Source of the DNA: Bacilli bacterium
GTDB taxonomy: Bacteria > Bacillota_I > Bacilli_A > RF39 > UBA660
Direction: 5' to 3'
Assembly (NCBI GenBank): GCA_017522615.1
Contig: JAFWYR010000023.1
Coordinates: forward strand, 996-64,995
DNA length: 64,000 nt
In this document: piece by piece, positions 1-64,000 of the stretch
How the letters are laid out: the number at the start of each line of letters is the position of its first letter
How positions within the stretch are numbered: the stretch's first letter is position 1
Translations under genes and position numbers: made by a program
The notes under the pieces: generated by a model
Told to the model about the DNA's origin: nothing
Seen by the model: the letters and a program-made list of their open reading frames with translations, nothing else
Databases searched by the model: none

Positions 1-332
1 AACTAACATTAAAGCAAAATATCATCAGTACGCTATCAATAATTATAGGTGGACTTGTATATCATATAGTTCTAGTTAAGCTAGGTGGAACAGTTGCATG
101 GTTAGATGCTTTTACTTTAAGTATAGGAATCGTTGCCGTAATTTTACAAATGTTCAGATATAAAGAACAGTATTTCTGGTGGATTATCACAGACGTAATA
201 GCAGTAGCAATGTACATAATACATTTTGACCCAGTATATCTAACCAAAAAAAGTATTTACTTAATAATGGCTATAATAGGCATTGTCAACTGGACAAAAC
301 TAAACAGAGAACGTAATAAAACAAATGAGTAA
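1..332 (+). CDS. pnuC: Nicotinamide riboside transporter PnuC, C-terminal portion (5' end outside window)
   Basis: Frame 3 is open from the window edge to TAA 330-332. The translation ...LGGTVAWLDAFTLSIGIVAVILQMFRYKEQYFWWIITDVIAVAMY... resembles the conserved C-terminal TM helices of PnuC. An NrtR-type regulator lies 1.3 kb downstream. Confidence 0.75.
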   Translation, partial: LTLKQNIISTLSIIIGGLVYHIVLVKLGGTVAWLDAFTLSIGIVAVILQMFRYKEQYFWWIITDVIAVAMYIIHFDPVYLTKKSIYLIMAIIGIVNWTKLNRERNKTNE

Positions 333-342
333 GAGGTTAAAT

Positions 343-693
343 ATGTTTAATGAAGAAGAAATAATTGAATTTATAAATCGTATTATAAATTCACCCAATA
401 TAGATGATAGCGAAATAAAAACAAATATCACAAAATTTTATGAATATATTGTATTAACAAATATGTGTGATGATGAAACATTAAAAAAAGTGTCAACGAT
501 AATAGAATGCTTAAATGAAATACTCGCATTAAAGAAAAAAATAGAATATATCGACGTAAATAGCCTAATTTCAAAATCTAATAATCCAAAAAATTATCAA
601 AAAATACCAAATAATAGACATTTTTGTCATTATGAAAGTGGCGGTTATTCATCTTCATGCGGGTCTTCAAGAACGTATAGTAGTCATTGTTAA
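343..693 (+). CDS. Hypothetical 116-aa protein, helical N-terminal region plus Cys/Ser/Gly-rich C-terminal tail (candidate substrate of adjacent radical SAM enzyme)
   Basis: ATG 343 is preceded by AAGAGG (331-336), so the track start at 325 is less likely. The tail reads ...NNRHFCHYESGGYSSSCGSSRTYSSHC-stop. The stop overlaps the next start (TAATG, 691-695). Confidence 0.55.
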   Translation: MFNEEEIIEFINRIINSPNIDDSEIKTNITKFYEYIVLTNMCDDETLKKVSTIIECLNEILALKKKIEYIDVNSLISKSNNPKNYQKIPNNRHFCHYESGGYSSSCGSSRTYSSHC

Positions 694-1598
694 TGGAACA
701 AATTAAATTATTTAATCAACAACTAACCGTAAAAAATGAACTATGTAGTGAAGATCCAAAAGACATAAAATTATCAAGTTCAAAACTTAGATTATATATT
801 AAATTAACAGATGATTGTAACGCTCACTGTGGTTTTTGTGCAAATCAAAATAGCCAAGATTATGGAAATATAGATATGGATAAATTAAAATATGTAATTA
901 CATATCTTCTATCAAAAGATAAATTACATGGCATATCCATAACAGGGGGAGAGCCATTAACACATCCAGATAAACTATTTCAAATATTTGATCTTATTTA
1001 TAAGCTAAATCCAAATATCGAAGTTCAATTATCCACAAATGGTTATAACTTACTAAAATTATTAGAATATGATAATATAAATAAACTCGAAAGCATTCAC
1101 ATTTCAAAACACCATTATAATGATGAAATAAATTATGAAATCTTTAAATCTAAAAACATAGCTTCATCTGATGATATTTCAAAGTTAAGTCAAAGTCTAG
1201 AAGATAAACAAATAATTAATATAAATACGATAATTATGAAAGAATATATTTCTAACTTAAAAGAGATAAAAAATATGCTAGAACATACAGCCCAACTTGG
1301 TGTATATAAAAATGGTTTTGTATCTTTAATTAGATGTAATGAATTTGCAAAACAAAAATATATTAATTTTAATGAAATATTTAATAATTTAGATAAATCA
1401 TTTTTCAAAGGACATCACTTTTATCATAGAAATTACTGCGAATGCTTATGTGGAATGTATTTAACCAAAAATAATAAATTAATTGAATTTTACGCTCGCA
1501 TGATAAATAATAATCCATGCCCATATACATCTCAGTTAGTATATACATCAGATAATAAAGTAACAGCAGGATTTAGTAAAAAAATAATATATAAATAA
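693..1598 (+). CDS. Radical SAM enzyme, compact (~300 aa), family unassigned
   Basis: CNAHCGFCANQ is the CxxxCxxC motif about 45 aa from the N-terminus, and GISITGGEPL is the SAM-binding glycine motif. A C-terminal Cys group (YCECLCG...NPCPY) suggests a possible auxiliary cluster. The start is coupled to the upstream ORF. Confidence 0.85.
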   Translation: MEQIKLFNQQLTVKNELCSEDPKDIKLSSSKLRLYIKLTDDCNAHCGFCANQNSQDYGNIDMDKLKYVITYLLSKDKLHGISITGGEPLTHPDKLFQIFDLIYKLNPNIEVQLSTNGYNLLKLLEYDNINKLESIHISKHHYNDEINYEIFKSKNIASSDDISKLSQSLEDKQIININTIIMKEYISNLKEIKNMLEHTAQLGVYKNGFVSLIRCNEFAKQKYINFNEIFNNLDKSFFKGHHFYHRNYCECLCGMYLTKNNKLIEFYARMINNNPCPYTSQLVYTSDNKVTAGFSKKIIYK

Positions 1599-1671
1599 TT
1601 ATAACTACAAAATAATAATGTAGAAAAAAGAAAAAAATTAATGTATAATTAATTCATAGAAGGTGAATAAA

Positions 1672-2493
1672 ATGTATAGTACTGAAGAAGAATTCTTAAA
1701 AAATTATAACCCTGATGAATTTGAAAAATTATCGATGACAACCGACATTATGATTTTAAGCGTATCAGACCAAGAGGTTTCAAATTATCGAAAAACAAGC
1801 AAAAAAATGATGAGTATTCTTCTAGTAAAAAGAGATGATTTTCCATATAAAAACAAATGGTGTCTTCCAGGAGGTTTTCTAAACCCATCAACGGAAACTT
1901 TAGAAGAATGCGCAAGAAGAGTATTAAAAAGAGAAACGAATCTATCCGACATATATATGGAACAGTTATATACATTCGATAGAATAGACCGAGATCCTAG
2001 ACTAAGAGTAGTATCATGTTCTTATATTGCCTTAGTGGATAAAAAAAGATTAAACCAAGAAGTTAAAAACGCCAGCTGGTTTGATATTATAGACATAAAA
2101 GAGGATAAAGGAATCGTCCGCCTAACTTTAAGCAATGGCAAAGAAATAATAGACTTCAGCGTAAAAAAGACTCTAAGAAAAAATTCATCAGATCGTTATT
2201 CTTTTGAAACTGACAAAAATGATTCTTTAGCGTTTGATCACGATATTGTTATTCTTGCTGGATTAGAAAGAATAAAAAATAAGATAAACTATACAGATAT
2301 CGTCTTTAATATGATGGGAAAATATTTTACTCTAGGTGATTTGCAAAGGGTATATGAAGTAATACTAAACAAAAAATTATTAGATCCTGCATTTAGAAGA
2401 ATAATTGCGGATAAAGTAGAAAAGACCGATAAAATGCGTGGTGGTGAAGGACATCGTCCATCCTATTTATATAAATATAAGAAATCAGAATAA
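1672..2493 (+). CDS. nrtR: Nudix-related transcriptional regulator of NAD metabolism (NrtR-like)
   Basis: It has the Nudix box WCLPGGFLNPSTETLEECARRVLKRETNL plus a C-terminal winged-helix-like segment FTLGDLQRVYEVILNKKLLDPAFRR. ATG 1672 follows AGAAGGTGA. It is near pnuC. Confidence 0.7.
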   Translation: MYSTEEEFLKNYNPDEFEKLSMTTDIMILSVSDQEVSNYRKTSKKMMSILLVKRDDFPYKNKWCLPGGFLNPSTETLEECARRVLKRETNLSDIYMEQLYTFDRIDRDPRLRVVSCSYIALVDKKRLNQEVKNASWFDIIDIKEDKGIVRLTLSNGKEIIDFSVKKTLRKNSSDRYSFETDKNDSLAFDHDIVILAGLERIKNKINYTDIVFNMMGKYFTLGDLQRVYEVILNKKLLDPAFRRIIADKVEKTDKMRGGEGHRPSYLYKYKKSE

Positions 2494-2515
2494 TCAGGTA
2501 ATCCTGATTTTTTTG
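2492..2515 (+). terminator. Rho-independent terminator after nrtR
   Basis: AATCAGG-taat-CCTGATT hairpin followed by a T-run. Confidence 0.7.
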
Positions 2516-2564
2516 ATTAAAAAAAACAAAACTTCACATATTATAATAGAAAGGAGAAATAAAA

Positions 2565-2756
2565 ATGACACAAAAAGAACTATTATACATTGAAGATGCA
2601 ATAGGACATGAAAATACAATAATAAAAGTATGTGAAGACATGATTAATAACCTTCAAGATGAAAATTTAAAATCATTTATCAAAGAAGAATTACCAATTC
2701 ACCAAAACACAAAAGAAAACTTATTGAATATGTTGGAGGTGAAATCCAATGAATGA
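2565..2756 (+). CDS. Small hypothetical protein, overlaps and is probably co-translated with the CotF-like gene
   Basis: 63-aa ORF with the RBS AAAGGAGA upstream. It overlaps the next ORF by 8 nt. I recognise no motif. Confidence 0.4.
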   Translation: MTQKELLYIEDAIGHENTIIKVCEDMINNLQDENLKSFIKEELPIHQNTKENLLNMLEVKSNE

Positions 2757-2997
2757 TCAAATTACAATGGACAATTATTTGTTAATATTAAAAAGTACAG
2801 TTGAAGTATATATCCATGGTACTCTAGAAAGTTCAAATGAAGATATTAAAAATCTATTAAAACAAGGGTTAGATGAAACAATAAACCATCAAGCTAGGAC
2901 ATATAATGAAATGACAAAATATGGATGGTACCAAATTAATAATGTTGAAAATAATATAATTAAACAAACATTAAATAAAGTAAATGCATCTAATTAA
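2749..2997 (+). CDS. Spore coat protein F (Coat_F domain)-like protein
   Basis: MDNYLLILKSTVEVYIHGTLESSNEDIKNLLKQGLDETINHQARTYNEM resembles the Coat_F helical pattern. A hairpin terminator follows (ACAAGTAT/ATACTTGT plus T-run near 3009-3035). Confidence 0.5.
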   Translation: MNDQITMDNYLLILKSTVEVYIHGTLESSNEDIKNLLKQGLDETINHQARTYNEMTKYGWYQINNVENNIIKQTLNKVNASN

Positions 2998-3087
2998 TAA
3001 CACGAAGACAAGTATTATACTTGTTTTTTTTATAGTCAATAATGTATAATATAATCAGTTATTAAGATTGTAGTGAGGAGAATAAAA

Positions 3088-3480
3088 ATGAATCAAGAAT
3101 TAAAACAAGCTATAGAAGCAAAACAAATAGCCTACTCACCTTATAGTAACTTTGAGGTAGGAGCTATATTAAAATGTAAAAATGGAAACATATATAGAGG
3201 ATGCAATATCGAAAATAATGGTATTCAAAGTATATGCGCGGAAAGGACAGCTTTTGCTAAAGCCTTATCAGAAGGAGAAAGAGAATTTGAAAGTATAACA
3301 GTCGTTGGATCAGAAAAAGGAAAAGATATAGATGAAGAATGTTTACCTTGTGGATATTGCCGCCAGTTTATAAGTGAATTTGTAGATAAAGAGTTTAAAA
3401 TAATAACCTATGATGGTAAAGAAATAAAAGAATATAAGATAGATGAGCTATTGCCACATAGCTTTAAATTAGATAAATAA
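3088..3480 (+). CDS. cdd: Cytidine deaminase
   Basis: CAERTAF (H/C-A-E zinc motif) and PCGYCRQFISEF (PCxxC), with the typical ~130 aa size. ATG 3088 follows GAGGAG. Confidence 0.9.
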   Translation: MNQELKQAIEAKQIAYSPYSNFEVGAILKCKNGNIYRGCNIENNGIQSICAERTAFAKALSEGEREFESITVVGSEKGKDIDEECLPCGYCRQFISEFVDKEFKIITYDGKEIKEYKIDELLPHSFKLDK

Positions 3481-3534
3481 AGTGGATGAAAAATCTGCTT
3501 TTTTTGATATAATATGTCAAAGGAAGTGTTTTAT

Positions 3535-3972
3535 ATGGATTTAGACAGATTAAAACATTCTTATTCTGTTGCTAAAAAAATGATTGAAATAGGAATTAAT
3601 ATGAATTTAAGTGAAGAAGAGATACAAGAATTATTTATTTTAGGATTTAATCACGATATTGGATATGAATATACCGAAAATGGAAAAAATCATGGACCAA
3701 TTGGAGGAGAATTATTAAGAAAAAGTGGTTATAAATATTGGAAAGAAGTCTTCTATCACGGAATATTAACTGATGAATATGAATCATTATACTTAAACAT
3801 TTTAAACATGGCTGATATGCAGATAGATAAATATGGAAATGATGTTGGATATGAAAGCCGTTTAGAAGATATAAAAAGTAGATATGGAGAAGATTCTGTA
3901 GTATATGAAAGAGTAACTGCTTTAGTAAATCACTTAAAGAAAGAAGAAAAAGCTAAATCAAAAAAAAGATGA
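3535..3972 (+). CDS. HD-domain phosphohydrolase
   Basis: GFNHDIGYEY is the HD motif. The ATG at 3535 has AAGGAAG upstream. The alternative ATG at 3514 directly abuts a TATAAT box. Confidence 0.6.
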   Translation: MDLDRLKHSYSVAKKMIEIGINMNLSEEEIQELFILGFNHDIGYEYTENGKNHGPIGGELLRKSGYKYWKEVFYHGILTDEYESLYLNILNMADMQIDKYGNDVGYESRLEDIKSRYGEDSVVYERVTALVNHLKKEEKAKSKKR

Positions 3973-4092
3973 ATTTTCATCTTTTTTTAAATTTAATATT
4001 AATTCAACCTAGAGTTTAGTTATCTCAACTCACGCTTTATTGATTAATGTAATAATAAGATTATATAATAGTTTCATGAAAGGAATGATAAA

Positions 4093-4335
4093 ATGAAAAT
4101 TATCGTAATAAGCGCAATATGGTGTCCATCTTGTTTAATACTATCAAAACATTTAAAAAAATTAAAAGAAAAATATCCAAATTTAGAAATAGAAAAATAT
4201 GATTATGACTTTGATGAAGAGGAAGTAAAAAAATATGAAGTTGGTAAAATCCTTCCAGTAATCATCAAAGGAGATAAAAGACTAATTGGTGAAAAGACTC
4301 TAGAAGAAATTGAGGTGTTTATAAATGAAGAATAA
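4093..4335 (+). CDS. Small thioredoxin/glutaredoxin-like protein
   Basis: WCPSC redox motif at the N-terminus of an 80-aa protein. It overlaps the next gene. Confidence 0.55.
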   Translation: MKIIVISAIWCPSCLILSKHLKKLKEKYPNLEIEKYDYDFDEEEVKKYEVGKILPVIIKGDKRLIGEKTLEEIEVFINEE

Positions 4336-5500
4336 AATAATATTATTAATACTAGCTATTACAATTTTTCTTCCATTAAATGTATCAGCTTTATCAGATA
4401 AATATGTCGATAAAGTAGCAAGTATAACAGGTGAAGAAGTAAAAGAAGATAAAATAAGCATCTACCTATTTCATGGAGAAGAATGTCCTCACTGTGCGGA
4501 TGAAAAGAAGTGGTTAAAAACCATGCAAAAAGAATATGGAAAATATATAGATATATATACTTATGAAGTATGGCACAATGATGAAAATGTTGAAAAAATG
4601 GAAAAGGTAAGTGAAGAATTAAAAGCTGATGCCGACGGAGTACCATTCACAATTATTGGAGATACGTATTTCGTTGGATATTCTGATACAATAGCTTCAA
4701 AAATGGAAAATAAAATAAAAGAATATGCTGAAATAAAAACTAATTCTGATGAAGCTGATATTCCAATTCTGGGAAAGGTAAATGTCAAAAAAGTATCCAT
4801 TCCTTTAGTGGCTGTAATTTTAGGATTTATAGATGGATTTAATCCATGTGCTATGTGGATTTTACTATTTTTAATTAACATGTTTTTTAATATGAAAAAC
4901 AGAAAAAAAGCATGGATACTTGGAATAGTATTCCTTCTAGTATCAGCTTTTGTATATTTCTTATCCATGTTAGGAATAAATTTAATATTAGGAATTGCAA
5001 CTATTAGTATTCTTAAAATTGCCATCGCCGTATTTATTTTAATTGCTGGAATACTTAATCTAAAAAAATATATAACTATCAGAAATGAAGAAAATGGCTG
5101 TACCGTAGTCGATGATAAAAAAAGAAAAAAATTAATAACAAAAGTAAAAAAAATAATGGACAGTAAAAGCTTTATATTATCTATTGTTGGTATAATTTTA
5201 TTAGCCACCTCAGTTAATTTAATCGAACTTGCGTGCTCTCTAGGATTTCCAATGATATTTACAGAAATACTAAGTATTAATGAAATAACAGGACTACCTA
5301 GAATATTAAACTTACTACTATATATTGTATTCTATATGATTGATGATATGGTTGTATTTACAATTTCTATGGTTACCTTAGAAGCAACAGGTATAACAAA
5401 CAAATATAATAAATTATGTACATTAGTAAGTGCGATAATAATGATAATTATGGGACTATTATTAATCCTAAAACCAGAATGGTTAATGTTAAATTTTTAA
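4325..5500 (+). CDS. Membrane protein: exported thioredoxin-like domain fused to a DsbD/CcdA-like polytopic domain
   Basis: An N-terminal signal/TM segment is followed by GEECPHCADEKKW (CxxC), then multiple TM helices including GFIDGFNPCAMWILLFL (a conserved membrane Cys, as in CcdA/DsbD-type electron transporters). Confidence 0.55.
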   Translation: MKNKIILLILAITIFLPLNVSALSDKYVDKVASITGEEVKEDKISIYLFHGEECPHCADEKKWLKTMQKEYGKYIDIYTYEVWHNDENVEKMEKVSEELKADADGVPFTIIGDTYFVGYSDTIASKMENKIKEYAEIKTNSDEADIPILGKVNVKKVSIPLVAVILGFIDGFNPCAMWILLFLINMFFNMKNRKKAWILGIVFLLVSAFVYFLSMLGINLILGIATISILKIAIAVFILIAGILNLKKYITIRNEENGCTVVDDKKRKKLITKVKKIMDSKSFILSIVGIILLATSVNLIELACSLGFPMIFTEILSINEITGLPRILNLLLYIVFYMIDDMVVFTISMVTLEATGITNKYNKLCTLVSAIIMIIMGLLLILKPEWLMLNF

Positions 5501-5513
5501 GGAGATGATATAA

Positions 5514-6623
5514 ATGATATATTTAGATTATGCAGCTAATACTCCAGTAGATGATAGAGTATTAAACACTTTTATAGAAGCCACAAAAAAATATATGGCA
5601 AACCCTAACAGTTCACATTATATAGGGAAAAAAGCTAAAGAAATCATCGACGAATCATCAGAATATTTAGCTGATTATTTTAACTGCAAAAAAAACGGAA
5701 TAATATATACAAGTGGATCTTCCGAATCCAATAATTTAGTTATCAAAGGAATTGCTGAAAAAAATAGAAATAAAGGAAACAAAATAATCATCTCTGCCGT
5801 TGAACACTCAAGCATTGTCGCCCCTTGTAACTATCTATCATCCAAAGGATATGAAATATCAGTTATACCTTTAGATGAAAACGGATTAGTTGATCTAAAA
5901 ATATTAAAAAAAGAAATAGATGAAAATACAATATTGACAAGTATAAATGCGGTTGACTCAGAACTAGGAACAAGGCAACCTATAGAAGAGATAGGAAAGA
6001 TAGTAAAAAAATATCCAAACTGTGTATTTCATACAGACGCTACTCAAGCTATAGGTAAAGTAGATATTGACTATAAAGATGTCGATTTCATTACATTTGC
6101 TCCTCATAAATTTTTCGGACTAAATGGATTTGGCGTCTTAATAAATAGAAATAATATAAAAATAACACCTTTAATTCACGGTGGAAAAAGTACAACTATC
6201 TTTAGAAGCGGAACCCCCGTAACCGCAAATGTAATAGCTTTAAAAAAAGCTTTTGAACTTGCCACTGAAAATCTAGAAGATAGATATAAATACATATCAA
6301 ATTTAAATAAAGAATTAAGAGAAAAGTTAAGTAAAATAAAATGTATACACATTAATTCACCAAAATCATCAATACCAAACACTTTAAACATAAGTCTAAT
6401 TGGTAAAGATACAAAAAGCATTTTAAAAGAGCTAGAGAAAAACGAAATATATGTATCAACAACTACTGCCTGTGCTTTAGGAGATGCTCCTTCAAAATCA
6501 GTTCTAGCCATAACTAACGATAAATCATTAGCTTCCAATACGATAAGAATAAGCATTTCACATTTGACAAAAAAAAGTGAGATAGATAAATTTATCAACA
6601 TATTAAAATCACTCTTAAAATAG
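5514..6623 (+). CDS. Cysteine desulfurase (class V aminotransferase, NifS/IscS-like)
   Basis: MIYLDYAANTP start, FAPHKFFG (PLP lysine) and STTTACALG (active-site Cys loop). Confidence 0.85.
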   Translation: MIYLDYAANTPVDDRVLNTFIEATKKYMANPNSSHYIGKKAKEIIDESSEYLADYFNCKKNGIIYTSGSSESNNLVIKGIAEKNRNKGNKIIISAVEHSSIVAPCNYLSSKGYEISVIPLDENGLVDLKILKKEIDENTILTSINAVDSELGTRQPIEEIGKIVKKYPNCVFHTDATQAIGKVDIDYKDVDFITFAPHKFFGLNGFGVLINRNNIKITPLIHGGKSTTIFRSGTPVTANVIALKKAFELATENLEDRYKYISNLNKELREKLSKIKCIHINSPKSSIPNTLNISLIGKDTKSILKELEKNEIYVSTTTACALGDAPSKSVLAITNDKSLASNTIRISISHLTKKSEIDKFINILKSLLK

Positions 6624-6647
6624 ACAGATTATAGTATCTGTCTTTTA
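6622..6647 (+). terminator. Rho-independent terminator after the cysteine desulfurase gene
   Basis: AGACAGAT-tatagt-ATCTGTCT hairpin followed by TTT. Confidence 0.65.
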
Positions 6648-6698
6648 TGTGGTATAATTATTGTAGAATATTAAAAAAATTAAAAATAGAAAAGAGGT

Positions 6699-7319
6699 GT
6701 GAAATTGAGAAATTATGATTTAGAAGTTCTAATATCAGAAAATATTGACATCACAAAACTAGAAGACTCAAACTTTGACTCTCCTTTAGGTACTGGTTCT
6801 ACCTCAGGATTAATATTTGGAACAACCGGAGGGGTATGTGAAGCAATACTTAGAACAGCTTACTATTATATGAATGGAGAAAACTTATCTAAAGACAATC
6901 TAATTTTTAAAGATATAAGAGGAATGAATGGTATTAAAGAAAGTAAAGTAAAAACAAAAGATAGAGAAATAAAAGTAGCAGTATGTAATGGAATAAAAAA
7001 TGCCAAAAAATTAATAGATAAATTGATAAAAAAAGAAGTACATTATGATCTTATCGAAGTAATGAATTGTATAGGTAGATGTATAGCTGGAGGAGGACAA
7101 CCTAAAACCTCACTCCTAGAATCATCAAAAATAAAGAAAATAAGAATGGATTCGTTATATAAAGAAGATGAAAAAAAGACACTAAGATTATGTCATGGAA
7201 ATAAAGAAATAATAGATATATATGATAACTATTTAATAAAACCAAATAGCGAGATAGCTTTAAATTTATTACATACTCACTATGAAGATAAATCAAAAAT
7301 GTTAGGAGGAGATATATAA
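6699..7319 (+). CDS. [FeFe]-hydrogenase-like C-terminal module only (lacks the N-terminal part of the H-domain)
   Basis: GTTGGVCEAILRTAYYY and EVMNCIGRCIAGGGQP (7056-7103) match the last H-cluster motif region ExMxCxxxCxxGGGQP. The tail SLYKEDEKKTLRLCHGNKEIIDIYDNYL resembles the small-subunit domain. The TSCCP and MPCxxK motifs are absent. The start is GTG 6699 or TTG 6705. Confidence 0.65.
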   Translation: MKLRNYDLEVLISENIDITKLEDSNFDSPLGTGSTSGLIFGTTGGVCEAILRTAYYYMNGENLSKDNLIFKDIRGMNGIKESKVKTKDREIKVAVCNGIKNAKKLIDKLIKKEVHYDLIEVMNCIGRCIAGGGQPKTSLLESSKIKKIRMDSLYKEDEKKTLRLCHGNKEIIDIYDNYLIKPNSEIALNLLHTHYEDKSKMLGGDI

Positions 7320-8569
7320 TGATAGATTTAGAAAATTCAAAATTAGCCCTTCACTGTCTTTCGTGTGTTACGAAACCATGTCAAGTGGGATGTCCTCTTA
7401 ATAATGATATACCAACTTTTATAAAATATATTAAAGAAAATAATTATGAAAAAGCTTTTGAAACATTACAAGAAACAAGTGTGTTAACTCCGATATGCGG
7501 TAGGATTTGTCCACATTTTCAGCAGTGCCAAGGTTCATGTGTTAGAAGATTCTCATCTGAACCAGTTCAAATTGGCAAATTAGAAGCTTTAGTTGGAGAT
7601 ATTGCTTTAGAAAAAGAATGGAATATCTATTCACCAAAAGAGACTAAATATAATGTTGCCGTTATTGGTTCAGGCCCAGCTAGCCTTACATGTGCAGCTT
7701 TCCTAAGAAGAAATGGTATAAAAGTAACTATATATGAAAAATATGATCATTTAGGTGGAATACTTTCCCATGGGATTCCAGACTTTAGACTAGACCCTAA
7801 AATAGTAAAAAAAGTCATAGAAAGAATAATAGATTTAGGAATAGAAGTAAAATACAATATAGAATTAGGTAAAGATATAAAACTTGAAGAGTTAAAAGAA
7901 AACTACGACGCTATATTTATTGGAATAGGTGCTAACATATCGAATCAAATGAATATTCCAGGAGAAAATTTAAAAGGAGTATATGGAGGAAACGAAGTTT
8001 TAGAGCGTAATATCCAAGTAGATTATAAAGGAAAAACAGTAATTGTATCAGGTGGAGGAAACGTCGCAATGGATATATCTAGAACAGCCAAAAGATTAGG
8101 TGCGAAAAGAGTAATAGTTGTATATAGAAGAAGTGAAAAAGAAATGCCAGCAGATAAAAAAGAAGTAGAAGAAGCTAAAAATGATGGTGTTGAATTCATA
8201 TATCAAACTAATATAGTTAAAATTTTAGGACAAGAAAAAATAGAAAGAATAGAAGTAGTTAAGACAGAATTAATACAAAAAGAAGGAGAGACAAGACTAT
8301 TGCCAATCAATATAGAAGGAAGTAACTATGAAATATCTTGTGACATAATAATGATGGCCATAGGTTCTCATCCCGAAGAATATGTAAAAGATTTTAATTT
8401 AGAAAAAAACAGCCAAGGGAAAATAAAGATAGATAAAGATAATCATACATCAGATAAAAAAGTTTTTTCAGGAGGAGATGTAGCCGGAATAAAATCCACA
8501 GTTGCCTGGGCATCACGTTCTGGAAGAAATGCAGCTTACTCTATAATAAAGTATTTAAAAAGCCTCTAA
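7319..8569 (+). CDS. GltD-like NAD(P)H-dependent oxidoreductase (glutamate synthase small subunit family)
   Basis: N-terminal Fe-S Cys motifs (CLSCVTKPCQVGCP...ICGRICPHFQQCQGSC) and two Rossmann motifs (VAVIGSGPASL, VIVSGGGNVAMD). Its start overlaps the upstream stop. Confidence 0.8.
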   Translation: MIDLENSKLALHCLSCVTKPCQVGCPLNNDIPTFIKYIKENNYEKAFETLQETSVLTPICGRICPHFQQCQGSCVRRFSSEPVQIGKLEALVGDIALEKEWNIYSPKETKYNVAVIGSGPASLTCAAFLRRNGIKVTIYEKYDHLGGILSHGIPDFRLDPKIVKKVIERIIDLGIEVKYNIELGKDIKLEELKENYDAIFIGIGANISNQMNIPGENLKGVYGGNEVLERNIQVDYKGKTVIVSGGGNVAMDISRTAKRLGAKRVIVVYRRSEKEMPADKKEVEEAKNDGVEFIYQTNIVKILGQEKIERIEVVKTELIQKEGETRLLPINIEGSNYEISCDIIMMAIGSHPEEYVKDFNLEKNSQGKIKIDKDNHTSDKKVFSGGDVAGIKSTVAWASRSGRNAAYSIIKYLKSL

Positions 8570-8588
8570 ACAATTAGAGACTTTTTCA

Positions 8589-9206
8589 TTATCTAGTTAA
8601 TGATTTACCACCTGAATAAGTAAGCTCTTTAACTAATACTTTAACAGGTGCACTAGTAATTAATAATAATTCTTTGTTATGTGGTGAATCAATATCTCTA
8701 GCAAGTCTATATCTTTCATCAGAAAGAGAATTATAATATTCCACAATTTTTTCGTATATTTGAACAATATCATCTAAATCTTTATCGTCTGAATTAACAC
8801 AAGCACCTAAAAAATGATCTTTAGAAAATTTTGGGATTGATATAAGATCTGTACCTAAACCATTACCTATAATCGCTCCAAAATGATCCATAGTAGGAGC
8901 AGGATAAAAATGTTTTCCATAAAGACTAATAATTTTAGAGTTAAATAACTTGTCGTCACTCGCAATAGTTTTAGGTATCCTAATTCCTTCTTCATTTAAA
9001 TAACCTAACGCTCCATTAAGTCCAAATTCTTCTAACTCTGAATAATCGATATTACGTGATAATAAAAATTGATTATAATCTGTTAACTCTCTAGACATAC
9101 TTTTTCTAGCTGATGAAAATAGTTCTAGTATTCCATCGTAATTTTCTGGATTAAATCCGTTACTGATAATATAATCTAAAAATAAAATTGAATCAACATT
9201 TTCCAT
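8589..9206 (-). CDS. Hypothetical protein (205 aa)
   Basis: Long ORF with the RBS GAGGAGA upstream, convergent with the GltD-like gene. I recognise no motif. Confidence 0.5.
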   Translation of the reverse strand: MENVDSILFLDYIISNGFNPENYDGILELFSSARKSMSRELTDYNQFLLSRNIDYSELEEFGLNGALGYLNEEGIRIPKTIASDDKLFNSKIISLYGKHFYPAPTMDHFGAIIGNGLGTDLISIPKFSKDHFLGACVNSDDKDLDDIVQIYEKIVEYYNSLSDERYRLARDIDSPHNKELLLITSAPVKVLVKELTYSGGKSLTR

Positions 9207-9301
9207 ATATTTCTCCTCACAATCAAGAAGTATTATACTTAAAAATAAATTTTAGTCAAATTATTATATAATATGTTATAATAAAAAAGGAAAGGTAGAT
9301 T

Positions 9302-10171
9302 ATGAACAAAGAGGAAATACTAAAGAGAAAAGGAATAATAGTTGCTTTAGATCAAAGTAGTGGCAGTAGTGAAAAGGCACTAATTGTATATGGTATTGAT
9401 AAAAGTAGATATAAAAATAAAAAAGAAATGTCAGATCTAATACATAAAATGAGAAAACGAATAATAACTAATAAATATTTCACAAAAGATAAAATAATAG
9501 GTGTAATATCATTTGATGAAGAATTAGATAGAAAAATAGAAGGAGAATATACATCTGAATATCTTCTTAATAAAAACATTATATCTTTTGTAAAAATAGA
9601 TAACGGATTAGAAAAAGTAAATGATGGTGTAGCTTTAATGAAAGAGATTCCAAACATTGAAGAATTATTATTAAAAGCAAAAAAACATGACGTATATGGA
9701 ACTAAAATGCGTTCGGTAATATATGAAAATAACAAAAAAGGAATTAGAAAATTAGTAAAGCAGCAGTTTGAACTTGCAAAAAAAATATATGAATTTGGAC
9801 TAGTGCCAATAGTAGAACCAGAAGTAAATATATATTCAAAAGAAAAAAAAGAATGCGAAAAAACTCTAAAAGAAGAAATAGATAGGCAATTAATAAAAAA
9901 TGATATAAAAATTATTCTAAAATTAAGCATACCAGAAATTGATAATTTATATGAAGAATATACAAATAATAAAAACATTTTAAAAGTTGTTGCTCTATCG
10001 GGTGGCTATGATAGAAGGACTGCCTGCGACAAACTATCTAAAAACAAAAAGATGATTGCAAGTTTTTCAAAAGCTTTTTTACAAGATTTAAGAGAAACTG
10101 ATTCCGAAGAAATATTTTCAGAAAAAATAAAAAATACAATTGATGAAATATATAATGCCGGAGAAAAATAG
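9302..10171 (+). CDS. Fructose-bisphosphate aldolase, class I
   Basis: The N-terminus MNKEEILKRKGIIVALDQSSGSSEKAL resembles the staphylococcal class I aldolase (...GFIAALDQSGGSTPKAL). The size (~290 aa) fits. Confidence 0.75.
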   Translation: MNKEEILKRKGIIVALDQSSGSSEKALIVYGIDKSRYKNKKEMSDLIHKMRKRIITNKYFTKDKIIGVISFDEELDRKIEGEYTSEYLLNKNIISFVKIDNGLEKVNDGVALMKEIPNIEELLLKAKKHDVYGTKMRSVIYENNKKGIRKLVKQQFELAKKIYEFGLVPIVEPEVNIYSKEKKECEKTLKEEIDRQLIKNDIKIILKLSIPEIDNLYEEYTNNKNILKVVALSGGYDRRTACDKLSKNKKMIASFSKAFLQDLRETDSEEIFSEKIKNTIDEIYNAGEK

Positions 10172-10190
10172 AAAGAAATGGTGATGGATA

Positions 10191-10445
10191 ATGAATAAAG
10201 AAGGTTTTATAAAAGAATTATCAAAAAAAATAAATATCAGTGAAGAACAAACTAAGGCTATTAATGAAGTATTAGAAAATAATTTTCTCATAGGAAAGAA
10301 AAACAAAGATAAAATTATAACAGAACTAAAAGATAAACTAAAAATAGATGAGAAAAAAGCAAATGAAATATACGAAAAAGCATCTGATATAATAAAAGAT
10401 GGATTAATAGATAAAATAAAAAATCCATTTAAAGATCAAGACTAA
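10191..10445 (+). CDS. Hypothetical small lysine-rich helical protein
   Basis: 84-aa ORF with a GTGATGG-type RBS region. No motif recognised. Confidence 0.45.
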   Translation: MNKEGFIKELSKKINISEEQTKAINEVLENNFLIGKKNKDKIITELKDKLKIDEKKANEIYEKASDIIKDGLIDKIKNPFKDQD

Positions 10446-10575
10446 TAATCTTGACTTTTTAATTATAAAAAATAAAAACATTATAATAATCTTGACTTAA
10501 TAAAAAAAAAGTGTTAACATTATAAATGTTTTATTAGAGATTTATCTAAAAAGCTTTAGTCAGCTCTCAAAAACT

Positions 10576-10652
10576 GCGTCCATAGCTCAATTGGATAGAG
10601 CGTTTGACTACGGATCAAAAGGTTGCGAGTTCGACTCTTGCTGGACGCGCCA
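10576..10652 (+). tRNA. tRNA-Arg (anticodon ACG)
   Basis: Cloverleaf folded by hand: acceptor GCGTCCA/TGGACGC, anticodon stem TTTGA/TCAAA with loop CT-ACG-GA, T-arm GCGAG-TTCGACT-CTTGC, encoded CCA. Confidence 0.95.
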
Positions 10653-10658
10653 TTTAAT

Positions 10659-10735
10659 CGGGAAATAGTTCAATTTGGTAGAGCACTACATTTGGGATGT
10701 AGGAGTTGCAGGTTCAAATCCTGTTTTCCCGACCA
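10659..10735 (+). tRNA. tRNA-Pro (anticodon UGG)
   Basis: Acceptor CGGGAAA/TTTCCCG, anticodon stem CTACA/TGTAG with loop TT-TGG-GA, T-arm GCAGG-TTCAAAT-CCTGT, encoded CCA. Confidence 0.95.
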
Positions 10736-10746
10736 TTTAGTAAATA

Positions 10747-10777
10747 AAAATCCTTATTTTAAGGATTTTTTTATTTT
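10747..10777 (+). terminator. Rho-independent terminator after the tRNA pair
   Basis: AAAATCCTT-atttt-AAGGATTTT hairpin followed by a T-run. Confidence 0.75.
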
Positions 10778-10880
10778 GAAAATCTACATTAAAACAAACA
10801 AAAGAATATAATCATTAGATATCGATTTAAATAAAAAAATATGCTAAAATAATAAATGAAAATTAGAAAGGTTTGATAAT

Positions 10881-11807
10881 GTGACAGAAAAGAAAGAAAT
10901 AGAAGAAATAATAAGAAAAGCACAAAAAATAAGTATATATGCTTTAAACGAACTATGTAAAAAATTAAATTTAGACTCAAAAGCAGTACTAAGTAATCTT
11001 CCAAACTTAAGATTTGGAAATATGAAACAAACCTCAATTGGAGAGTATTATCCAGAATCAAATGAAATAGTTCTAAAAAATAAAATAATAAATATTATAA
11101 GTAAATCACTAAAAGAACACCAAGAAAGTAAAGAGAATGTTAAAGAATGGTATATTATGGAAATAGCTGAAACAATCATTCATGAAACAATCCATTCTCT
11201 AAGGACAATTAATAGAAAAGGAAATGAGATAGACAATTTATACCTATCGAGAATATTACTAGATTTAGAATTTAACGAACATGAAATCGATAATGAGGAA
11301 AGACCACGTACCGTTTGCTATATTCTCCCAGATAAAACAACAGATGAAATAGAAAATCTAATGACAGAGGGAAATGAAAATGATATCTATGATATTATTA
11401 ATGGTTATCAAGAACAAATCAATCTTCAAGAAGGACTAGAAGAATGTTTAACTGAAGGACTAGCTCAAATAGCTTTGAAAAATCTATTACACAAAAGACC
11501 ACTTGAAGAAACATATGGAGAAATAATAAATGACCCTAAAACTAGGTTGGACACACTAATTGGTGTAAAAATCTTTCAAAACTTAGATGAAGAAATGATT
11601 AAATGGTTTTTAACAACAAGACTTAATCCTAACTATGAAAACTTAATAGAAGAAGAATACAAAGATGACTATTTAAAACTTTTAAAAGTCGCTAGTGGTG
11701 CTTATAGTGAAGTTGTAAATTCTAATGTCGATGAAAAATTAAAAAATTCTACATTAGAAAAATTAGATGAAATAATAGAAAGTAGAAGTCATAAAAAAAC
11801 GATATAG
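10881..11807 (+). CDS. Hypothetical cytoplasmic HExxH (gluzincin-like) metalloprotease candidate
   Basis: It carries IAETIIHETIHSLR (HExxH) and a downstream QEGLEECLTEGLAQ. The same two motifs occur in the 589-aa protein at 17939. No signal peptide. GTG start. Confidence 0.5.
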   Translation: MTEKKEIEEIIRKAQKISIYALNELCKKLNLDSKAVLSNLPNLRFGNMKQTSIGEYYPESNEIVLKNKIINIISKSLKEHQESKENVKEWYIMEIAETIIHETIHSLRTINRKGNEIDNLYLSRILLDLEFNEHEIDNEERPRTVCYILPDKTTDEIENLMTEGNENDIYDIINGYQEQINLQEGLEECLTEGLAQIALKNLLHKRPLEETYGEIINDPKTRLDTLIGVKIFQNLDEEMIKWFLTTRLNPNYENLIEEEYKDDYLKLLKVASGAYSEVVNSNVDEKLKNSTLEKLDEIIESRSHKKTI

Positions 11808-11821
11808 AAAGGATATAATAT

Positions 11822-12313
11822 ATGAATAAAACATTAGTTATATACTATTCATTTTCCGGTAATTGTAAAAAAATTGCCGAATATTCTAAGGAAAAATTAA
11901 ATGCAGACCTAATAGAACTATCACCTAAAGAAAGTTTTTCAGATGATTACGATGAAGTAGTTGCTGAATGGCAAAATAATGATATTAAAAGAGATGTAGA
12001 TATTAAAAAATTAGACATCGATATAAGTCAGTATGATAAAATTGTCTTAATCACATGCGTATGGTGGTACGGAATATCACCTGTAATGAAAAGATTTTTA
12101 AAAGAATATGATTTATCTAATAAAAAAATAATAGTTGCCGCATCTAACGCTGGATGGATAGGCCATGCCTTAAAAGACTATGAGTCATTACTTCCTAATT
12201 CTATTATTAAAGGAGAGTTAAATTTATTGTTTTCATCAGAAAAAGACAAAAGACACGAAATGATAACTTCTATTGATGAAATAGATAAATGGCTAGAAAA
12301 CATCAATGATTAG
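11822..12313 (+). CDS. Flavodoxin-like protein
   Basis: MNKTLVIYYSFSGNCKKIAEY is a typical flavodoxin N-terminal FMN phosphate-binding loop region. The size (~160 aa) fits. Confidence 0.7.
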   Translation: MNKTLVIYYSFSGNCKKIAEYSKEKLNADLIELSPKESFSDDYDEVVAEWQNNDIKRDVDIKKLDIDISQYDKIVLITCVWWYGISPVMKRFLKEYDLSNKKIIVAASNAGWIGHALKDYESLLPNSIIKGELNLLFSSEKDKRHEMITSIDEIDKWLENIND

Positions 12314-12322
12314 AGAAAAAAT

Positions 12323-12856
12323 ATGATTAATATAAAAAGTACAAAATTGTTATTTCTATATCGAACATTTTTATTCAAATTTACAAAATTTAAAACTGAT
12401 AAAGAAGAATTAAAAAATATAGTAAATGCCCTAAATAAAAAAAACAAAAAAGAAAGATATACATATATCTACGAAGAGACAATCGAAGCCTTAAATAAAT
12501 ATTATAAAGATGATTTTTGTGACTTTCAAAACAATCAATGCATAGCTCAGAGAAAATCTGGAAGTAAAAAGATAAATGGATGTTGCCGCTTTTGTCCTAT
12601 TGTAACAGACAAAGGCTGTCCATCAGAAAACATTTCATGTAAGCTAATTTATTGTAAAACATCGATTCAAAATTTTAAATTACTTAAACTATGGAATGTT
12701 AAAATAACTAAATGTCTATCACCAGGAAGACAGTTAATTTTAAGAGGAAATTTCTTTATTACTAAAGATGAATTTATTAAAGACCTATACGATGGAACAT
12801 TTATATTTCCTTTTAGAACCATTAAAAGGGAATTAAAAAGAACACTAAAAAAGTAA
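12323..12856 (+). CDS. Hypothetical Cys-rich protein
   Basis: Contains FCDFQNNQCIAQRKSGSKKINGCCRFCPIVTDKGCPSENISCKLIYC. No family recognised. Confidence 0.45.
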   Translation: MINIKSTKLLFLYRTFLFKFTKFKTDKEELKNIVNALNKKNKKERYTYIYEETIEALNKYYKDDFCDFQNNQCIAQRKSGSKKINGCCRFCPIVTDKGCPSENISCKLIYCKTSIQNFKLLKLWNVKITKCLSPGRQLILRGNFFITKDEFIKDLYDGTFIFPFRTIKRELKRTLKK

Positions 12857-12874
12857 ATAACTGGCAGTAGTTGT

Positions 12875-13174
12875 TTACTTTCTTTTTATATCTGATATTT
12901 CTTCAATAGGTAGTAGTTCGTTATCCATAGTAATTAAATGTTTTTTATTCATTCCAACAATTCTTTTAGTTAAAAACTTACCATTTATTTTTAAAATAAC
13001 ATCAGCTTTATAGACATAATCAGAAGACTTAAAAATATCCTTTATCTTCTTTCTAACATCTACATTTTCATCACCTTCAAAATCGTTTATATCATTTTGA
13101 CCATAAAATACTTTTTCATTATTTCCATTAGATTTTACTTTATTGGCAAATACACCAGGTAATTTTTTATTCAA
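12875..13174 (-). CDS. Hypothetical protein (99 aa)
   Basis: ORF with a GGGGGG-rich RBS region upstream. No motif recognised. Confidence 0.4.
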   Translation of the reverse strand: MNKKLPGVFANKVKSNGNNEKVFYGQNDINDFEGDENVDVRKKIKDIFKSSDYVYKADVILKINGKFLTKRIVGMNKKHLITMDNELLPIEEISDIKRK

Positions 13175-13209
13175 GATAATCCCCCCCTAAATAATCATAT
13201 GCATAAAAC

Positions 13210-14016
13210 TTAAAATTTGCTAAAGAGTTTATTCATTTTAAGTGTAATAAAATAACCTAAACATAATAATAATACACCGCAAAATAATTCAATATTATTA
13301 TAGCTGTTTTTAGTTAAATCAAAAATCATGGAAATCAAAGAACTGCTCATAAAGCCCAAGACACAAAAATAAGTCTCAGTTTTATATCTATTAAATAGAT
13401 ACCCCAAAACTTTAGAAATTAATATTGTACTAATCAAAAAGCCTAAGATAAACAAAAAAGCTATATTAAAAGAAGCAGAAAAAGATAAAATACTATTAAT
13501 GGTACCCAGCAAACTTTCATACCATCCTAATGCCATAAAAATAGCCGTCCCACTAATTCCAGGAACAATAGTCGTAAGAGATTCTATAGCCCCCATCAAA
13601 AAATAATGATTACCATTTCCAGACGTACTTCCCAAATTAGTAAGAATCATCACGGTAAAAAAACCAAGTATAAAAATAACAGTGTTTTTAAAACTAATTT
13701 TATGTTTTATTTCATCTGTTATTTCGGGAATTCCTCCGACAATCAGTCCAATAAACAAAAGCATAGTAGGTATATGCCATTTATCTAAACACCATAAGAC
13801 AAAATTGCACAGTAGTGAAATTCCAACGCCAGCCCCGCCTAGTAAAAAAAAGATAAATTTTAAATCTTCAAATTTTATTTTTAAAGGGTTTCCTAAAATA
13901 CCAAGTAATCTTTCATATACCCCAAATGAAATTGATAAAACCGCTCCCGATACCCCAGGTAATATTTTAGCTATCCCAATAATAAAACCTTTAAAAAATA
14001 ATATAATATTGTTCAT
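13210..14016 (-). CDS. DUF368-family polytopic membrane protein (polyprenyl-phosphate transporter-like)
   Basis: FKGFIIGIAKILPGVSGAVLSISFGVYERLLG and a second VPGISGTAIFMALGWYE repeat match the DUF368 pattern of a duplicated PGxSG motif. Confidence 0.7.
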   Translation of the reverse strand: MNNIILFFKGFIIGIAKILPGVSGAVLSISFGVYERLLGILGNPLKIKFEDLKFIFFLLGGAGVGISLLCNFVLWCLDKWHIPTMLLFIGLIVGGIPEITDEIKHKISFKNTVIFILGFFTVMILTNLGSTSGNGNHYFLMGAIESLTTIVPGISGTAIFMALGWYESLLGTINSILSFSASFNIAFLFILGFLISTILISKVLGYLFNRYKTETYFCVLGFMSSSLISMIFDLTKNSYNNIELFCGVLLLCLGYFITLKMNKLFSKF

Positions 14017-14102
14017 ATTCCAATATATGCTTAAATAACAAATAATAGTATAATAGTGATAAAAGGAAATAAAAATAATATAATTACTTAAAGGTGATAA
14101 AA

Positions 14103-14858
14103 ATGGAATTAAAAAAATTATTTATAATTACTGACTTTGATCACACCATCACAGACAAAGATAGTAACAGTAGTTGGGGAGTTTTAGAATCATCTACACT
14201 TCTTTCAAAAGAATCTAGAAAAGAATGTGAAAAATATAAAAATTATTATATGCCAATCGAAAAAGACTGTACAATTTCAGAAGAAGAAAAAAGTAAATAT
14301 ATGAAACAGTGGCTAGAAAAAAATTTAAATATCTTTATCAAATCAAAATTAACTGAAAAAGAAATAGACAGAGTATCTAGTAAAAAAGATTGTATGAAAC
14401 TAAGAAAAGGATCCAAAGAATTTCTAAAGTTCACAAATAAATATCAAATTCCCGTTATCATAATTTCAGCAGGTATTTCAAATATAATAGAAAATTTCTT
14501 AAAAACAAATGACTTACTTTTTAACAATATATATATAGTATCCAATATAATTAAATATAAAGAAGGCTATATTAAAGGATTTAGAAATGAAGCTATTCAC
14601 TCTTTGAATAAAAATGAAATAAAATTACCCTCGAAAATAGAAGAAATAATAAAAGAAAAAGAAAAAATAGTATTACTTGGAGACAATGTAGAAGATATAT
14701 ATATGATTCCAAAAGGAAGAGAAAATAATACCTTCAAAATAGGTTTTTTAAACGGTCACAAAAATAATAGAAAAAAATATAATGAAACATTTGACATAGT
14801 TTATGACGATGAATCTTTTACTAATGTTATCGATATATTAAAAAATACTCATGACTAA
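14103..14858 (+). CDS. HAD-superfamily hydrolase (5'-nucleotidase-like)
   Basis: FIITDFDHTIT (DxDxT motif I) and LLGDNVEDI (motif IV-like). ATG 14103 follows AAAGGTGA. Confidence 0.55.
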   Translation: MELKKLFIITDFDHTITDKDSNSSWGVLESSTLLSKESRKECEKYKNYYMPIEKDCTISEEEKSKYMKQWLEKNLNIFIKSKLTEKEIDRVSSKKDCMKLRKGSKEFLKFTNKYQIPVIIISAGISNIIENFLKTNDLLFNNIYIVSNIIKYKEGYIKGFRNEAIHSLNKNEIKLPSKIEEIIKEKEKIVLLGDNVEDIYMIPKGRENNTFKIGFLNGHKNNRKKYNETFDIVYDDESFTNVIDILKNTHD

Positions 14859-15481
14859 ACCTCATGAGTATTTAATTCTTTTTCAAGTGTTCTATTAGTT
14901 TCTTTTAAATTTTTCTTAAGTAATCTTTCAATTTCTTTGTGTAACTTTTCGTTAAATTCCTTCAAATTACCTTCAACTTTAAACGGTTTTCCATATCTAA
15001 TAACTAAATCTTTACTTCTAAATTTGTAATCTCCAGTAATCGCACAGGGTATAACTAGTGAATCAGTTTTTTTAGCCATACTTACAGCTCCAAATTTAAA
15101 ATCTAACAGTAATTTATCTTTATGTCTATTTCGTGTACCTTCTGGAAATATTCCAATAGCCCCGCCATCATTTAAAACAGCTAAAGCTTTAGATTTAGCA
15201 TTGGGGTCTTTCTTACTTCTATCGACTGGAATGCACCCGACAAATTTGAAAAACCAAGCAAGATGTCCCTCAAAATATTCTTTTTTAGCCATATAATGAA
15301 TAGGTCTTTTAGTTGCCATTATAGTTAAACACTGATCAAATAGATGTTTATGATTACACGCAATCACAATACTTCCTTTTTTAGGAATAACCTCTTTACC
15401 AATTATTTTAGGATTATAATATAATCTAAATAGTACTCTCATAATAGGAGTAAGCAATATATATCCAAAATTATTTTTCAT
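14855..15481 (-). CDS. plsC: 1-acyl-sn-glycerol-3-phosphate acyltransferase (PlsC family)
   Basis: ACNHKHLFDQ (HxxxxD) and IFPEGTRN motifs. The likely start MKNNFGY at 15481 overlaps the end of the upstream ligase gene by 11 nt. Confidence 0.8.
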   Translation of the reverse strand: MKNNFGYILLTPIMRVLFRLYYNPKIIGKEVIPKKGSIVIACNHKHLFDQCLTIMATKRPIHYMAKKEYFEGHLAWFFKFVGCIPVDRSKKDPNAKSKALAVLNDGGAIGIFPEGTRNRHKDKLLLDFKFGAVSMAKKTDSLVIPCAITGDYKFRSKDLVIRYGKPFKVEGNLKEFNEKLHKEIERLLKKNLKETNRTLEKELNTHEV

Positions 15482-17228
15482 TTTTTCTCGACCTCTTGTT
15501 TTCCTCTTGTAGTTTTCTAAAGTCAACCTTACCAACTATTGTCTTAGGTAGACTTTTTCTAAATTCCCACTCCGTAGGAATAGAATATTTAGCAAGATTT
15601 TTCGCACATAACTCTTGTAATTCTTTTCTAAGTGAAGCATTATCTCTATATCCTTTTGCTAGCACAATATAAGCCTTAGCTACTTCAACTTTATAAGGAT
15701 GTGGAACTCCTATAACCGTTGAATCAAGCACTGCCGGATGTCTTTCCAAAACTTCTTCAATCTGACTAGGGTAGACATTATATCCAGAAGAGATAATCAT
15801 TCGTTTAAGCCTTTGTTTATAGGTAATAAAACCATCTTTATCCATAATTCCAATATCTCCAGAATGAAGCCAAATATTTCCATCTTTATGAATTCTTAAA
15901 GCATCGTTTGTCTCTTTTTCATCGTTGTAATATCCCAGCATAACAGTTGGACCACTAATACATATCTCCCCATCAGTGCCATAAGGAACTTCTTCATCTG
16001 TTCCAGGTTTAACTATTTTAACATAGGTTCCAGGCCAAGGAATACCGACACTTCCAGGACGGGAAGCATATTTCAAATCAAAACTAACTGCCGCAACAGC
16101 TTCAGTCATCCCAAAACCTTGAGTAAAATTGGTTTGAGCTCCGTGCTCATGTAAGAAGTTATTTATCTTAGTAACTTTTTGCTTATTAAAGGAGTCACCA
16201 CCTGCGATTACATATTTTAAATTATTTAATTTAACTCTATCCATTCTTTCATTGTTAGTCATAGCCTCGAATAGAGTAGGAACTCCGACCAATACCGATG
16301 GTTTATGTTTAGAAAGTAATTTATCAAATTCAGAAGCTTTAAATGTCGGAATAAGAACCACCTTAGCCCCGACACAAAATGCATCATTTATACTAACTTC
16401 TAAACCAAACCCATGAAATATAGGCATAATTCCTAAAATAACATCATTACTATCTAAATCAGGTAAAGCAATTTTAGCTTGAATTGTCGCTGCATTAAAA
16501 TTTCCATTAGAAAGCACTATACCTTTAGGTATTCCAGTAGAACCACCACTTTGTAATATAGCCGCCGGAAAATCTTTTCCTGTGGACAAACTTTTTTCCA
16601 CAGGATAATTTTCTCCATATTTAATAAAATCTTTCCACATAATATAATGTTCATTTTTTCGAGGTTTTTCCACCTTATAACCTTGTGTGAATTCATATCC
16701 TATCTTCATGAAAATATTCATCGAATCTTTAGCAGATAAAATAACAGTTTTATAAACCTCGGTATCTCTTATTATATTTTTAATCTTAGAATAAGTTATA
16801 TCCAAAGCTACTAATACAACTGTTGAATACTTATTCAAAATATCTTTAATCTCATTTTCACTCAGCATGGGATGAAGCATATTACAGACCGCACCGATTT
16901 TATTAAGTGCATAAAAACTTATAAGAGCTTCAGGAACATTAGCTGAAATAATTGACACCACATCGCCTTTACGTACTCCTATACTTTTATAAGCCCTACT
17001 ACATACATCAATTTGATTTAAAAATTCTCGGTAAGTTATTTTAGTTCCAAAATATTCAATCGCATAATTATCCATATATCTTTCGGCATGTTTCTCAAAA
17101 TATTCGTAGATATTCATATTTGGAACAATTATATTCATATGTTTTTTATCATAAAATTTTCTCCAAGGAGCTTTAGGTTTTCTCTTAATTCCGATAAAAT
17201 GAAAAAAATTCATATCAAGTATTCCCAT
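15471..17228 (-). CDS. Long-chain fatty-acid--CoA ligase (AMP-binding family)
   Basis: ILQSGGSTGIPKG (AMP-binding P-loop), GFGMTE, GDIG..DKDGF and PKTIVGKVDFR motifs. Confidence 0.85.
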   Translation of the reverse strand: MGILDMNFFHFIGIKRKPKAPWRKFYDKKHMNIIVPNMNIYEYFEKHAERYMDNYAIEYFGTKITYREFLNQIDVCSRAYKSIGVRKGDVVSIISANVPEALISFYALNKIGAVCNMLHPMLSENEIKDILNKYSTVVLVALDITYSKIKNIIRDTEVYKTVILSAKDSMNIFMKIGYEFTQGYKVEKPRKNEHYIMWKDFIKYGENYPVEKSLSTGKDFPAAILQSGGSTGIPKGIVLSNGNFNAATIQAKIALPDLDSNDVILGIMPIFHGFGLEVSINDAFCVGAKVVLIPTFKASEFDKLLSKHKPSVLVGVPTLFEAMTNNERMDRVKLNNLKYVIAGGDSFNKQKVTKINNFLHEHGAQTNFTQGFGMTEAVAAVSFDLKYASRPGSVGIPWPGTYVKIVKPGTDEEVPYGTDGEICISGPTVMLGYYNDEKETNDALRIHKDGNIWLHSGDIGIMDKDGFITYKQRLKRMIISSGYNVYPSQIEEVLERHPAVLDSTVIGVPHPYKVEVAKAYIVLAKGYRDNASLRKELQELCAKNLAKYSIPTEWEFRKSLPKTIVGKVDFRKLQEENKRSRKNEK

Positions 17229-17232
17229 ACTG

Positions 17233-17808
17233 TTACCTCTCTTCTAAATTATCGCTAATTATCTTCATAAGTTTTTCATTTTCTTTAGTTAAATTATCAT
17301 CTATCACTGTATAACCATCTAAAAATTGTATACGTAACTTTCCTCCAAATATTCTATATTTTCCTTTAATAGTAAATGGAACTAATTTGGATTTAGTATC
17401 AAAAGACATTTTAACTGCTCCAATTTTAAATGGCATAACAGTATCATCAGTTTTATTAATAGTTCCTTCTGGGAATATTCCAATCAAATTACCAGTATTT
17501 AAACCATTTTTAGCTTTCATTAAAGCATCCTTATCGTGAATTCTTCTGTTGACAGGAATAATTCCCATATGTTTGAATATAATTCCTTTAAATCCTTTAT
17601 AAAGTTCGTCCTTAGCCAAAAAATGGATAGTTCTCTTTGTACAGCTCATAATTAACAAAGGATCCAGTATACTAGTATGATTTCCAGCTAAAATGCATGC
17701 TCCATCTAAGGGAATATTATCTATACCTATTATTTTAGGTCTAAATGATACCTTAATAAAAATTTTGATAATCGGTCTTGTTATTCTATATAAAAGTGGT
17801 TCCTTCAT
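17233..17808 (-). CDS. PlsC-family acyltransferase (second copy)
   Basis: AGNHTSILD (HxxxxD) and IFPEGT motifs. First gene of the three-gene minus-strand operon. Confidence 0.75.
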   Translation of the reverse strand: MKEPLLYRITRPIIKIFIKVSFRPKIIGIDNIPLDGACILAGNHTSILDPLLIMSCTKRTIHFLAKDELYKGFKGIIFKHMGIIPVNRRIHDKDALMKAKNGLNTGNLIGIFPEGTINKTDDTVMPFKIGAVKMSFDTKSKLVPFTIKGKYRIFGGKLRIQFLDGYTVIDDNLTKENEKLMKIISDNLEER

Positions 17809-17938
17809 ACTTCCTCCAATATTTATACATAACTAATTATAACATTATTACTTTAAGGTGTAAATAATAGTAAAAGATGTAAAAAAATATTAAAAATTAT
17901 GATATATTATTTATGAGAGTATAAAGCATTAAAAGAGG

Positions 17939-19708
17939 ATGGTGAGTATGAAAATAGAAGTCGACAAAAGTATATTAGAAAAATTAAAAAATGAAATTAT
18001 AGAATATCAAAAATCTATTGGTTTTATAAAATTTAAAGATGATATTAATCTAGTAAAAGAAAACCTTAATTCACTCAAACATATATATGTTGATGACATA
18101 ATAGAAGTATCAGAAGATGGAATGATTTCTAAAAAAGAAGATATCATCATCGATAGCAAATTTGTAAATACGTCAAAAGACTCATCAAAAGTAACCGGAT
18201 TTAAACCAAATTTATTAAACATAATTGGAAATAGAATAATCCATGAACTTTGGCATAGAGCTTCAACTCACAGCGGAATATCTGGAATAATTGAAGGAAA
18301 TAATATCAGGAAGTACAATGCTTTAAACGAAGGAATAACTCAAATGCTTACGGAGGATATTACGGGAGTTGTAATATGCAAATTAAGTGACAAATATAAA
18401 GACTATAAAAAAATGGCCAAAATAATAAGAACTAGTATCTCTACTAGCACCATATTATCAGCATACATAAATCACGAAGACTCTATAAGATTAGAATGTA
18501 ATAAACTAGCAAATAATGACAATTTCTATGATGAATTTAACCGGAGTATATCTGAAATATATGAAATAAAAAAGAGAATAAAAAAACTAGAATCAAAAAG
18601 ACAAGCTAAAACATCTTTAGAATTTAGAGAAACATTTAAAAAACTATATAATGATAAAATGTTTCTTCAGTATAAAAATCTAATACTTAATATTATCATA
18701 CCGAAATTAAAAAGATTAAATAAAGACACAAGTAAATCTTATATTGAAGATATTTTAAATTCAGTAAAAGATGACAAAAAAGTATATGATGAATTTTACC
18801 GCTATCTAATAAAATATCTATCATATGACAGATTAAGTAAAAATGAAGAAAATAAAAAGATACGTGAAAAATTGAAATCGTTAGATCATCAGCAGCAGTT
18901 TATGTATAATTTTGCCAGAGATAGTAAGTCTGTATTTAAAAGCAAAATAATCACCGCTGAAGAAAATGGAACACTTTATTATCGTGAAAATGGTAAAATA
19001 GTTCCAATTAAATCTACCCAAATGAGCATGATGATATATCGTGAACTTTGGAATATAGAAGAAAAAAATATCGATAATGACACATTAAAACAAATTATTA
19101 GTAAAGGACTAGCCTTTGGAAATAAAAAGGCCCCTTTAGAAAAAAATAAAATATTTTGCGGAGTAAAAGCTGAATTAGAAAAAAAAGGATTAATCGTTAT
19201 AAATAGTCTTAAAGAAATAGATAGTGACTATTTAAAATTAAACTATTTAAATCAAAATAAATTTCCAACATTAAGTGATTTACGAATGCTTACTGACAAT
19301 TATGAACTTCATACATTGGTATCAAAAGACGGAGCTTATGTTTCTGAAATAATCAATCGAACAACAAATGAAATAGCCGATACAGAATTTTTAGAGGATA
19401 ATGCGATGTTCGCTAATCTTTGGATGGTTGCAGTTTCTAAATTTACTCAAAGAAATATATACATCGATAGAGTAGACCAAGTATTTTCAAAAAATATCGA
19501 AAAACTATATAATGAATTTATCGAAATATCTTCCAAACAATTAATAGAAAATGATAAGATAAAAAAAGAAGAAATAATCAAACATTTTGAAAATAACTCA
19601 TACTACTTTAAAGTAATAACTGAACTACTTTCAGACAAAGATAATTGTGATTGGATATATCGTTTCTTAAGGAGATACTCTATAAAGAAAAAACCCTCAT
19701 TAAATTGA
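17939..19708 (+). CDS. Hypothetical cytoplasmic HExxH...NEG gluzincin-like protein with long helical C-terminal region
   Basis: NRIIHELWHRAS (HExxH) is followed 24 residues after the second His by ALNEGITQMLTED. It is a paralog-like match to the 10881 protein. No signal peptide. Confidence 0.5.
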   Translation: MVSMKIEVDKSILEKLKNEIIEYQKSIGFIKFKDDINLVKENLNSLKHIYVDDIIEVSEDGMISKKEDIIIDSKFVNTSKDSSKVTGFKPNLLNIIGNRIIHELWHRASTHSGISGIIEGNNIRKYNALNEGITQMLTEDITGVVICKLSDKYKDYKKMAKIIRTSISTSTILSAYINHEDSIRLECNKLANNDNFYDEFNRSISEIYEIKKRIKKLESKRQAKTSLEFRETFKKLYNDKMFLQYKNLILNIIIPKLKRLNKDTSKSYIEDILNSVKDDKKVYDEFYRYLIKYLSYDRLSKNEENKKIREKLKSLDHQQQFMYNFARDSKSVFKSKIITAEENGTLYYRENGKIVPIKSTQMSMMIYRELWNIEEKNIDNDTLKQIISKGLAFGNKKAPLEKNKIFCGVKAELEKKGLIVINSLKEIDSDYLKLNYLNQNKFPTLSDLRMLTDNYELHTLVSKDGAYVSEIINRTTNEIADTEFLEDNAMFANLWMVAVSKFTQRNIYIDRVDQVFSKNIEKLYNEFIEISSKQLIENDKIKKEEIIKHFENNSYYFKVITELLSDKDNCDWIYRFLRRYSIKKKPSLN

Positions 19709-20350
19709 GGATTCTTTTGTATAATCAATAAATTCGATACTTTTTAACTCATCACCTTCAAAAACTAACCTAAATAACTCTGGTGATAACTCTTCCCAAT
19801 TATAACTACTATCTGTTAATACTTTATCGTTAATAATAATCTTAAAATCATTCCCATTAACTTCGATTCTTCCAAAACTTCCAAATAGAGAAATCATTGC
19901 CATACTATGTGAAGTAATATATATTTTTTTGCCTCTATGCTTTTCTATAATTTTAAATAATATTTCTCTCATTCTCTTCGCAACTTCTTCTCTAGATTCA
20001 CCATTTTGAAATTTAAAATTTTCATCGGATAATTGTTTTAAAGAAAAATTTTTAGGTAGTTCACTGTAATCTTTTTTAATACCATGGATTCTCTCACCAA
20101 GTCTATAATCAGCATTAATATCTCTATCTGAAGCTACATATTTAGCTGTAGCCATTGCTCTAGAATAAGGGCTAGAGTATATAACATCGACATCTTTTAA
20201 TTCTGAATAATTTGCCATTTTAAATGCTCTTTTTTCTCCTTCAATTGAAAGAGGAGTCATCATATTTAAAGATAAAACATCGATATCACTATTAACATTT
20301 TTATAAGATAAGGTTAAACTATGTCTTGAAATAAATACTATTGTTTCCAC
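19700..20350 (-). CDS. Histidine phosphatase family protein (phosphoglycerate mutase-like)
   Basis: VFISRHSLT (RH motif) and ITSHSMAM (second catalytic His). The GTG start overlaps the stop of the upstream SOR gene (TAGTG). Confidence 0.6.
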   Translation of the reverse strand: METIVFISRHSLTLSYKNVNSDIDVLSLNMMTPLSIEGEKRAFKMANYSELKDVDVIYSSPYSRAMATAKYVASDRDINADYRLGERIHGIKKDYSELPKNFSLKQLSDENFKFQNGESREEVAKRMREILFKIIEKHRGKKIYITSHSMAMISLFGSFGRIEVNGNDFKIIINDKVLTDSSYNWEELSPELFRLVFEGDELKSIEFIDYTKESSI

Positions 20351-20712
20351 TAGTTTACCTCATTTACCCAAAGACCGTGTAGATTACAGTAAGCATATAT
20401 TTTAGATCCAGGTTTATATTCAAATGTAGCCTTAGGCTCATCACCCGGATTTAATTTAACCATACTCATTTTATTATCGTATACTAAAGCAATCCACATA
20501 ATATAGTGATTTTCTTCCATAGGGTGCAAAGCATCACCAATAGAAACTTCGATATTATCTCCATTAACCTCGTATACAGGAACATGTTTTTCAACTGCCG
20601 CATCGACACTATTAGCTTTTATTTCCTTTAAATTACTTACCTCATTAAGTGAAAATAAAATCTCACCATTTTCATCTTTATAGAATTTAATCATATCTAT
20701 CAACTCCTTCAA
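20350..20712 (-). CDS. Superoxide reductase (neelaredoxin/desulfoferrodoxin centre II type)
   Basis: EKHVPV...HPMEENHYIMWI...CNLHGLW are the Fe ligand motifs of the SOR family. Confidence 0.8.
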   Translation of the reverse strand: MKELIDMIKFYKDENGEILFSLNEVSNLKEIKANSVDAAVEKHVPVYEVNGDNIEVSIGDALHPMEENHYIMWIALVYDNKMSMVKLNPGDEPKATFEYKPGSKIYAYCNLHGLWVNEVN

Positions 20713-20850
20713 ATAGTAAACTTTACTTAAATTATATCACATTTTTATATAAAGCAAACACCTCCAAATATAATACTAAAATAAAAAAATAGTTAAAAAC
20801 AATTGACTTTTATTAAATAATAAGCTATACTTATTAAGTAAATTGATTTT

Positions 20851-20927
20851 GGGGAATTAGCTCAGTTGGCTAGAGCACCTGCTTTGCACGCAGGGGGTCA
20901 GGAGTTCGAGTCTCCTATTCTCCACCA
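20851..20927 (+). tRNA. tRNA-Ala (anticodon UGC)
   Basis: Acceptor GGGGAAT/ATTCTCC including the G3:U70 identity pair, anticodon stem CCTGC/GCAGG with loop TT-TGC-AC, T-arm AGGAG-TTCGAGT-CTCCT, encoded CCA. Confidence 0.95.
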
Positions 20928-20939
20928 TAATTGTAAATT

Positions 20940-20966
20940 AATCCTTAATCTTATAAGGATTTTTTA
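20940..20966 (+). terminator. Rho-independent terminator after tRNA-Ala
   Basis: ATCCTTA-atctta-TAAGGAT hairpin followed by TTTTT. Confidence 0.7.
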
Positions 20967-21045
20967 TTTATCTAAATAAATATGAGTTTTACTATTTTTG
21001 TAGTATAATATATAAGTGAAGAAAAAAATAACTGGAGGTAAGCAT

Positions 21046-22872
21046 ATGGGCAAAAAGTCCGTTAAAACACCATGGCACGCATACTATGACGGTGTAAAAA
21101 AACATTTAGAATATCCCGATTTTTCAGTATATAAATTAATTGAATATACCGCATCAAGACATTTAAATAATATAAGTTATAACTATTATGGAACTAAAAA
21201 AACATATCATGAATTTTTAAAACAGATAGATGAAGCAGCGAGGGCTTTTAAAGCATTAGGAGTTAAGCACAAAGATATAGTAAGTATTTGTATGCCAAAC
21301 ACACCTGAAGCTATAATAGCTTTTTATGCGATTAATAAAATAGGGGCGATATCAAATCTAATTCATCCCTTATCGGGAGAAAATGAAATAAAATATTTTC
21401 TAAAGAAAACTAGTAGTAAATACATTGTATGTATAGATGTATCGATAGATAAAATTAATAATATAGTAGATGATACCAAAATAAAAAATATCATAGTAGT
21501 AAGTGCGGCAGATTCGATGCCACCTCATTTAAGTATGGCCTATAGAACGATGAATATCAGTAAAAGAGCTAGAAATATGGTCAATAAAATAATAGGCAAA
21601 AATAATAAAAAAGTTGCATCGTGGAATGAATTTATAAGACTCGGCAGAACATACACCAAAGAAATCGAAGACGACTTTAAAGGAAAAGAGATAGCCGCTA
21701 TCTTATATTCAGGAGGAACAACAGGCGCCCCTAAAGGAGTAGAATTAACTAACCTAAATTTAAATGCCATCGCCATGCAAGCCTTTGAGGCCTGTGCAAT
21801 ATTAAAAGAAAAAGATAAAGTATTAGCTATAATGCCCATATTCCATGGATTTGGATTAGCCGTATGTATCCATACCGTACAGTATTTTGGGGGAACATCT
21901 ATTTTAGTACCTCAGTTTAGTGCGAAGACATTTGATAAATTGTTAAAAAAATATGAACCGAATATTATCATCGGAGTACCAACTTTATATGAAGCTTTAA
22001 TAAAAAAACAAAGTATTATTCCTCATAAAATGTCATATTTAAAATGCGCCATATCAGGTGGTGATAGTTTATCTATTGAATTAAAGAAAAAAATAGATGC
22101 TTTCTTTAAAAGAAATGGGGCAGATATTCAAATTAGAGAAGGCTATGGTCTTACCGAATGTGGTTCAGTATCATGCCTAACTCCAGATAAATATTATAGA
22201 GTAGGTTCAATCGGAATACCACTTCCAGATACTTTATATAAAATAGTAAAACCTAACACCGATGAAGAAGTTCCTTATGGTGAAGAGGGCGAAATTGTAA
22301 TAAATGGTCCAACGGTAATGCACGGATACTACCACAGCCGAAAAGAAACCAAAGAAACTTTAAGAAAACACTCAGATGGTCTAATATGGCTTCATACCGG
22401 AGATCAAGGACTTATGGATAATGATGGATTTATCTATTTCAAACAGAGAATAAAACGTATGATAGTCTCTTCTGGTTACTGCCTATATCCAGGATATATT
22501 GAAAATGTTATAGACGAACATGAAGCTGTATCGATGAGCTGTGTAATAGGAATAAAACATCCATACAAAGTTCAAGTAGCCAAAGCATTCATCGTATTAA
22601 AAAATCATGAATTAGCTAATGAAGAAACTCTAAATTCGATAAAGGCGCACTGTGAAAAAAACTTATCTAGATACTCTTGGCCTTATGAATATGAATTTAG
22701 AGAAGAACTTCCTAAAACATTAGTAGGTAAAGTCGCATATAACGTTTTAGAACATGAAGAAGAAGCAAAAAATAAAAATCGTAACTTTAACACAGAAGAA
22801 GATAAAGAACCAATTTCAGTTGAAGTTGTTGAAGACGATTTTGTTAATCAAATTAAAAAGGATAAAAATTAA
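21046..22872 (+). CDS. Long-chain fatty-acid--CoA ligase (second paralog)
   Basis: ILYSGGTTGAPKG, GYGLTE, GDQG..DNDGF and PKTLVGKVAY motifs. It is collinear with the 15471-17228 protein. ATG 21046 follows GGAGGT. Confidence 0.85.
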   Translation: MGKKSVKTPWHAYYDGVKKHLEYPDFSVYKLIEYTASRHLNNISYNYYGTKKTYHEFLKQIDEAARAFKALGVKHKDIVSICMPNTPEAIIAFYAINKIGAISNLIHPLSGENEIKYFLKKTSSKYIVCIDVSIDKINNIVDDTKIKNIIVVSAADSMPPHLSMAYRTMNISKRARNMVNKIIGKNNKKVASWNEFIRLGRTYTKEIEDDFKGKEIAAILYSGGTTGAPKGVELTNLNLNAIAMQAFEACAILKEKDKVLAIMPIFHGFGLAVCIHTVQYFGGTSILVPQFSAKTFDKLLKKYEPNIIIGVPTLYEALIKKQSIIPHKMSYLKCAISGGDSLSIELKKKIDAFFKRNGADIQIREGYGLTECGSVSCLTPDKYYRVGSIGIPLPDTLYKIVKPNTDEEVPYGEEGEIVINGPTVMHGYYHSRKETKETLRKHSDGLIWLHTGDQGLMDNDGFIYFKQRIKRMIVSSGYCLYPGYIENVIDEHEAVSMSCVIGIKHPYKVQVAKAFIVLKNHELANEETLNSIKAHCEKNLSRYSWPYEYEFREELPKTLVGKVAYNVLEHEEEAKNKNRNFNTEEDKEPISVEVVEDDFVNQIKKDKN

Positions 22873-22879
22873 AACTTAT

Positions 22880-22906
22880 GGGATGATTAAATTCATCCCT
22901 TTTTTA
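22880..22906 (+). terminator. Rho-independent terminator after the acyl-CoA ligase gene
   Basis: GGGATGA-ttaaat-TCATCCC hairpin followed by TTTTTT. Confidence 0.8.
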
Positions 22907-22942
22907 CTAATATGATATAATTGATTAAAAGATGGTGATAAC

Positions 22943-23719
22943 ATGGAAACATTAAATTATTTAATAGAAAAGCTTATAAAAGAAAATGATGAACTTTCTA
23001 ACATAGTTATTCCTAAGTCATTAAATGAAAAGAAAGACTTATACCGTGCCCTAAGAAATATTAGAGAGCCAAAGCCTATTGATAATAATTATTTAAAAAT
23101 CCAAGATAAATATTTACAAGAAGAAATAAAAAATAAGGGTATTATCCAAGAAAATGAAATTCCAAAGTATCAAGGTATCATATCTGTATACATAGGAGAC
23201 ATAACTACCATAAAATGTGATGCCATTGTTAATGCGTGTAACGAATATCTACTAGGATGCTTTAATCCATCTCACAGATGTATCGATAATACCATTCACT
23301 CATTTGCCGGTATGCAGCTTAGAGAAAAGTGTAATAAAATTATGCAAGGTAAAACACTTCCAAACGGTGAAGTAATTCTTACAGAGGGATACAATTTACC
23401 ATGTAAATATATTATTCATACAGTAGGACCTCAAATAGAAGATTATCCAACAAAACAAGATAGAGAAGACTTAAAAAATTGTTATCTTAATTCATTAAAA
23501 CTAGCTAAAAAGAATAACTTAAAAACAATTACTTTTCCCTGTATATCGACTGGACTCTATTCATTTCCAAATGAAGAAGCTTGTAAAATAGCCATAAAGA
23601 CTGTCAGCGATTATTTAAAGGCAAACCCAAACACATTTGATCATATTATATTTAATGTATTTAAAAGTGAAGACTACGTATTATATAGAAAATACATAAA
23701 AGGAAGTGAAACCGCATGA
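22943..23719 (+). CDS. Macrodomain protein (ADP-ribose/protein-ADP-ribose hydrolase, Zn-macro type with N-terminal helical extension)
   Basis: GDITTIKCDAIVNACN, HTVGP and CISTGLYSFP are macrodomain motifs. GCFNPSHRCID is a Cys/His cluster like the Zn site described for sirtuin-linked macrodomains. Confidence 0.8.
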   Translation: METLNYLIEKLIKENDELSNIVIPKSLNEKKDLYRALRNIREPKPIDNNYLKIQDKYLQEEIKNKGIIQENEIPKYQGIISVYIGDITTIKCDAIVNACNEYLLGCFNPSHRCIDNTIHSFAGMQLREKCNKIMQGKTLPNGEVILTEGYNLPCKYIIHTVGPQIEDYPTKQDREDLKNCYLNSLKLAKKNNLKTITFPCISTGLYSFPNEEACKIAIKTVSDYLKANPNTFDHIIFNVFKSEDYVLYRKYIKGSETA

Positions 23720-24570
23720 CTGACATAAATAAAATAAAAAAATGGATAGATGAAGCCGACGCTATAATCATTGGCGCTGGAGCCGGCCTATCAGATGCTG
23801 CTGGAATTCATTATAGTGGAGAAAAGTTCGAAGAAGATTTTAAAGACTTCATAAAAAAATATGGTTTTAAAGATCTATATACATCTTCTTTTTATCAATT
23901 TAAAACCGAAGAAGAAAGATGGGCTTACTGGGCTAAACACATATACTTTTCATACTATGAAAGAAAAAATACTGATTTGTATAGAAAATTATATAACATA
24001 GTTAAAGACAAAAACTATTTCGTTATCACAACTAATACAGATGGGCAATTTATAAATAATGGATTTAAAAAAAATAAAATATTTGAAGTTCAAGGAAGTT
24101 ATTCTAAACTTCAGTGTATTACTCCATGCCATAACAAACTATATGATAATGAAAAAACCATTAAAAAATTATTACAAAACATCGATGAAAATCTAAAAGT
24201 TTCATCTTCTTTAGTTCCCAAGTGTCCCGTATGTCATGAAAATATGTCCGTAAATTTAAGATGCGACGATACTTTTGTTGAAGATAATCACTGGCACAAA
24301 ATGGAAAAAGATTATAATGATTTTATTTTAAATAGTTCTGATAAAAAAGTTCTATTACTAGAGTTTGGTGTTGGTTTCAACACACCTAGCATAATAAGAT
24401 TCCCATTTGAAGAGATGACCTTTATGCATGATAATTTTAGATTAATAAGATTTAATGATAATTATTCATTAGTTCCAAATGAAATAAAAGCAAAATCCAT
24501 TTCTGTGAGTGACAGTATTTCTGAAGTAATCGATCTATTGGAAAAACTATGTAGAGGAAAAAATGAATAG
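23716..24570 (+). CDS. SIR2-family protein, class-M (SirTM)-like ADP-ribosyltransferase candidate
   Basis: IIGAGAGLSDAAGI (NAD-binding GAG), TTNTDGQF, and EVQGSY where canonical sirtuins have HG. A CPVC zinc ribbon pairs with CITPC. The start overlaps the macro stop (ATGA). Confidence 0.7.
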   Translation: MTDINKIKKWIDEADAIIIGAGAGLSDAAGIHYSGEKFEEDFKDFIKKYGFKDLYTSSFYQFKTEEERWAYWAKHIYFSYYERKNTDLYRKLYNIVKDKNYFVITTNTDGQFINNGFKKNKIFEVQGSYSKLQCITPCHNKLYDNEKTIKKLLQNIDENLKVSSSLVPKCPVCHENMSVNLRCDDTFVEDNHWHKMEKDYNDFILNSSDKKVLLLEFGVGFNTPSIIRFPFEEMTFMHDNFRLIRFNDNYSLVPNEIKAKSISVSDSISEVIDLLEKLCRGKNE

Positions 24571-25165
24571 ATTAAAAAAAGGAAAAAGTTTAATAGAGGA
24601 CTTAAAAGACTATACCGTAGTCGATATTGAAACAACGGGACTGGACTGGAATTTTAACAAAATATTAGAAATAAGCGCACTTAAAGTTAGAGATAGAAAA
24701 GTAGTATCGGAATTTTCAAAAATAATTAATCCTCATGAAAAGATTCCTTATTTTATTAAAAATCTAACCGGTATAAATGATGAAATGGCAAGTAATTCTG
24801 AAGAATTAATAGATGTACTAATGGATTTTAAAGAATTCTTAGGGAATGATATTATCGTTGGTCATAATGTTAATTTTGATATAAATTTCTTATATGATAA
24901 CTTTATTAAAGAGTTAAATGAACCACTTACAAATGATTTCGTTGATACACTAAAAATAGCAAGAAGATTACTTAAAGAATTAAATCACCATAGACTTGAT
25001 GACATCACAGATTATTTCAATATTGAAGCTCGTGATAAACATAGAGCTTTAAACGACTGCGTACTTACAAACAAAATATATCTACACATGTGCGAGATAG
25101 TATATGATAGATTTGCCAGTTGGGAAAATTTTAAAAATAATAAAATAGAAAGAGGTATACAATGA
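24563..25165 (+). CDS. DEDDh 3'-5' exonuclease (DnaQ/epsilon-like)
   Basis: VVDIETTGL (Exo I), GHNVNFDINFL (Exo II) and HRALNDC (Exo III, h-type). Confidence 0.8.
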   Translation: MNRLKKGKSLIEDLKDYTVVDIETTGLDWNFNKILEISALKVRDRKVVSEFSKIINPHEKIPYFIKNLTGINDEMASNSEELIDVLMDFKEFLGNDIIVGHNVNFDINFLYDNFIKELNEPLTNDFVDTLKIARRLLKELNHHRLDDITDYFNIEARDKHRALNDCVLTNKIYLHMCEIVYDRFASWENFKNNKIERGIQ

Positions 25166-25911
25166 AAATAATTTCTTGGAATGTCGCAGGTTTTAGAGCT
25201 TGCTTAAAAAAAGGTTTTGATAATTTTTTTGATAAAATAGATGCTGATATTTTCTGCATACAAGAATCAAAAGTATTAGAAGACCAGTTTGATTATAGAC
25301 CAGAAGGATATGAAATGTATCTTAATCCAGCCGAAAAAAAAGGTTATTCTGGAACATTAATCTATTCAAGAGTAAAACCATTAAAAATAACTTACGGAAT
25401 GGGCATTGAAAAACATGACCATGAAGGGAGAATGATTACTTTAGAATTTAATGATTTCTATTTAGTAAATGTTTATACTCCAAATGTAAAAAGAGATTTA
25501 TCAAGATTAGATTACCGAATGGAGTGGGAAGACGATTTTAGAAATTATTTAAAATCATTAGAAAAAACAAAACCAGTAATAACATGCGGCGATATGAATG
25601 TAGCTCACGAAGAGATAGACATTAAAAATGCTAAAGCAAACATTGGTAATGCTGGATTCACATATGAAGAGAGAAGTAAAATGACTGAACTATTAGATAA
25701 CGGTTTTATCGATACATTTAGATATTACAATAAAGATACCATAAAATATTCTTGGTGGAGTTATATGAGGGGGGCAAGAGAGAGAAATATAGGATGGCGT
25801 ATAGACTATTTCCTAGTATCAGAAAGTATAATAAAAAAAGTAACTAAAACTGATATATATGATGATGTATTAGGTAGTGACCACTGCCCTATAGGGATAG
25901 AATTGGATTAG
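25162..25911 (+). CDS. exoA: Exodeoxyribonuclease III (AP endonuclease)
   Basis: MKIISWNVAG, CIQESK, GDMNVAH and SDHCPI motifs. The ATGA start overlaps the upstream stop. Confidence 0.9.
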   Translation: MKIISWNVAGFRACLKKGFDNFFDKIDADIFCIQESKVLEDQFDYRPEGYEMYLNPAEKKGYSGTLIYSRVKPLKITYGMGIEKHDHEGRMITLEFNDFYLVNVYTPNVKRDLSRLDYRMEWEDDFRNYLKSLEKTKPVITCGDMNVAHEEIDIKNAKANIGNAGFTYEERSKMTELLDNGFIDTFRYYNKDTIKYSWWSYMRGARERNIGWRIDYFLVSESIIKKVTKTDIYDDVLGSDHCPIGIELD

Positions 25912-25931
25912 GCTTAAACAAAGCCTTTTTA
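25910..25931 (+). terminator. Rho-independent terminator after exoA
   Basis: AGGCTT-aaaca-AAGCCT hairpin followed by TTTTT. Confidence 0.7.
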
Positions 25932-26002
25932 ATTTGCTTTTTTACAAAATAAATAGTATAATCGAATATGAAAAACATTTTCAATTTAAAAGGAGAGATT
26001 TT

Positions 26003-26398
26003 ATGCCTAGGAGTGATCATTATAATACAAAACAAAAAGATTTAATTTTAAACATAATTAAACAAGAAGAAAAAGATTTCACCATCAAAGATATCCACAG
26101 TAAATTAAAAGATGAAACTGGACTTACAACTATATACAGGTTCATGGATAAACTAATAGAAGATGGATTAGTAGATAAGCATATAGGTAAAGATAACAAA
26201 ACGTATTATAATTACCTAGAAAAATGTGATAATAAAAATCATTTTTATCTAAAATGTGAAAGCTGTGGAAAAATAGTTCATATCGACTGTGACTGTATAG
26301 AAGATTTATCAAATCACATAACAAATAAACATAAATTTAAACTAAATAGAAAGCACTTCATCATAAATGGCACGTGTGGTGATTGTAATGAGGGATAA
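26003..26398 (+). CDS. zur: Fur-family metalloregulator, probably Zur
   Basis: A winged-helix N-terminal region is followed by HFYLKCESCGK...NGTCGDCN (two CxxC pairs). It lies directly upstream of a zinc-type ABC importer. ATG 26003 follows AAGGAGAG. Confidence 0.7.
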   Translation: MPRSDHYNTKQKDLILNIIKQEEKDFTIKDIHSKLKDETGLTTIYRFMDKLIEDGLVDKHIGKDNKTYYNYLEKCDNKNHFYLKCESCGKIVHIDCDCIEDLSNHITNKHKFKLNRKHFIINGTCGDCNEG

Positions 26399-26399
26399 C

Positions 26400-27314
26400 A
26401 TGAAAAAAATACTAATTATATTATTATTAATAACCTTAACTGGTTGTGGAATAAAAAACACAAATAAAAAAACTATAATATCCACTGGATTTGCCGGTTA
26501 TGATTTTGCACGAGCTATTACTAAAGATAGTGAAAATATCGAAGTAAAAATGCTACTAAAGCCAGGTGCCGAAATACATGATTATGAACCTAGCCCAAAA
26601 GAAATAGTAGACATTCAAAATAGTGATTTATTCATATATGTTGGTGGAGAGTCAGATGAATGGGTCAAAGATGTTTTAAAAGATATTGATACGAGTAAAA
26701 CAAAAGTGATAAGACTTATGGATCTAGTTGATGTAGTAAAAGAAGAATTAGTGGAAGGTATGGAAGAAGAAAATGAAGAGCATGAAGAATATGATGAACA
26801 CATTTGGACAAGTCCTTTAAATGCAAAGGAAATAATTGAAAATTTAAATAAAGAAATTATAAAAATTGATCCGAACAATAAAAATTTATATACAAAAAAT
26901 AGCGAAAACTATTTAAATGAAATATCGGACATAGATAAGGAAATTAGAAGTATTGTGGATAGTGCAAAAAGAACAGAATTAATCTTTGGTGATAGATTTC
27001 CTCTTCGTTATTTTGTAGACGAATATGGTTTATCATATTACGCCGCATTCCCAGGATGTTCTGAGTCGACAGAAGCTAGTGCGAAAACTATTTCATTTCT
27101 TATAAATAAAGTAAAAACAGATGATATTCCAGTTATACTTAAAATAGAACTTTCAAACGGAAAAATTGCCGAAGCTATAGCTAAGGAAACAGGAGCAAAA
27201 GTACTAGAATTTAATGCAGCTCACAACATATCCCAAGAAGATTTTGATAAAGGAATAACATATGTAGACATAATGAGAAATAACATAAAATCCCTAAAGG
27301 AGGCACTCAACTAA
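26400..27314 (+). CDS. znuA: Metal (zinc-type) ABC transporter substrate-binding lipoprotein
   Basis: The lipobox LTGC and the acidic/His-rich loop EGMEEENEEHEEYDEHIW are typical of ZnuA/AdcA. The fold pattern is of the TroA family. Confidence 0.8.
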   Translation: MKKILIILLLITLTGCGIKNTNKKTIISTGFAGYDFARAITKDSENIEVKMLLKPGAEIHDYEPSPKEIVDIQNSDLFIYVGGESDEWVKDVLKDIDTSKTKVIRLMDLVDVVKEELVEGMEEENEEHEEYDEHIWTSPLNAKEIIENLNKEIIKIDPNNKNLYTKNSENYLNEISDIDKEIRSIVDSAKRTELIFGDRFPLRYFVDEYGLSYYAAFPGCSESTEASAKTISFLINKVKTDDIPVILKIELSNGKIAEAIAKETGAKVLEFNAAHNISQEDFDKGITYVDIMRNNIKSLKEALN

Positions 27315-27988
27315 TGAGTTTAATTAAATTAGAAAATCTATCTTTAGGCTATGATGGTATTCCAGTAATAAATAATATAAATTTAGAGATAGAAGAAAAT
27401 GATTTTGTATGCATTGTCGGTCCAAATGGCTCTGGTAAATCAACTTTAATAAAAGGAATAATAGGTCTTATTAAACCTATCAAAGGAAAAGTAGTATATG
27501 AAACCTTAAAGCAAAACTTCATAGGATATATGCCTCAAGAAACGACTGTAGACAAAAATTTTCCCGCATCTGTTTTTGAAATAGTTTTATCGGGAACTTT
27601 GAATAATTCAAAATTATTTTATACTGAAAAAGAAAGACAAGTCGCTTTAGACAATTTAAAAATATTAGGTATCGAGAACCTAAAAGATAAAAATTTTCCA
27701 GATCTATCTGGAGGTCAAAGACAAAAGGTACTTCTCGCAAGATCACTTTGTGCGACAACAAAACTATTAATACTAGATGAACCTTCTAATAATCTTGATA
27801 AAACATCTAAAAATGAATTATATAAAATCATAACCAAATTAAATAAAGAAAAAAATATAACAATTATAATGATAACTCATGATTTAGATCACGATAATTT
27901 GATTGGAAATAAAATATTATCCTTAAGAGAAAAAGACATCTTCTATGGAACAACAGAAGAGTTTGTAAGGAGGATTCACCATGAATAA
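27314..27988 (+). CDS. znuC: Metal ABC transporter ATP-binding protein
   Basis: Walker A GPNGSGKST, signature LSGGQRQ and Walker B LLILDEP. Confidence 0.85.
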   Translation: MSLIKLENLSLGYDGIPVINNINLEIEENDFVCIVGPNGSGKSTLIKGIIGLIKPIKGKVVYETLKQNFIGYMPQETTVDKNFPASVFEIVLSGTLNNSKLFYTEKERQVALDNLKILGIENLKDKNFPDLSGGQRQKVLLARSLCATTKLLILDEPSNNLDKTSKNELYKIITKLNKEKNITIIMITHDLDHDNLIGNKILSLREKDIFYGTTEEFVRRIHHE

Positions 27989-28802
27989 TATATTAGAATT
28001 ATTTTCATATTCCTTCATGACTAAAGCTCTTGTAGTAGGACTATTGATATCTATGTGTGCCTCTCTAATAGGCGTATCGATAGTATTAAAAAGAAATTCT
28101 ATGATAGGTGACGGTCTTTCACATGTTGGATTTGGAGCTTTTGCTATAGCTACTATATTTGGGTTTGCCCCATTAGAATTTGTCTTACCAGTAGTAATCG
28201 TAGTATCATTTCTAATACTTAAATTAAATGACAATAGTAAAGTTCATGGAGATTCAGCAATAGCTTTAATATCCGCAAGTTCCCTAGCTATAGGAACCTT
28301 TGCTATTTCTGTAACCAAAGGAGTAAATACGGACATCAATAACTTCTTATTTGGTAGTATCTTGTCTATAAATGATGCCGACGTATTAATAAGTATAATC
28401 TTAGGAATAACAGTAATATTACTATATATAATTTTCTATAATAAAATATTCGCTATTACCTTTGATGAAAAATTTGCTAAATCAATAGGTATTAATACAA
28501 ACTTATATAACATAATATTTGCCTGTCTTTGCTCAGTAACAGTAGTACTTGGAATGAGACTTATGGGTTCTCTATTAATATCTAGTCTAATTATTTTTCC
28601 AGCACTATCATCTATGCAAGTATTTAAAAGCTTTAAAAGTGTTGTAATTTCAAGTGTAATAATTGGAATAATATCATTCACATTAGGACTTATTTCTTCT
28701 TTCTACCTAGAAGCTCCAACTGGTTCCACAATAGTAATAATAAATTTAATAATATTTATAATATTTAAATTGATATCATACATAAAAGTGAGGTTAAAAT
28801 AA
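27981..28802 (+). CDS. znuB: Metal ABC transporter permease
   Basis: Polytopic membrane protein of the ZnuB/TroCD type, overlapping both neighbours. Confidence 0.8.
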   Translation: MNNILELFSYSFMTKALVVGLLISMCASLIGVSIVLKRNSMIGDGLSHVGFGAFAIATIFGFAPLEFVLPVVIVVSFLILKLNDNSKVHGDSAIALISASSLAIGTFAISVTKGVNTDINNFLFGSILSINDADVLISIILGITVILLYIIFYNKIFAITFDEKFAKSIGINTNLYNIIFACLCSVTVVLGMRLMGSLLISSLIIFPALSSMQVFKSFKSVVISSVIIGIISFTLGLISSFYLEAPTGSTIVIINLIIFIIFKLISYIKVRLK

Positions 28803-29758
28803 TGGACATTATAAAAAACATAAGTATAATATTTACATCTATATTTTTTGAAAGTCTGCCTTTCTTACTATTAGGTTCCTTAATATCAGCTATTATTGAA
28901 ACATACGTATCTAATGAAACAATTGCGAAAATTATTCCAAAAAATAAAATACTTGGTTCAATCGTTGGAGTATGTTTAGGATTTTTTCTCCCAGCATGCG
29001 ACTGTGCGGTCATACCTGTTTCTAAAAGACTTTTAAAGAAGAAAGTTCCAGTCAATGTAGCAATTTCATTTATGTTAGCTTCACCGATAATAAATCCTGT
29101 CGTACTACTCTCTACATATTATGCTTTCTATAAAACTAATCCCAATATATTCTTCTGCCGACTATTATTTGGTATTATTATATCTTTAATAATTGGCATA
29201 ATAATGGGAATAGTATATGGGAAAAAAGAAGTAACGACAAACAATATCGAAGATTGTGAATGTCATAAACACGAAGAAATTGATGAAGACTTTATGGATT
29301 TAGCTGAAGAATTGGGCGAAGTAGAGTGTGATTGTCATCATGGACCACACAGTTTAAAAAACGATATATTAAACATCTTTAAACATACAGCTTATGATAT
29401 GTTTGAAGTGATTAAATATTTAATGTTTGGTGCTTTACTAGCAAGCTTTATTCAAGTATTATTACCGAGAAATGTCTTACTAATATTTAAAGAAAATAAA
29501 ATACTATCGGTAGTAATAATGATGATATTTGCCTATCTTATATCTTTATGCTCTACATCAGATTCATTTGTTGGAAAATCACTATTATCTTCATTTAATC
29601 AAAATGCAATAATAGCTTATTTACTTCTTGGACCGATGATAGATATTAAAAATACCATTGTCTTATTAGGTAATTATAAAAAGAATTTCGTCATAACTTT
29701 AATATCTCTAATATTTATCACAATCTTTATATTTAGTATGGTGGTGATAAAAATATGA
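28802..29758 (+). CDS. Permease (DUF318/ArsP_1-like) with Cys/His-rich cytoplasmic loop
   Basis: Polytopic protein with FFLPACDCAVIP and LCSTSDSF membrane Cys motifs. The central loop reads CECHKHEEIDEDF...ECDCHHGPH. Confidence 0.6.
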   Translation: MDIIKNISIIFTSIFFESLPFLLLGSLISAIIETYVSNETIAKIIPKNKILGSIVGVCLGFFLPACDCAVIPVSKRLLKKKVPVNVAISFMLASPIINPVVLLSTYYAFYKTNPNIFFCRLLFGIIISLIIGIIMGIVYGKKEVTTNNIEDCECHKHEEIDEDFMDLAEELGEVECDCHHGPHSLKNDILNIFKHTAYDMFEVIKYLMFGALLASFIQVLLPRNVLLIFKENKILSVVIMMIFAYLISLCSTSDSFVGKSLLSSFNQNAIIAYLLLGPMIDIKNTIVLLGNYKKNFVITLISLIFITIFIFSMVVIKI

Positions 29759-30585
29759 AAAAACGTTTTTTAGGAATTATATGTCTCTTATACTGCTCAA
29801 TAATTTTATATGTTTGGATAAGCGGAATTTTAAAGAACTTTTTAGCACCGCAAATGCAAATATATTTAAAATTATCTATATTACCGTTATTTTTAATGGG
29901 AATAATCTTACTATTTAATGGTAATGTTCATTACAAATTTAAAATTAGTGATTTAGTTTTAATTCTTCCATTAATTATGTTAATAATGTCACAAGATGGA
30001 AGATTAACCATGAGCTTTGCTGGTAACAGGATGACTAATTTTGCAACTTCAAACAAAAATTCAGAAGTAAAAGAAGATAATATAGAAGAAAAAACTCCAG
30101 AAGTTGAAAAAGTAGATGAAAAAGCACCAGAAGTTGAAAAAGTAGATGAAAACGCCGAGATATATTTTGATATTGTAGATGAAAACTATATGGACCTCGC
30201 CAACTATATTACCTTTGCTCCTAAAACTGATAAATTTATTGGAAAAACTATCAAAGTTAAAGGATTTATAAACACTAGCGAAGACTATATTCCAAATGGC
30301 TTTTATGCGATTGGAAAATATGCCATTAGTTGCTGTGCAGCTGATGCCGGGTTTGTCGGATTTATAGTAAAAAAAGATGATACAAAAATAAATGACAAGG
30401 GATGGTATGAAATTGAAGGCATTTTAGAAAAATCAAAAGATGTTGCTGGATATGATATTCTAACAATAAAACCGACAAACATAAAACAGATAGATGACAA
30501 CAAAGAAGAACAATATGTTTATCCTTGTTATAGTTACGGGGATGGTTCATGCAATGCAGTAGGAAAATATAACATTGGAAATTGA
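29755..30585 (+). CDS. TIGR03943-like membrane protein (partner of the DUF318 permease)
   Basis: N-terminal TM helices are followed by a C-terminal domain with AISCCAADAGFVGF, a motif I associate with the TIGR03943 family. It overlaps the upstream permease gene. Confidence 0.55.
   Translation: MKKRFLGIICLLYCSIILYVWISGILKNFLAPQMQIYLKLSILPLFLMGIILLFNGNVHYKFKISDLVLILPLIMLIMSQDGRLTMSFAGNRMTNFATSNKNSEVKEDNIEEKTPEVEKVDEKAPEVEKVDENAEIYFDIVDENYMDLANYITFAPKTDKFIGKTIKVKGFINTSEDYIPNGFYAIGKYAISCCAADAGFVGFIVKKDDTKINDKGWYEIEGILEKSKDVAGYDILTIKPTNIKQIDDNKEEQYVYPCYSYGDGSCNAVGKYNIGN
30097..30150 (+). repeat. In-frame 30-nt tandem duplication inside the TIGR03943-like gene
   Basis: CCAGAAGTTGAAAAAGTAGATGAA occurs twice with a 30-nt period, encoding PEVEKVDEKA/PEVEKVDENA. 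Confidence 0.9.
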
Positions 30586-30588
30586 TAA

Positions 30589-30612
30589 AGGTTAGAAATT
30601 CTAACCTTTTTA
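30589..30612 (+). terminator. Rho-independent terminator ending the zur-znu-permease operon
   Basis: AGGTTAG...CTAACCT hairpin followed by TTTTT. Confidence 0.75.
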
Positions 30613-30667
30613 AATTATATATATGAAAAATTAATAAAAATTGTTATAATTATATTGGAGGTATAAC

Positions 30668-31336
30668 ATGAAAAAGAAAATAATAATTGCTATTTTTATT
30701 TTATTAACTTTTGCCATTGGATTAGTTATCGGAACATCTATGCAGCCAAGCTTATCTAAACTACCAAAACCAGAAGTAACAGGTGGTCAAAGAGGAACAC
30801 TCGGAATAGACAAAAATATAAACGAAGAAAACATCGATAAATATTTAGGAAGAAAAGATTCTGTATATAGAGATATGAGAATGTTAAAAGATCCGGGAAA
30901 TTATGAAGCTATTGGAGGAGATTCATATCTATCAGGATTTATCAAGGGATTTGAAGTAGTACCATTCCCGTTAATAACTAAACCTAAAGGACTTCCAGAA
31001 GAAGTCGGAGAAGGATATACAGGTAAGACATTATTTACCGAAAATGAAGATGGAACATATAAAGCCAATTATGAAGAATCTATAAAATTTTTAGAGTACT
31101 ATTTTCCAAAAGATAAATATATCTTCCTAATATGCGGAGGTGGAGGATATGCCGGAATGACTAAAAAACTTTTAGTATCATTAGGATGGGACAAAGATAA
31201 AATTTATAACATAGGTGGATACTGGTCATATGATGGAAAAAATAAAGTACAAGTTAAAAATGGAAAAGACACATACGATTTTTGGAAAGTTCCATATCAC
31301 GATATCAATTTTGAAAGTTTAAAAGAGGTTAACTGA
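30668..31336 (+). CDS. Membrane-anchored rhodanese-like domain protein
   Basis: N-terminal TM anchor. YIFLICGGGGYAGMTKKLLVSLGWDKDKIYNIGGYWSY fits the rhodanese active-site-loop and C-terminal GG..W pattern. Confidence 0.45.
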   Translation: MKKKIIIAIFILLTFAIGLVIGTSMQPSLSKLPKPEVTGGQRGTLGIDKNINEENIDKYLGRKDSVYRDMRMLKDPGNYEAIGGDSYLSGFIKGFEVVPFPLITKPKGLPEEVGEGYTGKTLFTENEDGTYKANYEESIKFLEYYFPKDKYIFLICGGGGYAGMTKKLLVSLGWDKDKIYNIGGYWSYDGKNKVQVKNGKDTYDFWKVPYHDINFESLKEVN

Positions 31337-31788
31337 TGAAAAAAATATTATATATTATACTCATTATAACCATAATTTTTTTAGGAGGATGTTCTAATAA
31401 AAAGTATGATGGTAAAAAGTTTTATATAGAAGATAAATATTATAGTAAAAATGAATTTATCAAAATTTCCAATCTATCAAAAGTAAAAAATGAAAGTTAT
31501 ATTTTATTCACATATAATAGCTACTGTAATTTAGCTAAACCATGTGAAGAAACATTTAGAGAATTTATGAAAAAGTATGATATAGCTTTTCTTTCCATTC
31601 CATATGAAGATTTTAAGAAAACCGATTTATATCAAACGGTTAAATACGCACCATCTATAATCATAGTAAAAGATGGAACAATAGTATCATATCTAGATGC
31701 CAATTCTGATGATGATCTGGATAAATATCAGGATTTAGAAGTATTTGAAAAATGGATAAAGAAATATATAAAAACTAAAAAGAGCTAA
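31336..31788 (+). CDS. Lipoprotein, thioredoxin-fold-like
   Basis: Lipobox FLGGC. YILFTYNSYCNLAKPCEE and APSIIIVKDGTIV resemble a Trx-like fold. Its start overlaps the upstream stop (ATGA). Confidence 0.4.
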   Translation: MKKILYIILIITIIFLGGCSNKKYDGKKFYIEDKYYSKNEFIKISNLSKVKNESYILFTYNSYCNLAKPCEETFREFMKKYDIAFLSIPYEDFKKTDLYQTVKYAPSIIIVKDGTIVSYLDANSDDDLDKYQDLEVFEKWIKKYIKTKKS

Positions 31789-31864
31789 TTTGCTCTTTTT
31801 AATTATTAAAAAACAATACAAATTACAATATAAATGTTATAATATATATAAGGAAGGGCGGAAT

Positions 31865-32398
31865 ATGAAATGTACTTTAAATGAACATAAAAATAAACCA
31901 TATAAAATAGTTACTAATTATTTAAAAGTTCAAGACTATTGTTTTGAAATAAGTGGAGAAGATATAGATAAATGTCAGATAACGTATAGCTTTGATAACT
32001 ATAAAAGTGTTTTATACGACGATGGTAAAGAAGTGGAAACAAAAATAAAACCATTAATTAGTATCGAATTATCTGGTTTCAAAGAAAAAGAAGAGGCTAG
32101 TATTTCTCTATCCTTAGGTACTGATATAGAAACACTTAATAAATATCCTTCAAAACCAATAGAAATTACAGACATGGTTATCGATGGTGAATCTTTCATC
32201 AAATATCCAAAAGAAAAATTAATTGGATTTCTAGATTTAGATAGACCTAAAAACAATATAGATGACATGTATATCAATTATCCAAGTATTTGGTTTTATA
32301 AAATTAGTAAAAATATATTTATGTTTAAAGTAGTAATTCCGAATTCTGTATTTGCCTACTTTAAAGTCGATTTCAATGAGGAGGTAGATCATGACTAA
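31865..32398 (+). CDS. Hypothetical protein (178 aa)
   Basis: ATG 31865 follows AAGGAAGGG. It overlaps the next ORF by 8 nt. No motif recognised. Confidence 0.4.
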   Translation: MKCTLNEHKNKPYKIVTNYLKVQDYCFEISGEDIDKCQITYSFDNYKSVLYDDGKEVETKIKPLISIELSGFKEKEEASISLSLGTDIETLNKYPSKPIEITDMVIDGESFIKYPKEKLIGFLDLDRPKNNIDDMYINYPSIWFYKISKNIFMFKVVIPNSVFAYFKVDFNEEVDHD

Positions 32399-32795
32399 AG
32401 AAAAGCAATTAAAAGACTATGAAAAAGTAATTGAATTTTATATAAAAATTTACAAAGACCGCGGAGTGAGTGAAGATAAATTAAGAGAAGTATGTTATAA
32501 AAAAACAGAAGAATTATTTAAGCAGCATAAAGATAATCCCAACTTTAACATAATAAAAGATATTAAATATGACTGGTTCATAAAAAATGAAATAACAAGA
32601 ACTATAATTGATAATACAAAGCATTTAAAAGTAGATACAGAAATGGTTGAAAAAATCAATAAATACCTTCGTACAGTTCGTTTGTTGAAAGATAATAATA
32701 CTAAAGTCAATAAAAATGCTATATCTGAAAAAATGAACATCTCATTAGATGAATTAAAAGAGATAGAAGATTTTTATAAATCTTTAGACAAATAG
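32391..32795 (+). CDS. Hypothetical small helical protein with possible C-terminal HTH
   Basis: The C-terminal NKNAISEKMNISLDELKEIEDFY looks like a sigma region 4/HTH-like segment. Weak call. Confidence 0.35.
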   Translation: MTKEKQLKDYEKVIEFYIKIYKDRGVSEDKLREVCYKKTEELFKQHKDNPNFNIIKDIKYDWFIKNEITRTIIDNTKHLKVDTEMVEKINKYLRTVRLLKDNNTKVNKNAISEKMNISLDELKEIEDFYKSLDK

Positions 32796-32805
32796 GAAAA
32801 TAATA

Positions 32806-33609
32806 ATGAAAATTTTAGATGGAAAAGCATACAGTGAAGAATTAATTAATAATTACAAGAAATTAACTTCAGGTAAAAGTATAACTCTAGGAATAATAAC
32901 TTCAGAAGAAGACGATTCAAAAATATACTTAAATGGTAAAATAAAAGCTTGTAAGCAAACAAATATCAAAGTAAAGATATTTAAAGTAAAAAGTGAAAAT
33001 GAACTGCCACCGTTAATAAAAAAATTAAATAATGATAACATAACAGGCATACTCATCGATAATTCACTACCTAATTTTTTAGATATAATAAATCTACTAT
33101 CTAAAGAAAAAGACGTCGAAGGTTTAACGCAAGAAAATATATATGACTTATATATGGGAAGAGAAAAAATAGTTCCATGTACAGCTAAAGGAATTATTAA
33201 ATTATTAAAAAAATATAAAATAGAAATAAGAGGAAAAAATGTCGTTATAATAGGACGAGGTATAACGACAGGAAAACCACTAATGCACGCCTTAGAAAAT
33301 AGAGATGCGACTGTTACATTATGCCATTCTAAGACAAAAAACTTAAAAGAAATATTCAAACAAGCCGATATACTAATAAGTATGGTAGGAAAACCAAATA
33401 TGATAAATAAAAATATGGTAAAAAAAGGCTTCATAGGAATAGATGCCGGAATTAATAAAGTAGATGGAAAGATAGTTGGAGACTTTAATTTTAAAGATGT
33501 AAGCTCATCTGCTTCATATATAACTAAAGTTCCTGGCGGAGTAGGACCTATGACAACAGCAATGTTAATAGAAAATTTAATTGAATTATATAATGCGGGG
33601 GGAAAGTAG
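32806..33609 (+). CDS. folD: Bifunctional methylenetetrahydrofolate dehydrogenase/cyclohydrolase
   Basis: VIIGRGITTGKPLMHAL, TLCHSKT and VPGGVGPMTTAMLIENL motifs. Confidence 0.9.
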   Translation: MKILDGKAYSEELINNYKKLTSGKSITLGIITSEEDDSKIYLNGKIKACKQTNIKVKIFKVKSENELPPLIKKLNNDNITGILIDNSLPNFLDIINLLSKEKDVEGLTQENIYDLYMGREKIVPCTAKGIIKLLKKYKIEIRGKNVVIIGRGITTGKPLMHALENRDATVTLCHSKTKNLKEIFKQADILISMVGKPNMINKNMVKKGFIGIDAGINKVDGKIVGDFNFKDVSSSASYITKVPGGVGPMTTAMLIENLIELYNAGGK

Positions 33610-33610
33610 T

Positions 33611-34549
33611 ATGGAAGATATAAAATTAATAGAAGATGTTAAAGCAAGTATGCCGGAAAGTATTGCCGCAATTGGGTATGGCTCAGGAGTATTTAGACAA
33701 AAAGGATACGCCGAAAACGAAGTGCCTGATAAAGATATAATCTTAGTCGTCGATGACTTTGGAAACTTTTTATCAGAAGATTTTGAAATGCATCCTGAAC
33801 ATTTTTCGGATGATTTTGACAAAAGAGTATTAAATAAAAAAAGAAAAAGATACTATGATAATCTAGGTTGTTTAAAATTTTATAAAGATAATATTCATTA
33901 TAAAGTAATGGTTATATCAAAAAAAGCTCTAGAACACGATTTAACCACATGGAGCCATTTTGGTATGGCTGGAAGATTAACTAAACCGATACTATATAAT
34001 ACAGCAAGTTTACCAGGTGAATTAGATTCATTAATACATCAAAATAGAACAAATGCCTTAATAACCGCATTATTGTTCAACACTTCGGATAAAATAGATA
34101 GAAAAGATTTATATAGAACAATATCAAAAATGACCTATATGTATGACTTTAGAACCATCCTTCCGGGAGAGAAAAAAACTAAATCAGATGACATAGTTGA
34201 AGGGGCAATAGACTGGTTTGATTCATATTATCTATATAATGAAATACTATCAGAAAATCCAATTATGGATATCGATGGAAATACTTTTATAAATAAACAT
34301 CCCATAGAATTAATTGATAGACTTCCTAATAGTTTGTCAAACTATATCAAAAGAAAATTAAAAGTCTCGTCATCTGAAGAGTTGTCCAAAAAAGATATAG
34401 ATATAATTAGTAAAATAATTAATAATTATTTATTTAGAACAAATCTTATTAATTCTATTAGACTAGCTATCGCAAGTTCTTCAACACTTGGGCCAAAAGA
34501 GACTATAAAACATGGATTACAGAAATTCCAGAAACATTTAAAAAAATAA
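33611..34549 (+). CDS. Tam41/Mmp37-family protein (Tam41-type CDP-diacylglycerol synthase-like)
   Basis: IAAIGYGSGVFRQKGY...DIILVVDDFGNFLSEDFEMHPEHFS matches the Tam41 N-terminal signature (YGSGVF.Q ... D.i.vV.d ... H..N....HYS). Confidence 0.6.
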   Translation: MEDIKLIEDVKASMPESIAAIGYGSGVFRQKGYAENEVPDKDIILVVDDFGNFLSEDFEMHPEHFSDDFDKRVLNKKRKRYYDNLGCLKFYKDNIHYKVMVISKKALEHDLTTWSHFGMAGRLTKPILYNTASLPGELDSLIHQNRTNALITALLFNTSDKIDRKDLYRTISKMTYMYDFRTILPGEKKTKSDDIVEGAIDWFDSYYLYNEILSENPIMDIDGNTFINKHPIELIDRLPNSLSNYIKRKLKVSSSEELSKKDIDIISKIINNYLFRTNLINSIRLAIASSSTLGPKETIKHGLQKFQKHLKK

Positions 34550-34609
34550 TCCTTTTTACTAAAAAATAAAAATATGATATAATCTAACTGCGTTATGGAG
34601 GTGTGACGA

Positions 34610-35191
34610 ATGAAAATTAAATCAGTCGACTTAACCATATCGGCTATCAGACGTAGTCAATATCCTGAAGATAATAAACCAGAATATCTATTAATTGGAA
34701 GATCTAATGTCGGTAAAAGTAGTTTTATAAACACAATGGTAAATAGAAAAAACTATGCACGAACATCTAGTAGACCTGGTAAAACACAAACTATTAATTT
34801 CTATAATATAAATGATGAATTTTATTTTGTAGACGCACCAGGATATGGTTATGCGAAAGTAAGTAAAACCAAGAGAAAAAAATTTGGTTTAATGATTGAA
34901 GATTACATAATAAATAGAAAAAATTTAAGATGTGTATTTCTACTTATTGATTTCAGACATAGACCCACTAACGATGATATTTTAATGTATAATTTTCTAA
35001 AATATTATAAAATTCCAACAGTAATAGTTGGTACTAAATCTGATAAAATTGGAATTACATCTAATCAAAGACAAAGAAATATGATTATAAATGATTTAGA
35101 TCTAGTTGTAGGTGATGAATTCATTACTTTCTCAAGTATTACCAAAGACGGAAAAGAAGATGTTTATAAGAAAATAGAACGTACAATGTAA
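34610..35191 (+). CDS. engB: Ribosome biogenesis GTPase EngB/YsxC
   Basis: GRSNVGKSSFIN (G1), DAPGYG (G3) and TKSDK (G4), with the typical ~195 aa size. Confidence 0.9.
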   Translation: MKIKSVDLTISAIRRSQYPEDNKPEYLLIGRSNVGKSSFINTMVNRKNYARTSSRPGKTQTINFYNINDEFYFVDAPGYGYAKVSKTKRKKFGLMIEDYIINRKNLRCVFLLIDFRHRPTNDDILMYNFLKYYKIPTVIVGTKSDKIGITSNQRQRNMIINDLDLVVGDEFITFSSITKDGKEDVYKKIERTM

Positions 35192-35229
35192 ACTATCAAG
35201 TTATAATTATTTTCATAAACTATTATTAG

Positions 35230-35703
35230 GTGATGAAAATGAAAATTATCGTTGATGACGATATTACTATTTTTTTGTGTAAAGATTATGTAAAAAGAAT
35301 AGATATAAATAATAAAGAAAGCATTGAAAATTTTATAAAGAAAATAAATGATAATTATAGTATAAACTTAGAAGGATGTTTAGACATAAATATATATCGT
35401 GATATTTATTATGGACTTATTATAAATATAAAAAAAGACTTTGACTATTTTGACTATTTTAAAAATGATATTGAAATGAATATCAAAATAGAAGATAGTA
35501 TTTTTTTATATAAAATAGAAAATATCGATAAATACTTATTAGATAATATGACGATATATAAAGATAAAGAAAACATCTATATCAAGCCAAATAGTAAAAT
35601 ATTTTTAGGAAAAATAATTGAAAATTCAAAAGTAATATATGGTGATATGGCAAAAAGAATTATTAAAACAAGTAAAATAATAAATACGGAGGTGATAATA
35701 TGA
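35230..35703 (+). CDS. Hypothetical protein (possible MecA-like adaptor N-terminal resemblance)
   Basis: MKIIVDDDITIFLCKDYVKRIDI loosely resembles the MecA start (M.IE....I.IFL...DL). Otherwise unassigned. It overlaps the der start. Confidence 0.35.
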   Translation: MMKMKIIVDDDITIFLCKDYVKRIDINNKESIENFIKKINDNYSINLEGCLDINIYRDIYYGLIINIKKDFDYFDYFKNDIEMNIKIEDSIFLYKIENIDKYLLDNMTIYKDKENIYIKPNSKIFLGKIIENSKVIYGDMAKRIIKTSKIINTEVII

Positions 35704-37013
35704 AAAGAAACGATGTTGCTTTAGTTGGAAGACCAAACGTTGGGAAATCGACTCTATTTAATAGACTAGTTGGAAGTAGGGAAGCTATTATAGAAGATAC
35801 ACCAGGAGTAACGAGAGATAGAATATATGGAACTGTTAAATTTGAAAATCATATCTTTCATCTTATAGATACAGGTGGAATAGAAATCACTAAGGGATCT
35901 TTCAACGAAGAGATTAAAGGACAAGCTGAAATAGCCATTGATGAAGCAGATGTTGTACTATTTGTTGTCGATGGTAAAGAAGGACTCACCACAAGTGACT
36001 ATAGTGTAAGGGACATTTTATTAAAAAGTGGTAAAAAGATAATAGTTGTAATAAACAAATCAGATTCAAAATTATTTAAAGATAATCAATATGATTTTTA
36101 TAATCTAGGCTTCGATAATTATGCTTGCATAAGTGCTGAACAAAATAGAGGAATATATGAATTATTAGAGATGACCACTAAAGACTTTAAAGAAAGTAAA
36201 GAAGAATATGATGAAAATACTATTAAATTTTCAATTATTGGAAGACCAAATGTTGGAAAAAGCTCAATGGTAAATGCTATTCTTAATGAAGAAAGAGTAA
36301 TAGTAAGCGATGTTGCTGGAACAACCAGAGATGCCGTAGATACCCCATTTACATATCATGGAAAAGACTTCGTAGTAATAGATACAGCCGGTATGAGAAA
36401 AAGGGGTAAAATATATGAAAATGTCGAAAAATATAGTTTACTTAGATCACTAAAAGCAATAGATAGATCAGATGTGTGCGTCATAGTTATAAATGCCGAA
36501 GAAGGAATAATTGAACATGACAAGCATATTGCTGGATATGCCATAGAAGCAGGTAAAGCCGTTATATTGGCTGTTAATAAATGGGATTTAATCGAAGATA
36601 AAGATAAAATGATGAAACACTTCATAAAAGATATTAGAAATCAATTTCAATTTATTCCTTATGCTCCAATAGTATTTTTATCAGCTTTAACTAGAAAAAG
36701 AATTCACACTTTAATGCCACAAATTACTAAAGTAAACGAAAACGCTCATAGAGAGATAAAGACAAGTGCATTAAATAATGTAATAACAGATGCATATGCC
36801 TTAAATCTACCTCCAACATACAAAAACAAAAGATTAAAAATCTATTTTTCAAATCAAGTTAATACCTGCCCTCCCACATTTAATATTTCAGTAAATAGTA
36901 AAGGACTAGTTCATTTCTCATATAAAAGATACTTAGAAAACAAAATAAGAGAAAACTTTGATTTTGAAGGAACACCTATAGTAATTCAATTTAAAAGTAA
37001 AGGTGAACAATAA
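35700..37013 (+). CDS. der: Ribosome-associated GTPase Der/EngA (tandem GTPase domains)
   Basis: Two G-domains (GRPNVGKSTLFN...DTGG...NKSD and GRPNVGKSSMVN...DTAG...NKWD) plus a KH-like C-terminus. Confidence 0.95.
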   Translation: MKRNDVALVGRPNVGKSTLFNRLVGSREAIIEDTPGVTRDRIYGTVKFENHIFHLIDTGGIEITKGSFNEEIKGQAEIAIDEADVVLFVVDGKEGLTTSDYSVRDILLKSGKKIIVVINKSDSKLFKDNQYDFYNLGFDNYACISAEQNRGIYELLEMTTKDFKESKEEYDENTIKFSIIGRPNVGKSSMVNAILNEERVIVSDVAGTTRDAVDTPFTYHGKDFVVIDTAGMRKRGKIYENVEKYSLLRSLKAIDRSDVCVIVINAEEGIIEHDKHIAGYAIEAGKAVILAVNKWDLIEDKDKMMKHFIKDIRNQFQFIPYAPIVFLSALTRKRIHTLMPQITKVNENAHREIKTSALNNVITDAYALNLPPTYKNKRLKIYFSNQVNTCPPTFNISVNSKGLVHFSYKRYLENKIRENFDFEGTPIVIQFKSKGEQ

Positions 37014-37022
37014 CAAAAATAG

Positions 37023-37050
37023 ACCTCCTACATATATTAATTTAGGAGGT
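37023..37050 (+). promoter_or_regulatory. Hairpin whose 3' arm is the Shine-Dalgarno of the SpoVIF-like gene (also possible weak der terminator)
   Basis: ACCTCCTA (37023-37030) and TAGGAGGT (37043-37050) are perfect 8-bp arms with a 12-nt loop. AGGAGG lies 8 nt before TTG 37058. Only TTT follows the hairpin. Confidence 0.4.
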
Positions 37051-37057
37051 TTTAAAA

Positions 37058-37300
37058 TTGAAATTTTCGGATAGTTTTTTTAATAGAGTAGAACAAAAGA
37101 CAAATGTAAATAAAGAGACGATTCTTACTCTAGCCCAAAAATTACAACAAAATGATATGAAAAATGAAGGAACTCTAAGAGAGGTAATTGAAGAATTATC
37201 TAAAATGACTGGGAGAGAAGTATCGAAAGAGAAACAAGATAAGATTATCCAAGCTGTTATCAATGATCAGGTTCCTAAAGATATTGATAAAATGATTTAA
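37058..37300 (+). CDS. Stage VI sporulation protein F (SpoVIF)-like
   Basis: The 80-aa sequence FFNRVEQKTNVNKETILTLAQKLQQNDMKNEGTLREVIEELSKMTGREVSKEKQDKI parallels my recollection of B. subtilis SpoVIF (FFKNIEKKTGV...NF KDE.TVR.VI..VS.LA.R.V.KE.EDKI). TTG start. Confidence 0.5.
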   Translation: MKFSDSFFNRVEQKTNVNKETILTLAQKLQQNDMKNEGTLREVIEELSKMTGREVSKEKQDKIIQAVINDQVPKDIDKMI

Positions 37301-37322
37301 ACCATTAAAAATGGTTTTTTTA
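37300..37322 (+). terminator. Rho-independent terminator
   Basis: AACCATT-aaa-AATGGTT hairpin followed by TTTTTT. Confidence 0.7.
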
Positions 37323-37354
37323 TGATATAATATTTTCCATTAGGAGGAACTATA

Positions 37355-38290
37355 ATGAAAATAATTGATTCACATAGTCACATTGGAAAAGACAATGCAT
37401 GGGATATACAAGGAAATTTAAAAGAATATGTAAAAAAAGCTAAAGAAATCGGCATAACTGAAAGCCTAATAATGCCAGTTCCAATGCCTAAAATCGGAAT
37501 AGGAAATAGCGAAGTAACTCCTATAATGCTTGCAACCTATGGAGAAGAAAACTATATCGTAACCGGTGTAGAAGATCAATATGGATTAAGACCAAATTTA
37601 GTTTCAAATAATCCATATAAATATGTCAACGAAAGGCTTTATAGAAATATAAAAAATATCGCAGATATAAAGCTTCATTTTATCCCACTAGTTAATGCTA
37701 TATTTGATACACCTGAATACTTAGAAAGGATAATCGATAAATATCATCCAATAGCATTTAAAATACATGGATATTCCAGTATTATATCTCCAAGAGAAAT
37801 AAAAGATGATTTTTGGAATATAATAAAGAAATATGATATACCATTAATTATCCACACAGACTGTGATATAAATGAAAATGACAGTTCATTGGACTGGTAT
37901 TATCGAAACGAAAATGCCCCTTTAATTTGGATACGAATACTAGACAAAAATAGAATAAAAGGCTATTTAACACATGGAGTAAGACTTTGTGATAAAAGCT
38001 TTGAAATAGTAAATAATAATCCTAATTTTGTAGTTGGATTAGGGCCAGATGCATTGCTTTCAAGTTGTAAAGATAGAATGTATTCTGAGGAAAAATATTT
38101 AGAAACTCTTTTCGATAAATTAGAAATTGATAAAATATGCTTTGATATCGATTATCCATGGAATGTATCAGCATATGATAGTAAAACGTTAGATTGGAAT
38201 TCAATAGAAAGAATAAAAAAGTTAAAATTATCAAAAGAAGAATTAGAAAAAGTCTTAAGCAAAAATTCTCAAAGTTTTTTTAAAATATAA
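37355..38290 (+). CDS. Amidohydrolase-family (TIM-barrel metal-dependent hydrolase) protein
   Basis: MKIIDSHSHIG (HxH metal motif at the N-terminus) and a later IIHTDCD. Confidence 0.6.
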   Translation: MKIIDSHSHIGKDNAWDIQGNLKEYVKKAKEIGITESLIMPVPMPKIGIGNSEVTPIMLATYGEENYIVTGVEDQYGLRPNLVSNNPYKYVNERLYRNIKNIADIKLHFIPLVNAIFDTPEYLERIIDKYHPIAFKIHGYSSIISPREIKDDFWNIIKKYDIPLIIHTDCDINENDSSLDWYYRNENAPLIWIRILDKNRIKGYLTHGVRLCDKSFEIVNNNPNFVVGLGPDALLSSCKDRMYSEEKYLETLFDKLEIDKICFDIDYPWNVSAYDSKTLDWNSIERIKKLKLSKEELEKVLSKNSQSFFKI

Positions 38291-38304
38291 AAAAATGTCA
38301 TATT

Positions 38305-38331
38305 TTAGCACTCACACTTGACAATTGCTAA
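38305..38331 (+). promoter_or_regulatory. CIRCE-like HrcA operator
   Basis: TTAGCACTC-N9-AATTGCTAA compared with the consensus TTAGCACTC-N9-GAGTGCTAA: left half 9/9, right half 7/9. Confidence 0.55.
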
Positions 38332-38346
38332 AAATAGTGCTATTAT
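38318..38346 (+). promoter_or_regulatory. Sigma-A-type promoter of hsp20
   Basis: TTGACA (38318-38323), a 17-nt spacer, then TATTAT (38341-38346). The -35 box lies inside the CIRCE element. Confidence 0.55.
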
Positions 38347-38411
38347 TAAAATGTACTAAAAAGATATGTGCTACCATTCATTGATAACACATTTATGAAA
38401 GGGTGATATAT

Positions 38412-38825
38412 ATGATGTTAGTACCAAGAAGAAATAGTTTTGATTTGTTTGATGACTTTTTTAAGAATGACTTTGGAACAAAAGGAAATCAAAATTTAAT
38501 GAATACCGACATTAAAGAGACAAAAGATAAATACATAATTGAAATGGATCTACCAGGTTTTTCAAAAGAAAATATAAATATTTCTTTAAATAATGGTTAT
38601 TTGGAAATTTCTGCCAATGTTGAAAAAAAAGAAGATAATGAAGAAGAAAAATTTGTGAGAAGAGAAAGATTTTATGGAGAATGTTCTAGAAACTTCTATG
38701 TCGGTGAAGAAATTAAAGAAGATGATATCGAAGCAGAATTTAAAAATGGTATATTGAAAATCGACATTCCTAAAAAAGAAGAATCAGAAAAAGAATCAAA
38801 AACTAAACAAATTAAAATTAAATAG
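38412..38825 (+). CDS. Small heat-shock protein (Hsp20/alpha-crystallin family)
   Basis: MNTDIKETKDKYIIEMDLPGFSKENINI...RRERFYGECSRNFYV...AEFKNGILKIDIPK are alpha-crystallin domain hallmarks. Confidence 0.85.
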   Translation: MMLVPRRNSFDLFDDFFKNDFGTKGNQNLMNTDIKETKDKYIIEMDLPGFSKENINISLNNGYLEISANVEKKEDNEEEKFVRRERFYGECSRNFYVGEEIKEDDIEAEFKNGILKIDIPKKEESEKESKTKQIKIK

Positions 38826-38845
38826 AGCTTATAAGCTCTTTTTCT
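38824..38845 (+). terminator. Rho-independent terminator after hsp20
   Basis: AGAGCT-tata-AGCTCT hairpin followed by TTTTT. Confidence 0.65.
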
Positions 38846-38896
38846 TTATAGACAAATAAAAATAAAAAAAGTATAATAAAAAAAGGAAGTGATTAT

Positions 38897-39247
38897 ATGC
38901 TAATACTAGAATACCCAAAATGTTCAACATGTAAAAAAGCGATTAAATTTTTAAAAGATAACAATATCGATTTTACAGATAGAGACATAGTAAAGAATAA
39001 TCCAACTGTTAAAGAACTTAAAAATTGGATTTCAAAAAGTGGAAAGGATATTAAGAAATTTTATAATACAAGTGGAATGAAATACCGAGAACTGAGGTTA
39101 AAAGAAAAGTTAGAAAAAATGACTGATGAAGAAAAAATAGAATTATTATCCACAGATGGAATGCTTGTTAAAAGACCTTTACTAATAAGTGAAGATAAAA
39201 TATTAACAGGTTTTAGGGAAAAAGAATGGCGAGAATTAATAAAATAG
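38897..39247 (+). CDS. ArsC/Spx-family protein (YffB-like)
   Basis: The N-terminal YPKCSTCKKA (CxxC) and the MLVKRPLL C-terminal motif fit the ArsC superfamily. The size (~116 aa) fits. Confidence 0.7.
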   Translation: MLILEYPKCSTCKKAIKFLKDNNIDFTDRDIVKNNPTVKELKNWISKSGKDIKKFYNTSGMKYRELRLKEKLEKMTDEEKIELLSTDGMLVKRPLLISEDKILTGFREKEWRELIK

Positions 39248-39290
39248 TGGCAGAATTACATATTTTCCATATAACCACCACAATTTTATT

Positions 39291-39485
39291 ATGAAATATT
39301 ATTCAAGTAAAAAAAAATATAACTGAACGAACAGAAGAAGATATTTATCTAGGAGTAGCATGAGTTCTTAAAATTGGAAAAATGAAAATTTAGTGCCAAT
39401 GTTAGATTACTTGATTATGTAGGATACATCATAGATGGAACTAAAGATTAAGAAGATTACCCAAGAATGGCCAGAACCTTGAACG
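39291..39485 (+). pseudogene. Decayed fragment of spoIVA 5' end (start codon region plus a later segment, with an internal deletion of about 165 bp)
   Basis: 39311-39385 aligns with 41340-41420 of the intact gene (AAAAATATAAC(T/C)GAACGAACAG(A/G)AG(A/G)AGATAT...). 39386-39485 aligns with 41590-41695, including the identical 21-mer GTAGGATACATCATAGATGGA. The frame from ATG 39291 hits TGA after 11 codons. Confidence 0.75.
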
Positions 39486-39803
39486 TAATTAAAAAAGCGA
39501 TAATCTATATAAAATATACTATAATATATAAAAAATCGGAATACAACATTTTCCTTTTTTATTCAAAAATAAAAAATTAAGTGAATTTTTCTATTAAATA
39601 TCATTAATAGTGCTGCTAATAAAGTATTTAAAAGATAATAAACATATATTTCTCAGTGATAAAGCAAAATAATAATTTATTGTAGAAGATCCTAAAATTT
39701 TAAAAGAATGTATAAATAATATTAATATGATACACTTGCAATAAATTAATCATATATGGTAGTCTATATATAGGGAAAAATTGAATTATGGAGTTGAAGT
39801 TTT

Positions 39804-40937
39804 ATGAGAATAAAAAGAACTTGTATATTTATTTTTATTATTTTTACGATATTTTTAATTAGTGGATGTACTGAAAACAAACAAGAAAAGAAATATATAG
39901 AACAAGCGAAAATCAATGCATTAGAATATATTAAAAAAAAGTATAACTTTGACGCAAAAGTTATCGATACAGAAAGTATTTACAAAAGTATGGCTCCTGT
40001 GTTACCTACGTATGGGCTATCTGACTATGTCAACGTTAAATTAAAAGCAAATGACAAAATATTTTTTGTTCAAATAATAGGAAATAAACCATCTGATGAT
40101 GGAAGAGATAACTATCAATATAAAGAAATATCTAATGACATTCTTGATTTAATAAAGCAAGATTTTAAGGATATTTATAAATATGATATCGATTACGGTT
40201 TTGATATAAATGAAGGTGAAAAAGGAACAAAAAAAGGACTAATCAAAGAATACTATAATGGTAACAATTTATATGACATTGTTGATCATTTAAATATTAG
40301 ACTGGATTTTATAGGAACAAAAAATTTTGAAAATTTAAATTTTAATGATTACTTAAAAGAATTAAATTTTAATGATATGAATGTTGTCTTAAATAGCTTT
40401 AAGTCAAAGAATAATTATAAGAAATATTATAACAAAACAGATAATTATTTGTCTTATATCGATAGTAAACTTAATTATTGGAAAATAAATGATAAAACAA
40501 AGATAGTATACTATAACTATAAAGACTATTTATATAAAATTGATGATATGTATATATATGCACTTTTAAAAAATCAAGAGTACACTACTGAAAAAAATAT
40601 CAATAAAGCTCTGATCCCTTTATCGATAAAAAAATCTAAAACCAATTGGTACAATCATGAAAATATATCTGAAACCTTATTGATTGAAAGTAATACTAGT
40701 GATATTTATCAATTGAATATTGCTATTCCAAAGAATAAAAAATATAATAAATATAGGAATAAAAATGTAATAGGACTATATTCCATGGTTAAGTATGGTG
40801 AATGCATAAATTTTGAAGATTTCACAGAATCTGGAAATTATTATATCTCCAAGAATTATAATCCATCTGCTGAAAATAATTATTATTTATCCATCACCCA
40901 TTCTGTAGAAGATTATTATAGAGATGAATGCCATTAG
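39804..40937 (+). CDS. Hypothetical lipoprotein (377 aa)
   Basis: Signal peptide with the lipobox LISGC. The mature part is Asn/Tyr/Lys-rich with no recognised domain. Confidence 0.6.
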   Translation: MRIKRTCIFIFIIFTIFLISGCTENKQEKKYIEQAKINALEYIKKKYNFDAKVIDTESIYKSMAPVLPTYGLSDYVNVKLKANDKIFFVQIIGNKPSDDGRDNYQYKEISNDILDLIKQDFKDIYKYDIDYGFDINEGEKGTKKGLIKEYYNGNNLYDIVDHLNIRLDFIGTKNFENLNFNDYLKELNFNDMNVVLNSFKSKNNYKKYYNKTDNYLSYIDSKLNYWKINDKTKIVYYNYKDYLYKIDDMYIYALLKNQEYTTEKNINKALIPLSIKKSKTNWYNHENISETLLIESNTSDIYQLNIAIPKNKKYNKYRNKNVIGLYSMVKYGECINFEDFTESGNYYISKNYNPSAENNYYLSITHSVEDYYRDECH

Positions 40938-41200
40938 TCATTAATATCCATTAGTGAATTATTTAAATAAAAGCAAAAAAATATTATTTATTAATATCCT
41001 AATGAAATATGCAAACATTACACAGAAAATATAAGAATATATCACACTAAAACAAATTTAATATATTCATTATGAGGTGATAAACTAGGTAGTAACAATA
41101 AGTTTAAGACTACTAACAAGTCAGACCAGTTATATACTACTAAGTAGGGTTATAGTCAACTAGCAATAACAGTTAAAAAGTATTTTTTTCAAAACCGATA

Positions 41201-41248
41201 GGCAACAATAACTGCAAACAATTTGTAAGTAGTTATTGTTGCCTTTTT
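41201..41248 (+). terminator. Strong rho-independent terminator 260 nt downstream of the lipoprotein gene
   Basis: GGCAACAATAACT (41201-41213) and AGTTATTGTTGCC (41231-41243) are perfect 13-bp arms followed by TTTTT. Confidence 0.8.
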
Positions 41249-41274
41249 AATGAAATTTTTTCAGATATTATTAT

Positions 41275-41302
41275 TCATATTTAAAAACATAGTTCATATA
41301 TT
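41275..41302 (+). promoter_or_regulatory. Possible sigma-E-type promoter of spoIVA
   Basis: TCATATT (41275-41281), 13 nt, then CATATATT (41295-41302). My recollection of the sigma-E consensus is ZHATAxx-14-CATACAHT. spoIVA is sigma-E dependent in B. subtilis. Confidence 0.35.
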
Positions 41303-41329
41303 TAATTAGAAATGGAAAGTAGGGATAAA

Positions 41330-42805
41330 ATGGAAAAATTAGATATTATAAAAAATATAACCGAACGAACAGGAGGAGATATATATTTAGGAGTAGTAGG
41401 GGCAGTTAGAAGTGGAAAATCGACATTCATTAAAAGATTTATAGAAAACTTAGTAGTACCAAATATTGAAGATGAGTATGAAAGAAAAAGAACATTAGAT
41501 GAAATACCACAGTCAGCTGGTGGTAAAACTATTATGACAACCGAACCAAAATTCGTTCCTAGTAATGCAACTAAAATTAAAATAGATGATTTTAGTGCAA
41601 ATGTTAGATTAGTAGATTGTGTAGGATACATCATAGATGGAGCTAAAGGATATGAAGACGAAAATGGTCCAAGGATGGTCAGAACACCTTGGTATGAAGA
41701 TGCAATACCATTTATAGAAGCAGCTGAAATAGGAACAGAGAAAGTTATAAAAGATCATTCATCTATTGGCATTATAATAACGACAGATGGTTCAATAGGT
41801 GAATTTGATAGAAATGCATACATTGAAGCCGAAAGTAGAATAGCCCAGGAACTGAGTGAAATAGGTAAACCATACATAATAATATTAAATTCATCTCATC
41901 CAATGTTACCAGAGACCGAAGATCTCGCGGAGAGATTAAAAGAAGAATATGGAGTTCCAGTCATGCCAATGAATATCGACAATATGAGTGAGCGAGACTC
42001 TTATAATATTTTAAGAGAAGCATTATATGAATTTCCAGTTAATTGTATAGATATTGAAATGGCTGATTGGGTAGCTTGCCTATCACCAAATAATTTTTTA
42101 AAAAAAGCATATATAGAAACCATAAGAGAAAGTATCGAACCTATTGACAAGTTAAGAGATATAGACATCATAACAAGTAAATTAGAAGAATGTGAATATA
42201 TAGAAAAGGCATATCTATCTGAAGTTGATACGTCTACAGGTAATGTAAGAGTAACTTTAAAGACAAAAAGTGAATTATATAATCAAGTATTAAAAGAAAT
42301 AATAGGAATAGATATTACCTCTAGATCACAATTATTAAGTTTAATGCAAGATTATAATGAAGCTAAGTTAGAATATGACCAAATAAAAGATGCTTTAAAA
42401 ATGGTAAAACAAACAGGATATGGTGTAGCTTCACCAAGACTACAGGATATGACATTAGATACACCAGAAGTAATAAAACAAGGTAGTAGATATGGTATAA
42501 AACTAAAAGCAGTAGCTCCATCAATTCATATGTTTAGAGTTGATGTAGAAAGTACTTTTGAACCGATAATTGGATCAGAACTTCAAAGTAAGGAATTAAT
42601 AAACTATATAATGAAAGATAAAGATGAAGGAATGGAAAACATTTGGAAAAGCGAAATATTTGGAAGAAGTTTAGATGTCATAGTTCAAGAAGGTATTCAA
42701 GCTAAATTATCACTCATGCCAGAGCAAGTTAGATATAAATTAAAACAAACACTTTCAAAACTCGTAAATAAAGGATCAAGTAATTTATTTGCCATTGTAA
42801 TATAG
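41330..42805 (+). CDS. spoIVA: Stage IV sporulation protein A (spore coat morphogenetic ATPase)
   Basis: MEKLDIIKNITERTGGDIYLGVVGAVRSGKSTFIKRF...DEIPQSAGGKTIMTTEPKFVP is near-collinear with B. subtilis SpoIVA, including the Walker A motif. hup follows, as in Bacillus. Confidence 0.95.
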   Translation: MEKLDIIKNITERTGGDIYLGVVGAVRSGKSTFIKRFIENLVVPNIEDEYERKRTLDEIPQSAGGKTIMTTEPKFVPSNATKIKIDDFSANVRLVDCVGYIIDGAKGYEDENGPRMVRTPWYEDAIPFIEAAEIGTEKVIKDHSSIGIIITTDGSIGEFDRNAYIEAESRIAQELSEIGKPYIIILNSSHPMLPETEDLAERLKEEYGVPVMPMNIDNMSERDSYNILREALYEFPVNCIDIEMADWVACLSPNNFLKKAYIETIRESIEPIDKLRDIDIITSKLEECEYIEKAYLSEVDTSTGNVRVTLKTKSELYNQVLKEIIGIDITSRSQLLSLMQDYNEAKLEYDQIKDALKMVKQTGYGVASPRLQDMTLDTPEVIKQGSRYGIKLKAVAPSIHMFRVDVESTFEPIIGSELQSKELINYIMKDKDEGMENIWKSEIFGRSLDVIVQEGIQAKLSLMPEQVRYKLKQTLSKLVNKGSSNLFAIVI

Positions 42806-42992
42806 ATAGAAATATCTATATTTTTAATATAAAAGTAATTGGAAACAATAAAAATAGTATTTAAATTATATTTATATCATAAAAATATATAAAAAACGTA
42901 AAAAAACAACAAAATATATTGATTTTTATAGTCAAACATGATAACATGTAAATGTAAGCAAGATAGCTTAACAAACATAGGAGGTAAAGAAA

Positions 42993-43265
42993 ATGACAAA
43001 ACAAAATTTAGTAAATTATATGGCAGAAGAAACAGGAATGACAAAAGCAGACGCTACAAGAGCACTTGATGCTGTTTTAAATGGAATTGTAAAAGGTTTA
43101 AAAGACGAAGGTAAAGTAACTTTAACTGGTTCCTGTACTTTCACAAAACAACACAAAGCTGCTAGACAAGGACGTAATCCTAGAACTGGTGAAGCTGTAA
43201 CTATTCCTGCAAGAAATGCTGTTTCTATTAAAGCTGGAGCTAAATTAAAAGATGCAATGAACTAA
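42993..43265 (+). CDS. hup: DNA-binding protein HU
   Basis: The 90-aa protein carries RQGRNPRTGEAVTIPARNAVSIKAGAKLK, the HU arm motif. Confidence 0.9.
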   Translation: MTKQNLVNYMAEETGMTKADATRALDAVLNGIVKGLKDEGKVTLTGSCTFTKQHKAARQGRNPRTGEAVTIPARNAVSIKAGAKLKDAMN

Positions 43266-43284
43266 GCTTCATTGCCTTTTTTTT
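43254..43284 (+). terminator. Rho-independent terminator overlapping the hup stop
   Basis: GCAATGAA-ctaagc-TTCATTGC hairpin followed by CTTTTTTTT. Confidence 0.8.
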
Positions 43285-43308
43285 ATATATAAATTTGGAG
43301 ATGAAAAA

Positions 43309-44412
43309 ATGTACGATATTGCATTAAAATTATTAAAGAAAATAGAAAGCTTCGGATATAAGGCTTACATAATAGGTGGTTATCCTAGAGATTTATATCT
43401 AAAGAGAACTGCAAATGATGTCGATATATGCACAGATGCAACCCCGATGGAACTACATAATATGTTCAGTGAAATAGTTTGCTCAAACTCAGAATATGGA
43501 ACAATAACTGTAATTTTTGAAAATGTGAGATTTGAAATAACTACATTTAGAAGAGAACTAAAATATAAAGATTCTAGGCATCCAGAACAAATAGAATATG
43601 TAGATAATTTAGAAGAAGATTTAAAAAGGAGAGATTTTACTATAAACACACTAGCCATCGACAAAGATGGAAATCAAATAGATTTATTAAACGCTAAAGA
43701 AGACTTAGATAGTAAAATAATTAGGGTAGTTGGAAATCCAAAGACTAAAATTAAAGAAGATGCCCTAAGAATTCTCCGTGCTATCAGATTTGCAACAGTA
43801 TTAAATTTTGAAATAGATTCAAAATTAAAACAATATATTAAAAGATATGGAAACACTTTAAAAAGACTATCAAAAGATGTTAAAAAAAGTGAATTAGATA
43901 TTATTTTCTCAAATTCTAATAAGGAATATGGAATTAAATTAATATTAGAATTAAAACTAGAAAAACATTTGGATATACCAAATTTAAAAAACATAAAGAT
44001 AACTCCATCGATGATAGTAACCTGGGCCGAATTAAATGTATTAGATAATTATAACTTTAATTCCATAGAAAGAGAAACCATTCATAAAATAAATGAGGTC
44101 AAAGATAAGAATATATTAGATAGGCATGTTCTATATCAATATGGTTTATATACTTGTACAATGGCTGCAGAATTAAAAGATATAGATAAAAAAGAATTAA
44201 ATAAGGAATTTGCGAAAATGCCTATTAGAAGTAAACTTGATATTGCTCTATCTCCTCTTGAAATATGTGAAGTTCTAAATAAAGAAGCTGGGCCATTTTT
44301 AAAACCTTTAATAAATGATTTGGAAAATAAACTAATAGAAAATGAGATAGAAAACACTAAAGAAAGTATAACTAATTATATTAAAGAAAAATATATAGAA
44401 AGACAAATATAA
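43309..44412 (+). CDS. cca: CCA-adding tRNA nucleotidyltransferase
   Basis: IIGGYPRDLYL...NDVDICTDA (GG.vRD, DxD) and RRDFTINTLA motifs. Confidence 0.85.
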   Translation: MYDIALKLLKKIESFGYKAYIIGGYPRDLYLKRTANDVDICTDATPMELHNMFSEIVCSNSEYGTITVIFENVRFEITTFRRELKYKDSRHPEQIEYVDNLEEDLKRRDFTINTLAIDKDGNQIDLLNAKEDLDSKIIRVVGNPKTKIKEDALRILRAIRFATVLNFEIDSKLKQYIKRYGNTLKRLSKDVKKSELDIIFSNSNKEYGIKLILELKLEKHLDIPNLKNIKITPSMIVTWAELNVLDNYNFNSIERETIHKINEVKDKNILDRHVLYQYGLYTCTMAAELKDIDKKELNKEFAKMPIRSKLDIALSPLEICEVLNKEAGPFLKPLINDLENKLIENEIENTKESITNYIKEKYIERQI

Positions 44413-44558
44413 ATAATATTTGTTTTTTTATTATAAAAAAGTAAATTATAAAAAAGTGTAGAATGATTATATATAGAGAGGTAACAGGAAAGGAGGTAAG
44501 TACCTATAATTTGAAATATGCAAAAAAATAATAGATTAATAAAATTATTTAATACTTT

Positions 44559-44792
44559 GTGCTGAAAGGAATTGATATGATGACAAATGACAATACAATA
44601 GAAATAGTTTTAAAATTTAAACAAAATGAAAAAGAAAATACTAAAGAAGAAACAATAACCGAAGAAAAAGTTTGGCTAATAATGACAGCAGCTAAATCTT
44701 TTATCGAATCGCGTAATACAATTATTGAAGTTTTAGGTAGTAAAGCTGATGAATTCATAAAAAAAATAACTGAAATAGAAGGAGCAATTTAG
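44559..44792 (+). CDS. Hypothetical small protein
   Basis: ORF abutting the next gene (stop TAG followed directly by ATG). The likely start is ATG 44577/44580 after GAAAGGA. No motif recognised. Confidence 0.35.
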   Translation: MLKGIDMMTNDNTIEIVLKFKQNEKENTKEETITEEKVWLIMTAAKSFIESRNTIIEVLGSKADEFIKKITEIEGAI

Positions 44793-45440
44793 ATGAAAGA
44801 AATTATATTTAGATCTAAAAGAAAATACGAACCAAATTTTTTTAATATCGAAGACTATAAAAAAATAGATGAAACTATCAAGTTAATACCACTTTACTTT
44901 GAACCGGTTTTTAAAAAAATATTTCGGAATCAAAAATTATTAAAAAAATTTTTAGTAATCGAATTAGGTTTAGAAAAAAACTTAGAATACAAACATGCAT
45001 ATTATGGAGAATCTGTCCTACTTAACAAATATGGCCCATTTGTAACAAAAACAAGTGTAATACTAAAATTGTATAAAAATAAAAAACCATTAATAATAAC
45101 ATTTGCTCAAGTTGACTATAATCAAAATTATAAAGAAAACAAATTATATGAACTTGTCATCAATTATGATAATAAAATGATTTCAAATGGCAAAATTAAA
45201 ATAGTAAATAAAACAAAAAAAGATTTAATATATTTCCGTAAACTTTATAAAAATAATATTCCAATTAATAGACAAAAATTATTAATGGTCGCATTAACAT
45301 CGAAATCATTTAAAGAACTTTATGAAATAATTAGTAAAATATATAACAAGGAAGACACGTATACTATAATGAAATCTGCACTGAAAGCTAGTAAAAATCA
45401 AACAATAAAAAAAGAATGGAAGAAATATAATTTTAGTTAA
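44793..45440 (+). CDS. Hypothetical protein with weak resemblance to the PD-(D/E)XK_2 (Rpn/YhgA-like) family
   Basis: LIPLYFEPVFKKIFRNQKLLKKFL resembles the family N-terminal motif (..D.vFK.lF.....l..fL), with Asp replaced by Glu. IITFAQVDYNQ sits where the E.Q motif is expected. Weak call. Confidence 0.35.
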   Translation: MKEIIFRSKRKYEPNFFNIEDYKKIDETIKLIPLYFEPVFKKIFRNQKLLKKFLVIELGLEKNLEYKHAYYGESVLLNKYGPFVTKTSVILKLYKNKKPLIITFAQVDYNQNYKENKLYELVINYDNKMISNGKIKIVNKTKKDLIYFRKLYKNNIPINRQKLLMVALTSKSFKELYEIISKIYNKEDTYTIMKSALKASKNQTIKKEWKKYNFS

Positions 45441-45497
45441 TATAATATTGGCAAAATATCTCATTTAAGTTATAATAAACTATAAAGGATGATGAGA

Positions 45498-46124
45498 ATG
45501 ACTGGGAAAATAATAGATATTTTAAAAAATGGGACAATACCAATACCAAAACTTCTAATAACTAATTATAAAAAATTAAAAATAACTGAAAAAGAGCTTT
45601 TATTAATTATCTATTTAATCGGTAATAATGAATTTGATCCAGAGAGGATTTCAGATGATTTAAATATGACTATTCCAGAAACGTTAAATATGATAGATAG
45701 ACTAACAAAAAAAGACTTACTAAGAATTGAAATGGTAAGAGGGGATATCGTTTCTGAACACATTAATCTCGATGAGCTATATAATAAATTAGCCCTTTAT
45801 ATAATAAGTGATAATAAACCTAAAGAGACTACAATATACGATAAAATAGAAAGTGAATTTGGTAGAACATTAAGTACTATTGAGGTACAGATAATAGGCG
45901 CTTGGTTGGATCAAAATTTTACAGAAGAAATAATAGAGGAAGCATTAAAAGAAGCAATGTTTAATAACGTAAAAAATTTAAAATACATAGATCGAATATT
46001 ATCCAACTGGAAAAGCGAGGGAATAAAGACAAAAGAGGATATAAAGAAAAAACAAGAAAAACACAAAAATAGAAAACCAAAGAAAGAAGTATTTGAATAT
46101 GACTGGCTCAACGAACAGGATTGA
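45498..46124 (+). CDS. dnaD: DNA replication initiation protein DnaD
   Basis: A winged-helix N-terminal region is followed by the C-terminal DnaD/DnaB_2 domain IEVQIIGAWLDQNFTEEIIEEALKEAMFNNVKNLKYIDRILSNWKSEGI. nth follows, as in Bacillus. Confidence 0.75.
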   Translation: MTGKIIDILKNGTIPIPKLLITNYKKLKITEKELLLIIYLIGNNEFDPERISDDLNMTIPETLNMIDRLTKKDLLRIEMVRGDIVSEHINLDELYNKLALYIISDNKPKETTIYDKIESEFGRTLSTIEVQIIGAWLDQNFTEEIIEEALKEAMFNNVKNLKYIDRILSNWKSEGIKTKEDIKKKQEKHKNRKPKKEVFEYDWLNEQD

Positions 46125-46719
46125 AAAATATCTCGATGAACTATTTCCAAATCCCAAATGTGAATTAAACTATACTAAAGATTATGAGTTACTTCTTGCA
46201 ACTATGTTAAGTGCTCAGACTACCGATAAAAGAGTAAATATGGTTACTAAAATATTATTTAAAAAATACACATCATTAAAAGAGCTTAGCAAAGCCGATA
46301 TAAATGAAGTAATGGAAATAATAAAACCCATAGGAACTTTCAGAAAAAAAGCTTATAATCTAATAGAAATTGCTAGAAAACTAGAAGAAGACTATGACGG
46401 TAACCTTCCAAATAATAGACAATACTTAGAAACATTACCCGGCGTCGGAAGAAAAACGGCAAATGTAGTTCTTAGTAATATTTATAATGTACCATGCATA
46501 GCAGTCGATACACATGTATCAAGAGTTAGTAAAAGATTAAAACTAGCTAAAAAAAATGATAATCCTTTGCAAATAGAAACGAAACTATCAAAAAAATTCA
46601 AAAAAGAAGATTTATGTAAGAGACATCATCAAATGGTTCTATTTGGAAGATACTACTGCACAGCCAGAAATCCCAAATGTGAAACATGTAAAATAAAAGA
46701 TATTTGCGGACATAAATAG
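46093..46719 (+). CDS. nth: Endonuclease III
   Basis: The HhH-GPD motif LPGVGRKTANVV, catalytic VDTHV and the Fe-S cluster loop CTARNPKCETCKIKDIC. Confidence 0.9.
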   Translation: MNMTGSTNRIEKYLDELFPNPKCELNYTKDYELLLATMLSAQTTDKRVNMVTKILFKKYTSLKELSKADINEVMEIIKPIGTFRKKAYNLIEIARKLEEDYDGNLPNNRQYLETLPGVGRKTANVVLSNIYNVPCIAVDTHVSRVSKRLKLAKKNDNPLQIETKLSKKFKKEDLCKRHHQMVLFGRYYCTARNPKCETCKIKDICGHK

Positions 46720-46748
46720 TCCGTTTTTAATTATACAAAAAAAAGGAA

Positions 46749-49700
46749 TTAAGGTTCCTTTTCTTCTGTAGTAGTTACAGTAACTTCAAGCTTTCCAATT
46801 GAAGTACCCGAATATTTACAATCATAAGTCACTAAATAAGTTCCAGGAGTATTTGATACTTCATTTATATCTACTTCTTTCTTAGTTGTTTTATCGGTAT
46901 AAGTAGGTTTACCAAAATCAATTTCACTAGTTATATCTTCACCATTAGCTGTTGCTTTGACATGATCAGCAGGATTATATTTAAAGTTTGAACCTGCAAT
47001 CCAACTAGTTGAAATACTTGTTTGCGAAAGTTTAACATCGCTTGGACTAATACCTTTGTAATCTACAGCTATTTCAGTACCAGAGCTTTCTGCCCCTTTA
47101 AATACCGTATAAGTAGATTTGACTACAACTTTTGGATTACTAGCATTGGATAATTTAATTGTCGCACTAGTATCACCAGTTGATGTAACTAATCTCATGT
47201 TTCCATTTTCTTTTAAATAAACATCGTAAGTAACACTACCTAAAACTCCATTATTATATCCCATAACATGTGACAAGAATGAAGATCTATCTTTATCTAA
47301 AGCAAATGCTTTATCGACAAAACCTTGCCAGTAGCTTGGATTTAATCCTTCTGGAGTACCGATACCTTTCCAAGAAAGAGATAACATATTACCTTTAACG
47401 GTACCCCTTAAATCTGTTACATTACCCAAAGTATTAAATCTTGCAGAAGATTCAGTAGGCTTACTATCAGATTTAAATAATTCAGTAGTTATTTCTGAAG
47501 CAGGAGTATTAGCTCCAGGAAGTAGAGGAGTACCAGTATTTTTTTCAACCCCAACTTCAACTAATCCTTCAGGTTTAGCAAACGTTGAATCAGATTTAAA
47601 GAAATTCTTAGCCACAGCTTGGAATAATCTCGAATTCTGGCTTGAACCAAATTTATTATAAAGTCCACTAGAATTATCTTCATATCCATACCAAACAGCT
47701 ATAGTATAATCTGGACTAATACCAGCAACCCATAAATCGTTAACTGCATAATCAGGGAATCCTCTAGCTGCGAGTGTCTTTTTATCAAAGTTTGTCGTTC
47801 CTGTTTTAGCTCCAAACTGAGCTCCATTAATATTACTATAATTACCTAAAGCATTTTTACCAGTATCAACAAGCATATCTGTAACCATATATGCTGTTTC
47901 AGGACTCATCACTTTTTTCTTTTCAGTATTACTTTCATAAGTTTTATCATCTTTATCAAATTCAATTTTAGTAAAACTATAAGGTTTAACATAATATCCA
48001 CCATTCGCAAACGTTTCATAAGCTCCAGCAACAGTCATAGGAGATTCTCCAGTATAACCACCTATAGAGTGAGCTTGATGGATAAATCCAGTACTATCTA
48101 CCTCTGGTGATAAACCAATACTTTGTACAAAATCTTTAATTTGTGAATTTTTCAAACTTTGGAATGTTTTCAAAGCAGGTATATTTCTAGATTCAATCAA
48201 AGCTTGTCTAATAGTCATAAGACCTTTATATCCACCATCCCAGTTGTTAATTTCAGTACCATCACTATACGTATGTGGTTCATCGATAATCATATGAGAT
48301 GGATTCCAATTGTTATATTCAATAGCAGGACCATAATCGTACATTGGTTTAGCAGTAGAACCAATTTGTCTTTTTATCTGTGTAGCATTATTTCTACTTC
48401 TCGCACCAGATTTGTTTCTTCCAGCTCCGACAGCAACGATTGCTCCAGTTTTAGTATCAAGAGCAATAATACCAGCTTGAACTGAATCATTTTCCCAATC
48501 AAATGATTCGCCCTTCATAATAGCTGAAACTTTATCTTGTTTTTCTCTATCCATAGTAGTATATACTTTCATCGAATAAGAATATGGATTAAATCCAGTT
48601 TGATCTTCGACATCTTCAGCAACAGTATCAATAAACCCTTGATATTCTGAGCCAGTTGAACTAGCACTTCTTCCTTTAATAACAATCTTATCGACAGTTA
48701 ATTCTTTAGCTATATTATATTCGGCATTATTAATATATCCATGACGTTTCATAAGAGATAAAACTAATTTTCTTCTAGCTTCTGTCTTTTCAGGATGAAT
48801 GTTAGGATCAAATGTAACTGGTGATTGGAACATACCAGCTATCATTGCTGCTTCAGAAACATTCAAATCTTTCGCATTTTTATCAAAATATGTTTGAGCA
48901 GCTTGTTCAACACCATAAGCCCCACTACCTAAATAATATGAATTAGCATAAAATTCAATTATTTGTTCTTTAGAATACTTCTTTTCAATTTGAAACATTG
49001 AAATATATATATCAGTAAATTTACGTTTAATACCTTCAATACCAGATGAAGTAGTTGAAGTAAATTGGTTTTTAGAAACCTGCATGGTTAAGGTTGAAGC
49101 TCCACCAGCATTCTGTCCCATAGCTTGACCGAAAGAAGCTTTAAGGAATCTTGGTAAATCGAAACCATTATGTTCAAAAAATCTAGAATCCTCCGTTGCC
49201 ACAATAGCATTTATCATCTCTTCACTCATCTGATCATAACTAATTTTTTGTCTCATTTCAGAACCTAGTTTCGCAAATACTTGTCCATTACTATCGAGTA
49301 GGGTACTAGCTTCTTTAGAATAAAGTTTATTAGGATCAAATTTTCCAGCAGTTGCCGCTATATAAAGTACAAAAGAAACAACTCCAACTACTCCAATAAT
49401 GAAAAATAACATCAATACTATTAATACTTTCTTCCATATCTTCATTTTCTTTTTACCATTTTTCTTAAGTTTCACAGCTTTAGTTCTTCTTTTATTTGGC
49501 ATATCATCACTACTTTCTTCTGGAAAATCGTTTTTAACTCTTCTAACTCTACTTCCAGATCGACTTTCTCTAATTCTTCTTCTATCATTAATCTTTTTTC
49601 TCCATTTCAAATATGGTATAGTCCACACTAGATTAACGAGTACAAACAATAAAAGGGAAACAAAAACATTAAATAAAATCAAAGAAATTACAAAAATAAC

Positions 49701-49778
49701 AATTGATAAAATAAAAATGATAAGATTAAATTTTTCTTTTCCCATAAAAGCTTTAATATTCTCAAATTCTTGTTTCAT
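46749..49778 (-). CDS. ponA: Class A penicillin-binding protein PBP1A (glycosyltransferase + transpeptidase) with N- and C-terminal extensions
   Basis: GT51 motifs (ATEDSRFFEHNGFD, GASTLTMQ) and transpeptidase motifs (STAKP, KTGTT). The start ATG overlaps the recU stop (ATGA). Confidence 0.9.
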   Translation of the reverse strand: MKQEFENIKAFMGKEKFNLIIFILSIVIFVISLILFNVFVSLLLFVLVNLVWTIPYLKWRKKINDRRRIRESRSGSRVRRVKNDFPEESSDDMPNKRRTKAVKLKKNGKKKMKIWKKVLIVLMLFFIIGVVGVVSFVLYIAATAGKFDPNKLYSKEASTLLDSNGQVFAKLGSEMRQKISYDQMSEEMINAIVATEDSRFFEHNGFDLPRFLKASFGQAMGQNAGGASTLTMQVSKNQFTSTTSSGIEGIKRKFTDIYISMFQIEKKYSKEQIIEFYANSYYLGSGAYGVEQAAQTYFDKNAKDLNVSEAAMIAGMFQSPVTFDPNIHPEKTEARRKLVLSLMKRHGYINNAEYNIAKELTVDKIVIKGRSASSTGSEYQGFIDTVAEDVEDQTGFNPYSYSMKVYTTMDREKQDKVSAIMKGESFDWENDSVQAGIIALDTKTGAIVAVGAGRNKSGARSRNNATQIKRQIGSTAKPMYDYGPAIEYNNWNPSHMIIDEPHTYSDGTEINNWDGGYKGLMTIRQALIESRNIPALKTFQSLKNSQIKDFVQSIGLSPEVDSTGFIHQAHSIGGYTGESPMTVAGAYETFANGGYYVKPYSFTKIEFDKDDKTYESNTEKKKVMSPETAYMVTDMLVDTGKNALGNYSNINGAQFGAKTGTTNFDKKTLAARGFPDYAVNDLWVAGISPDYTIAVWYGYEDNSSGLYNKFGSSQNSRLFQAVAKNFFKSDSTFAKPEGLVEVGVEKNTGTPLLPGANTPASEITTELFKSDSKPTESSARFNTLGNVTDLRGTVKGNMLSLSWKGIGTPEGLNPSYWQGFVDKAFALDKDRSSFLSHVMGYNNGVLGSVTYDVYLKENGNMRLVTSTGDTSATIKLSNASNPKVVVKSTYTVFKGAESSGTEIAVDYKGISPSDVKLSQTSISTSWIAGSNFKYNPADHVKATANGEDITSEIDFGKPTYTDKTTKKEVDINEVSNTPGTYLVTYDCKYSGTSIGKLEVTVTTTEEKEP

Positions 49779-50341
49779 TTACTACCTCCAAAATATAATG
49801 TGTTTAAGACAGAAATATAATCGACTCTAGGATTATACTTATCTTTAATTATATATCCACTTTCTTCAAAATATGAAAGGGGAATTGATTTACGACTTGT
49901 ATTATCTAAAAAATCACTTAAAGCCTCATAAGTTAATAAAAAGGTTTTATTTAAAACAGTAAAGCGAACTATTAAAAAACCTATTCCACCGTGACTATAA
50001 ATACGTTTTAAATGTTCAATCTGATGTTTATGTATATTACTTAAAGGAAACGAAGTTTTACTCTTAGTTTCTTTAGCTTCAAAATCTATATACTTTCCCT
50101 TATATACACCATTATAATCAGTAGTTGACGGAGTTCTAAAATAACCTTCCTTAATTACAGCTTCAACCCTAGATGGATAATTAACTTTTGAAATTGTAAT
50201 TGGTGTAGGTTTTTTATAAATAACCGCAATATCATTAACTAAATAATATTCATTAGTTGCCCCTAAATCAGCTTCTAAAGTCATTCCACGATTGGCATAA
50301 CTACTTAAGCCTTTAGCCCCAAATGTTTTTATCATACGCAA
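49775..50341 (-). CDS. recU: Holliday junction resolvase RecU
   Basis: SYANRGMTLEADLGATNEYYLVNDIAVIYKKPTPI parallels B. subtilis RecU ([33 protein letters not shown]). DFEAKET is the catalytic motif. Confidence 0.9.
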   Translation of the reverse strand: MRMIKTFGAKGLSSYANRGMTLEADLGATNEYYLVNDIAVIYKKPTPITISKVNYPSRVEAVIKEGYFRTPSTTDYNGVYKGKYIDFEAKETKSKTSFPLSNIHKHQIEHLKRIYSHGGIGFLIVRFTVLNKTFLLTYEALSDFLDNTSRKSIPLSYFEESGYIIKDKYNPRVDYISVLNTLYFGGSK

Positions 50342-50496
50342 GCACCACTATAATTATACTACTATTTTATAATTTTTTCCACTCTAAAATTAAGCTTATA
50401 AAAAACTTCTATTTTTACAATAATTTACATATAAAAATGCAAAAAAATAGTATTAATTATAAAAAAGTGCTATTATAAACTCGGAGGATAATACTT

Positions 50497-53400
50497 ATGA
50501 GCGAAAATACAAAAAAAGAGTTAGATGAAGTTTTATCTCATTTTAATATGACTAACATAGAACAGCTAAGAGATAATCTAGAAGCCATTATTTGGATTAT
50601 AGAAAATGAAAAGTTAAGAGCTATGTCATATTTAAGTGACAATAATTTAGTAGATAATATTACACTTCCAAAAGAAATTGAAGCTCACATTGATGAAACC
50701 TTTGAAAGAATTTTTAATAATCCAGAAAAGCTTACAGAATATATTAACTCAGGTGATTTAGATATTATTAATATGTTTTATTCTAATGCCTGGACAGATG
50801 ACAACGTCGATGCATTTATAAACCTAAAAAAAACAAAAGATATAAGTGTTCCATCGGCATTATATAGTAAAGTAAGATATTTTAACTACTGTATTACACA
50901 TCAAAAAATTGATGAACTTCATAAATTCAGTGACTCTTCACTTTGGACTGATGAAAATATAGACATATATATTGAAATTATAAGCCATAATAATGTAAAA
51001 GAAATACCGTATGCGGTTAGAAATAACGAATACATGTTAAAAAAAATAATAGAAAGAAAAATGTACGAATGTCTTGAACTATTCTTTGGTGAAGTTTGGA
51101 GTGACAACAATATAAGAATATTGTGTGAAAACATTGACTCATATATAGACTATTTAATTTCAAGTAAAAATGGCTTTATATATTTTTTAAGGGGAAATAG
51201 TGATTTTCTAAAAAGATTATTAGAAAGAAACATTTATCATTTTTTAAATGATTTTTATTCGCGATGTTGGACCGATGAAAACAAAAAAATACTTATGAAT
51301 AATATCGATTCATATCTAGATTATTTAGCAAATAACAATGATATAATTCCTAATGAAATAGAATATTTATTAAAAGAAGATGCTTATGTATTAGAAATGG
51401 TCTTAAATAAAAAAATATATAGATTGTTAAGGCTTTTTGATAATAGTGAAATATGGAATGAAGAAATGACTGACATGCTAAAAAATCAAATGCTAGATTA
51501 TATTTTATATTTAAAAGAATCAAATATTTCATCTGAAAATAACATTTTTTTCTCAAATCGTGCATACATTCCATATCCTCTTCGCTATAGTAGTGAATTT
51601 CTTCAAGAAGTCTTAGAAAATGAGCTGTTTGAATATCTAACTATCTTCTATCCAGAAGCATGGAACACTGAAATACCAAAAGAAAAACTTGATTCATATG
51701 TAGATTTTTTAGGAAAATCAGACAAAAAAATAATAATACCATATGAATTATATTCAAATAAATATCTATTGAAAAAGATTTTAGAGAAAGGTCTGCATCA
51801 ATACATGCATGACTTTTATTCAACAGCTTGGACGAGTGACAACATAAGCACGTTAGCTCATAGTATAATTTCAAAAAAGCACTTTGATGAATTAATTACC
51901 AAAGATTTTGTGGGAAAAAATAATAATATGTTATTTGAAAACAGTCTATTTAGGCAAATAAGTTTTAAATATCACCCAGAGTATATTCTTCTATACAAAG
52001 GTGAAAGTAATGAGGTAATAGAAGATTTTATCAAACATATAGACTATAACATAGATGTTTTTGATAAATACATAACCCAAAATAAAGTGGAGGAAAGTCA
52101 AAAACTATTCAATTCTCAATCTTTTTGTAAATTTATCTTTTCGTATCATCCTGAATACATAAGACTATATCATGGCCACGAAGATATAACTTTTGAAAAA
52201 TTTTTAAACTGCATAAAATATAACTTAAAAATATTTGATAAATATTTTACTGAAGAAACTATATCTAGTAATCCAATGTATTTTAATTCAAAAGTCTTTC
52301 TTGAATTTGCCTTAAAACATCATCCAGAATATATAAAATATTGTACCAACAACAATGATATTGCATTGAAAGTCCTTCAAAATAATATAGAAGAAGGAAG
52401 CTACCAGTTTGAGGATGTTTTTGATTATGAAGAAATGCACGATTCATGGTTATCGAACTCTTGGTTTTTAAGTAATCTAGTAGATAAAGGTTTAATTGCT
52501 CCATCGATTTGTGAAAATAGAGAAATTTTGGATATTATTGAAAAGATTAGTCCTTCAGACGCTAGTGTATATAAATTGCTTCACCCAGATATATATAATC
52601 CACTATTTGATAAAATACCATTTACTTTTGACCAAATAATTAGATATGGAATGCTAGATGAAAATTTTCAAAGCATATTAGAAATAACAAAATCAAATAA
52701 GTTAGATAATGCATTAATAGTCTTCAACTACTTAAAACAAAATTATCCAGAAGAAAACGATGCATTTGGAATACCACTACTTCTAAAAACATCAAAAAAA
52801 TGTTTAAATAACGACTTTCAAAAATTACTATTAGAAATAACAAAAAGTAAAAAAACATTATCCAAAGAAGAAAACGAAAACCTATTATTCTTATTAAATA
52901 ATGATGTTGAAATAGAAAATTTAAATGTTGATAACTTAAAAGAAATAAAAAATATCGCTCACATACAAATAGAGGCAAGCATCGAAAGTATAATTGAAAG
53001 TGAACTTTCAGAACAAGAAAAGTCAAAATTATTAAGAGACAAATTATGCGAAGTATTAACTGGAAAAAATTATTCTGAATTTACGAATATGTTATCCCAT
53101 ACTGGAGACTATATAATGCTTGAAAGTCTATACAAAAGTACTCATTCATTAGAATTAGAACAAAAAATAATAGCGGCCATGACTAACTTAAGATTTATAT
53201 ATGATACTGTAATGAGAACATCGAGATATGATATGTTACTTAAAATATCTAAAATACTAATTGAAGATAACTTTGAAGATACTTTAGTTATTAAAAACTA
53301 TATGTCTAATTATGAAAAACATATTAGAACTATTCTTGAACTAGAAGCAAATGAAAAATTAACAAGTATTGAAGACGTCAAACAAGGAAAAATAAAAGGT

Positions 53401-54864
53401 TCTAAAATAAATGAAGACGGAACTATTGATTTAAGCCATAGTGAATATACCTTTTACGGACATGTTTTAATGCCTGGTCAAACTGTCAAAGACGTAATTG
53501 AAATAATAAAAACAGGCACTTCCCAAATATGTTTATCACCAATAAGTGATTTAGGCAAAAAGTTTTATCGAAATGACATAACTGTCTTATATACAAGAGT
53601 TCCTCAAAGTTCATATATTGGAAGTTCCAATGTAAACATGGGAAGTAATGGTTCAATTCCTTATGGCTCAGCTTCGGACAAAAATATAAGAGAACGTTTT
53701 TATCAACTAGGAATTAGAGATACTACTAACGCCTTACTCGAAGGACACGCCGAAACATTGTGCTGGAGAGATGGACTAATTCCAACGGCAATTATGCACA
53801 GGGATAATGGTAATCTAGGAGAAGAAAAAGCCTTCGCCAAAGAATTAGAAGCTGCACTTAACGAAGGAAAGCCAGAATCTGAATGGATAACTATACCAGT
53901 TATAATATCTCAAAAAGAAGGAACAAAAGGTTCTGTCCAAGAAGAAGATAGATATTATGAAATCGACAGTGATAAAACAAAAGGTATAGAAACTCCGTTT
54001 GATTACTTTAGTCAAATAGAGCCAGATGACGTATATGATATAATTGAAAAATCGCATATCTACTTAGGAGGAACTCATGAATTCTATACGTGCCGATTAA
54101 GAGGCAGAGAAGGATTTTACTTTTTAAAACCAACATTAACAATGGGTGGAAATTTAGGAGAACCTGGTAGACCATATATATCACATGCTGCAAGTAAACT
54201 ACAGGAAATAATAAATCCAGGCAATTCCCTAGATGTTAGAATAACTGAAGCTCCTGTAGGAATAAACGGTGAAATGATAAGATGTACAGCCTCTGAATAT
54301 TTAGAAGGAGGAACTGATTACAGCAGCTGGCAAAGTGAAGAAAACCCTAGAGAACTATCTCAAGAAGAAGTTTCAGCTTTTATGCACGAATTTATTGTTG
54401 ACCATTTAATGTATAGTTATGATACTAAAGGTGATAACTTTGTATCGTCAAATGGTAGAGTCTGCGGAATTGATAAAGAGCAAGCTTTAAAATTTGTCAT
54501 AGATGATGTTAGAAGAGGAGATATTACAAGTGGTTTTAATGAACATGAACATGACTATTCAAACAATAAACCACCAATATATATCAAAATATTTGAAATG
54601 TATGCAGATGGAAGACAATCTATTTCTGATGAAATATTTGAAGACTGCTATCAAAAATGTGAAATAATAGAGTCAATGAGTGATGAAGAGTATCTAGAGA
54701 TTTTTAGAGGATTTTTTGAAAATAGTATAGTATGTGAACAACCTGAAAATAAGAAGATTATAGAGGAAGCTTTATTACTTAGAAAGCGCACTTTAACGAA
54801 AGATTTTGAATCATTCATAGAAAGAAAAAAAGAAGAGGTGAAATCAAATGGAAAAACAAGATAA
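50497..54864 (+). CDS. Large (1455 aa) hypothetical cytoplasmic protein: N-terminal helical repeat arrays plus C-terminal protein-kinase-like region
   Basis: Uninterrupted ORF with the RBS CGGAGGA. It has seven (F/L)(F/Y)xxxxW(T/S)D(D/E)N-type repeats (Trp at aa 99, 150, 201, 258, 320, 389, 445) and three YHPEYI repeats (aa 493, 551, 609). Kinase-like motifs lie at 54064-54474. No signal peptide or TM segment. Confidence 0.7.
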   Translation: MSENTKKELDEVLSHFNMTNIEQLRDNLEAIIWIIENEKLRAMSYLSDNNLVDNITLPKEIEAHIDETFERIFNNPEKLTEYINSGDLDIINMFYSNAWTDDNVDAFINLKKTKDISVPSALYSKVRYFNYCITHQKIDELHKFSDSSLWTDENIDIYIEIISHNNVKEIPYAVRNNEYMLKKIIERKMYECLELFFGEVWSDNNIRILCENIDSYIDYLISSKNGFIYFLRGNSDFLKRLLERNIYHFLNDFYSRCWTDENKKILMNNIDSYLDYLANNNDIIPNEIEYLLKEDAYVLEMVLNKKIYRLLRLFDNSEIWNEEMTDMLKNQMLDYILYLKESNISSENNIFFSNRAYIPYPLRYSSEFLQEVLENELFEYLTIFYPEAWNTEIPKEKLDSYVDFLGKSDKKIIIPYELYSNKYLLKKILEKGLHQYMHDFYSTAWTSDNISTLAHSIISKKHFDELITKDFVGKNNNMLFENSLFRQISFKYHPEYILLYKGESNEVIEDFIKHIDYNIDVFDKYITQNKVEESQKLFNSQSFCKFIFSYHPEYIRLYHGHEDITFEKFLNCIKYNLKIFDKYFTEETISSNPMYFNSKVFLEFALKHHPEYIKYCTNNNDIALKVLQNNIEEGSYQFEDVFDYEEMHDSWLSNSWFLSNLVDKGLIAPSICENREILDIIEKISPSDASVYKLLHPDIYNPLFDKIPFTFDQIIRYGMLDENFQSILEITKSNKLDNALIVFNYLKQNYPEENDAFGIPLLLKTSKKCLNNDFQKLLLEITKSKKTLSKEENENLLFLLNNDVEIENLNVDNLKEIKNIAHIQIEASIESIIESELSEQEKSKLLRDKLCEVLTGKNYSEFTNMLSHTGDYIMLESLYKSTHSLELEQKIIAAMTNLRFIYDTVMRTSRYDMLLKISKILIEDNFEDTLVIKNYMSNYEKHIRTILELEANEKLTSIEDVKQGKIKGSKINEDGTIDLSHSEYTFYGHVLMPGQTVKDVIEIIKTGTSQICLSPISDLGKKFYRNDITVLYTRVPQSSYIGSSNVNMGSNGSIPYGSASDKNIRERFYQLGIRDTTNALLEGHAETLCWRDGLIPTAIMHRDNGNLGEEKAFAKELEAALNEGKPESEWITIPVIISQKEGTKGSVQEEDRYYEIDSDKTKGIETPFDYFSQIEPDDVYDIIEKSHIYLGGTHEFYTCRLRGREGFYFLKPTLTMGGNLGEPGRPYISHAASKLQEIINPGNSLDVRITEAPVGINGEMIRCTASEYLEGGTDYSSWQSEENPRELSQEEVSAFMHEFIVDHLMYSYDTKGDNFVSSNGRVCGIDKEQALKFVIDDVRRGDITSGFNEHEHDYSNNKPPIYIKIFEMYADGRQSISDEIFEDCYQKCEIIESMSDEEYLEIFRGFFENSIVCEQPENKKIIEEALLLRKRTLTKDFESFIERKKEEVKSNGKTR

Positions 54865-55012
54865 ACAAAAAGAAGAAGAATTAAAATCGTTAAAAGCGAT
54901 AACTAAAATAGTATCTCAAAACCCAGAACTATTTTCCGATATGAATAACATTATCCGAGAAAGTCATAAAAAATACATATTTAAAGAAAAAACTAAAAAG
55001 GCAAAAAAATAA
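54848..55012 (+). CDS. Possible 54-codon ORF translationally coupled to the large protein
   Basis: ATG 54848 lies 7 nt after AAGAGGTGA and overlaps the last 17 nt of the upstream CDS. It encodes MEKQDKQKEEELKSLKAITKIVSQNPELFSDMNNIIRESHKKYIFKEKTKKAKK. A weak hairpin and T-run follow. Confidence 0.4.
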   Translation: MEKQDKQKEEELKSLKAITKIVSQNPELFSDMNNIIRESHKKYIFKEKTKKAKK

Positions 55013-55233
55013 ATTTGCTTTTTTTTCTAAAAAAATATAGCTAACTTTGTCGAAAGTAATGAAAAGATAAATAATAACTGATATCATAAATTTGAAAGAA
55101 GGGAAGCTATGAAAATTGAAAAAATAAATAATATCTATAATTATATGATTGAAGAAATAGATTATTTAAAACGATTAACTTATGTTATAGAAATAAAACA
55201 TTAAACATTTACTTTACACCGAAAAATAAAAAC

Positions 55234-55264
55234 ATTGATTGATAAATAAATAAAGATGTTATAA
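55234..55264 (+). promoter_or_regulatory. Extended -10 promoter for the 423-aa gene
   Basis: TGtTATAAT at 55256-55264, with TTGATT/TTGATA -35-like hexamers at 55234-55243 (non-optimal 19/15-nt spacing). Confidence 0.45.
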
Positions 55265-55294
55265 TAAAATAAAAGAGTAAAAGGAGGGCTTCAT

Positions 55295-56566
55295 ATGAAT
55301 CAATGTAGAAAAGAAATAGATTTTTCCTCATTACCATTAATCATTCAAGATATGATTGAAGAAAATGTTCCTTCAGCAGCAATAATAGATGAAATGTTAG
55401 AAACAAAAGGCGAAATGAGTACCATAGGAGCTTTAATAATACTAGATGATATGAATATTAGAGGTGTTCAAATAAGTACACTTTATAAAATATGCCATCA
55501 AAACATCGATGAGTTTTATGAAAAAATAATAACAATAACTCCTGAAGATATAGATAAATTAAATTATGAAACATTCGCGATTTGTAAATATAAAGCAATA
55601 TTCGACGGAAATAAAGAAGAAAGAAAACAAAATCCTGATAAGTATATCTTTACAGATGAAGAACGTACTGATTTAAGAAACAAAAAAAGTAAAGATCATG
55701 TTCAAGAAATATTAAATGACAATCAATCATTAAAAAAAACTAACGATGATTTATACCCAAGTATATCCTCAAAAGAAGCAATTGAAATCATCAACAAAAA
55801 TGGATTTACATGTGGATATAAAAAAAACTATGAAGATATTAATGGAAGAAATATAATATACCGAGTATTCTATAATGATTTAGGAGATATATTATATACC
55901 CATTCATTAGAAGAACCTGATATTTTCTTATATGGACAATCCAAATTAAATGCCGTAAGAATAAATACTGTATCAGATTATGAAGATCTAGGTTGTAATG
56001 CCTACGTAAATGTGGACGGTGTTGTAGGATATAATATCGAATTAAGAGAAAAACCTTTTGAAAAATATCAAAAAATATTAGATAGAAAAGAACCAACTAT
56101 AAAAACTATTAAACACAATTATTATGATAGTAATTTGTATCCGATAATAGAATCTATTGAAGGTATAAACTATAAAACAGAAAATGAAGGTTACGATTCA
56201 TTAGTAATTTCCGAAATATATAGTTTATTAACATTCCCGGAAACATACTATGATTTAGATGACAGATTAAAACAGATATATAGTACTTTATTATCTTTTG
56301 CTGAAGAAAAAGCCTATGATGAGATAATATATCAGTTAAATAGTGATGAGGCAATCGATACTATAATTAATCTTCAAAAAGTATTAGGAATAAGCTTAGA
56401 TAAAGAAAAATTAATAGAAGCCAAAAATAGATTTTTAAGAATCAGTAAAAGTCATTTTAACATACCAAGACCTAGATTTTTAAGTGATTTTATTGTTAAG
56501 GATCCACAAGGTAAAAATTTAGAAGAGAGAATTGAAAAAGTTATGAAGCAAACTGTAGAAAATTAA
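55295..56566 (+). CDS. Hypothetical protein (423 aa)
   Basis: ORF with the strong RBS AAAGGAGGG. No signal peptide and no recognised motif. It is flanked by a bidirectional terminator. Confidence 0.55.
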   Translation: MNQCRKEIDFSSLPLIIQDMIEENVPSAAIIDEMLETKGEMSTIGALIILDDMNIRGVQISTLYKICHQNIDEFYEKIITITPEDIDKLNYETFAICKYKAIFDGNKEERKQNPDKYIFTDEERTDLRNKKSKDHVQEILNDNQSLKKTNDDLYPSISSKEAIEIINKNGFTCGYKKNYEDINGRNIIYRVFYNDLGDILYTHSLEEPDIFLYGQSKLNAVRINTVSDYEDLGCNAYVNVDGVVGYNIELREKPFEKYQKILDRKEPTIKTIKHNYYDSNLYPIIESIEGINYKTENEGYDSLVISEIYSLLTFPETYYDLDDRLKQIYSTLLSFAEEKAYDEIIYQLNSDEAIDTIINLQKVLGISLDKEKLIEAKNRFLRISKSHFNIPRPRFLSDFIVKDPQGKNLEERIEKVMKQTVEN

Positions 56567-56590
56567 AAACCACTGTTATGTGGTTTTTTT
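56565..56590. terminator. Bidirectional terminator between convergent genes
   Basis: AAAAACCAC-tgttat-GTGGTTTTT hairpin with A/T runs on both sides. Confidence 0.75.
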
Positions 56591-57634
56591 ATTTAAAACA
56601 TAAAATGCATAATATTCTTCCAAAGTTAAATCTTCATCAAATATTATTTTAGCCGCTTTTTCTCCAACATACCTATAATGCCATGATTCATATTTATATC
56701 CTGTAACATTCTCTTTATCTTTAGGAAATCTTATAATAAAACCGTATTTATAGGCGTTATCTTTAAGCCATTTAGCTGCATCTGTTCCATCGAAACTATC
56801 ATCTATAGTATTGATATCCGTACATAATCCTGTCTGATGTTCTGAATATCCAGCTCTTGCTGAATAAATATCAGCTTTTTCTTTTCCATCTCTTAAGACA
56901 TAACTATTATATAAATTTACTTGATAGGAATAACTTCTATATGCTGAAGCATTCTTTAAAGTAATTCCATCTAACATAGCTCCATCGACCATCTTCATAA
57001 AAGCTTCCGCTGCTTCTTTTCGCATTGAACTATTTCTTCCACTATTATATTTAGAAGTTAAAGTAACTAAATCATCCGGCTCATATCCATCTGGTAAATG
57101 ATTATATTTATTTACTAAAATCAAGTTATTATCACTTAGTTTAGCTTCATTAGTTTTAGAATAGAAATCTAAATCTGCATCTGCATTAACTATTGAAACT
57201 ATTTTTTTAGAACTGATTTTATTACTATTTCCATAATCTAAATATCTAGCCACATTAGAATTTATATAGTATTTTTCCTTAACTAAACTAGCAAGTAAGC
57301 TAGAAGCAGGATAATCCATCAAATCATAACCACTATTCACGATAGTAACAATATCAGAAATCTTAGAGTTACTATTTTTTTCATAATATTTTATATACTC
57401 TTTAAATTTATTTTTCTTATAATCTTTAGACGATATTAAATCTATTAAAGAATCATCATATTTCTTATAAAAGTAATTATAATCATCTTTTGAAACCATT
57501 TTAACTATTTTGTTAATTTCTTTTTCACTATATCCAGCCTTCGAAAAATTATTTTTTCTATTAAATATAATAAAACATAAAACAATTAAAATTACTATAA
57601 TAATTATTATTAACCATTTTTTAATCTTTTTCAT
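56576..57634 (-). CDS. Membrane-anchored D-alanyl-D-alanine carboxypeptidase (VanY/LdcB, peptidase M15B)
   Basis: N-terminal TM anchor. LVNKYNHLPDGYEPDDLV, SAYRSYSYQ, SEHQTGLCTDI and ESWHYRYVG are the Zn ligands and catalytic motifs of VanY-type enzymes. Confidence 0.8.
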   Translation of the reverse strand: MKKIKKWLIIIIIVILIVLCFIIFNRKNNFSKAGYSEKEINKIVKMVSKDDYNYFYKKYDDSLIDLISSKDYKKNKFKEYIKYYEKNSNSKISDIVTIVNSGYDLMDYPASSLLASLVKEKYYINSNVARYLDYGNSNKISSKKIVSIVNADADLDFYSKTNEAKLSDNNLILVNKYNHLPDGYEPDDLVTLTSKYNSGRNSSMRKEAAEAFMKMVDGAMLDGITLKNASAYRSYSYQVNLYNSYVLRDGKEKADIYSARAGYSEHQTGLCTDINTIDDSFDGTDAAKWLKDNAYKYGFIIRFPKDKENVTGYKYESWHYRYVGEKAAKIIFDEDLTLEEYYAFYVLNKKTT

Positions 57635-57642
57635 ATCAAAAC

Positions 57643-58587
57643 CTACTTATCTAAATAATATGCATAATACTCGTCAAAAGTTAAACCACTTTCATAAACT
57701 TTTTTAGCAAGTTCTTTTCCAAGAAAGCGGTAGTGCCATGCCTCATAAGAATATCCTGTAATGCCTTCCTTATCCTTAGGATATCTTAAAATAAATCCAT
57801 ATTTATAACTATTATCTTGAAGCCATTTAAAAGCTTCAGAATTTTCAAACGTTTTCATACCATAACCCGGCGAAAAAATATCTAGTGCAAGGCCGGTTTG
57901 ATGTTCCGAATAGTTAGGCCTAGCTGCATACTTGTCCGCATATTCCTCTCCGTTTTTATCTCGGTAATCATCGTATATTTCTTTTTGTTCATCGTAAGAC
58001 CTATATGAAGAATTAACTATTATAGTATGACCATCACTTTTAGCCGCTTTACTCATCTCTTTAAAAGCCTCATAAACATCTTTTCTAATACTATTGTTTG
58101 GATATGCATAAGCGCTATTCATTTGTTCTATATCATCTGGAGCATATTTATCTGGCAAACTATAATATTTATTTACTAAAATTCCAAATCCTAAATCCAT
58201 ATTTGTCTCACTAGTATGAGTATATGCATCATAAACAGTTTTTGTGTTCACCCTAGTAATAACATCATTATAATCGATTTTAGTACCTTTATATTCCTTA
58301 GTCATATATCTCTTATAATTATCGTAATTTTTCCAAATAAAATATTTCTGAGAAGTAAGTGTAATTAAATATCTGTCATACTTATTTTTTAAAGCATAAT
58401 CTATACTTTTTTGATCCAAATTTTTAATCTTTAATATCTCTTCTTCACTATAACCTATTTGAGTTAATTTATATTCTAAACTATTATAATGCTTATATAA
58501 AGCAATCCCAATAAAAATAATTATAAATCCCACTACTATAGAAGTTAAAATAATAATAGGACCTTTTTTAATTCTACGTTTCTTCAT
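57643..58587 (-). CDS. Membrane-anchored D-alanyl-D-alanine carboxypeptidase (VanY/LdcB family), second tandem copy
   Basis: LVNKYYSLPDKYAPDD, SSYRSYDEQ, SEHQTGLALDI and EAWHYRFLG motifs, with an N-terminal TM anchor. Confidence 0.8.
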   Translation of the reverse strand: MKKRRIKKGPIIILTSIVVGFIIIFIGIALYKHYNSLEYKLTQIGYSEEEILKIKNLDQKSIDYALKNKYDRYLITLTSQKYFIWKNYDNYKRYMTKEYKGTKIDYNDVITRVNTKTVYDAYTHTSETNMDLGFGILVNKYYSLPDKYAPDDIEQMNSAYAYPNNSIRKDVYEAFKEMSKAAKSDGHTIIVNSSYRSYDEQKEIYDDYRDKNGEEYADKYAARPNYSEHQTGLALDIFSPGYGMKTFENSEAFKWLQDNSYKYGFILRYPKDKEGITGYSYEAWHYRFLGKELAKKVYESGLTFDEYYAYYLDK

Positions 58588-58615
58588 TTTTCACCTTCTT
58601 ACCACATTATAGCAC

Positions 58616-58857
58616 ATCTTTACACATTGTCGATAATTATCAGTCTTTGGAGAAAAATACATTAAATATAATTAAAATAATGCAATAATAGAGAAAGTCA
58701 TAATGTACAAATTAAAAAAATATAAATAATTTTCCAATCTTTACATATTGTCGAAAAAATAGCAATCTTTGTAGAATATTACTTAAATATATCAAAATAT
58801 TAAAAATTTCAAATAGACTTGTACAAACTAAAAATAAATGTTACAATGATACTGTAC
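58616..58857. repeat. Degenerate tandem duplication (period ~121 bp) in the vanY-ruvX intergenic region
   Basis: Unit 1 starts ATCTTTACACATTGTCGATAATTATCAG... (58616). Unit 2 starts ATCTTTACATATTGTCGAAAAAATAGCA... (58737). Both continue through ...CTTTG(G/T)AGAA...AAATATA...TGTACAAA(T/C)TAAAAA. Confidence 0.7.
58819..58847 (+). promoter_or_regulatory. Promoter of the ruvX operon
   Basis: TTGTAC (58819-58824), a 17-nt spacer, then TACAAT (58842-58847) with an extended -10 TG (TGtTACAAT). Confidence 0.55.
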
Positions 58858-58876
58858 ATAAATAGAGGGTGGTTAC

Positions 58877-59305
58877 GTGAAATATTTAGGACTTGATTTA
58901 GGAACTAGAACCCTGGGAGTATCGATATCAGATATAACCAAAACTGTCGCAACCACTTATGGCACGATAAACTTCCAAGAAAAGGATTATGAAAAAGCAA
59001 TAGAAGAGCTAGCCACTATTATGGAAAAAGAACCTATTGAGAAAATCGTTCTTGGTTATCCAAAAAACATGAATGGTACAATAGGACCCAGAGCTTTAGA
59101 AACAGAAGAATTTAAAAAAATGCTTGAAGAAAAATTTCAAATTGAAGTATATCTTCAAGATGAGAGGCTTTCAACAAAAGAAGCTACTGGGTATATGATA
59201 AAAGCAGATATGTCTAGGAAAAAGAGAAAAAAGAAAATAGACAGTTTAGCTGCCAATATTATTTTACAAACATATTTAGACAAGAGAAAGGGTGAAAAAA
59301 TATGA
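58877..59305 (+). CDS. ruvX: Holliday junction resolvase-like putative pre-16S rRNA nuclease RuvX/YqgF
   Basis: MKYLGLDLGTRTLGVSISD and GYPKNMNGTIGPRA...DERLST motifs. GTG start after AGAGGGTGG. Confidence 0.85.
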   Translation: MKYLGLDLGTRTLGVSISDITKTVATTYGTINFQEKDYEKAIEELATIMEKEPIEKIVLGYPKNMNGTIGPRALETEEFKKMLEEKFQIEVYLQDERLSTKEATGYMIKADMSRKKRKKKIDSLAANIILQTYLDKRKGEKI

Positions 59306-59649
59306 ACGAGAATGGTAACGTTGTAAAATTTAAAGCTATTGATGATGAGGGAAGACAATTAGATTGTGAAGCACTTTTCTTATTTGAATCGCCAGAAACA
59401 AAAAAACACTATATAGTATATACTGATCATTCAATCGATGATGAAGGAAATACTAAAGTTTATGCATCTATATATGAACCAGGCGATTTAAAATCTGATG
59501 AAAATAATGAATTTGCTGCACTACCACTTAAACCAATTGAAACTGAAAAAGAGTGGAAAATAATTGAAACAATCCTTAACGAAATGCAAGCCCAAATGGA
59601 ATCTGACAGTGGATCTAACGGAACTGCCGGTAGCGATAATAACGAGTAG
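59302..59649 (+). CDS. DUF1292 (YrzB-like) protein
   Basis: Position after ruvX as in Bacillus. DDEGRQLDCEALFLFESPETKKHYIVYTD fits the DUF1292 pattern. Confidence 0.7.
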   Translation: MNENGNVVKFKAIDDEGRQLDCEALFLFESPETKKHYIVYTDHSIDDEGNTKVYASIYEPGDLKSDENNEFAALPLKPIETEKEWKIIETILNEMQAQMESDSGSNGTAGSDNNE

Positions 59650-59658
59650 GTCTTTACT

Positions 59659-60741
59659 TTGAAAACAGTTCGTAGATTTTCATGGAGTAAGTTCTTACTC
59701 TTTTTGTTAATACTTATAATTCTTCTATTTCTAATATTAGTCGGAGTATATAAACTTGAAACAGGACCTGTAAGTTCTAACACAGATCCAAAATTAGTAA
59801 CTATTGAAAAAGGTGACAATTTTTTCAATATTTCTAAAAAGCTTAAGAAACAAAATCTTATTAAATCTGAAACATTCTATAAATTGTATATAAAATTCGC
59901 TAAACCATCAGGACTTACAGTTGGCGATTTTGAATTAAATGAAGCAATGAGTACCCAAGAAGTAGTAAAAGTATTAAGTAATAAAAACAATCAAAAAATT
60001 GATGAGGTAAAACTCACTTTTAGAGAAGGGCTAAACATTCCAGCAGTTGCAAAAATAGTCGAAGAAAAGACGGAAATTTCTTCAAATGATTTTATTGACA
60101 AAATAACAGATATAGAATTTATTAAATCTTTGCAAAAAGATTATTGGTTCTTAACCGATAGTATATTTGATGAAAGAATATATTATCCATTAGAAGGATA
60201 TCTATTTCCAGACACATACCATTTTGAAAGAAAAAAAATGGATGCTGAAACAATTATTAAAAAAATGTTAGATAACACAGCTGAAAAATTAGAAACTTAT
60301 AAATCTCAAATTGAAAGTAATAAATATAATATTCATGAGTTATTAACTGTAGCTTCACTTGTCGAACAAGAAGCTGTAACCAAAGAAGACAGAGCATTAG
60401 TAGCTGGGGTATTCTATAATAGGTTAAATAGTAATATGTCATTAGGTAGTGATGTAACTACTTATTATGCTGCTAAGAAAACATTAAAAGACACGCTAAC
60501 TAAAGAAGAGTTAGATGACTGTAATGGATATAACACAAGATGCGTGACAATGAAAGGACTACCAGTAGGACCTATTTCTAACGTATCCATTACATCTGTC
60601 GAAGCTGCCATTACACCAACGAACAACGATTATTATTATTTTGTTGCAGATACTGATAGAAAAGTATATTTTAACAAGACATTAAGTGAACATAATCAAA
60701 CTATTTCAAAATTGAAAAGTGAAGGAAAATGGGCAGCATAA
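59659..60741 (+). CDS. mltG: Endolytic murein transglycosylase MltG (YceG)
   Basis: N-terminal TM anchor. LEGYLFPDTY, ASLVEQEA and GLPVGPISN motifs. Confidence 0.9.
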   Translation: MKTVRRFSWSKFLLFLLILIILLFLILVGVYKLETGPVSSNTDPKLVTIEKGDNFFNISKKLKKQNLIKSETFYKLYIKFAKPSGLTVGDFELNEAMSTQEVVKVLSNKNNQKIDEVKLTFREGLNIPAVAKIVEEKTEISSNDFIDKITDIEFIKSLQKDYWFLTDSIFDERIYYPLEGYLFPDTYHFERKKMDAETIIKKMLDNTAEKLETYKSQIESNKYNIHELLTVASLVEQEAVTKEDRALVAGVFYNRLNSNMSLGSDVTTYYAAKKTLKDTLTKEELDDCNGYNTRCVTMKGLPVGPISNVSITSVEAAITPTNNDYYYFVADTDRKVYFNKTLSEHNQTISKLKSEGKWAA

Positions 60742-61319
60742 AAGATCTAAAAGAATATGCTAAAAATAATAATATCCCTATAATGCAAGAAGATGGAATT
60801 GAATTCTTAGAAAAGTATATTAAAGAAAACAACATTAAATCTATTTTAGAAATAGGTTCAGCCATAGGATATTCGGCAATTAGAATGGCAAAAGTGGATA
60901 AAAATATAAAAATAACCACAGTTGAAAGAGATGAAAACAGATATAATGAAGCAGTAAAAAACATAGAACTATTTAAACTAAATAATCAAATTGACATCAT
61001 TTTAAAAGATGCCTTAGAAATAGAAATAAAAGATAAATTCGATTTGATATTTATCGATGCTGCTAAAGCTCAAAGTATAAAATTCTTTGAAAAATTTCAA
61101 GAAAATTTAAATGAAAATGGTACAATCATTACCGATAATTTAAATTTTCATGGGTTAACAAAAAATCCAGATAATATAGAAAGTAAAAATCTAAGAGCTT
61201 TAGTAAAAAAAATTAACAGATACAGAGAATATCTAAAACAAAATGAAAATTTTAAAACAGAATTTATAGAAACCGGAGACGGAATATCTATAAGTAAAAG
61301 AATAAAGGGGAATGTATGA
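60729..61319 (+). CDS. SAM-dependent O-methyltransferase (YrrM/TrmR-like)
   Basis: ILEIGSAIGYSAIRMA (SAM motif I) and LIFIDAAK. It sits after mltG, as yrrM does in Bacillus. Confidence 0.75.
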   Translation: MGSIKDLKEYAKNNNIPIMQEDGIEFLEKYIKENNIKSILEIGSAIGYSAIRMAKVDKNIKITTVERDENRYNEAVKNIELFKLNNQIDIILKDALEIEIKDKFDLIFIDAAKAQSIKFFEKFQENLNENGTIITDNLNFHGLTKNPDNIESKNLRALVKKINRYREYLKQNENFKTEFIETGDGISISKRIKGNV

Positions 61320-62104
61320 TGGATCATAAAAAAATGAGGGAAAAAGCCCTCGCAAAACTAAAAAACAACTATGTGATTATAATTATTGCTCTATTAATAT
61401 ATAACTTAATAGAGGCACTATTTAATGGAACTTCGAAATTAATATATAATGAAAACATGAACATATTATTTAATATTTTAATAACTGGACTATTATATGA
61501 GGGATTACTTCAAATAGTTATTAAAACAGCGAGAGGTCGAAAAACCGATATTATGGACCTATTTAATAGAACAGATTTATTTTGGAAATCATCAGCTATT
61601 ACAGTTATTTTAACTGCATTGACTGTTGTATGTGGAATACTAGAATATATCGCAGGAAGTACCTTATATGTATTTACTACATATCAAGCTGATATAAATG
61701 TTCTTTTAACATCGTTCATGATATTAGCTGGTATAATTCTATGTACAGCTATCGCTTCATTGTATTTTCTATTAATGCTATCTTTTTCACAAGTATATTA
61801 TATTTTATATGACAATGAAAAAATGCCAGTAATAGACATTTTTGAAAAGAGTATGGATATTACCGATGAAAAGAAAACTGATATCGTTATATTTAATTTA
61901 CCATTCATTTTATGGTCACTAGCTGGAATTATAGTATATACAGTTGCTTTCAACATGAATATGCCTGGATGGGGTATACTAGGACTAGTTATATTAGCAA
62001 TTATTATATTCCTTATTATACCTTATATGTTAGTTGCTAATGTAAATCTATATGATGAATTAAAGAAAAAAACAATTTCCAAAAAAACAAAAAAGACTAA
62101 ATAA
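61316..62104 (+). CDS. DUF975-like integral membrane protein
   Basis: The N-terminus MREKALAKLKNNYVIIIIALLIY plus multiple TM helices fit the DUF975 pattern. Confidence 0.5.
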   Translation: MMDHKKMREKALAKLKNNYVIIIIALLIYNLIEALFNGTSKLIYNENMNILFNILITGLLYEGLLQIVIKTARGRKTDIMDLFNRTDLFWKSSAITVILTALTVVCGILEYIAGSTLYVFTTYQADINVLLTSFMILAGIILCTAIASLYFLLMLSFSQVYYILYDNEKMPVIDIFEKSMDITDEKKTDIVIFNLPFILWSLAGIIVYTVAFNMNMPGWGILGLVILAIIIFLIIPYMLVANVNLYDELKKKTISKKTKKTK

Positions 62105-62116
62105 GTCTTTTTTTTA
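62091..62116. terminator. Bidirectional terminator between convergent genes
   Basis: AAAAGACT-aaata-AGTCTTTT hairpin flanked by A-run and T-run. Confidence 0.7.
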
Positions 62117-62632
62117 CTTTCTTCCTATTTTTTTAGGACTGTGATAGTTAACTTCATTATCAGAAGATAATACATTATTTTCTTCAATTAAAGCTTGTGA
62201 CAATGCAACTAAATCTTCTTTAGAAGCTTCTTCGATTAAATTATCATCAATATCACTAAAATCTTTAGACTCGATTGCTTGATTAATAATTTCTTTTTTA
62301 CTTAATTGTAATTCTAAATTTAAATCAAATCTTTCAACATCCAAATCGTGTAATTGAGAATAATACTTATTGGTTCTATTGTTACTCATTACACTTAAAG
62401 TTCCAGCACCAACCATTGCAACTATTGAAGGTGTACAAGCTAAAACAAGACTAGACCCGTCTAGAACATTGCTAACACCTGAAAAAATAGCTAAAGAAGC
62501 AAGTCCTAATGCAAAAGTACCAAGTGTAAATTTTGAAGTAGTTTTATTTGATCTTTCACATTTTACCTTAGTTAATAAAGTATTTTTATAATTTTGATTG
62601 ATAAGTTCTTCAATCTCTTCGATATTTCTCAT
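62114..62632 (-). CDS. Hypothetical membrane protein (two central TM helices)
   Basis: 172-aa ORF with the RBS GGGGGGAAA. It has the hydrophobic segments LGTFALGLASLAIFSGV and LVLACTPSIVAMVGAGTL. Confidence 0.4.
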   Translation of the reverse strand: MRNIEEIEELINQNYKNTLLTKVKCERSNKTTSKFTLGTFALGLASLAIFSGVSNVLDGSSLVLACTPSIVAMVGAGTLSVMSNNRTNKYYSQLHDLDVERFDLNLELQLSKKEIINQAIESKDFSDIDDNLIEEASKEDLVALSQALIEENNVLSSDNEVNYHSPKKIGRK

Positions 62633-62737
62633 ATATTTCCCCCCCTTTGCGAAAAAATATTATAACACATTTTGATAAAAATTCCAAACTTTAAAAAAAA
62701 TCAATATTGTGATAAAATGGATAAACGGAGGAAAACT

Positions 62738-63508
62738 ATGGGAAAAAGAGGATTAATAATAAGCGATATTAATACTGGTAAAGAGGTAAAAGACCTTGTA
62801 GATGCATATCTCATACCACTAAAAGATTTTAGTATTAACTATCCAAGTGTATTTTCGTTAGAAGATATTATAGAAATAAAAAAAACAAATAAAGAAGTAT
62901 ATATTTTTATCAACAAAAATATTCATGAAAAAGAAATTACTAAATTAAAAGAAATATTACTAGAAATAGAAAAGATAAAGATAAATGGAATTATTTTCTA
63001 TGATATAGCCCTAGTAGAGTTAAAAAAAGAATTAAATCTAAAAACAGAACTAATATGGAATCAGGAACACCTAGCTAACAGTTATGGTACAGTTAACTAT
63101 TGGTATGATAAAGGAGTAAAATCTTCATATCTTTCGTCAGAACTTACAAAAAGAGAAATAGAAGAAATAAGAGAAAATACTAAAGCTAAGTTATTTGTAA
63201 ATGTTTTTGGATATATACCAATGTTTACATCGAGAAGACATCTTGTAGATAATTACCAAAGTACATTTTCTATTAAAGAAAAAGGAAATAAAATATATAA
63301 AGAAGGAAAAACATACAATATATTTGATACTAAACATGGAACAACAGTATATTCAAATTACATATTAAATATAAAAGAAAATATAAATGCAGATTATCTA
63401 ATATATAACAGTAACTTAATACCTAATATAAAAGATATACTAAAAGATAACAATATGAAAGAGGAAAATGGTTTCTTATATCAAGAGACTATATATAAGG
63501 TGAAATAA
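62738..63508 (+). CDS. Peptidase U32-family protein (YrrN-like)
   Basis: ATG 62738 follows ACGGAGGAA. The TIM-barrel-like pattern and its position directly upstream of a canonical U32 gene match yrrN-yrrO in Bacillus. The call is by context and weak similarity. Confidence 0.55.
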   Translation: MGKRGLIISDINTGKEVKDLVDAYLIPLKDFSINYPSVFSLEDIIEIKKTNKEVYIFINKNIHEKEITKLKEILLEIEKIKINGIIFYDIALVELKKELNLKTELIWNQEHLANSYGTVNYWYDKGVKSSYLSSELTKREIEEIRENTKAKLFVNVFGYIPMFTSRRHLVDNYQSTFSIKEKGNKIYKEGKTYNIFDTKHGTTVYSNYILNIKENINADYLIYNSNLIPNIKDILKDNNMKEENGFLYQETIYKVK

Positions 63509-63509
63509 C

Positions 63510-64000
63510 ATGAAAAAACCAGAATTATTAGCTCCTGCCGGAGATTTAGAAAGACTTAAAATAGCTTTAATGTATGGAGCTGACGCTGTATATATTGGAG
63601 GACATTTTAACTTACGAGCAAACACTCCAAATTTCAGCATAGAAGAAATTGAAGAAGGAGTAAAATTTGCCCATAAATTAAATAAAAAGGTATATGTTAC
63701 TGTAAATATTGCCATGCACAATAAAGAGTTTAAAAAGATAACTCCATACTTAAAAGACTTAAAAAGAATTAATGTAGACGCTATTATTGTAAGTGATCCA
63801 GCAATTATCAAAATAGCTAGAGAGATAAATCTTACAGTTCACCTATCAACTCAAGGTTCAACAACAAATAGTAAAGCAGTAAAATATTGGGAAAATGAGG
63901 GCGTAGAGAGAATTGTTTTAGCTAGAGAATGTACTAAAGATGATATAAAAAACATAAAAGAAAAAAACGATATAGAACTTGAAATATTTATCCATGGAGC
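63510..64000 (+). CDS. Peptidase U32-family protein (YrrO-like), 5' portion (runs off window)
   Basis: MKKPELLAPAGDLERLKIALMYGADAVYIGG is the canonical U32 N-terminus. The frame is open to the window end. Confidence 0.8.
   Translation, partial: MKKPELLAPAGDLERLKIALMYGADAVYIGGHFNLRANTPNFSIEEIEEGVKFAHKLNKKVYVTVNIAMHNKEFKKITPYLKDLKRINVDAIIVSDPAIIKIAREINLTVHLSTQGSTTNSKAVKYWENEGVERIVLARECTKDDIKNIKEKNDIELEIFIHG

Follow-up and report, generated by a model that had tools for sequence, protein, structure and literature searches.

The window analyzed here is a 64,000-nucleotide stretch of DNA from a Bacilli bacterium. It opens with the end of pnuC, followed by the gene of a small protein with a C-terminal cysteine, the gene of a radical SAM enzyme, and nrtR. 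The features of this locus are as follows.

1-332, plus strand: 3' part of pnuC (nicotinamide riboside transporter), truncated where the window begins, in a predicted unit shared with the pair of genes that follows
331-336, plus strand: Shine-Dalgarno-like AAGAGG, read from the sequence, 6 nt 5' of the ATG at 343
343-693, plus strand: small-protein gene, 116 aa, stop codon counted, from the open reading frame and its homologues
343-570, plus strand: residues 1-76 of the small protein, predicted by AF2 as a folded helical-bundle domain
577-687, plus strand: residues 79-115 of the small protein, predicted disordered tail (HFCHYES..SSSCG..; pLDDT <50)
688-690, plus strand: codon of C116, the C-terminal cysteine, a terminal Cys found across the small-protein family
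693-1598, plus strand: radical SAM enzyme gene, 301 aa, stop codon counted, matching PF04055 and PF13353
744-746, plus strand: codon of C18, the Cys after the N-terminal beta-hairpin, invariant in alignments A2, A4 and A5
816-839, plus strand: Cx3Cx2C (C42, C46 and C49; CNAHCGFC), the predicted SAM-cleaving [4Fe-4S] site, inside the PF04055 match
1098-1118, plus strand: HISKHHY, residues 136-142, with H136, S138 and H140 invariant in A4
1437-1445, plus strand: C249-E-C251 (CxC), where the C-terminal beta-rich domain begins, invariant in both A4 and A5
1605-1649, plus strand: intergenic region 5' of nrtR, with a palindrome and a promoter-like site, read or computed
1663-2493, plus strand: nrtR (Nudix-related, ADP-ribose-responsive NAD regulator), with NUDIX and NrtR_WHD domains

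As the first-pass annotation had described, a 116-aa open reading frame and a radical SAM gene coupled to it through TAATG lie between pnuC and nrtR, and the enzyme contains the motifs CNAHCGFC, GGEPL, YCECLCG and NPCPY. The window holds the last ~110 codons of pnuC, with matches to TIGR01528 and PF04973 over the C-terminal 60 aa; the full gene on the source contig (L072) encodes 237 aa and scores 118.8 bits against TIGR01528 (cut-off, 42.45). The AAGAGG sequence overlaps the pnuC stop codon (330-332). We place the start of the small protein at the ATG at 343 and not at that at 325, because its homologues begin with MF(N/D)E. Its C terminus reads ...HFCHYESGGYSSSCGSSRTYSSHC, encoded up to TGT at 688-690 and TAA at 691-693, and the A of this stop codon also begins the start codon of the radical SAM gene (ATG, 693-695), the same Met that the homologues use. 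In a terminator scan of the window, nothing resembling a terminator separates pnuC, the small gene and the radical SAM gene, and a terminator-like hairpin follows nrtR at 2492-2509. The nrtR product scores 57.7 bits against PF21906, 49.4 bits against PF00293 and 142 bits against NF050029. Ahead of nrtR we predict a promoter-like site (TAGAAA-17-TATAAT, 1621-1649), the -35 hexamer of which is overlapped by the palindrome CTACA-N9-TGTAG at 1605-1623. This palindrome and a further candidate at 2440-2468 of L072 are without the published GT-N7-AC core (PMC2330246). TACA-N9-TGTA was rejected as a shared operator because its matches in other loci fall inside the nadR coding sequence, and control by a riboswitch was rejected as well, Rfam giving no match for the window or for 10 loci.

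Together, the two genes specify an enzyme and its dedicated partner, a pair that belongs to a family not described before. No model in NCBIfam, Pfam, PADLOC or PHROG claims the enzyme or the small protein, and the pair is not described in the literature that we searched, which covered radical SAM enzymes in connection with PnuC, NadR or NrtR, with nicotinamide riboside, with a C-terminal cysteine or with huge phages. The enzyme has over 250 homologues, each about 301 aa long. In Pfam it matches PF04055 (56 bits) and PF13353 (39 bits) and no other domain, in particular no RRE/PqqD and no SPASM/twitch domain (PF13186). Only ~41 residues lie 5' of the cluster motif, where the AF2 model shows a short beta-hairpin. 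This bears out the earlier statements that there is no room for an RRE and that the full SPASM signature is missing; within the C-terminal Cys group, C249 and C251 alone are kept family-wide. The comparison with maturase families likewise agreed with the earlier view that no named family fits, since it gave generic radical SAM matches only. All NCBIfam matches are far below their cut-offs: 61 versus 380 bits for the W-maturase, 60.3 versus 284 and 53.8 versus 325 bits for MoaA (TIGR02666 and TIGR02668), 54.6 versus 267.9 bits for HxsC (TIGR03977), 41.8 versus 180 bits for viperin (NF038283), 35 versus 131 bits for the activase NrdG2 and 31 versus 232 bits for PFLA, and 19-45 bits for the mycofactocin and PQQ models (cut-offs, 265-381). 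The PADLOC pVip models score 35-53 bits.

The AF2 model of the enzyme (pLDDT, 85.8; pTM, 0.86) is closest among PDB folds to MoaA (TM, 0.65 over the full length). Viperins are also near (TM, 0.5-0.6), and the next matches are the twitch-type peptide enzymes SkfB and EpeE and then the SPASM enzyme SuiB. Like MoaA, the protein is a compact radical SAM enzyme (~300-340 aa) with extra C-terminal Cys residues. In MoaA, the extra Cys form a three-Cys auxiliary cluster, the open iron of which binds the substrate. However, MoaA has a C-terminal CX2CX13C motif where the window enzyme has C18 and CxC, and the window enzyme lacks a Moco gene context and has a dedicated small-protein partner. The profile alignment of the two enzymes spans the core only. 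In it, K69 and R71 of MoaA correspond to H79 and S82, and R17 corresponds to R33, which is kept in the close lineage and lost in the distant ones. Because the triphosphate-binding residues of MoaA are not conserved, it is unlikely, judging from the alignment, that a nucleotide is bound as in MoaA.

Six cysteines of the enzyme (C18, C42/C46/C49, C249 and C251) are invariant across Bacilli, Clostridia, Erysipelotrichaceae and phages. CxC is an unusual cluster-binding motif, and we regard C18, C249 and C251 as candidate ligands of an auxiliary cluster. The HISKHHY segment (family consensus, HISRHHY), which the profile alignment places opposite 'INVSLDA' of MoaA, is probably part of the active site; the column of H136 is not invariant in A5, which comprises seven sequences, three of them huge-phage enzymes. 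C253 is limited to the window enzyme and its closest relatives, and C215 and C276 occur in close relatives only. We considered whether the extra Cys residues in the tail of the partner pair with C215 and C276, and rejected this because the phage enzymes lack both although their partners have SSSCG-like tails. The window thus contains all the elements by which we propose to recognize the family, namely, a partner with Cys as its last residue (~85-150 aa across the family) adjoining an enzyme with C18, Cx3Cx2C, HxSxH and CxC.

For the small protein we collected 17 close homologues and 66 representative clusters. A terminal Cys is present in 74 of 78 small proteins of the close family and in 66 of 68 of the distant family, the remaining 2 having a penultimate Cys; 54 of the 68 have no second Cys. 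In alignment A3 of the small proteins, the terminal Cys is the sole invariant column. Judging from these alignments, it is the key residue of the small-protein family and the only one conserved universally. The four Cys invariant in the close lineage (C42, C56, C106 and C116) are unlikely to reflect metal or Fe-S binding as a general role; we rejected that reading because the distant small proteins mostly have the terminal Cys alone.

AF2 predicts helices at residues 4-15, 22-39, 44-55, 57-67 and 72-76 (pLDDT, ~87-92) and a disordered tail from 79 to 116. The invariant columns of the close family lie mostly within residues 1-76, and helix 1 contains the conserved EIIEFxNRIIN. Close and distant small proteins can be aligned along the N-terminal helix only, and hhalign found weak homology over 19 columns (E, 0.0018; probability, 15%). 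Hence, the equivalence of the two groups is weakly indicated by sequence and is argued mainly from synteny and architecture. Comparison with PDB folds gave no match with an E value below 2. The long helical 'leader' of the first-pass annotation is confidently predicted as a helical bundle, and the further suggestion that this N-terminal part replaces the leader recognized by an RRE could be correct on the basis of the model.

The tail is far more variable. Homologues have 0 to 4 SSSCG units, and the HYxHY and SSSCG elements are confined to the close lineage and the phages. They are absent from the small proteins of Clostridia, in which the tail is an Arg/Glu-rich helix ending in GRC, and from those of Erysipelotrichaceae, in which it ends in ...P[HSGY]C. 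The Cys/Ser/Tyr-rich tail had been put forward as a possible site of thioether or other radical crosslinks, but it is not the conserved substrate feature. Since the distant tails lack the Ser/Gly/Cys repeats and have a single, terminal Cys, multiple tail crosslinks are not the core function; of the earlier proposal, the dedicated pair of an unnamed family stands and the crosslinked tail does not.

On the source contig, the order of genes is pncA-like, nadD, NMNAT, pnuC, small gene, radical SAM gene and nrtR. The NMNAT-type protein (164 aa), encoded beside pnuC, scores 58 bits against TIGR01526 and has no kinase domain. Operons of the L001 type encode a full NadR (214 bits against NF005988; cut-off, 201), and PnuC passes TIGR01528 also in L001, L044 and L034. 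In related loci of uncultured Bacilli, pnuC and nadR are found directly upstream of the pair in 17/17 cases, counting those with at least 2 kb of upstream sequence. The order in these operons is prs-nadD-pnuC-nadR-small-rSAM-pncC-nadK-nrtR, and in most of the 17, prs and nadD also lie upstream, with pncC, nadK and nrtR close by. Consistent with the pairing first noticed in the window, the small gene adjoins the enzyme gene in every Bacilli-type locus with upstream sequence, usually overlapping it or 1-2 nt apart, and both genes share a contig wherever contigs are long. The pair had looked like a cassette inserted between two functionally linked genes, pnuC and nrtR. This idea has to be given up: the related operons and the source contig carry the pair within NAD-salvage genes, and we rejected insertion of a mobile cassette. 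The pair belongs to the same predicted transcription unit as PnuC and the NadR-type NMN adenylyltransferase.

Distant homologues occur in Clostridia, Erysipelotrichaceae and two ~640-kb phages, mostly beside pnuC and a NadR-type adenylyltransferase. In the distant loci (23-33% identity), pnuC and a NadR-type enzyme are present in 12/19, in several gene orders. Both types of PnuC/adenylyltransferase context, that with full NadR and that with NMNAT alone, occur with the pair in Bacilli and in Clostridia, which argues for a repeated, selected association. Neither pnuC nor nadR is present in three distant loci (L032, L036 and L037), each with an upstream flank of at least 6 kb, and Clostridia have other constant neighbors; therefore, the link between the pair and NAD salvage is strong but not absolute. 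With these exceptions, the pair is conserved within NAD-salvage operons, and in four distant lineages, huge phages among them, it mostly adjoins the genes of PnuC and a NadR-type enzyme.

The most constant neighbors in Clostridia are an LRR-type protein, a DUF2201 protein (HExxH and VWA) and a MoxR-like ATPase. In profile searches against the PDB, the 'extra' Clostridial protein matched the N-terminal domain of BspA-type LRR proteins only, and no solved relative of the DUF2201 protein was found. The DUF2201 and MoxR proteins strongly match the widespread phage families phrog_1314 and phrog_1297, and the Clostridial clusters may be prophage cargo; one Butyrivibrio locus, situated between metNIQ-purF and purB-MTHFR, speaks against this. 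In two huge phages, pnuC, nadR, the small gene and the radical SAM gene are found together, and a further huge phage (L074) has the enzyme and no recognizable Cys-terminal partner. A scan of IMG/VR returned two partial, weak radical SAM matches only. Phage-borne PnuC-NadR modules (NARP3) are known to rebuild NAD from nicotinamide riboside (NR) (PMC13464706).

Why do these operons contain two further genes? The PnuC-NadR pathway as known needs no further enzyme. A nadR-pnuC-nrtR operon is known in streptococci (PMC2330246), and the described versions of PnuC-NadR salvage have neither a radical SAM enzyme nor a Cys-terminal protein. We favor, with confidence evenly balanced between acceptance and doubt, a reading in which the enzyme acts on the free C-terminal Cys of a dedicated scaffold and is accessory to NR salvage. 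That the small protein is the substrate we infer from the adjacency and coupling of the genes and from the invariant terminal Cys. The helical domain of the scaffold would dock on the enzyme, and the thiolate and alpha-carboxylate of the terminal Cys would then be bound by a three-Cys auxiliary [4Fe-4S] cluster, at its open iron or close to it. After abstraction of a hydrogen atom by the 5'-deoxyadenosyl radical, the terminal Cys would be coupled via its sulfur (C-S bond) or altered oxidatively, by decarboxylation or C-beta oxidation. A pyridine nucleoside or nucleotide supplied by PnuC and NadR would most likely be the second reactant or the target of the modified protein. We infer that the reaction serves NR/NAD salvage because the pair lies in the salvage operon together with PnuC and the NadR-type enzyme.

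This chemistry would resemble that of CteB, SkfB and EpeE/YydG, which act on or with a Cys of the substrate; in CteB, the substrate Cys binds the open iron of an auxiliary cluster. Sactipeptide, ranthipeptide and twitch enzymes differ from the window enzyme in having RRE and/or SPASM/twitch signatures and conserved acceptor residues in the peptide, whereas here the terminal Cys alone is conserved and the context is metabolic. A further, tentative proposal, to which we give rather little credence, is that the small protein is a carrier, the terminal thiol of which captures, converts or thiolates a nicotinamide-type riboside or nucleotide delivered by PnuC/NadR and so provides a missing component of salvage. 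In one version, a nucleotide would be linked covalently in a Cys-S-nucleotide intermediate, or a protein-bound cofactor would be formed from NAD.

Could the substrate instead be a small pyridine nucleoside or nucleotide, with the small protein as a co-substrate or partner that is not permanently modified? We consider this possible but doubtful. The candidates would be NR, NMN, NAD, ADP-ribose or a noncanonical riboside imported by PnuC, and the terminal thiol would be a donor of hydrogen atoms or electrons, a recyclable sulfur carrier or the fourth ligand of the auxiliary cluster. The enzymes with the nearest folds, MoaA and viperin (with the pVip matches given above), abstract ribose hydrogens of nucleotides, and in bacteria as well as in phages the tight coupling of the pair to PnuC and a NadR-type enzyme points in the same direction. 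The viperins and pVips share the radical SAM core fold and have ties to nucleotide metabolism and phage-host conflict; however, they have neither auxiliary-cluster Cys nor a protein partner, and the context here is NAD salvage and not CTP/UTP/GTP kinases. A single universal thiol on a flexible arm would suit a donor or relay, and Cys is a known hydrogen-atom donor in some radical SAM epimerases, such as YydG and NeoN. But the known thiol donors belong to the enzyme itself, and one Cys alone cannot supply two electrons. Moreover, the triphosphate-binding residues of MoaA are not kept, a stoichiometric partner of 90-140 aa would be costly for a salvage step, and this explanation does not account for the strict position of the Cys at the C-terminal end.

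It is less probable, and in our view improbable, that a small molecule or cofactor is built on the scaffold, as in mycofactocin, PQQ and pearlins, with the terminal Cys being modified and then cleaved off. A redox cofactor or a signal could result, or a thiolated pyridine cofactor as in the LarE/nickel-pincer pathway, and PnuC and NadR would supply or handle the nucleotide moiety. MftA (C-terminal ..VY) and TglA-Cys are likewise variable scaffolds in which the residue at the C terminus is invariant, the target of MftC is the C-terminal Tyr, and in both MftA/MftC and PqqA/PqqE a radical SAM enzyme works on a ribosomal scaffold in which a defined C-terminal residue matters. There is also a functional link between mycofactocin and nicotinamide-cofactor enzymes. 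Tails of the close lineage that carry several SSSCG units could support several turnovers, and the Clostridial DUF2201_N (HExxH metallopeptidase-like), VWA and MoxR proteins could release the product or insert a metal. However, DUF2201 and MoxR match phage families and may be unrelated neighbors, and there is no peptidase in the window, the related Bacilli operons, the Erysipelotrichaceae loci or the phage loci, the HExxH protein being confined to the Clostridial clusters. MftC and PqqE are SPASM enzymes that need an RRE protein (MftB and PqqD), and the window enzyme has neither; their scaffolds are ~30-aa peptides with a peptidase in the cluster, whereas the folded domain of 75 residues found here is far larger than typical leader peptides.

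A bacteriocin-type RiPP or secreted antimicrobial peptide is an unlikely product of the pair, and a classical RiPP (bacteriocin or signal) with a crosslinked Cys/Ser/Tyr tail and an incidental location among NAD genes is very hard to reconcile with the data. A precursor-like gene is translationally coupled to a following radical SAM gene, tail motifs recur in the close lineage, and there is weak profile similarity to the HxsC, YydG, PqqE and KxxxW maturases. HxsC, a recurrent subthreshold match (35-55 bits), is also a non-SPASM radical SAM enzyme with a repeat-tailed partner, and the close-lineage tails carry HYxHY(E/S)S; however, there are no HxsB/HxsD genes here, and the His-containing motif is absent in distant lineages. 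To our knowledge, the Hxs system is itself uncharacterized. Against a RiPP, neither the window nor L072 has an RRE, SPASM domain, protease, exporter or immunity gene, and what the family as a whole conserves is the terminal Cys, not the tail motifs. The earlier statement that no protease, transporter or immunity gene is adjacent is correct for protease and immunity genes, and for transporters if PnuC is set aside. A position in an NAD operon of small-genome bacteria and next to pnuC/nadR in four lineages including phages is not expected by chance.

That the enzyme is derived from a known housekeeping radical SAM protein (such as MoaA, QueE or a glycyl-radical activase) and has an irrelevant upstream ORF, the kind of outcome by which the first-pass annotation would have been refuted, is scarcely credible: JGI labels some homologues 'MoaA', and MoaA is the top PDB match and among the best in NCBIfam, but the curated models, including those of MoaA, viperin, HxsC and the activases, reach ~10-25% of their cut-offs, which effectively refutes it, the auxiliary-cluster motif and GTP-binding residues of MoaA are absent, the labelled neighbors include no moaC/moaB or queuosine genes and, at any locus examined, no glycyl-radical enzyme, and the upstream ORF is conserved and co-located with the enzyme.

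The prevailing view of NAD salvage by PnuC and NadR is that of a two-protein pathway that is complete and fully understood. The two extra conserved genes embedded in it, in many Firmicutes of the gut and rumen that have reduced genomes and also in huge phages, imply an unrecognized step, substrate or control point. The pair is also a minimal radical SAM system, with a 301-aa enzyme that has no RRE or SPASM domain and a partner defined by its C-terminal Cys; because this is a single residue, the pair is directly testable by mass spectrometry. The labels 'MoaA' and 'hypothetical protein' on several hundred protein clusters would be replaced. In phages, the pair may extend the known counter-defense modules that reconstitute NAD. 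If the carrier thiol indeed takes part in salvage, radical chemistry would join NAD metabolism, and the NAD module of huge phages would consist of four genes, encoding PnuC, NadR, the scaffold and the radical SAM enzyme.

The genes for the 116-aa small protein and the 301-aa radical SAM enzyme form a conserved, translationally coupled pair, and every element that the first-pass annotation described at this locus is present in the window sequence. The layout is as follows:

1-332: C-terminal part of pnuC (nicotinamide-riboside transporter PnuC)
331-336: Shine-Dalgarno-like AAGAGG, overlapping the pnuC stop codon, 5' of the ATG at 343
343-693, + strand: 116-aa ORF, ATG at 343, C-terminal end ...HFCHYESGGYSSSCGSSRTYSSHC
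693-1598, + strand: radical SAM gene, 301 aa, ATG at 693, sharing one base with the stop of the upstream ORF (TAATG)
1663-2493: nrtR, with its own promoter-like site and terminator-like hairpin

From pnuC through the small gene to the enzyme gene, a terminator scan of the window found no terminator-like site. Database homologues of the enzyme number more than 250, almost all of them 301 aa long; for the small protein there are 17 close homologues and, from a profile search against 1.84 billion representative proteins, 66 clusters. Both genes are found on the same long contigs, and the small gene lies directly 5' of the enzyme gene in every related locus with upstream sequence.

The pair is a member of an operon with genes for PnuC, a NadR-type enzyme and NrtR. 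The genes on the source contig (131.6 kb, Bacilli MAG) encode, in this order, an isochorismatase/PncA-like protein, NadD, a 164-aa NadR-type NMN adenylyltransferase domain, PnuC, the small protein, the radical SAM enzyme and NrtR. Related uncultured Bacilli ("Tenericutes"-like MAGs, Candidatus Coprovivens and Candidatus Faecimonas; 52 to 83% identity) have the order (prs), nadD, pnuC, nadR, small gene, radical SAM gene, pncC (CinA) and nadK, with nrtR nearby, and pnuC and nadR are immediately upstream of the pair in all 17 related loci whose upstream sequence extends for 2 kb or more. The pair had been taken for a cassette inserted between pnuC and nrtR; comparison of related loci shows instead that it belongs to the NAD-salvage operon, with pnuC, nadR and nrtR nearby.

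Two palindromes lie near promoters of this region. Within window positions 1605-1649, CTACA-N9-TGTAG (1605-1623) overlaps the -35 hexamer of the promoter-like site just 5' of nrtR and could serve nrtR autoregulation; the motif was not found as an operator common to other loci. The second is on the source contig (L072 2428-2468), about 2.3 kb 5' of the window start: a perfect palindrome, CTTGTTATTAA-N7-TTAATAACAAG (2440-2468), has its 11-nt arms on either side of the -10 box of a TTGACA-17-TATAAT promoter 5' of the operon's first gene (pncA-like), and two further TTATTAACAAAAAG half-site repeats follow. We regard this site as a candidate operator for a repressor, which may be NrtR. Directly 3' of nrtR are two small overlapping ORFs of 63 and 82 aa (window 2565-2997), the latter with a Coat_F (spore-coat-like) domain according to precomputed Pfam matches on the source contig. 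Farther along, window 4093-6623 encodes, one after another, a thioredoxin-like protein of 80 aa, a membrane protein of 391 aa that looks DsbD/CcdA-like and has a CxxC domain at its N terminus, and a class-V aminotransferase/cysteine desulfurase. These genes, a few kilobases from the radical SAM gene, may be a cluster for thiol redox or Fe-S supply. In window 6699-8569, precomputed Pfam matches on the source contig give a short protein of about 205 aa two [FeFe]-hydrogenase domains, large-subunit C-terminal and small-subunit; beside it is a 416-aa GltD-like Fer4_20/Pyr_redox_2 oxidoreductase.

Full-length enzyme homologues at just 23 to 33% identity occur in Lachnospiraceae, Butyrivibrio, Acutalibacteraceae, Saccharofermentans, Solobacterium/Erysipelotrichaceae and one "actinobacterium" bin, and 12 of 19 such distant loci retain pnuC and a NadR-type enzyme, in differing gene orders. 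The adenylyltransferase accompanying PnuC is of two types, a full NadR with a kinase domain or an NMNAT domain alone, and because each type accompanies the pair in both Bacilli and Clostridia, the association must have been assembled, or kept, more than once. In the source genome and several other lineages only the adenylyltransferase domain of about 164 aa, lacking the ribosylnicotinamide kinase domain, is found beside pnuC:

L072 (source contig) 3894-4388: adenylyltransferase-domain-only NadR-type gene
L004 (compared locus) 3372-3866: the same type
L034 (compared locus) 8905-9411: the same type

Between Bacilli and Solobacterium, these adenylyltransferase-domain proteins are 59% and their PnuC proteins 62% identical, the radical SAM enzymes just 33%. 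The pair is not always linked to NAD salvage: pnuC and nadR are missing from three Clostridial loci that have ample flanking sequence. One locus of this kind, from Butyrivibrio sp. VCB2006 (L037 2273-16614), has the radical SAM enzyme, the small protein, a leucine-rich repeat (LRR) protein, a DUF2201 protein and MoxR, flanked by a methionine ABC transporter and purF on one side and by purB and MTHFR on the other.

Essentially all Clostridial loci with enough sequence encode a five-protein set: the small protein, a 310- to 390-aa protein (BspA-type LRR N-domain and an unknown C-domain ending ..VYAKYRLL..), the radical SAM enzyme, a DUF2201_N (HExxH) plus DUF2201 (VWA) protein and a MoxR-like AAA_5 ATPase.

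L044 (Clostridial locus) 7028-11371: extra genes; equivalent regions in L027-L043

The DUF2201 and MoxR-like proteins show strong similarity to two phage families of very common occurrence (phrog_1314, 7e-67, and phrog_1297, 3e-73). They may be functional partners, as peptidase or chaperone, or may instead be mere neighbours on a mobile element; both genes are absent from the window, the related Bacilli operons, the Erysipelotrichaceae loci and the phage loci.

The module also recurs in phages. Four huge uncultured phage genomes (635 to 735 kb) encode full-length enzyme homologues, and two of them, of about 640 kb, contain the complete module of four genes: besides pnuC and nadR, those for a small protein ending in cysteine and for the radical SAM enzyme. 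In LR745206 (L076 6173-8897), pnuC and nadR are followed by a gene for an 86-aa protein ending ...GCGGGSYRRSSC and then by the enzyme gene. In LR756502 (L075 7602-10810), the gene for a 129-aa protein ending ...SSSCGDSKPSSDCGMGGGYSTSRC is 5' of the enzyme gene, with nadR and pnuC just downstream on the opposite strand. LR756501 (L074) has the enzyme without a recognisable partner, and the match in LR756503 is identical. Phage PnuC-NadR modules such as NARP3 rebuild NAD from nicotinamide riboside (NR) during NADase-based defence (PMC13464706); the word "radical" is absent from the main text of that paper.

What is conserved in the small protein is an invariant C-terminal cysteine on a folded scaffold with a flexible tail. 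Close-lineage proteins share a well-conserved stretch of ~76 N-terminal residues (EIIEFxNRIIN...), which AF2 predicts to form a helical bundle (pLDDT about 90); residues 79-116 are predicted to be disordered. The close-lineage tail features KHYxHY, between one and four SSSCG-like units and, at its end, Y-x-S-(R/H/G)-C; some members have plain tails without SSSCG. The distant partner, encoded upstream or downstream of the enzyme gene, is an 87- to 111-aa protein whose N-terminal amphipathic helix is similar ((L/I)LxFIxRI(V/I)) and whose tail is quite different: Clostridial tails have an Arg/Glu-rich segment and end in (G/S)RC, and those of Erysipelotrichaceae end in ...P(H/S/G/Y)C. Only the N-terminal helix aligns in a profile-profile comparison of close and distant proteins (E 0.0018, probability 15%), so their homology is likely, not proven; we base their equivalence on architecture and synteny.

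The sole invariant column in the alignment of small proteins is the last. A C-terminal cysteine is present in 74 of 78 close-family proteins (at least 95 aa) and in 66 of the 68 distant-family proteins, a set drawn independently from 5.8 billion sequences; the other two have a penultimate cysteine, and 54 of the 68 have no second one. These counts and the differing tails argue against the Ser/Cys/Tyr-rich tail as an essential substrate, and with it against the crosslinking of tail residues suggested in the first-pass annotation. We also ruled out general metal or cluster binding by the four cysteines of the window protein, as the terminal cysteine alone is invariant.

The partner enzyme is a compact MoaA/viperin-like radical SAM protein with three extra universal cysteines. 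Its AF2 model is confident (pLDDT 85.8, pTM 0.86), with a beta-hairpin at the N terminus, a partial TIM barrel and, at the C terminus, a domain rich in beta structure. Foldseek against the PDB ranked MoaA first (TM 0.65 over the full length, 18 to 20% identity), followed by viperins and then BlsE, SuiB, EpeE/YydG, SkfB and NifB. The residues that hold the GTP triphosphate in MoaA are not conserved. Besides the radical SAM motifs CNAHCGFC (C42, C46, C49) and GGEPL, of which the three cysteines and GGEP are invariant across Bacilli, Clostridia, Erysipelotrichaceae and phages, the same holds for C18, S138/H140, C249 and C251 (CxC), Y256 and Y267. H136 of HISRHHY and TNG are invariant in the family-wide alignment; in the phage-containing alignment the H136 column is no longer invariant, and TNG reads TDG in two of three phage enzymes. 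Only the close lineage has C215 and C276, and C253 occurs only in the window enzyme and its closest relatives. To judge from their conservation, the three cysteines C18, C249 and C251 could together bind an auxiliary cluster that has a coordination site left open, with the caveat that CxC is an unusual cluster motif.

We hypothesize that the helical domain of the scaffold docks and that its terminal thiolate and free carboxylate would sit at the auxiliary cluster, where the 5'-deoxyadenosyl radical would start a change of the terminal cysteine, by C-S coupling or by oxidative decarboxylation/oxidation. That the cysteine must come last in the chain suggests that its free alpha-carboxylate is recognised. 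Precedents are MftC, which acts on a C-terminal tyrosine, and HydG, whose auxiliary cluster is chelated by free cysteine. The reaction would serve NR/NAD salvage, and a pyridine nucleoside or nucleotide is probably the second reactant or the target of the modified small protein. That the enzyme transforms the scaffold's terminal cysteine in the service of NR/NAD salvage is, in our judgement, about an even call; any single chemical outcome is improbable when taken alone.

The terminal cysteine might also act without being the substrate: the small protein would be a thiol co-substrate, relay or cluster ligand, and the true substrate a nucleoside or nucleotide, a reading that we hold to be unlikely. 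A pathway that builds a cofactor or small molecule on the scaffold and then releases it, as in mycofactocin, pearlin or LarE-like systems, appears doubtful. A classical secreted RiPP is very improbable. The first-pass idea of a maturation pair finds partial support, in the pairing of the enzyme with a dedicated small protein; the ideas of an inserted cassette and of tail crosslinks find none. We give almost no credence to a divergent known housekeeping radical SAM enzyme: as proposed, the enzyme was run against Pfam and NCBIfam, with only the generic Radical_SAM and Fer4_12 domains and scores far below the curated cut-offs (tungsten-cofactor maturase, 61 against 380; MoaA, 60 against 284; HxsC, 55 against 268; viperin, 42 against 180), and the distant family enzymes likewise fall far below them.

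PADLOC and PHROGs returned just weak pVip and generic radical SAM matches for the enzyme, and the small protein has no significant family or fold match. Our full-text literature searches turned up no paper tying a radical SAM enzyme to pnuC, nadR, NrtR or NR salvage, and none of the curated models and literature searched covers this radical SAM/small-protein family. Systems in which a radical SAM enzyme has a cognate ribosomal partner are already known. This family differs from them in four respects: the architecture of the enzyme, a partner that is a folded scaffold defined solely by its terminal cysteine, the placement in NAD salvage under NrtR, and the occurrence in huge phages.

Follow-up and report, generated by a model that had tools for sequence, protein, structure and literature searches.

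The gene at positions 50497–54864 (+) of the analysed window, a 64,000-nucleotide stretch of a Bacilli bacterium MAG, encodes a 1455-aa protein that is probably a chromosomal relative of the multi-effector ('polyvalent') proteins of phages and would act as a phosphotransferase. The protein can be read as four parts, with two N-terminal repeat arrays followed by a helical region, an α/β domain and a C-terminal kinase-fold domain.

In agreement with the initial annotation, a single uninterrupted ORF of 1455 codons was found, starting with ATG and registered at NCBI as 'hypothetical protein' (MBR3898534.1, IKJ43_04585). Stops are expected at ~9% of random codons in this DNA, and given the base composition of the region, a stop-free run of this length has a probability of ~1e-61. 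A good ribosome-binding site, GGAGGA, was also read from the sequence at 50483–50488 (+), 8 nt 5' of the ATG, as had been described. The proposed lack of a signal peptide and of transmembrane segments was borne out as well, as the N-terminus is polar and acidic, no signal peptide or other secretion signal was seen in the protein and the top Kyte–Doolittle mean over 19-residue windows was 0.7, with no membrane segment. The ORF is a real and intact gene, and its product is large and cytoplasmic. No Pfam or NCBIfam threshold was passed by the protein, and PADLOC defence models gave no match at E ≤ 1 to it or to its 423-aa neighbour.

An AlphaFold model of aa 695–1455 (pLDDT 85.5, pTM 0.82) places the C-terminal domain (54040–54831 (+), aa ~1182–1445) in the protein-kinase-like superfamily, as a two-lobed kinase fold of PI3K/PI4K/HipA type. 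The region 54034–54700, previously proposed to be enzymatic, is the core of this domain and has kept all the catalytic residues. In the alignment of 39 sequences, the columns G, K, Q, E, D, L, D and N, followed by G-x-D-K-E-Q, are invariant, and they map to G1191, K1211, Q1236, E1298, D1302, D1309, N1314 and D1326. The Gly-rich loop (L-G1191-G1192-T) and the strand-3 ATP-binding Lys (F-L-K1211-P, within strand 514–518 of the model) are present, as are the catalytic loop D1302..D1309..N1314 and the DFG equivalent G1324-I-D1326-K-E-Q, in which the catalytic-loop Asp and Asn and the metal-binding Asp (D1309, N1314 and D1326) are invariant. In classical kinases a helix-C glutamate pairs with the catalytic lysine; this Glu is absent from the 1455-aa protein, which has His at that position. 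The position is variable (E/K/L/D) in the subfamily that carries the middle module, and is Glu in the subfamily of phage and stand-alone proteins. Judged by its residues, the domain looks catalytically competent.

When the model was compared with the PDB by Foldseek, a probability of 1.00 was obtained for PI4KIIα (4hne_B), PI4KIIβ, CtkA (3akk/3akl) and PknB, and many other eukaryotic-type kinases followed at 0.97–0.99. The domain is closest to type II PI4-kinases, HipA/CtkA kinases and LepB_N. With PI4KIIα/β it shares the kinase fold (TM 0.48 on target for 4hne_B) and a catalytic loop that a PDB profile search set in register with PI4KIIβ ('DYIIRNTDRGNDNW'; VDHLMYSYDTKGDNF vs LDYIIRNTDRGNDNW), but identity is just 11–15%, no insert for palmitoylation or membrane binding was recognised in the 1455-aa protein, and its C-lobe has a conserved helical extension of its own. 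No known phosphoinositide substrate would be expected in the source bacterium. The Pfam model PI3_PI4_kinase (PF00454) matched 8 of 36 family members weakly (best E = 2.7e-4) and HipA_C gave weak matches in 6 of the 36, whereas the 1455-aa protein itself was not matched by PF00454 even at E ≤ 10. HipA-family kinases, including CtkA, are bacterial Ser/Thr kinases that serve as toxins or effectors. The structures of Helicobacter pylori CtkA (PF07804 HipA_C) rank high among the structural matches of the domain, with TM values of 0.38–0.47 on target; however, identity is ~13%, Pfam HipA_N and Couple_hipA are lacking in the 1455-aa protein, and no HTH-type (HipB) antitoxin gene was found by Pfam among the scanned neighbours. 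The likeness to Legionella LepB_N (PF18640) comes from one weak precomputed match in a stand-alone relative (P0190), and the 1455-aa protein differs in having no LepB_N match, Rab-GAP domain or type IV secretion context.

The description of the protein as an orphan did not hold, as 267 homologues were found at E ≤ 1e-3 in an exhaustive HMMER search, including 24 at E ≤ 1e-30, and the C-terminal ~750 aa have hundreds of relatives. Among the 150 matches listed, all homologues match the C-terminal part with the exception of one fragment of the same gene; 23–38 proteins cover aa 700–1175, and 110–175 matched stretches, with tandem copies counted twice, cover aa 1225–1450. The homology is clear, but it does not extend over the full length and does not lead to a characterised protein. 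Nor could the statement be kept that no described family has such an architecture, as the last domain falls within the known protein-kinase-like superfamily, close to PI3K, PI4K and HipA, and multi-effector phage proteins with this kinase behind MuF fit the polyvalent or MuF polymorphic toxin class (PMC5512222, PMC5576092). The overall picture of a repeat or scaffold N-terminus fused to an enzymatic C-terminus was right.

Kinase-domain relatives are encoded on 98 IMG/VR contigs. In all three viral contigs examined, the relative lies inside a ~1140-aa Phage_Mu_F + Rho_N protein, fused to the phage head protein MuF; a Portal_Mu gene is placed directly 5' of the MuF-kinase gene in both contigs with an upstream ORF scanned, and a terminase gene also precedes it in the one contig scanned for it. 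Foldseek against viral models matched phage PI3K/PI4K catalytic-domain proteins and a 1340-aa mycobacteriophage protein annotated as an ADP-ribosyltransferase (E = 6e-8), and McProf gp54 combines VG15, a kinase-like region and ADPrib_exo_Tox. In gut Firmicutes, relatives stand alone or in tandem. Other family members join the kinase with Metallophos, NUDIX, ART or SMODS domains, in keeping with what has been published on polyvalent and MuF proteins (PMC5512222, PMC5576092). The likeness to these proteins lies in the varied partner domains of the kinase family and in its use by many tailed phages as cargo of MuF proteins whose genes adjoin those for portal and terminase. In the 1455-aa protein, the kinase is joined to a conserved α/β domain that may or may not be a further effector. 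In contrast, the 1455-aa protein has no MuF domain (Phage_Mu_F/VG15), its neighbours are housekeeping genes without prophage, and its middle module gave no match in viral collections.

This middle module (aa ~695–1140) is restricted to ~35 large proteins of up to ~2750 aa among the 150 matches listed, and all the loci examined for it are chromosomal. Its first part (52579–53391 (+), aa ~695–965) is all-helical, corresponding to the helices of model residues 1–270, where 10-residue pLDDT means are 67–96 and mostly >80, and is kept in about 30–38 homologues. The second part (53419–53916 (+), aa ~975–1140) was delimited from alignments and from the strands and helices of the model as an α/β domain, in which Ser1050 and Glu1086 are invariant and Tyr987, His989, Ser1043, Asn1047 and Arg1091 are nearly invariant. 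No described family was matched by the module, and a profile search of the PDB gave no sequence match to the α/β domain. From its conserved polar residues, the α/β domain may be a second enzyme or contain a pocket for a ligand.

A two-enzyme effector, in which the kinase would work alongside a diverged ADP-ribosyltransferase (ART) that uses NAD+, represented by the α/β domain, is possible though doubtful. As a lead only, His989 could take the Arg/His position, Y-I-G-S1043-S that of the 'STS' motif and H-A-E1086-T-L that of the catalytic Glu strand. In the model and the alignment, the His and the GSS lie at strand ends and the Glu opens a strand, with a second strand next to it, but the same residues would also be compatible with a Ser/His/Glu hydrolase site. 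The spacings are 54 aa from His to Ser and 43 aa from Ser to Glu, which would be similar to the distances in ARTs of the cholera-toxin and C3 types. However, no ART was found among all PDB sequences by profile search, and hhalign gave a probability of 0.2% against two PF03496-type ART domains, a very shallow template. Kinase and ART domains do occur together in phage MuF proteins. In one lineage a NADAR gene, of a family tied to the reversal of ADP-ribosylation (PMC9503650), lies directly 3' of a 2701-aa homologue, although this arrangement was observed in a single species and unrelated genes are beside other homologues.

The N-terminal part contains the two repeat arrays. Repeat family A (50656–51903 (+), aa 54–469) consists of seven degenerate units of 54–66 aa, with 20–40% pairwise identity and the core (F/L)(F/Y)xxxxW(T/S/N)(D/E)xN. 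Their Trp residues are at aa 99, 150, 201, 258, 320, 389 and 445, exactly as the initial annotation had listed them, and IDSY(I/L)DYL follows the core in units 3, 4 and 6, with a degenerate form in unit 5. The three 58-aa HPEYI repeats that had also been described were seen at 51904–52425 (+), aa 470–643 (family R); they are 21–40% identical and all carry (K/S/H)(Y/H)HPEYI. The best ungapped 30-aa self-matches of the protein scored 86, 83, 83 and 74 (BLOSUM62), whereas in 30 shuffled sequences the maximum was 39 ± 4 on average and never >50. Therefore, the repeats are far beyond chance. As only short stretches with 70–82% DNA identity are left between them, the repeats are old, in line with the divergence reported before. 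The arrays are, however, limited to aa 54–643, and therefore the protein is not 'built from' two repeat families as had been stated.

Kinship between families A and R was not demonstrable by hhalign (probability 0.25%). The sole match to the family A region was the fragment of the same gene among the 150 matches listed, and for family R a few homologues align, starting at about aa 443–470. Unit 3 of family R resembles DUF4116 (PF13475) at sub-threshold E values of 0.026 and 0.005, and one large homologue does so at E = 2e-4, but the best score, 16.8 bits, fell short of the Pfam cut-off of 24.9, and the other two R and the seven A units were unmatched. Both arrays are probably helical and probably form a binding or scaffold surface.

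The genes around the big ORF are those first described, with ponA (46749–49778, −) and recU (49775–50341, −) upstream and, on the 3' side, a 423-aa ORF, two VanY/LdcB genes and then ruvX. The housekeeping neighbours also include dnaD and nth, and no flanking repeats were found around the 6-kb block. Housekeeping signalling by the kinase, linked through its neighbours to cell-wall synthesis (ponA, LdcB/VanY) or to recombination (recU, ruvX), would fit the position of the big ORF in a core-genome region, between recU-ponA and the two VanY/LdcB genes, and a locus that is identical across several samples. Nevertheless, we regard such a role as highly improbable. Homologues with the middle module and kinase lie beside glmS/engB/der, FtsW/Dus or thymidylate synthase, and therefore the neighbourhood is not conserved; moreover, neither a membrane sensor nor a PASTA-type one is present in the protein, the main role of the kinase family is that of phage cargo, and family A is confined to the same gene in the matches cited above.

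Immediately downstream, a 54-aa Lys/Glu-rich ORF (54848–55012 (+)) shares 17 nt with the end of the big ORF and is called in all same-species contigs, being on these gene calls a putative gene. A 31-aa ORF (55109–55204 (+)) is called in same-species contigs too, although calling is no proof of a gene. The 423-aa ORF (55295–56566 (+), MBR3898536.1), probably co-transcribed with the big ORF, had no match in Pfam, NCBIfam, PADLOC or PHROGs at the thresholds used, nor in PDB sequences or isolate phages; it is alone in its cluster at 90% identity, and it is present on same-species contigs. In a consensus scan, the first terminator-like site on the + strand past the big ORF was a two-way hairpin at 56565–56588. 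As no such site comes before 56565, the scan suggests that the big ORF and the downstream ORFs share one transcript, from 50497 to 56566.

The effector-type domain and the same-strand ORFs directly downstream, with no terminator between, are also what would be expected of an exported or contact-dependent toxin with immunity provided by one of these ORFs (54, 31 or 423 aa), and immunity genes adjoin MuF toxins (PMC5576092). We consider this the least probable reading: the protein shows no signal peptide or membrane segment and, by Pfam, no trafficking or MuF domain, no secretion genes were found among the Pfam-scanned neighbours (45.5–59.6 kb), and no detectable relatives of the downstream ORFs lie beside homologues.

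A frameshift in close relatives, which would have spoken against the gene, was found in part. A 1-nt deletion interrupts the ORF in one metagenome contig of the same species, but two others that span the site (L148 and L149) are intact there, and two that cover the 3' part only (L150 and L152) show no break. As the deletion lies in a short A run, it may be an assembly error. In a 21-kb strain comparison, the only two differences were both amino-acid changes in the big ORF. Therefore, relaxed selection is possible. With the loss of the helix-C Glu and the absence of a MuF domain and partner genes, these data could describe a decaying, non-functional remnant of a mobile-element polyvalent protein. 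However, such decay is very unlikely, given the open frame across 1455 codons, the good ribosome-binding site, the intact ORF in other spanning contigs and the retention of all conserved catalytic residues in both conserved domains. The gene looks maintained, being intact in spanning contigs, with a good ribosome-binding site and no terminator-like site before 56565.

For the preferred reading, that of a chromosomal relative of phage polyvalent proteins, the architecture, the homology, the fold and the catalytic residues are established, and from them we infer activity, substrate and a role in conflict. Against this reading speak the lack of a MuF domain, of a prophage setting, of a secretion signal and of a PADLOC match, the failure of the protein to pass any Pfam or NCBIfam threshold, the His at the helix-C position and the possible relaxed selection. 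The most likely mechanism would be ATP-dependent phosphorylation of an intracellular protein or small-molecule target by the kinase, with the middle module and the repeats setting target choice or activation. The MuF-fused phage kinases would enter the host cell along with the DNA, and, rather than in housekeeping, the 1455-aa protein would most likely act in conflicts of the cell with its phages or with other mobile elements. A more specific proposal, unlikely on present evidence, is that the middle module is a new enzyme, either an ART-like user of NAD+ or a hydrolase. Combined in one chromosomal gene with the kinase and with repeats serving as a fast-evolving 'sensor', it would then make up a system for defence or abortive infection. 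If so, this system would employ a kinase that phages themselves deliver as MuF cargo, and the large homologues of gut Firmicutes would represent an undescribed class of such systems.

The gene at 50497-54864 on the forward strand is a single open reading frame of 1455 aa, exactly as placed in the initial annotation, with an ATG start and, 8 nt upstream of it, a GGAGGA motif that bears out the good ribosome-binding site noted there. Stops make up ~9.2% of random codons in the local DNA, and the chance of 1455 stop-free codons is ~1e-61. The protein had also been described as free of transmembrane segments, in agreement with a highest 19-residue hydropathy mean of 0.7 and an acidic N-terminus.

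The N-terminal part of the protein consists of two families of internal repeats, family A (aa 54-469), with seven units at 20-40% pairwise identity and the tryptophans at the positions first reported (aa 99, 150, 201, 258, 320, 389 and 445), and family R (aa 470-643), with three 58-aa units at 21-40% identity. Profile comparison revealed no demonstrable kinship between the two families. The best ungapped 30-residue self-matches of the protein scored 86, 83, 83 and 74, against a maximum of 39 +/- 4 in shuffled sequences, where a score above 50 was never reached; the repeats are statistically solid. At the DNA level, the similarity between units is only 70-82% over stretches of at most 53 nt, and because it is so eroded the arrays must be old, as had been proposed. 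Both the gene and its repeats are real.

The neighbourhood was also found as described, with dnaD, nth, ponA and recU upstream and, downstream, a 423-aa ORF, two VanY/LdcB paralogues, ruvX and a DUF1292 gene; no att-like repeats were detected at the flanks of the 6-kb block between recU-ponA and VanY/ruvX. The 423-aa ORF (55295-56566, forward strand) probably shares a transcript with the 1455-aa gene. No match to it came from Pfam, NCBIfam, PADLOC and PHROGs at the thresholds applied, or from PDB sequences and isolate phages; it is the sole member of its 90%-identity cluster, the sequence being present on at least 10 contigs of the same species. Between the 1455-aa and 423-aa genes, gene callers placed two tiny ORFs on the same strand, one of 54 aa, rich in Lys and Glu (54848-55012), which overlaps the end of the big ORF by 17 nt, and one of 31 aa (55109-55204); the NCBI locus tags skip one number at these ORFs, from 04585 to 04595. 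Directly after the block, the tandem VanY/LdcB-type carboxypeptidase genes (56576-57634 and 57643-58587) lie on the reverse strand, and both products score far under the NCBIfam cut-offs of the vancomycin-resistance VanY and VanXY models. Therefore, they are taken to be ordinary cell-wall enzymes.

The same locus, with recU, the 1455-aa ORF, the 54-, 31- and 423-aa ORFs and then VanY, was recovered on at least 10 contigs from several samples. Compared with contig L148 of the same species, the window differs at 2 of 21,272 bases, both inside the big ORF and both changing an amino acid (C210F in the third unit of repeat family A and N793K in the helical region); the sample is tiny, but the pattern could point to diversifying or relaxed selection. 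On L147, a 5.9-kb contig of the same species, one nt is missing from a three-A run (window ~51464, L147 1689-1692); the change from GAAGAAATG to GAAGAATG splits the ORF into 323 and 1132 aa, and the 1132-aa product was found on a second short contig too. With so few contigs to compare, this deletion may reflect variation between strains, a mistake in the assembly or incipient decay of the gene.

When the whole protein was compared with Pfam, NCBIfam, PADLOC and PDB sequences no match was obtained, and PHROGs gave only noise (E >= 0.05). A word-indexed homology search returned solely the protein itself, annotated as "hypothetical protein" in a MAG of a Bacilli bacterium. Taken alone, this last result would have wrongly backed the earlier view of the protein as an orphan, which was reversed by an exhaustive HMMER search with aa 256-1455 against 1.84 billion representatives, yielding 267 proteins at E <= 1e-3, 117 at E <= 1e-10 and 24 at E <= 1e-30. 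When the best 150 of these 267 matches were mapped back, conservation proved to be layered along the protein, with a single homologue over aa 1-300, 2-6 over aa ~450-700, 23-38 proteins over aa ~700-1175, and, with each tandem pair counting as two, 110-175 matched stretches over aa ~1225-1450. The lone homologue of aa 1-300 is a fragment of the same gene, and among those 150 matches family A has no other relatives. The architecture is new, with a known fold and a conserved but uncharacterised module at its centre.

In an alignment of 36 copies of the C-terminal domain (aa ~1182-1445), the invariant and near-invariant positions spell out a kinase, with a Gly-rich G-G loop, the Lys of (Y/F)(L/I/F)(F/L/Y)KP, the motif E-x-x-x-D-x-L-x-x-x-x-D-x-x-x-x-N and G-(I/V)-D-K-E-Q. 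The corresponding residues of the studied protein are G1191/G1192, K1211, E1298, D1302, D1309, N1314 and D1326; the helix-C Glu is replaced by His, at a position that is variable in the subfamily carrying the middle module. A profile search of PDB sequences reached only E = 1, yet the catalytic loop fell in register with that of PI4K type IIβ. An AlphaFold model of aa 695-1455 built from a 39-sequence alignment reached pLDDT 85.5 and pTM 0.82 (a single-sequence model of aa 867-1455, with pLDDT 34, was unusable), and with this model Foldseek matched H. pylori CtkA, PI4KIIα, PI4KIIβ and PknB with probability 1.00 and many further protein kinases with 0.97-0.99. Among viral models, it matched phage proteins bearing a PI3K/PI4K catalytic-domain annotation. 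At a lax threshold, PI3_PI4_kinase was found in 8 of the 36 members and HipA_C in 6, with no other recurring Pfam family; a weak LepB_N match appeared in one stand-alone relative. The studied protein itself fails the Pfam models PI3_PI4_kinase, HipA_C and DUF4116, and no PADLOC model matched it. From the motifs, the fold matches and the weak recurrence of these two Pfam families, the C-terminal domain is assigned to the PI3K/PI4K/HipA side of the kinase superfamily, as a distant family that Pfam does not model, and its catalytic set is complete. The annotation "hypothetical protein" can be replaced by "PI3K/PI4K-like kinase domain-containing repeat protein".

A scan of IMG/VR showed a relative of the kinase encoded on 98 viral contigs. 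In the three long ones examined, the domain lies within a ~1140-aa protein together with Phage_Mu_F and Rho_N; a Portal_Mu gene directly precedes the kinase-bearing gene in both of the contigs whose upstream ORF was scanned, and in the single contig scanned for the relevant ORF it comes after a terminase gene. The product gp54 of prophage McProf joins a VG15 head domain to a kinase-like region and carries ADPrib_exo_Tox at its C-terminus. Further domains in family members are Metallophos, NUDIX, ART and SMODS, and tandem kinase pairs occur in many relatives. Two kinase-like copies are seen in many proteins of 1000-2200 aa (P0027, P0028, P0032, P0035 and others), the first copy matching the catalytic half only. 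In Clostridia, an 1894-aa protein (contig L097, 1565-7249) has a calcineurin-like phosphoesterase (Metallophos) at its C-terminus in addition to the middle module and the kinase, so that kinase and phosphoesterase stand within one chain. Polyvalent proteins and MuF polymorphic toxins have been described with the same pattern (PMC5512222, PMC5576092, PMC9503650); the kinase of PMC5512222 may be another family, since its features and hosts differ from those found here.

Stand-alone copies of ~270 aa are common in genomes of gut Bacilli and Clostridia, and were chromosomal in both loci examined. On contig L001 (6900-15090), just past a Tad pilus locus, a stand-alone kinase of 280 aa (P0037) overlaps the end of a 1034-aa ORF by 4 nt and is followed by ORFs of 406 and 975 aa, these three ORFs having no family match. 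These genes may make up a multi-gene system of their own around the same kinase; the 1034-aa ORF, the kinase and the 406-aa ORF were also considered as a split version of the studied locus, which was rejected as they show no similarity to it.

The middle module (aa ~695-1140) is common to about 35 proteins, the full-length ones mostly of 1300-2750 aa; four species-representative genomes encode it, as do seven metagenome contigs. At the loci that were examined, a single large gene with this module lies amid housekeeping genes (glmS/engB/der; FtsW/Dus; thymidylate synthase). No relative was found in isolate phages, plasmids or, with two peptide patterns, IMG/VR, and a word-indexed search with the module alignment returned nothing. 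In the AlphaFold model, aa ~702-962 are all helices and aa ~985-1140 form an α/β domain, in which Ser1050 and Glu1086 are the same in all 23 sequences compared, and Tyr987, His989, Ser1043, Asn1047 and Arg1091 in nearly all. Two module profiles gave only chance matches against PDB sequences (designed helical proteins, GPCR loops), and Foldseek with the whole aa 695-1455 model gave kinases only among the 50 matches listed. The α/β domain is therefore a candidate new enzyme, having a few conserved polar residues and no relatives by sequence among solved structures.

An ADP-ribosyltransferase-like nature of this α/β domain is a lead of fairly low probability: His, GSS and Glu follow one another in an order that recalls these enzymes, as does the place of each residue on its strand, but hhalign against two classical (PF03496) ART domains gave a probability of 0.2%. 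Likewise, a NADAR gene lies directly downstream of a module homologue in one lineage, although this adjacency is not general among the homologue loci. The NADAR gene (162 aa; contigs L086, 8473-8961, and L156, 4221-4709), seen in one species only, follows a 2701-aa homologue that carries both the middle module and the kinase. A mycobacteriophage "ADP-ribosyltransferase" match, first suspected to align with the module, is uninformative on it, because in McProf gp54 the ART domain comes after the kinase-like region.

A protein with this domain architecture, homology, kinase fold and intact catalytic set, which the analysis establishes, would be expected to phosphorylate an intracellular target, with specificity or control supplied by the middle module and the repeats; no studied target was found for the kinase family. 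The protein would act in conflict with phages or other mobile elements, as this is the setting in which most of the kinase family occurs. In its mode of working, the protein is likened to the polyvalent and MuF effector kinases. It is not a member of that class, since the defining MuF domain and a prophage context were both looked for and are absent.

The kinase-fold family lies outside the reach of Pfam, yet it is common in head-packaged phage MuF proteins and in gut Firmicutes. If the middle module were a new enzyme, or the protein a defence system, the significance would rise. The combination of a chromosomal kinase, a conserved module and unique repeats suggests that one effector domain serves both host and phage, which makes the question of its substrate testable with a few point mutants.

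Follow-up and report, generated by a model that had tools for sequence, protein, structure and literature searches.

Proteins in which an effector is fused to a MuF domain and carried in the phage head have reportedly been described by Jamet et al. 2017. Polyvalent proteins combine several activities, with an ADP-ribosyltransferase (ART) and a second enzyme in one polypeptide (PMC5512222; PMC9503650), and one kinase clade among them, which is found in Verrucomicrobia, Chlamydia and Bacteroidetes, has no C-terminal subdomain (Iyer et al., 2017, PMC5512222). Among the polymorphic toxins of Firmicutes, Zhang et al. (2012, PMC3482391) characterize a Tox-Peptide Kinase by the motifs DxH, YKP[KR], DxHxEN and DxE, and describe it as PVC-secreted and related to the lantibiotic-synthetase kinases. 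SidJ, which has a kinase fold, acts by glutamylating the ART of SidE (PMC6858067). Literature searches turned up no account of the family described here and yielded only the MuF/polyvalent effector concepts and newly found protein-kinase-like (PKL) families.

We analysed a window of 64,000 nucleotides from a Bacilli bacterium, a spore-forming Firmicute of the gut type (GCA_017522615.1, contig JAFWYR010000023.1), that encodes a protein of 1455 residues. The earlier note had proposed a divergent, atypical kinase core in its C-terminal region, with a protein, lipid or small molecule as possible substrate, and the proposed core is supported by a kinase-like AlphaFold2 (AF2) fold and by motif residues that are kept in distant homologues. 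In the predicted model, residues ∼1180–1455 form a genuine PKL fold with the complete core set Lys1211, Asp1309, Asn1314 and Asp1326. The domain constitutes a new family within an established superfamily, since searches with residues 968–1455 gave no significant match in Pfam, NCBIfam, PHROGs, PADLOC or the PDB sequences. By structure and profile, its nearest known relatives appear to be the type II phosphatidylinositol (PI) 4-kinases and phage PI3K/PI4K-like proteins, and not the classical Ser/Thr kinases. In contrast to the kinase clade of polyvalent proteins, the family keeps a helical C-lobe and occurs in Bacillota.

Organization of the 1455-residue protein

The reading frame is uninterrupted on translation (Table 1). 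No record of the exact protein was found, and the full-length protein has no close relative among GTDB species representatives. SpoIVA, which is also encoded in the window, matches a single Logan contig, from SRR12529303. Neither a signal peptide nor a transmembrane segment was detected (maximum 19-residue hydropathy 0.71), and the gene neighbours are RecU, PBP1A and VanY; the product would be a soluble, cytoplasmic, 171 kDa protein encoded on the core chromosome. The whole protein belongs to no family in Pfam, NCBIfam, PHROGs or PADLOC. Its sole Pfam match at E ≤ 1, a 13.6-bit alignment to Phage_int_SAM_4, was judged to be meaningless, and the PHROGs matches of the whole protein and of residues 968–1455 were weak, with none significant. 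A scan for promoters and terminators gave counts equal to the shuffled expectation and was uninformative.

Table 1. Features of the giant protein and its C-terminal domains (window coordinates)
Feature	Position	Strand	Basis or conservation
Giant ORF, 1455 aa, 170.6 kDa, pI 4.9	50497..54864	+	ORF list, translation
Seven helical-type repeats, ∼50–57 aa each	50674..51921	+	Motif scan
Three ∼58-aa repeats, HPEYI motif at aa 493, 551, 609	51922..52446	+	Motif scan
Helical linker, aa 651–970	52447..53406	+	Weakly common to P0129 and P0128
Conserved middle domain, aa ∼975–1140	53419..53916	+	Relatives' alignment, AF2, Foldseek
PKL-fold domain, aa ∼1180–1455	54034..54861	+	AF2, Foldseek, 723 family clusters
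Gly-rich β1–β2 loop LGGTHEF	54064..54084	+	Loop position in AF2 model
K1211, predicted β3 ATP-phosphate-binding Lys	54127..54129	+	116/116
αC-equivalent helix, aa 1225–1239	54169..54213	+	AF2 model, family alignment
Hinge segment ASEYLEGG	54289..54312	+	AF2 model, family alignment
E1298...D1302, helix before catalytic loop	54388..54402	+	E1298 115/116, D1302 116/116
Catalytic loop D1309-T-K-G-D-N1314	54421..54438	+	D1309 116/116, N1314 113/116
D1326-K-E-Q, DFG-equivalent predicted metal-binding Asp	54472..54483	+	Family alignment

The N-terminal part is built largely of repeats. Each of the helical-type repeats carries the motif W-[TSN]-D/T-[ED]-N, with the Trp at residues 99, 150, 201, 258, 320, 389 and 445, and phmmer found no homologue of this region among the fetched family proteins. 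The linker that follows the HPEYI repeats matches P0129 in phmmer with an E value of 2.7e-9. No homologues of the N-terminal 950 residues were detectable among the kinase-like family proteins or their neighbours, nor were any of the downstream 423-residue ORF among the family proteins or family gene neighbours.

In the clade of the window protein, the middle domain always precedes the kinase-like domain; the two are directly adjacent in the 17 relatives that were aligned, of 18 matched. Its conserved residues are Tyr987, His989, Ser1017, Ser1043-Ser1044, Asn1047, Ser1050-Asn1051, Glu1086-Thr1087 and Arg1091; it has no Pfam match and no PDB match by sequence. The AF2 model of this domain, built on 17 sequences, has a pLDDT of 77.5, and its top three PDB matches in Foldseek are chains C, B and A of the mono-ADP-ribosyltransferase CteC (8ux2; E values of 1.3e-3, 1.9e-3 and 1.0e-2, respectively, and probabilities of 0.98–1.0), followed by Tpt1 and the ART toxin RhsP2 with non-significant E values. 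CteC is an effector directed against a eukaryotic target, ubiquitin. Its conserved residues include, in the order His...Ser-Ser...Glu, His989, Ser1043/Ser1044 and Glu1086, which may correspond to the H/R...S/Y...E catalytic constellation of the ART superfamily, whereas the TMq is only 0.40–0.42, the identity is 10% and there is no sequence or profile similarity. As modelled, residues ∼975–1140 probably adopt an ADP-ribosyltransferase-like fold. The protein would thus carry a C-terminal two-enzyme module, a probable ART-like domain followed by a kinase-like domain, preceded by helical repeats that are lineage-specific and span ∼950 residues.

Fold and conserved residues of the kinase-like domain

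The HMM envelope of the kinase-like domain begins at residue 1163, and the domain reaches residue ∼1450–1455, i.e. the stop codon; its end therefore lies at ∼54850–54861 and not at 54700, as had been suggested. The AF2 model of residues 1163–1455 has a pLDDT of 88.7 and a pTM of 0.88. The best 50 PDB matches of the model in Foldseek are all kinase-fold proteins, with probabilities of 0.97–1.0. The top superposition is with PI4K IIβ (4wtv_A; TMq 0.49, r.m.s.d. 5.0 Å, 229 columns); CtkA follows with a TMq of 0.43 and the eukaryotic-type protein kinases (ePKs) with ∼0.35, none exceeding 0.49, while the lowest E values (1.8e-4 to 1e-3) belong to the ePKs. No CotH, APH, SelO or SidJ structure is among these best 50 matches. 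In BFVD, the top match is a 1340-residue Mycobacterium phage protein named 'ADP-ribosyltransferase' (TMq 0.65, E value 1e-8), with phage PI3K/PI4K catalytic-domain proteins ranked next.

All five motifs that had been picked out by eye were confirmed in the translation, and they fall on the expected elements of this model. The stretch LGGTHEFYTC (54064–54093, residues 1190–1199), placed at the glycine-rich loop, is found in the β1–β2 loop that joins strands 20–26 and 34–39 of the model; the family consensus is GGTGxM, with Gly1191 present in 109 of 116 sequences. Lys1211 of FYFLKP, taken as the β3 lysine, lies within strand 46–50 (β3), and helix 63–77, in which Arg1225 and Gln1236 are conserved, occupies the αC place. 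The hinge-like segment ASEYLEGG (residues 1265–1272) forms the end of strand 97–105 and the following loop. Asp1309–Asn1314 come after the long helix 127–142, and Asp1326 of GIDKEQA, 12 residues past Asn1314, stands directly after the strand pair 153–162, at a position that aligns with Asp184 of PKA.

Conservation was counted over 116 full-length domain sequences, each representing a 50%-identity cluster. Lys1211, Asp1302, Asp1309, Asp1326, Lys1327 and Glu1328 are invariant in all of them, and the K-E-(Q) after Asp1326 is specific to the family, with the Gln present in 107. The D-x-K-x-x-N pattern recognized earlier in YSYDTKGDNFV holds for the Asp and the Asn; its Lys is not fixed, the position being His in 55 sequences, Lys in 34 (His or Lys in 89), Phe in 14 and Tyr in eight. 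Pairwise identity across the family is only ∼25%, and the invariance of the core catalytic residues together with Glu1298, Asp1302, Lys1327 and Glu1328 at this level of divergence indicates selection on the active site.

These observations bear on two alternative explanations. The motifs are short and degenerate, were chosen by eye from a large low-complexity protein and lie in a domain that no curated HMM reports, so that the likeness to kinases might be fortuitous; however, the invariance of the motif residues over 116 distant homologues, the confident AF2 kinase fold with the motifs on the right elements and the Foldseek matches rule this out, leaving it a negligible probability. That the domain is a pseudokinase without catalytic activity, acting purely as a scaffold or for binding, could be argued from two positions of the window protein. 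The αC Glu that would form the salt bridge with the β3 Lys is absent, its position being taken by His1230 (the family column has Glu in 71 and Lys in 21 of 116 sequences), and the hinge Gln that is kept in 96 of the 116 family members is Ser1266. Atypical PKL families do not all have the αC Glu, so that His1230 is no bar to PKL membership, and the window protein retains the four core residues as well as Glu1298, Asp1302, Lys1327 and Glu1328, all of which are under the family-wide constraint just described. We therefore regard a pseudokinase as very improbable.

Relation to known kinases

A word-indexed search with the single sequence recovered only two relatives, and profiles were required for the rest of the family. 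An exhaustive profile search enlarged the family to no fewer than 723 50%-identity clusters with E ≤ 1e-3, 77 of them with E ≤ 1e-30. When the family profile was run against the PDB sequences, nothing emerged but coiled-coil and Fic matches to the C-terminal helices, which were judged to be noise. The Pkinase, APH and CotH HMMs match neither the window protein nor its domain. The PI3_PI4_kinase HMM (PF00454) likewise does not match the window domain; it gave sub-threshold scores in two of 72 relatives (best E value 0.01) and, in a second set, in one of 44 (E value 4.4e-5, also sub-threshold). HipA_C leaves the window protein unmatched and gives one relative a sub-threshold score with an E value of 1.7e-4. 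This pattern fits the description of the domain as atypical.

In hhalign, the family aligns co-linearly with human PI4K2A over 125 columns with an E value of 0.0019, at a probability of only 14%; the PI4K2A sequence used differs from 4hnd_A only in the CCPCC motif, all four Cys of which had been changed to Ser for crystallization. Lys1211, Asp1302, Asp1309 and Asn1314 pair with Lys152, Asp301, Asp308 and Asn313, respectively. The alignment with PKA extends over only 30 columns (probability 0.9%) and pairs Asp1309, Asn1314 and Asp1326 with Asp166, Asn171 and Asp184. Several further features are shared with the type II PI4Ks (PI4K2A/PI4K2B, PF00454): GGTG aligns with GSSGS, [FL]KP with FKP including its Lys, and the αC helices with each other; the hinge Gln column of the family aligns with Gln261 of PI4K2A; the pattern xxD-x-L-x-x-N-x-D-x-x-x-x-N corresponds to LDYIIRNTDRGNDN; and the spacing of the catalytic Asp and Asn is identical. 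In contrast, the family has neither the CCPCC palmitoylation insert nor the long insert ahead of the DFG-like Asp, D-K-E-Q stands where PI4K has D-N-G-L, the C-lobe ends in a helical bundle of its own that is specific to the family, and the protein is a soluble one of bacterial or phage origin, with no pointer to a lipid substrate.

A genuine lipid kinase in the manner of the type II PI4Ks, with a phosphoinositide or some other membrane lipid as its substrate, perhaps one from an animal host, would account for the top structural superposition and the top profile alignment being to PI4K IIβ and IIα, and it could draw on the relative that reaches PF00454 and on the eukaryotic target of CteC, the closest structure to the neighbouring ART-like domain. 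We nevertheless consider it improbable: the window protein fails the PF00454 model, lacks both inserts and has no membrane-binding or secretion feature, and many relatives are packaged phage-head proteins (see below), the targets of which are necessarily bacterial. To our knowledge, most Firmicutes do not contain phosphatidylinositol.

With the ePKs (Pkinase PF00069; PKA, DAPK1 and PknB), the domain shares the bilobal fold and an exact alignment of the catalytic-loop Asp and Asn and of the DFG Asp. It differs in having Y-S-Y-D in place of H-R-D and in lacking the APE motif, both of which had been remarked upon earlier, and also in lacking the αF–αI architecture. On the basis of the motif list of Zhang et al. 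(2012) alone, the Tox-Peptide Kinase motifs partly resemble the Y-[LF]-[FL]-K-P, D-x-[HK]-x-x-N and D-K-E of the family.

Family architectures and proposed function

The family occurs predominantly in gut Bacillota and in the phages of these bacteria. Some relatives show the architecture MuF, kinase-like domain and Rho_N, with the MuF domain found in P0143 and P0157; the MuF-fused relatives carry the kinase-like domain at the C-terminus, and in prophages of Oscillospiraceae type their genes come immediately behind those for the portal protein. Portal, terminase and XkdF protease genes are neighbours at the genomic loci of relatives, and 111 relatives were confirmed on IMG/VR viral contigs. Fusion to HD defines a subfamily of ∼555 residues; other fusion partners are NUDIX, SMODS and ADPrib_exo_Tox, and in some relatives the kinase-like domain ends giant DUF4116 repeat proteins. 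The N-terminal regions of the relatives of 500–690 residues were also considered as divergent HD domains, which iterated HMM searches did not support. The window protein resembles MuF effectors and polyvalent proteins in that its top viral structural match is the phage 'ADP-ribosyltransferase' named above, and differs from them in having no MuF domain, no secretion signal and no phage genes nearby.

We consider it likely that the domain is a PKL-fold enzyme with a full catalytic set that carries out phosphotransfer, and that the family has an effector role. The most likely chemistry would be the ATP/Mg2+-dependent transfer of the γ-phosphate onto a hydroxyl group, in which Lys1211 would hold the α- and β-phosphates, Asn1314 and Asp1326 would hold the metals and Asp1309 would act as the base. 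Because many relatives are fused to MuF beside portal genes, and others to HD, NUDIX or SMODS, we infer that the family serves as an effector domain in phage–host or inter-bacterial conflict, with a bacterial target that would be a protein or else a small molecule derived from nucleotides. For the window protein itself, an effector role would be an extrapolation from these relatives.

The same fold could support other chemistry, such as AMPylation (cf. SelO) or ATP-dependent glutamylation (cf. SidJ), perhaps on or together with the ART-like domain or its product. The invariant D-K-E-Q and Glu1298/Asp1302 are foreign to ePKs and to PI4K2A (AIDNGLAF), the αC Glu is variable, the domain is repeatedly found beside domains that handle NAD or nucleotides (ART-like, ADPrib_exo_Tox, NUDIX, HD and SMODS), and SidJ provides a precedent for a kinase-fold enzyme that glutamylates an ART. 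We think this unlikely, however, as the canonical Lys, Asp, Asn and Asp are all retained, at the positions that they have in ordinary kinases, and the best 50 PDB matches include neither SelO nor SidJ.

With phosphotransfer as the preferred activity, the fold and chemistry are of a well known kind and involve no new principle. Family members are listed in databases as hypothetical proteins because Pfam, NCBIfam, PHROGs and PADLOC do not detect the family. Its recognition provides a testable enzymatic hypothesis for the MuF-fused proteins of phage heads, which number in the hundreds and are likely to be injected effectors, and equally for the ∼555-residue HD-fusion family and a group of giant repeat proteins encoded on chromosomes.

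The fixed pairing of the ART-like and kinase-like domains in the clade of the window protein suggests a two-step modification system. A bolder and doubtful proposal is that the two form an undescribed coupled effector module, in which the product or cofactor of the ART would be the substrate of the kinase-fold domain, or the ART itself would be controlled by that domain through non-kinase chemistry, the family as a whole being a widespread head-packaged phage weapon against the nucleotide signals of bacterial immunity. Examples of such coupling would be phosphorylation of an ADP-ribosylated target or of a nucleotide derived from NAD or ADP-ribose, or modification of the ART as SidJ modifies SidE. 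A phage weapon of this kind would fit the HD, NUDIX and SMODS fusions.

Layout of the giant protein and conservation of its C-terminal domain

The giant ORF runs without interruption for 1455 residues, according to the ORF list and its translation, and encodes an acidic protein (pI 4.9) in which no hydrophobic segment was found (19-residue hydropathy maximum 0.71). Its N-terminal ~650 residues (50674-52446) consist of two repeat series, neither with a detectable homologue among the fetched family proteins, and its C-terminal end is formed by a kinase-like domain. An earlier note had aligned this end by eye to the protein kinase core, and all five of its motifs were found in the translated ORF exactly where it had placed them. 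Neither the whole protein nor its C-terminal third matched Pfam, NCBIfam, PHROGs, PADLOC or the PDB sequences, so that the motifs alone could have arisen by chance. The GC content steps up between the repeats with their linker (50497-53406, ~0.25) and the middle and kinase-like domains (53407-54861, 0.32-0.35); either AT drift has been held off in the conserved domains or the module arrived as a cassette.

Features of the giant gene, its neighbours and two relatives (window coordinates unless a locus is named)
Feature	Position	Strand	Residues	Remarks
SpoIVA gene	41312-42805
Giant ORF	50497-54864	+	1455 aa
Repeat series 1			~60-475	7 repeats, ~50-57 aa, W-[TSN]-D-[ED]-N motif
Repeat series 2			~476-650	3 repeats, ~58 aa, HPEYI motif
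Helical linker				between HPEYI repeats and middle domain
Conserved middle domain	53419-53916		~975-1140
Most conserved middle-domain stretch	53623-53655		1043-1053	GSSNVNMGSNGS
Acidic linker				between middle and kinase-like domains
Kinase-like domain				C-terminal end of giant protein
LGGTHEFYTC	54064-54093	+	1190-1199
K1211	54127-54129	+		position checked in translated ORF
ASEYLEGG	54289-54312	+		position checked in translated ORF
D1309...N1314	54421-54438	+		position checked in translated ORF
D1326	54472-54474	+		12 residues past N1314
423-aa ORF	55295-56566	+	423 aa
VanY-type paralogue 1	56576-57634	-	352 aa
VanY-type paralogue 2	57643-58587	-	314 aa
L029 ORF (gut MAG)	L029:1671-8696		2342 aa	DUF4116 repeats, ART-like domain, C-terminal kinase-like domain
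L018 ORF (gut MAG)	L018:1995-8696		2234 aa	DUF4116 repeats, C-terminal kinase-like domain

A single-sequence search with the giant protein returned only two relatives (P0001 and P0002), the second of which combines an HD domain with the kinase-like domain. The profile of these three sequences (alignment A1), scored against 1.84 billion cluster representatives, retrieved 723 proteins at E<=1e-3, of which 360 reached <=1e-10 and 77 reached <=1e-30. A word-indexed search gave a tight HD-fusion subfamily of ~555 residues and ~77 members of greater diversity, none with a name other than 'hypothetical' or with a Pfam domain over the kinase-like region. Across 116 aligned representatives spanning the full domain, K1211, D1302, D1309, D1326, K1327 and E1328 are invariant, followed by E1298 (115/116), N1314 (113), G1191 (109) and Q1329 and Q1236 (107 each). 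The lysine, catalytic Asp and Asn and 'DFG' aspartate singled out by eye are thus exactly the family invariants, a coincidence that argues against a chance match, and the invariance of the catalytic residues also makes a pseudokinase unlikely. The proposed D-x-K-x-x-N pattern survives in its Asp and Asn and fails in its Lys: position 1311 is His in 55 representatives, Lys in 34, Phe in 14 and Tyr in 8, and the resulting family motif, D-x-[HK]-x-x-N, is nearer to that of PI3K/PI4K (D-R-H-x-x-N). At the αC Glu position, 71 of the 116 have Glu and the window protein has His1230; the hinge Gln is kept in 96 and is Ser1266 in the window protein.

Predicted fold and relationship to known kinases

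The AlphaFold2 model of residues 1163-1455, based on a 72-sequence alignment (A3), is confident (pLDDT 88.7, pTM 0.88), with disorder limited to the first 14 residues, and its secondary-structure elements follow the kinase order. The Gly-rich stretch is placed in the β1-β2 loop among three N-terminal strands, K1211 lies within β3, and an αC-like helix and two further strands lead to ASEYLEGG as the hinge, in agreement with the roles proposed for these three motifs. E1298 and D1302 lie on a long helix that precedes the D1309-N1314 loop, a β-hairpin and D1326. The C-lobe is all helical and reaches residue ~1450, so the domain extends ~160 nt beyond the end at 54700 assigned previously. Chance resemblance of the motifs is refuted by the invariance of their residues across the 116 representatives together with the kinase fold of the model.

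The structural comparison suggested earlier bore out this fold, as the top 50 Foldseek matches in the PDB were kinase-fold proteins only. The lowest E values (~2e-4) belonged to ePKs (DAPK1, PKR, PknB), which superpose poorly overall (TMq ~0.35); PI4K IIβ superposed best (4wtv_A; TMq 0.49, r.m.s.d. 5.0 Å over 229 columns), ahead of 9hhm (0.45) and H. pylori CtkA (0.43). Among predicted viral structures, the top match was a 1340-residue Mycobacterium phage 'ADP-ribosyltransferase' (TMq 0.65, E 1e-8), and next came proteins of phages and archaeal viruses that carry a PI3K/PI4K catalytic-domain annotation.

Profile alignment (hhalign) of the family (A2) with human PI4K2A (identical to PDB 4hnd_A over 327 residues save for Cys-to-Ser changes in the crystal construct) was co-linear over 125 columns (E 0.0019, probability 14%). 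It pairs GGTG with GSSGS, [FL]KP including K1211 with FKP (K152), the αC helices, the family hinge Gln with Q261, D1302 with D301, D1309 with D308 and N1314 with N313. The alignment with PKA covered 30 columns only (E 0.059), pairing D1309, N1314 and D1326 with D166, N171 and D184. Pfam PI3_PI4_kinase gave only sub-threshold matches, counted per protein, in two of 72 relatives (best E 0.01) and one of 44 (4.4e-5), and HipA_C matched one relative, likewise counted per protein (1.7e-4).

Judged from the model and the profiles, the domain is a member of the PKL superfamily, probably nearest to the type II PI3K/PI4K branch and outside every curated family. The atypical kinase core read from the raw sequence was correct. 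The closest known family is probably type II PI4K in structure and profile and the ePKs in active-site logic, while the architecture of the relatives is closest to MuF-fused or polyvalent phage effectors. A true PI4K-like lipid kinase is unlikely, given that there are phage-borne relatives, the giant protein lacks membrane features and a Pfam search gave it no PF00454 match. Tox-Peptide Kinase (Zhang et al., 2012, PMC3482391) is possibly a further close family, as the motifs listed for it (YKP[KR], DxHxEN and DxE) resemble those of the present one at the level of the motif lists. The polyvalent-protein kinases of Verrucomicrobia and Bacteroidetes (Iyer et al., 2017, PMC5512222) form a clade that differs in having lost the C-lobe. 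Since structure-based screens still yield new PKL families (e.g. 2026 preprint 10.64898/2026.09.18.752743), we regard the domain as belonging to a known kind, of which it forms a new family or variant, with no new principle involved.

ATP/Mg-dependent phosphotransfer, which the domain would catalyse, best explains why the Lys/Asp/Asn/Asp set is intact and canonically placed on a kinase fold. The family-specific invariants K1327-E1328-(Q1329), past the metal-binding Asp, and E1298/D1302 probably shape the substrate site.

The middle domain, the relatives and a possible role

Eighteen fetched relatives (P0001, P0122-P0130, P0132, P0140, P0159, P0178, P0216, P0225, P0230 and P0259) carry the middle domain immediately ahead of the kinase-like domain, and the L029 ORF of a 'Tenericutes' gut MAG has it as well; 17 of the 18 were aligned with the window sequence, and the pairing holds in all 17. 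Conserved residues are Y987, H989, S1017, S1043-S1044, N1047, S1050-N1051, E1086-T1087 and R1091. The top three PDB matches of its AlphaFold2 model (17 sequences, pLDDT 77.5) were chains of the NAD+-bound mono-ADP-ribosyltransferase CteC (E 1.3e-3 to 1e-2, probability 0.98-1.0, TMq 0.40-0.42), followed at non-significant E by Tpt1 and the RhsP2 ART toxin; Pfam and PDB sequence searches gave no support for an ART identity. The domain is thus probably ART-like, as judged from its modelled fold. For its most conserved stretch, SSNxNMGSN, the profile comparison with the PDB gave islet amyloid polypeptide (segment SSTNVGSNTY) as a weak match (E 0.18), almost certainly through low complexity and by chance. 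Non-kinase chemistry on a kinase fold, as in SelO or SidJ, gains interest from the adjoining ART-like domain; we consider it improbable and favour phosphotransfer. The fixed pairing of the two domains offers a specific starting point for biochemistry.

The family is a large one, without annotation and associated with phages. At least 111 viral contigs of IMG/VR encode its kinase-like domain, and in relatives of ~1100 residues the domain follows a MuF head domain and precedes a Rho_N/SAP-like motif; in genome loci, the genes of these relatives come right after portal genes of the Mu or P23-45 type, with terminase and XkdF protease nearby. Other fusion partners are HD, ADPrib_exo_Tox, Phage_min_cap2, NUDIX and SMODS, and stand-alone proteins have ~260-320 residues. 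Chromosomal relatives of 2200-2350 residues carry the domain C-terminally and DUF4116 repeats, which are α-solenoid repeats (PMC8078820), in the region equivalent to the N-terminal repeats of the window protein. GTDB species-representative contigs hold 111 confirmed relatives; among the 80 matches listed, almost all are from gut Bacillota, the groups being Oscillospiraceae, Lachnospiraceae, uncultured Bacilli, Erysipelotrichaceae and 'Tenericutes'. The HD-fusion proteins (P0002-P0121, ~555 residues each, mutual identity >60%, N-terminal PF01966 phosphohydrolase domain) occur on contigs of up to 1.5 Mb and are probably chromosomal, in an abundant gut lineage. The L029 ORF stands in core chromosome, and the genes downstream of it encode LMW phosphotyrosine phosphatase and UvrC.

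Given the MuF and portal context, many members are probably packaged in the head and injected with the phage DNA, a concept described in the literature (PMC5512222, PMC9503650). The ART, HD, NUDIX and SMODS partners all act on nucleotides or NAD, and this, with the MuF and portal context, leads us to favour a conflict effector whose target would be bacterial and would be either protein or derived from a nucleotide. The window protein, which is cytoplasmic and chromosomal with a unique repeat region, matched no defence system among the PADLOC models and may serve as toxin, defence effector or regulator.

Genomic setting of the giant gene

The giant gene lies in the core chromosome of a low-GC spore-forming Bacillota, in the order SpoIVA, CCA-adding enzyme, DnaD, Nth, PBP1A, RecU, giant gene, 423-aa ORF, two VanY paralogues, RuvX and YceG; the SpoIVA gene marks the host as an endospore former. 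An identical SpoIVA protein was matched in a single Logan assembly (SRR12529303), which suggests that the public collections searched lack the source genome. No phage or mobile-element genes adjoin it among its window neighbours. The 423-aa ORF immediately 3' of it matched nothing in Pfam, NCBIfam, PHROGs or PADLOC, and no homologue of it stands beside other family members. Just downstream of this ORF, on the strand opposite to the giant gene, the VanY-type D-Ala-D-Ala carboxypeptidase paralogues stand in tandem.
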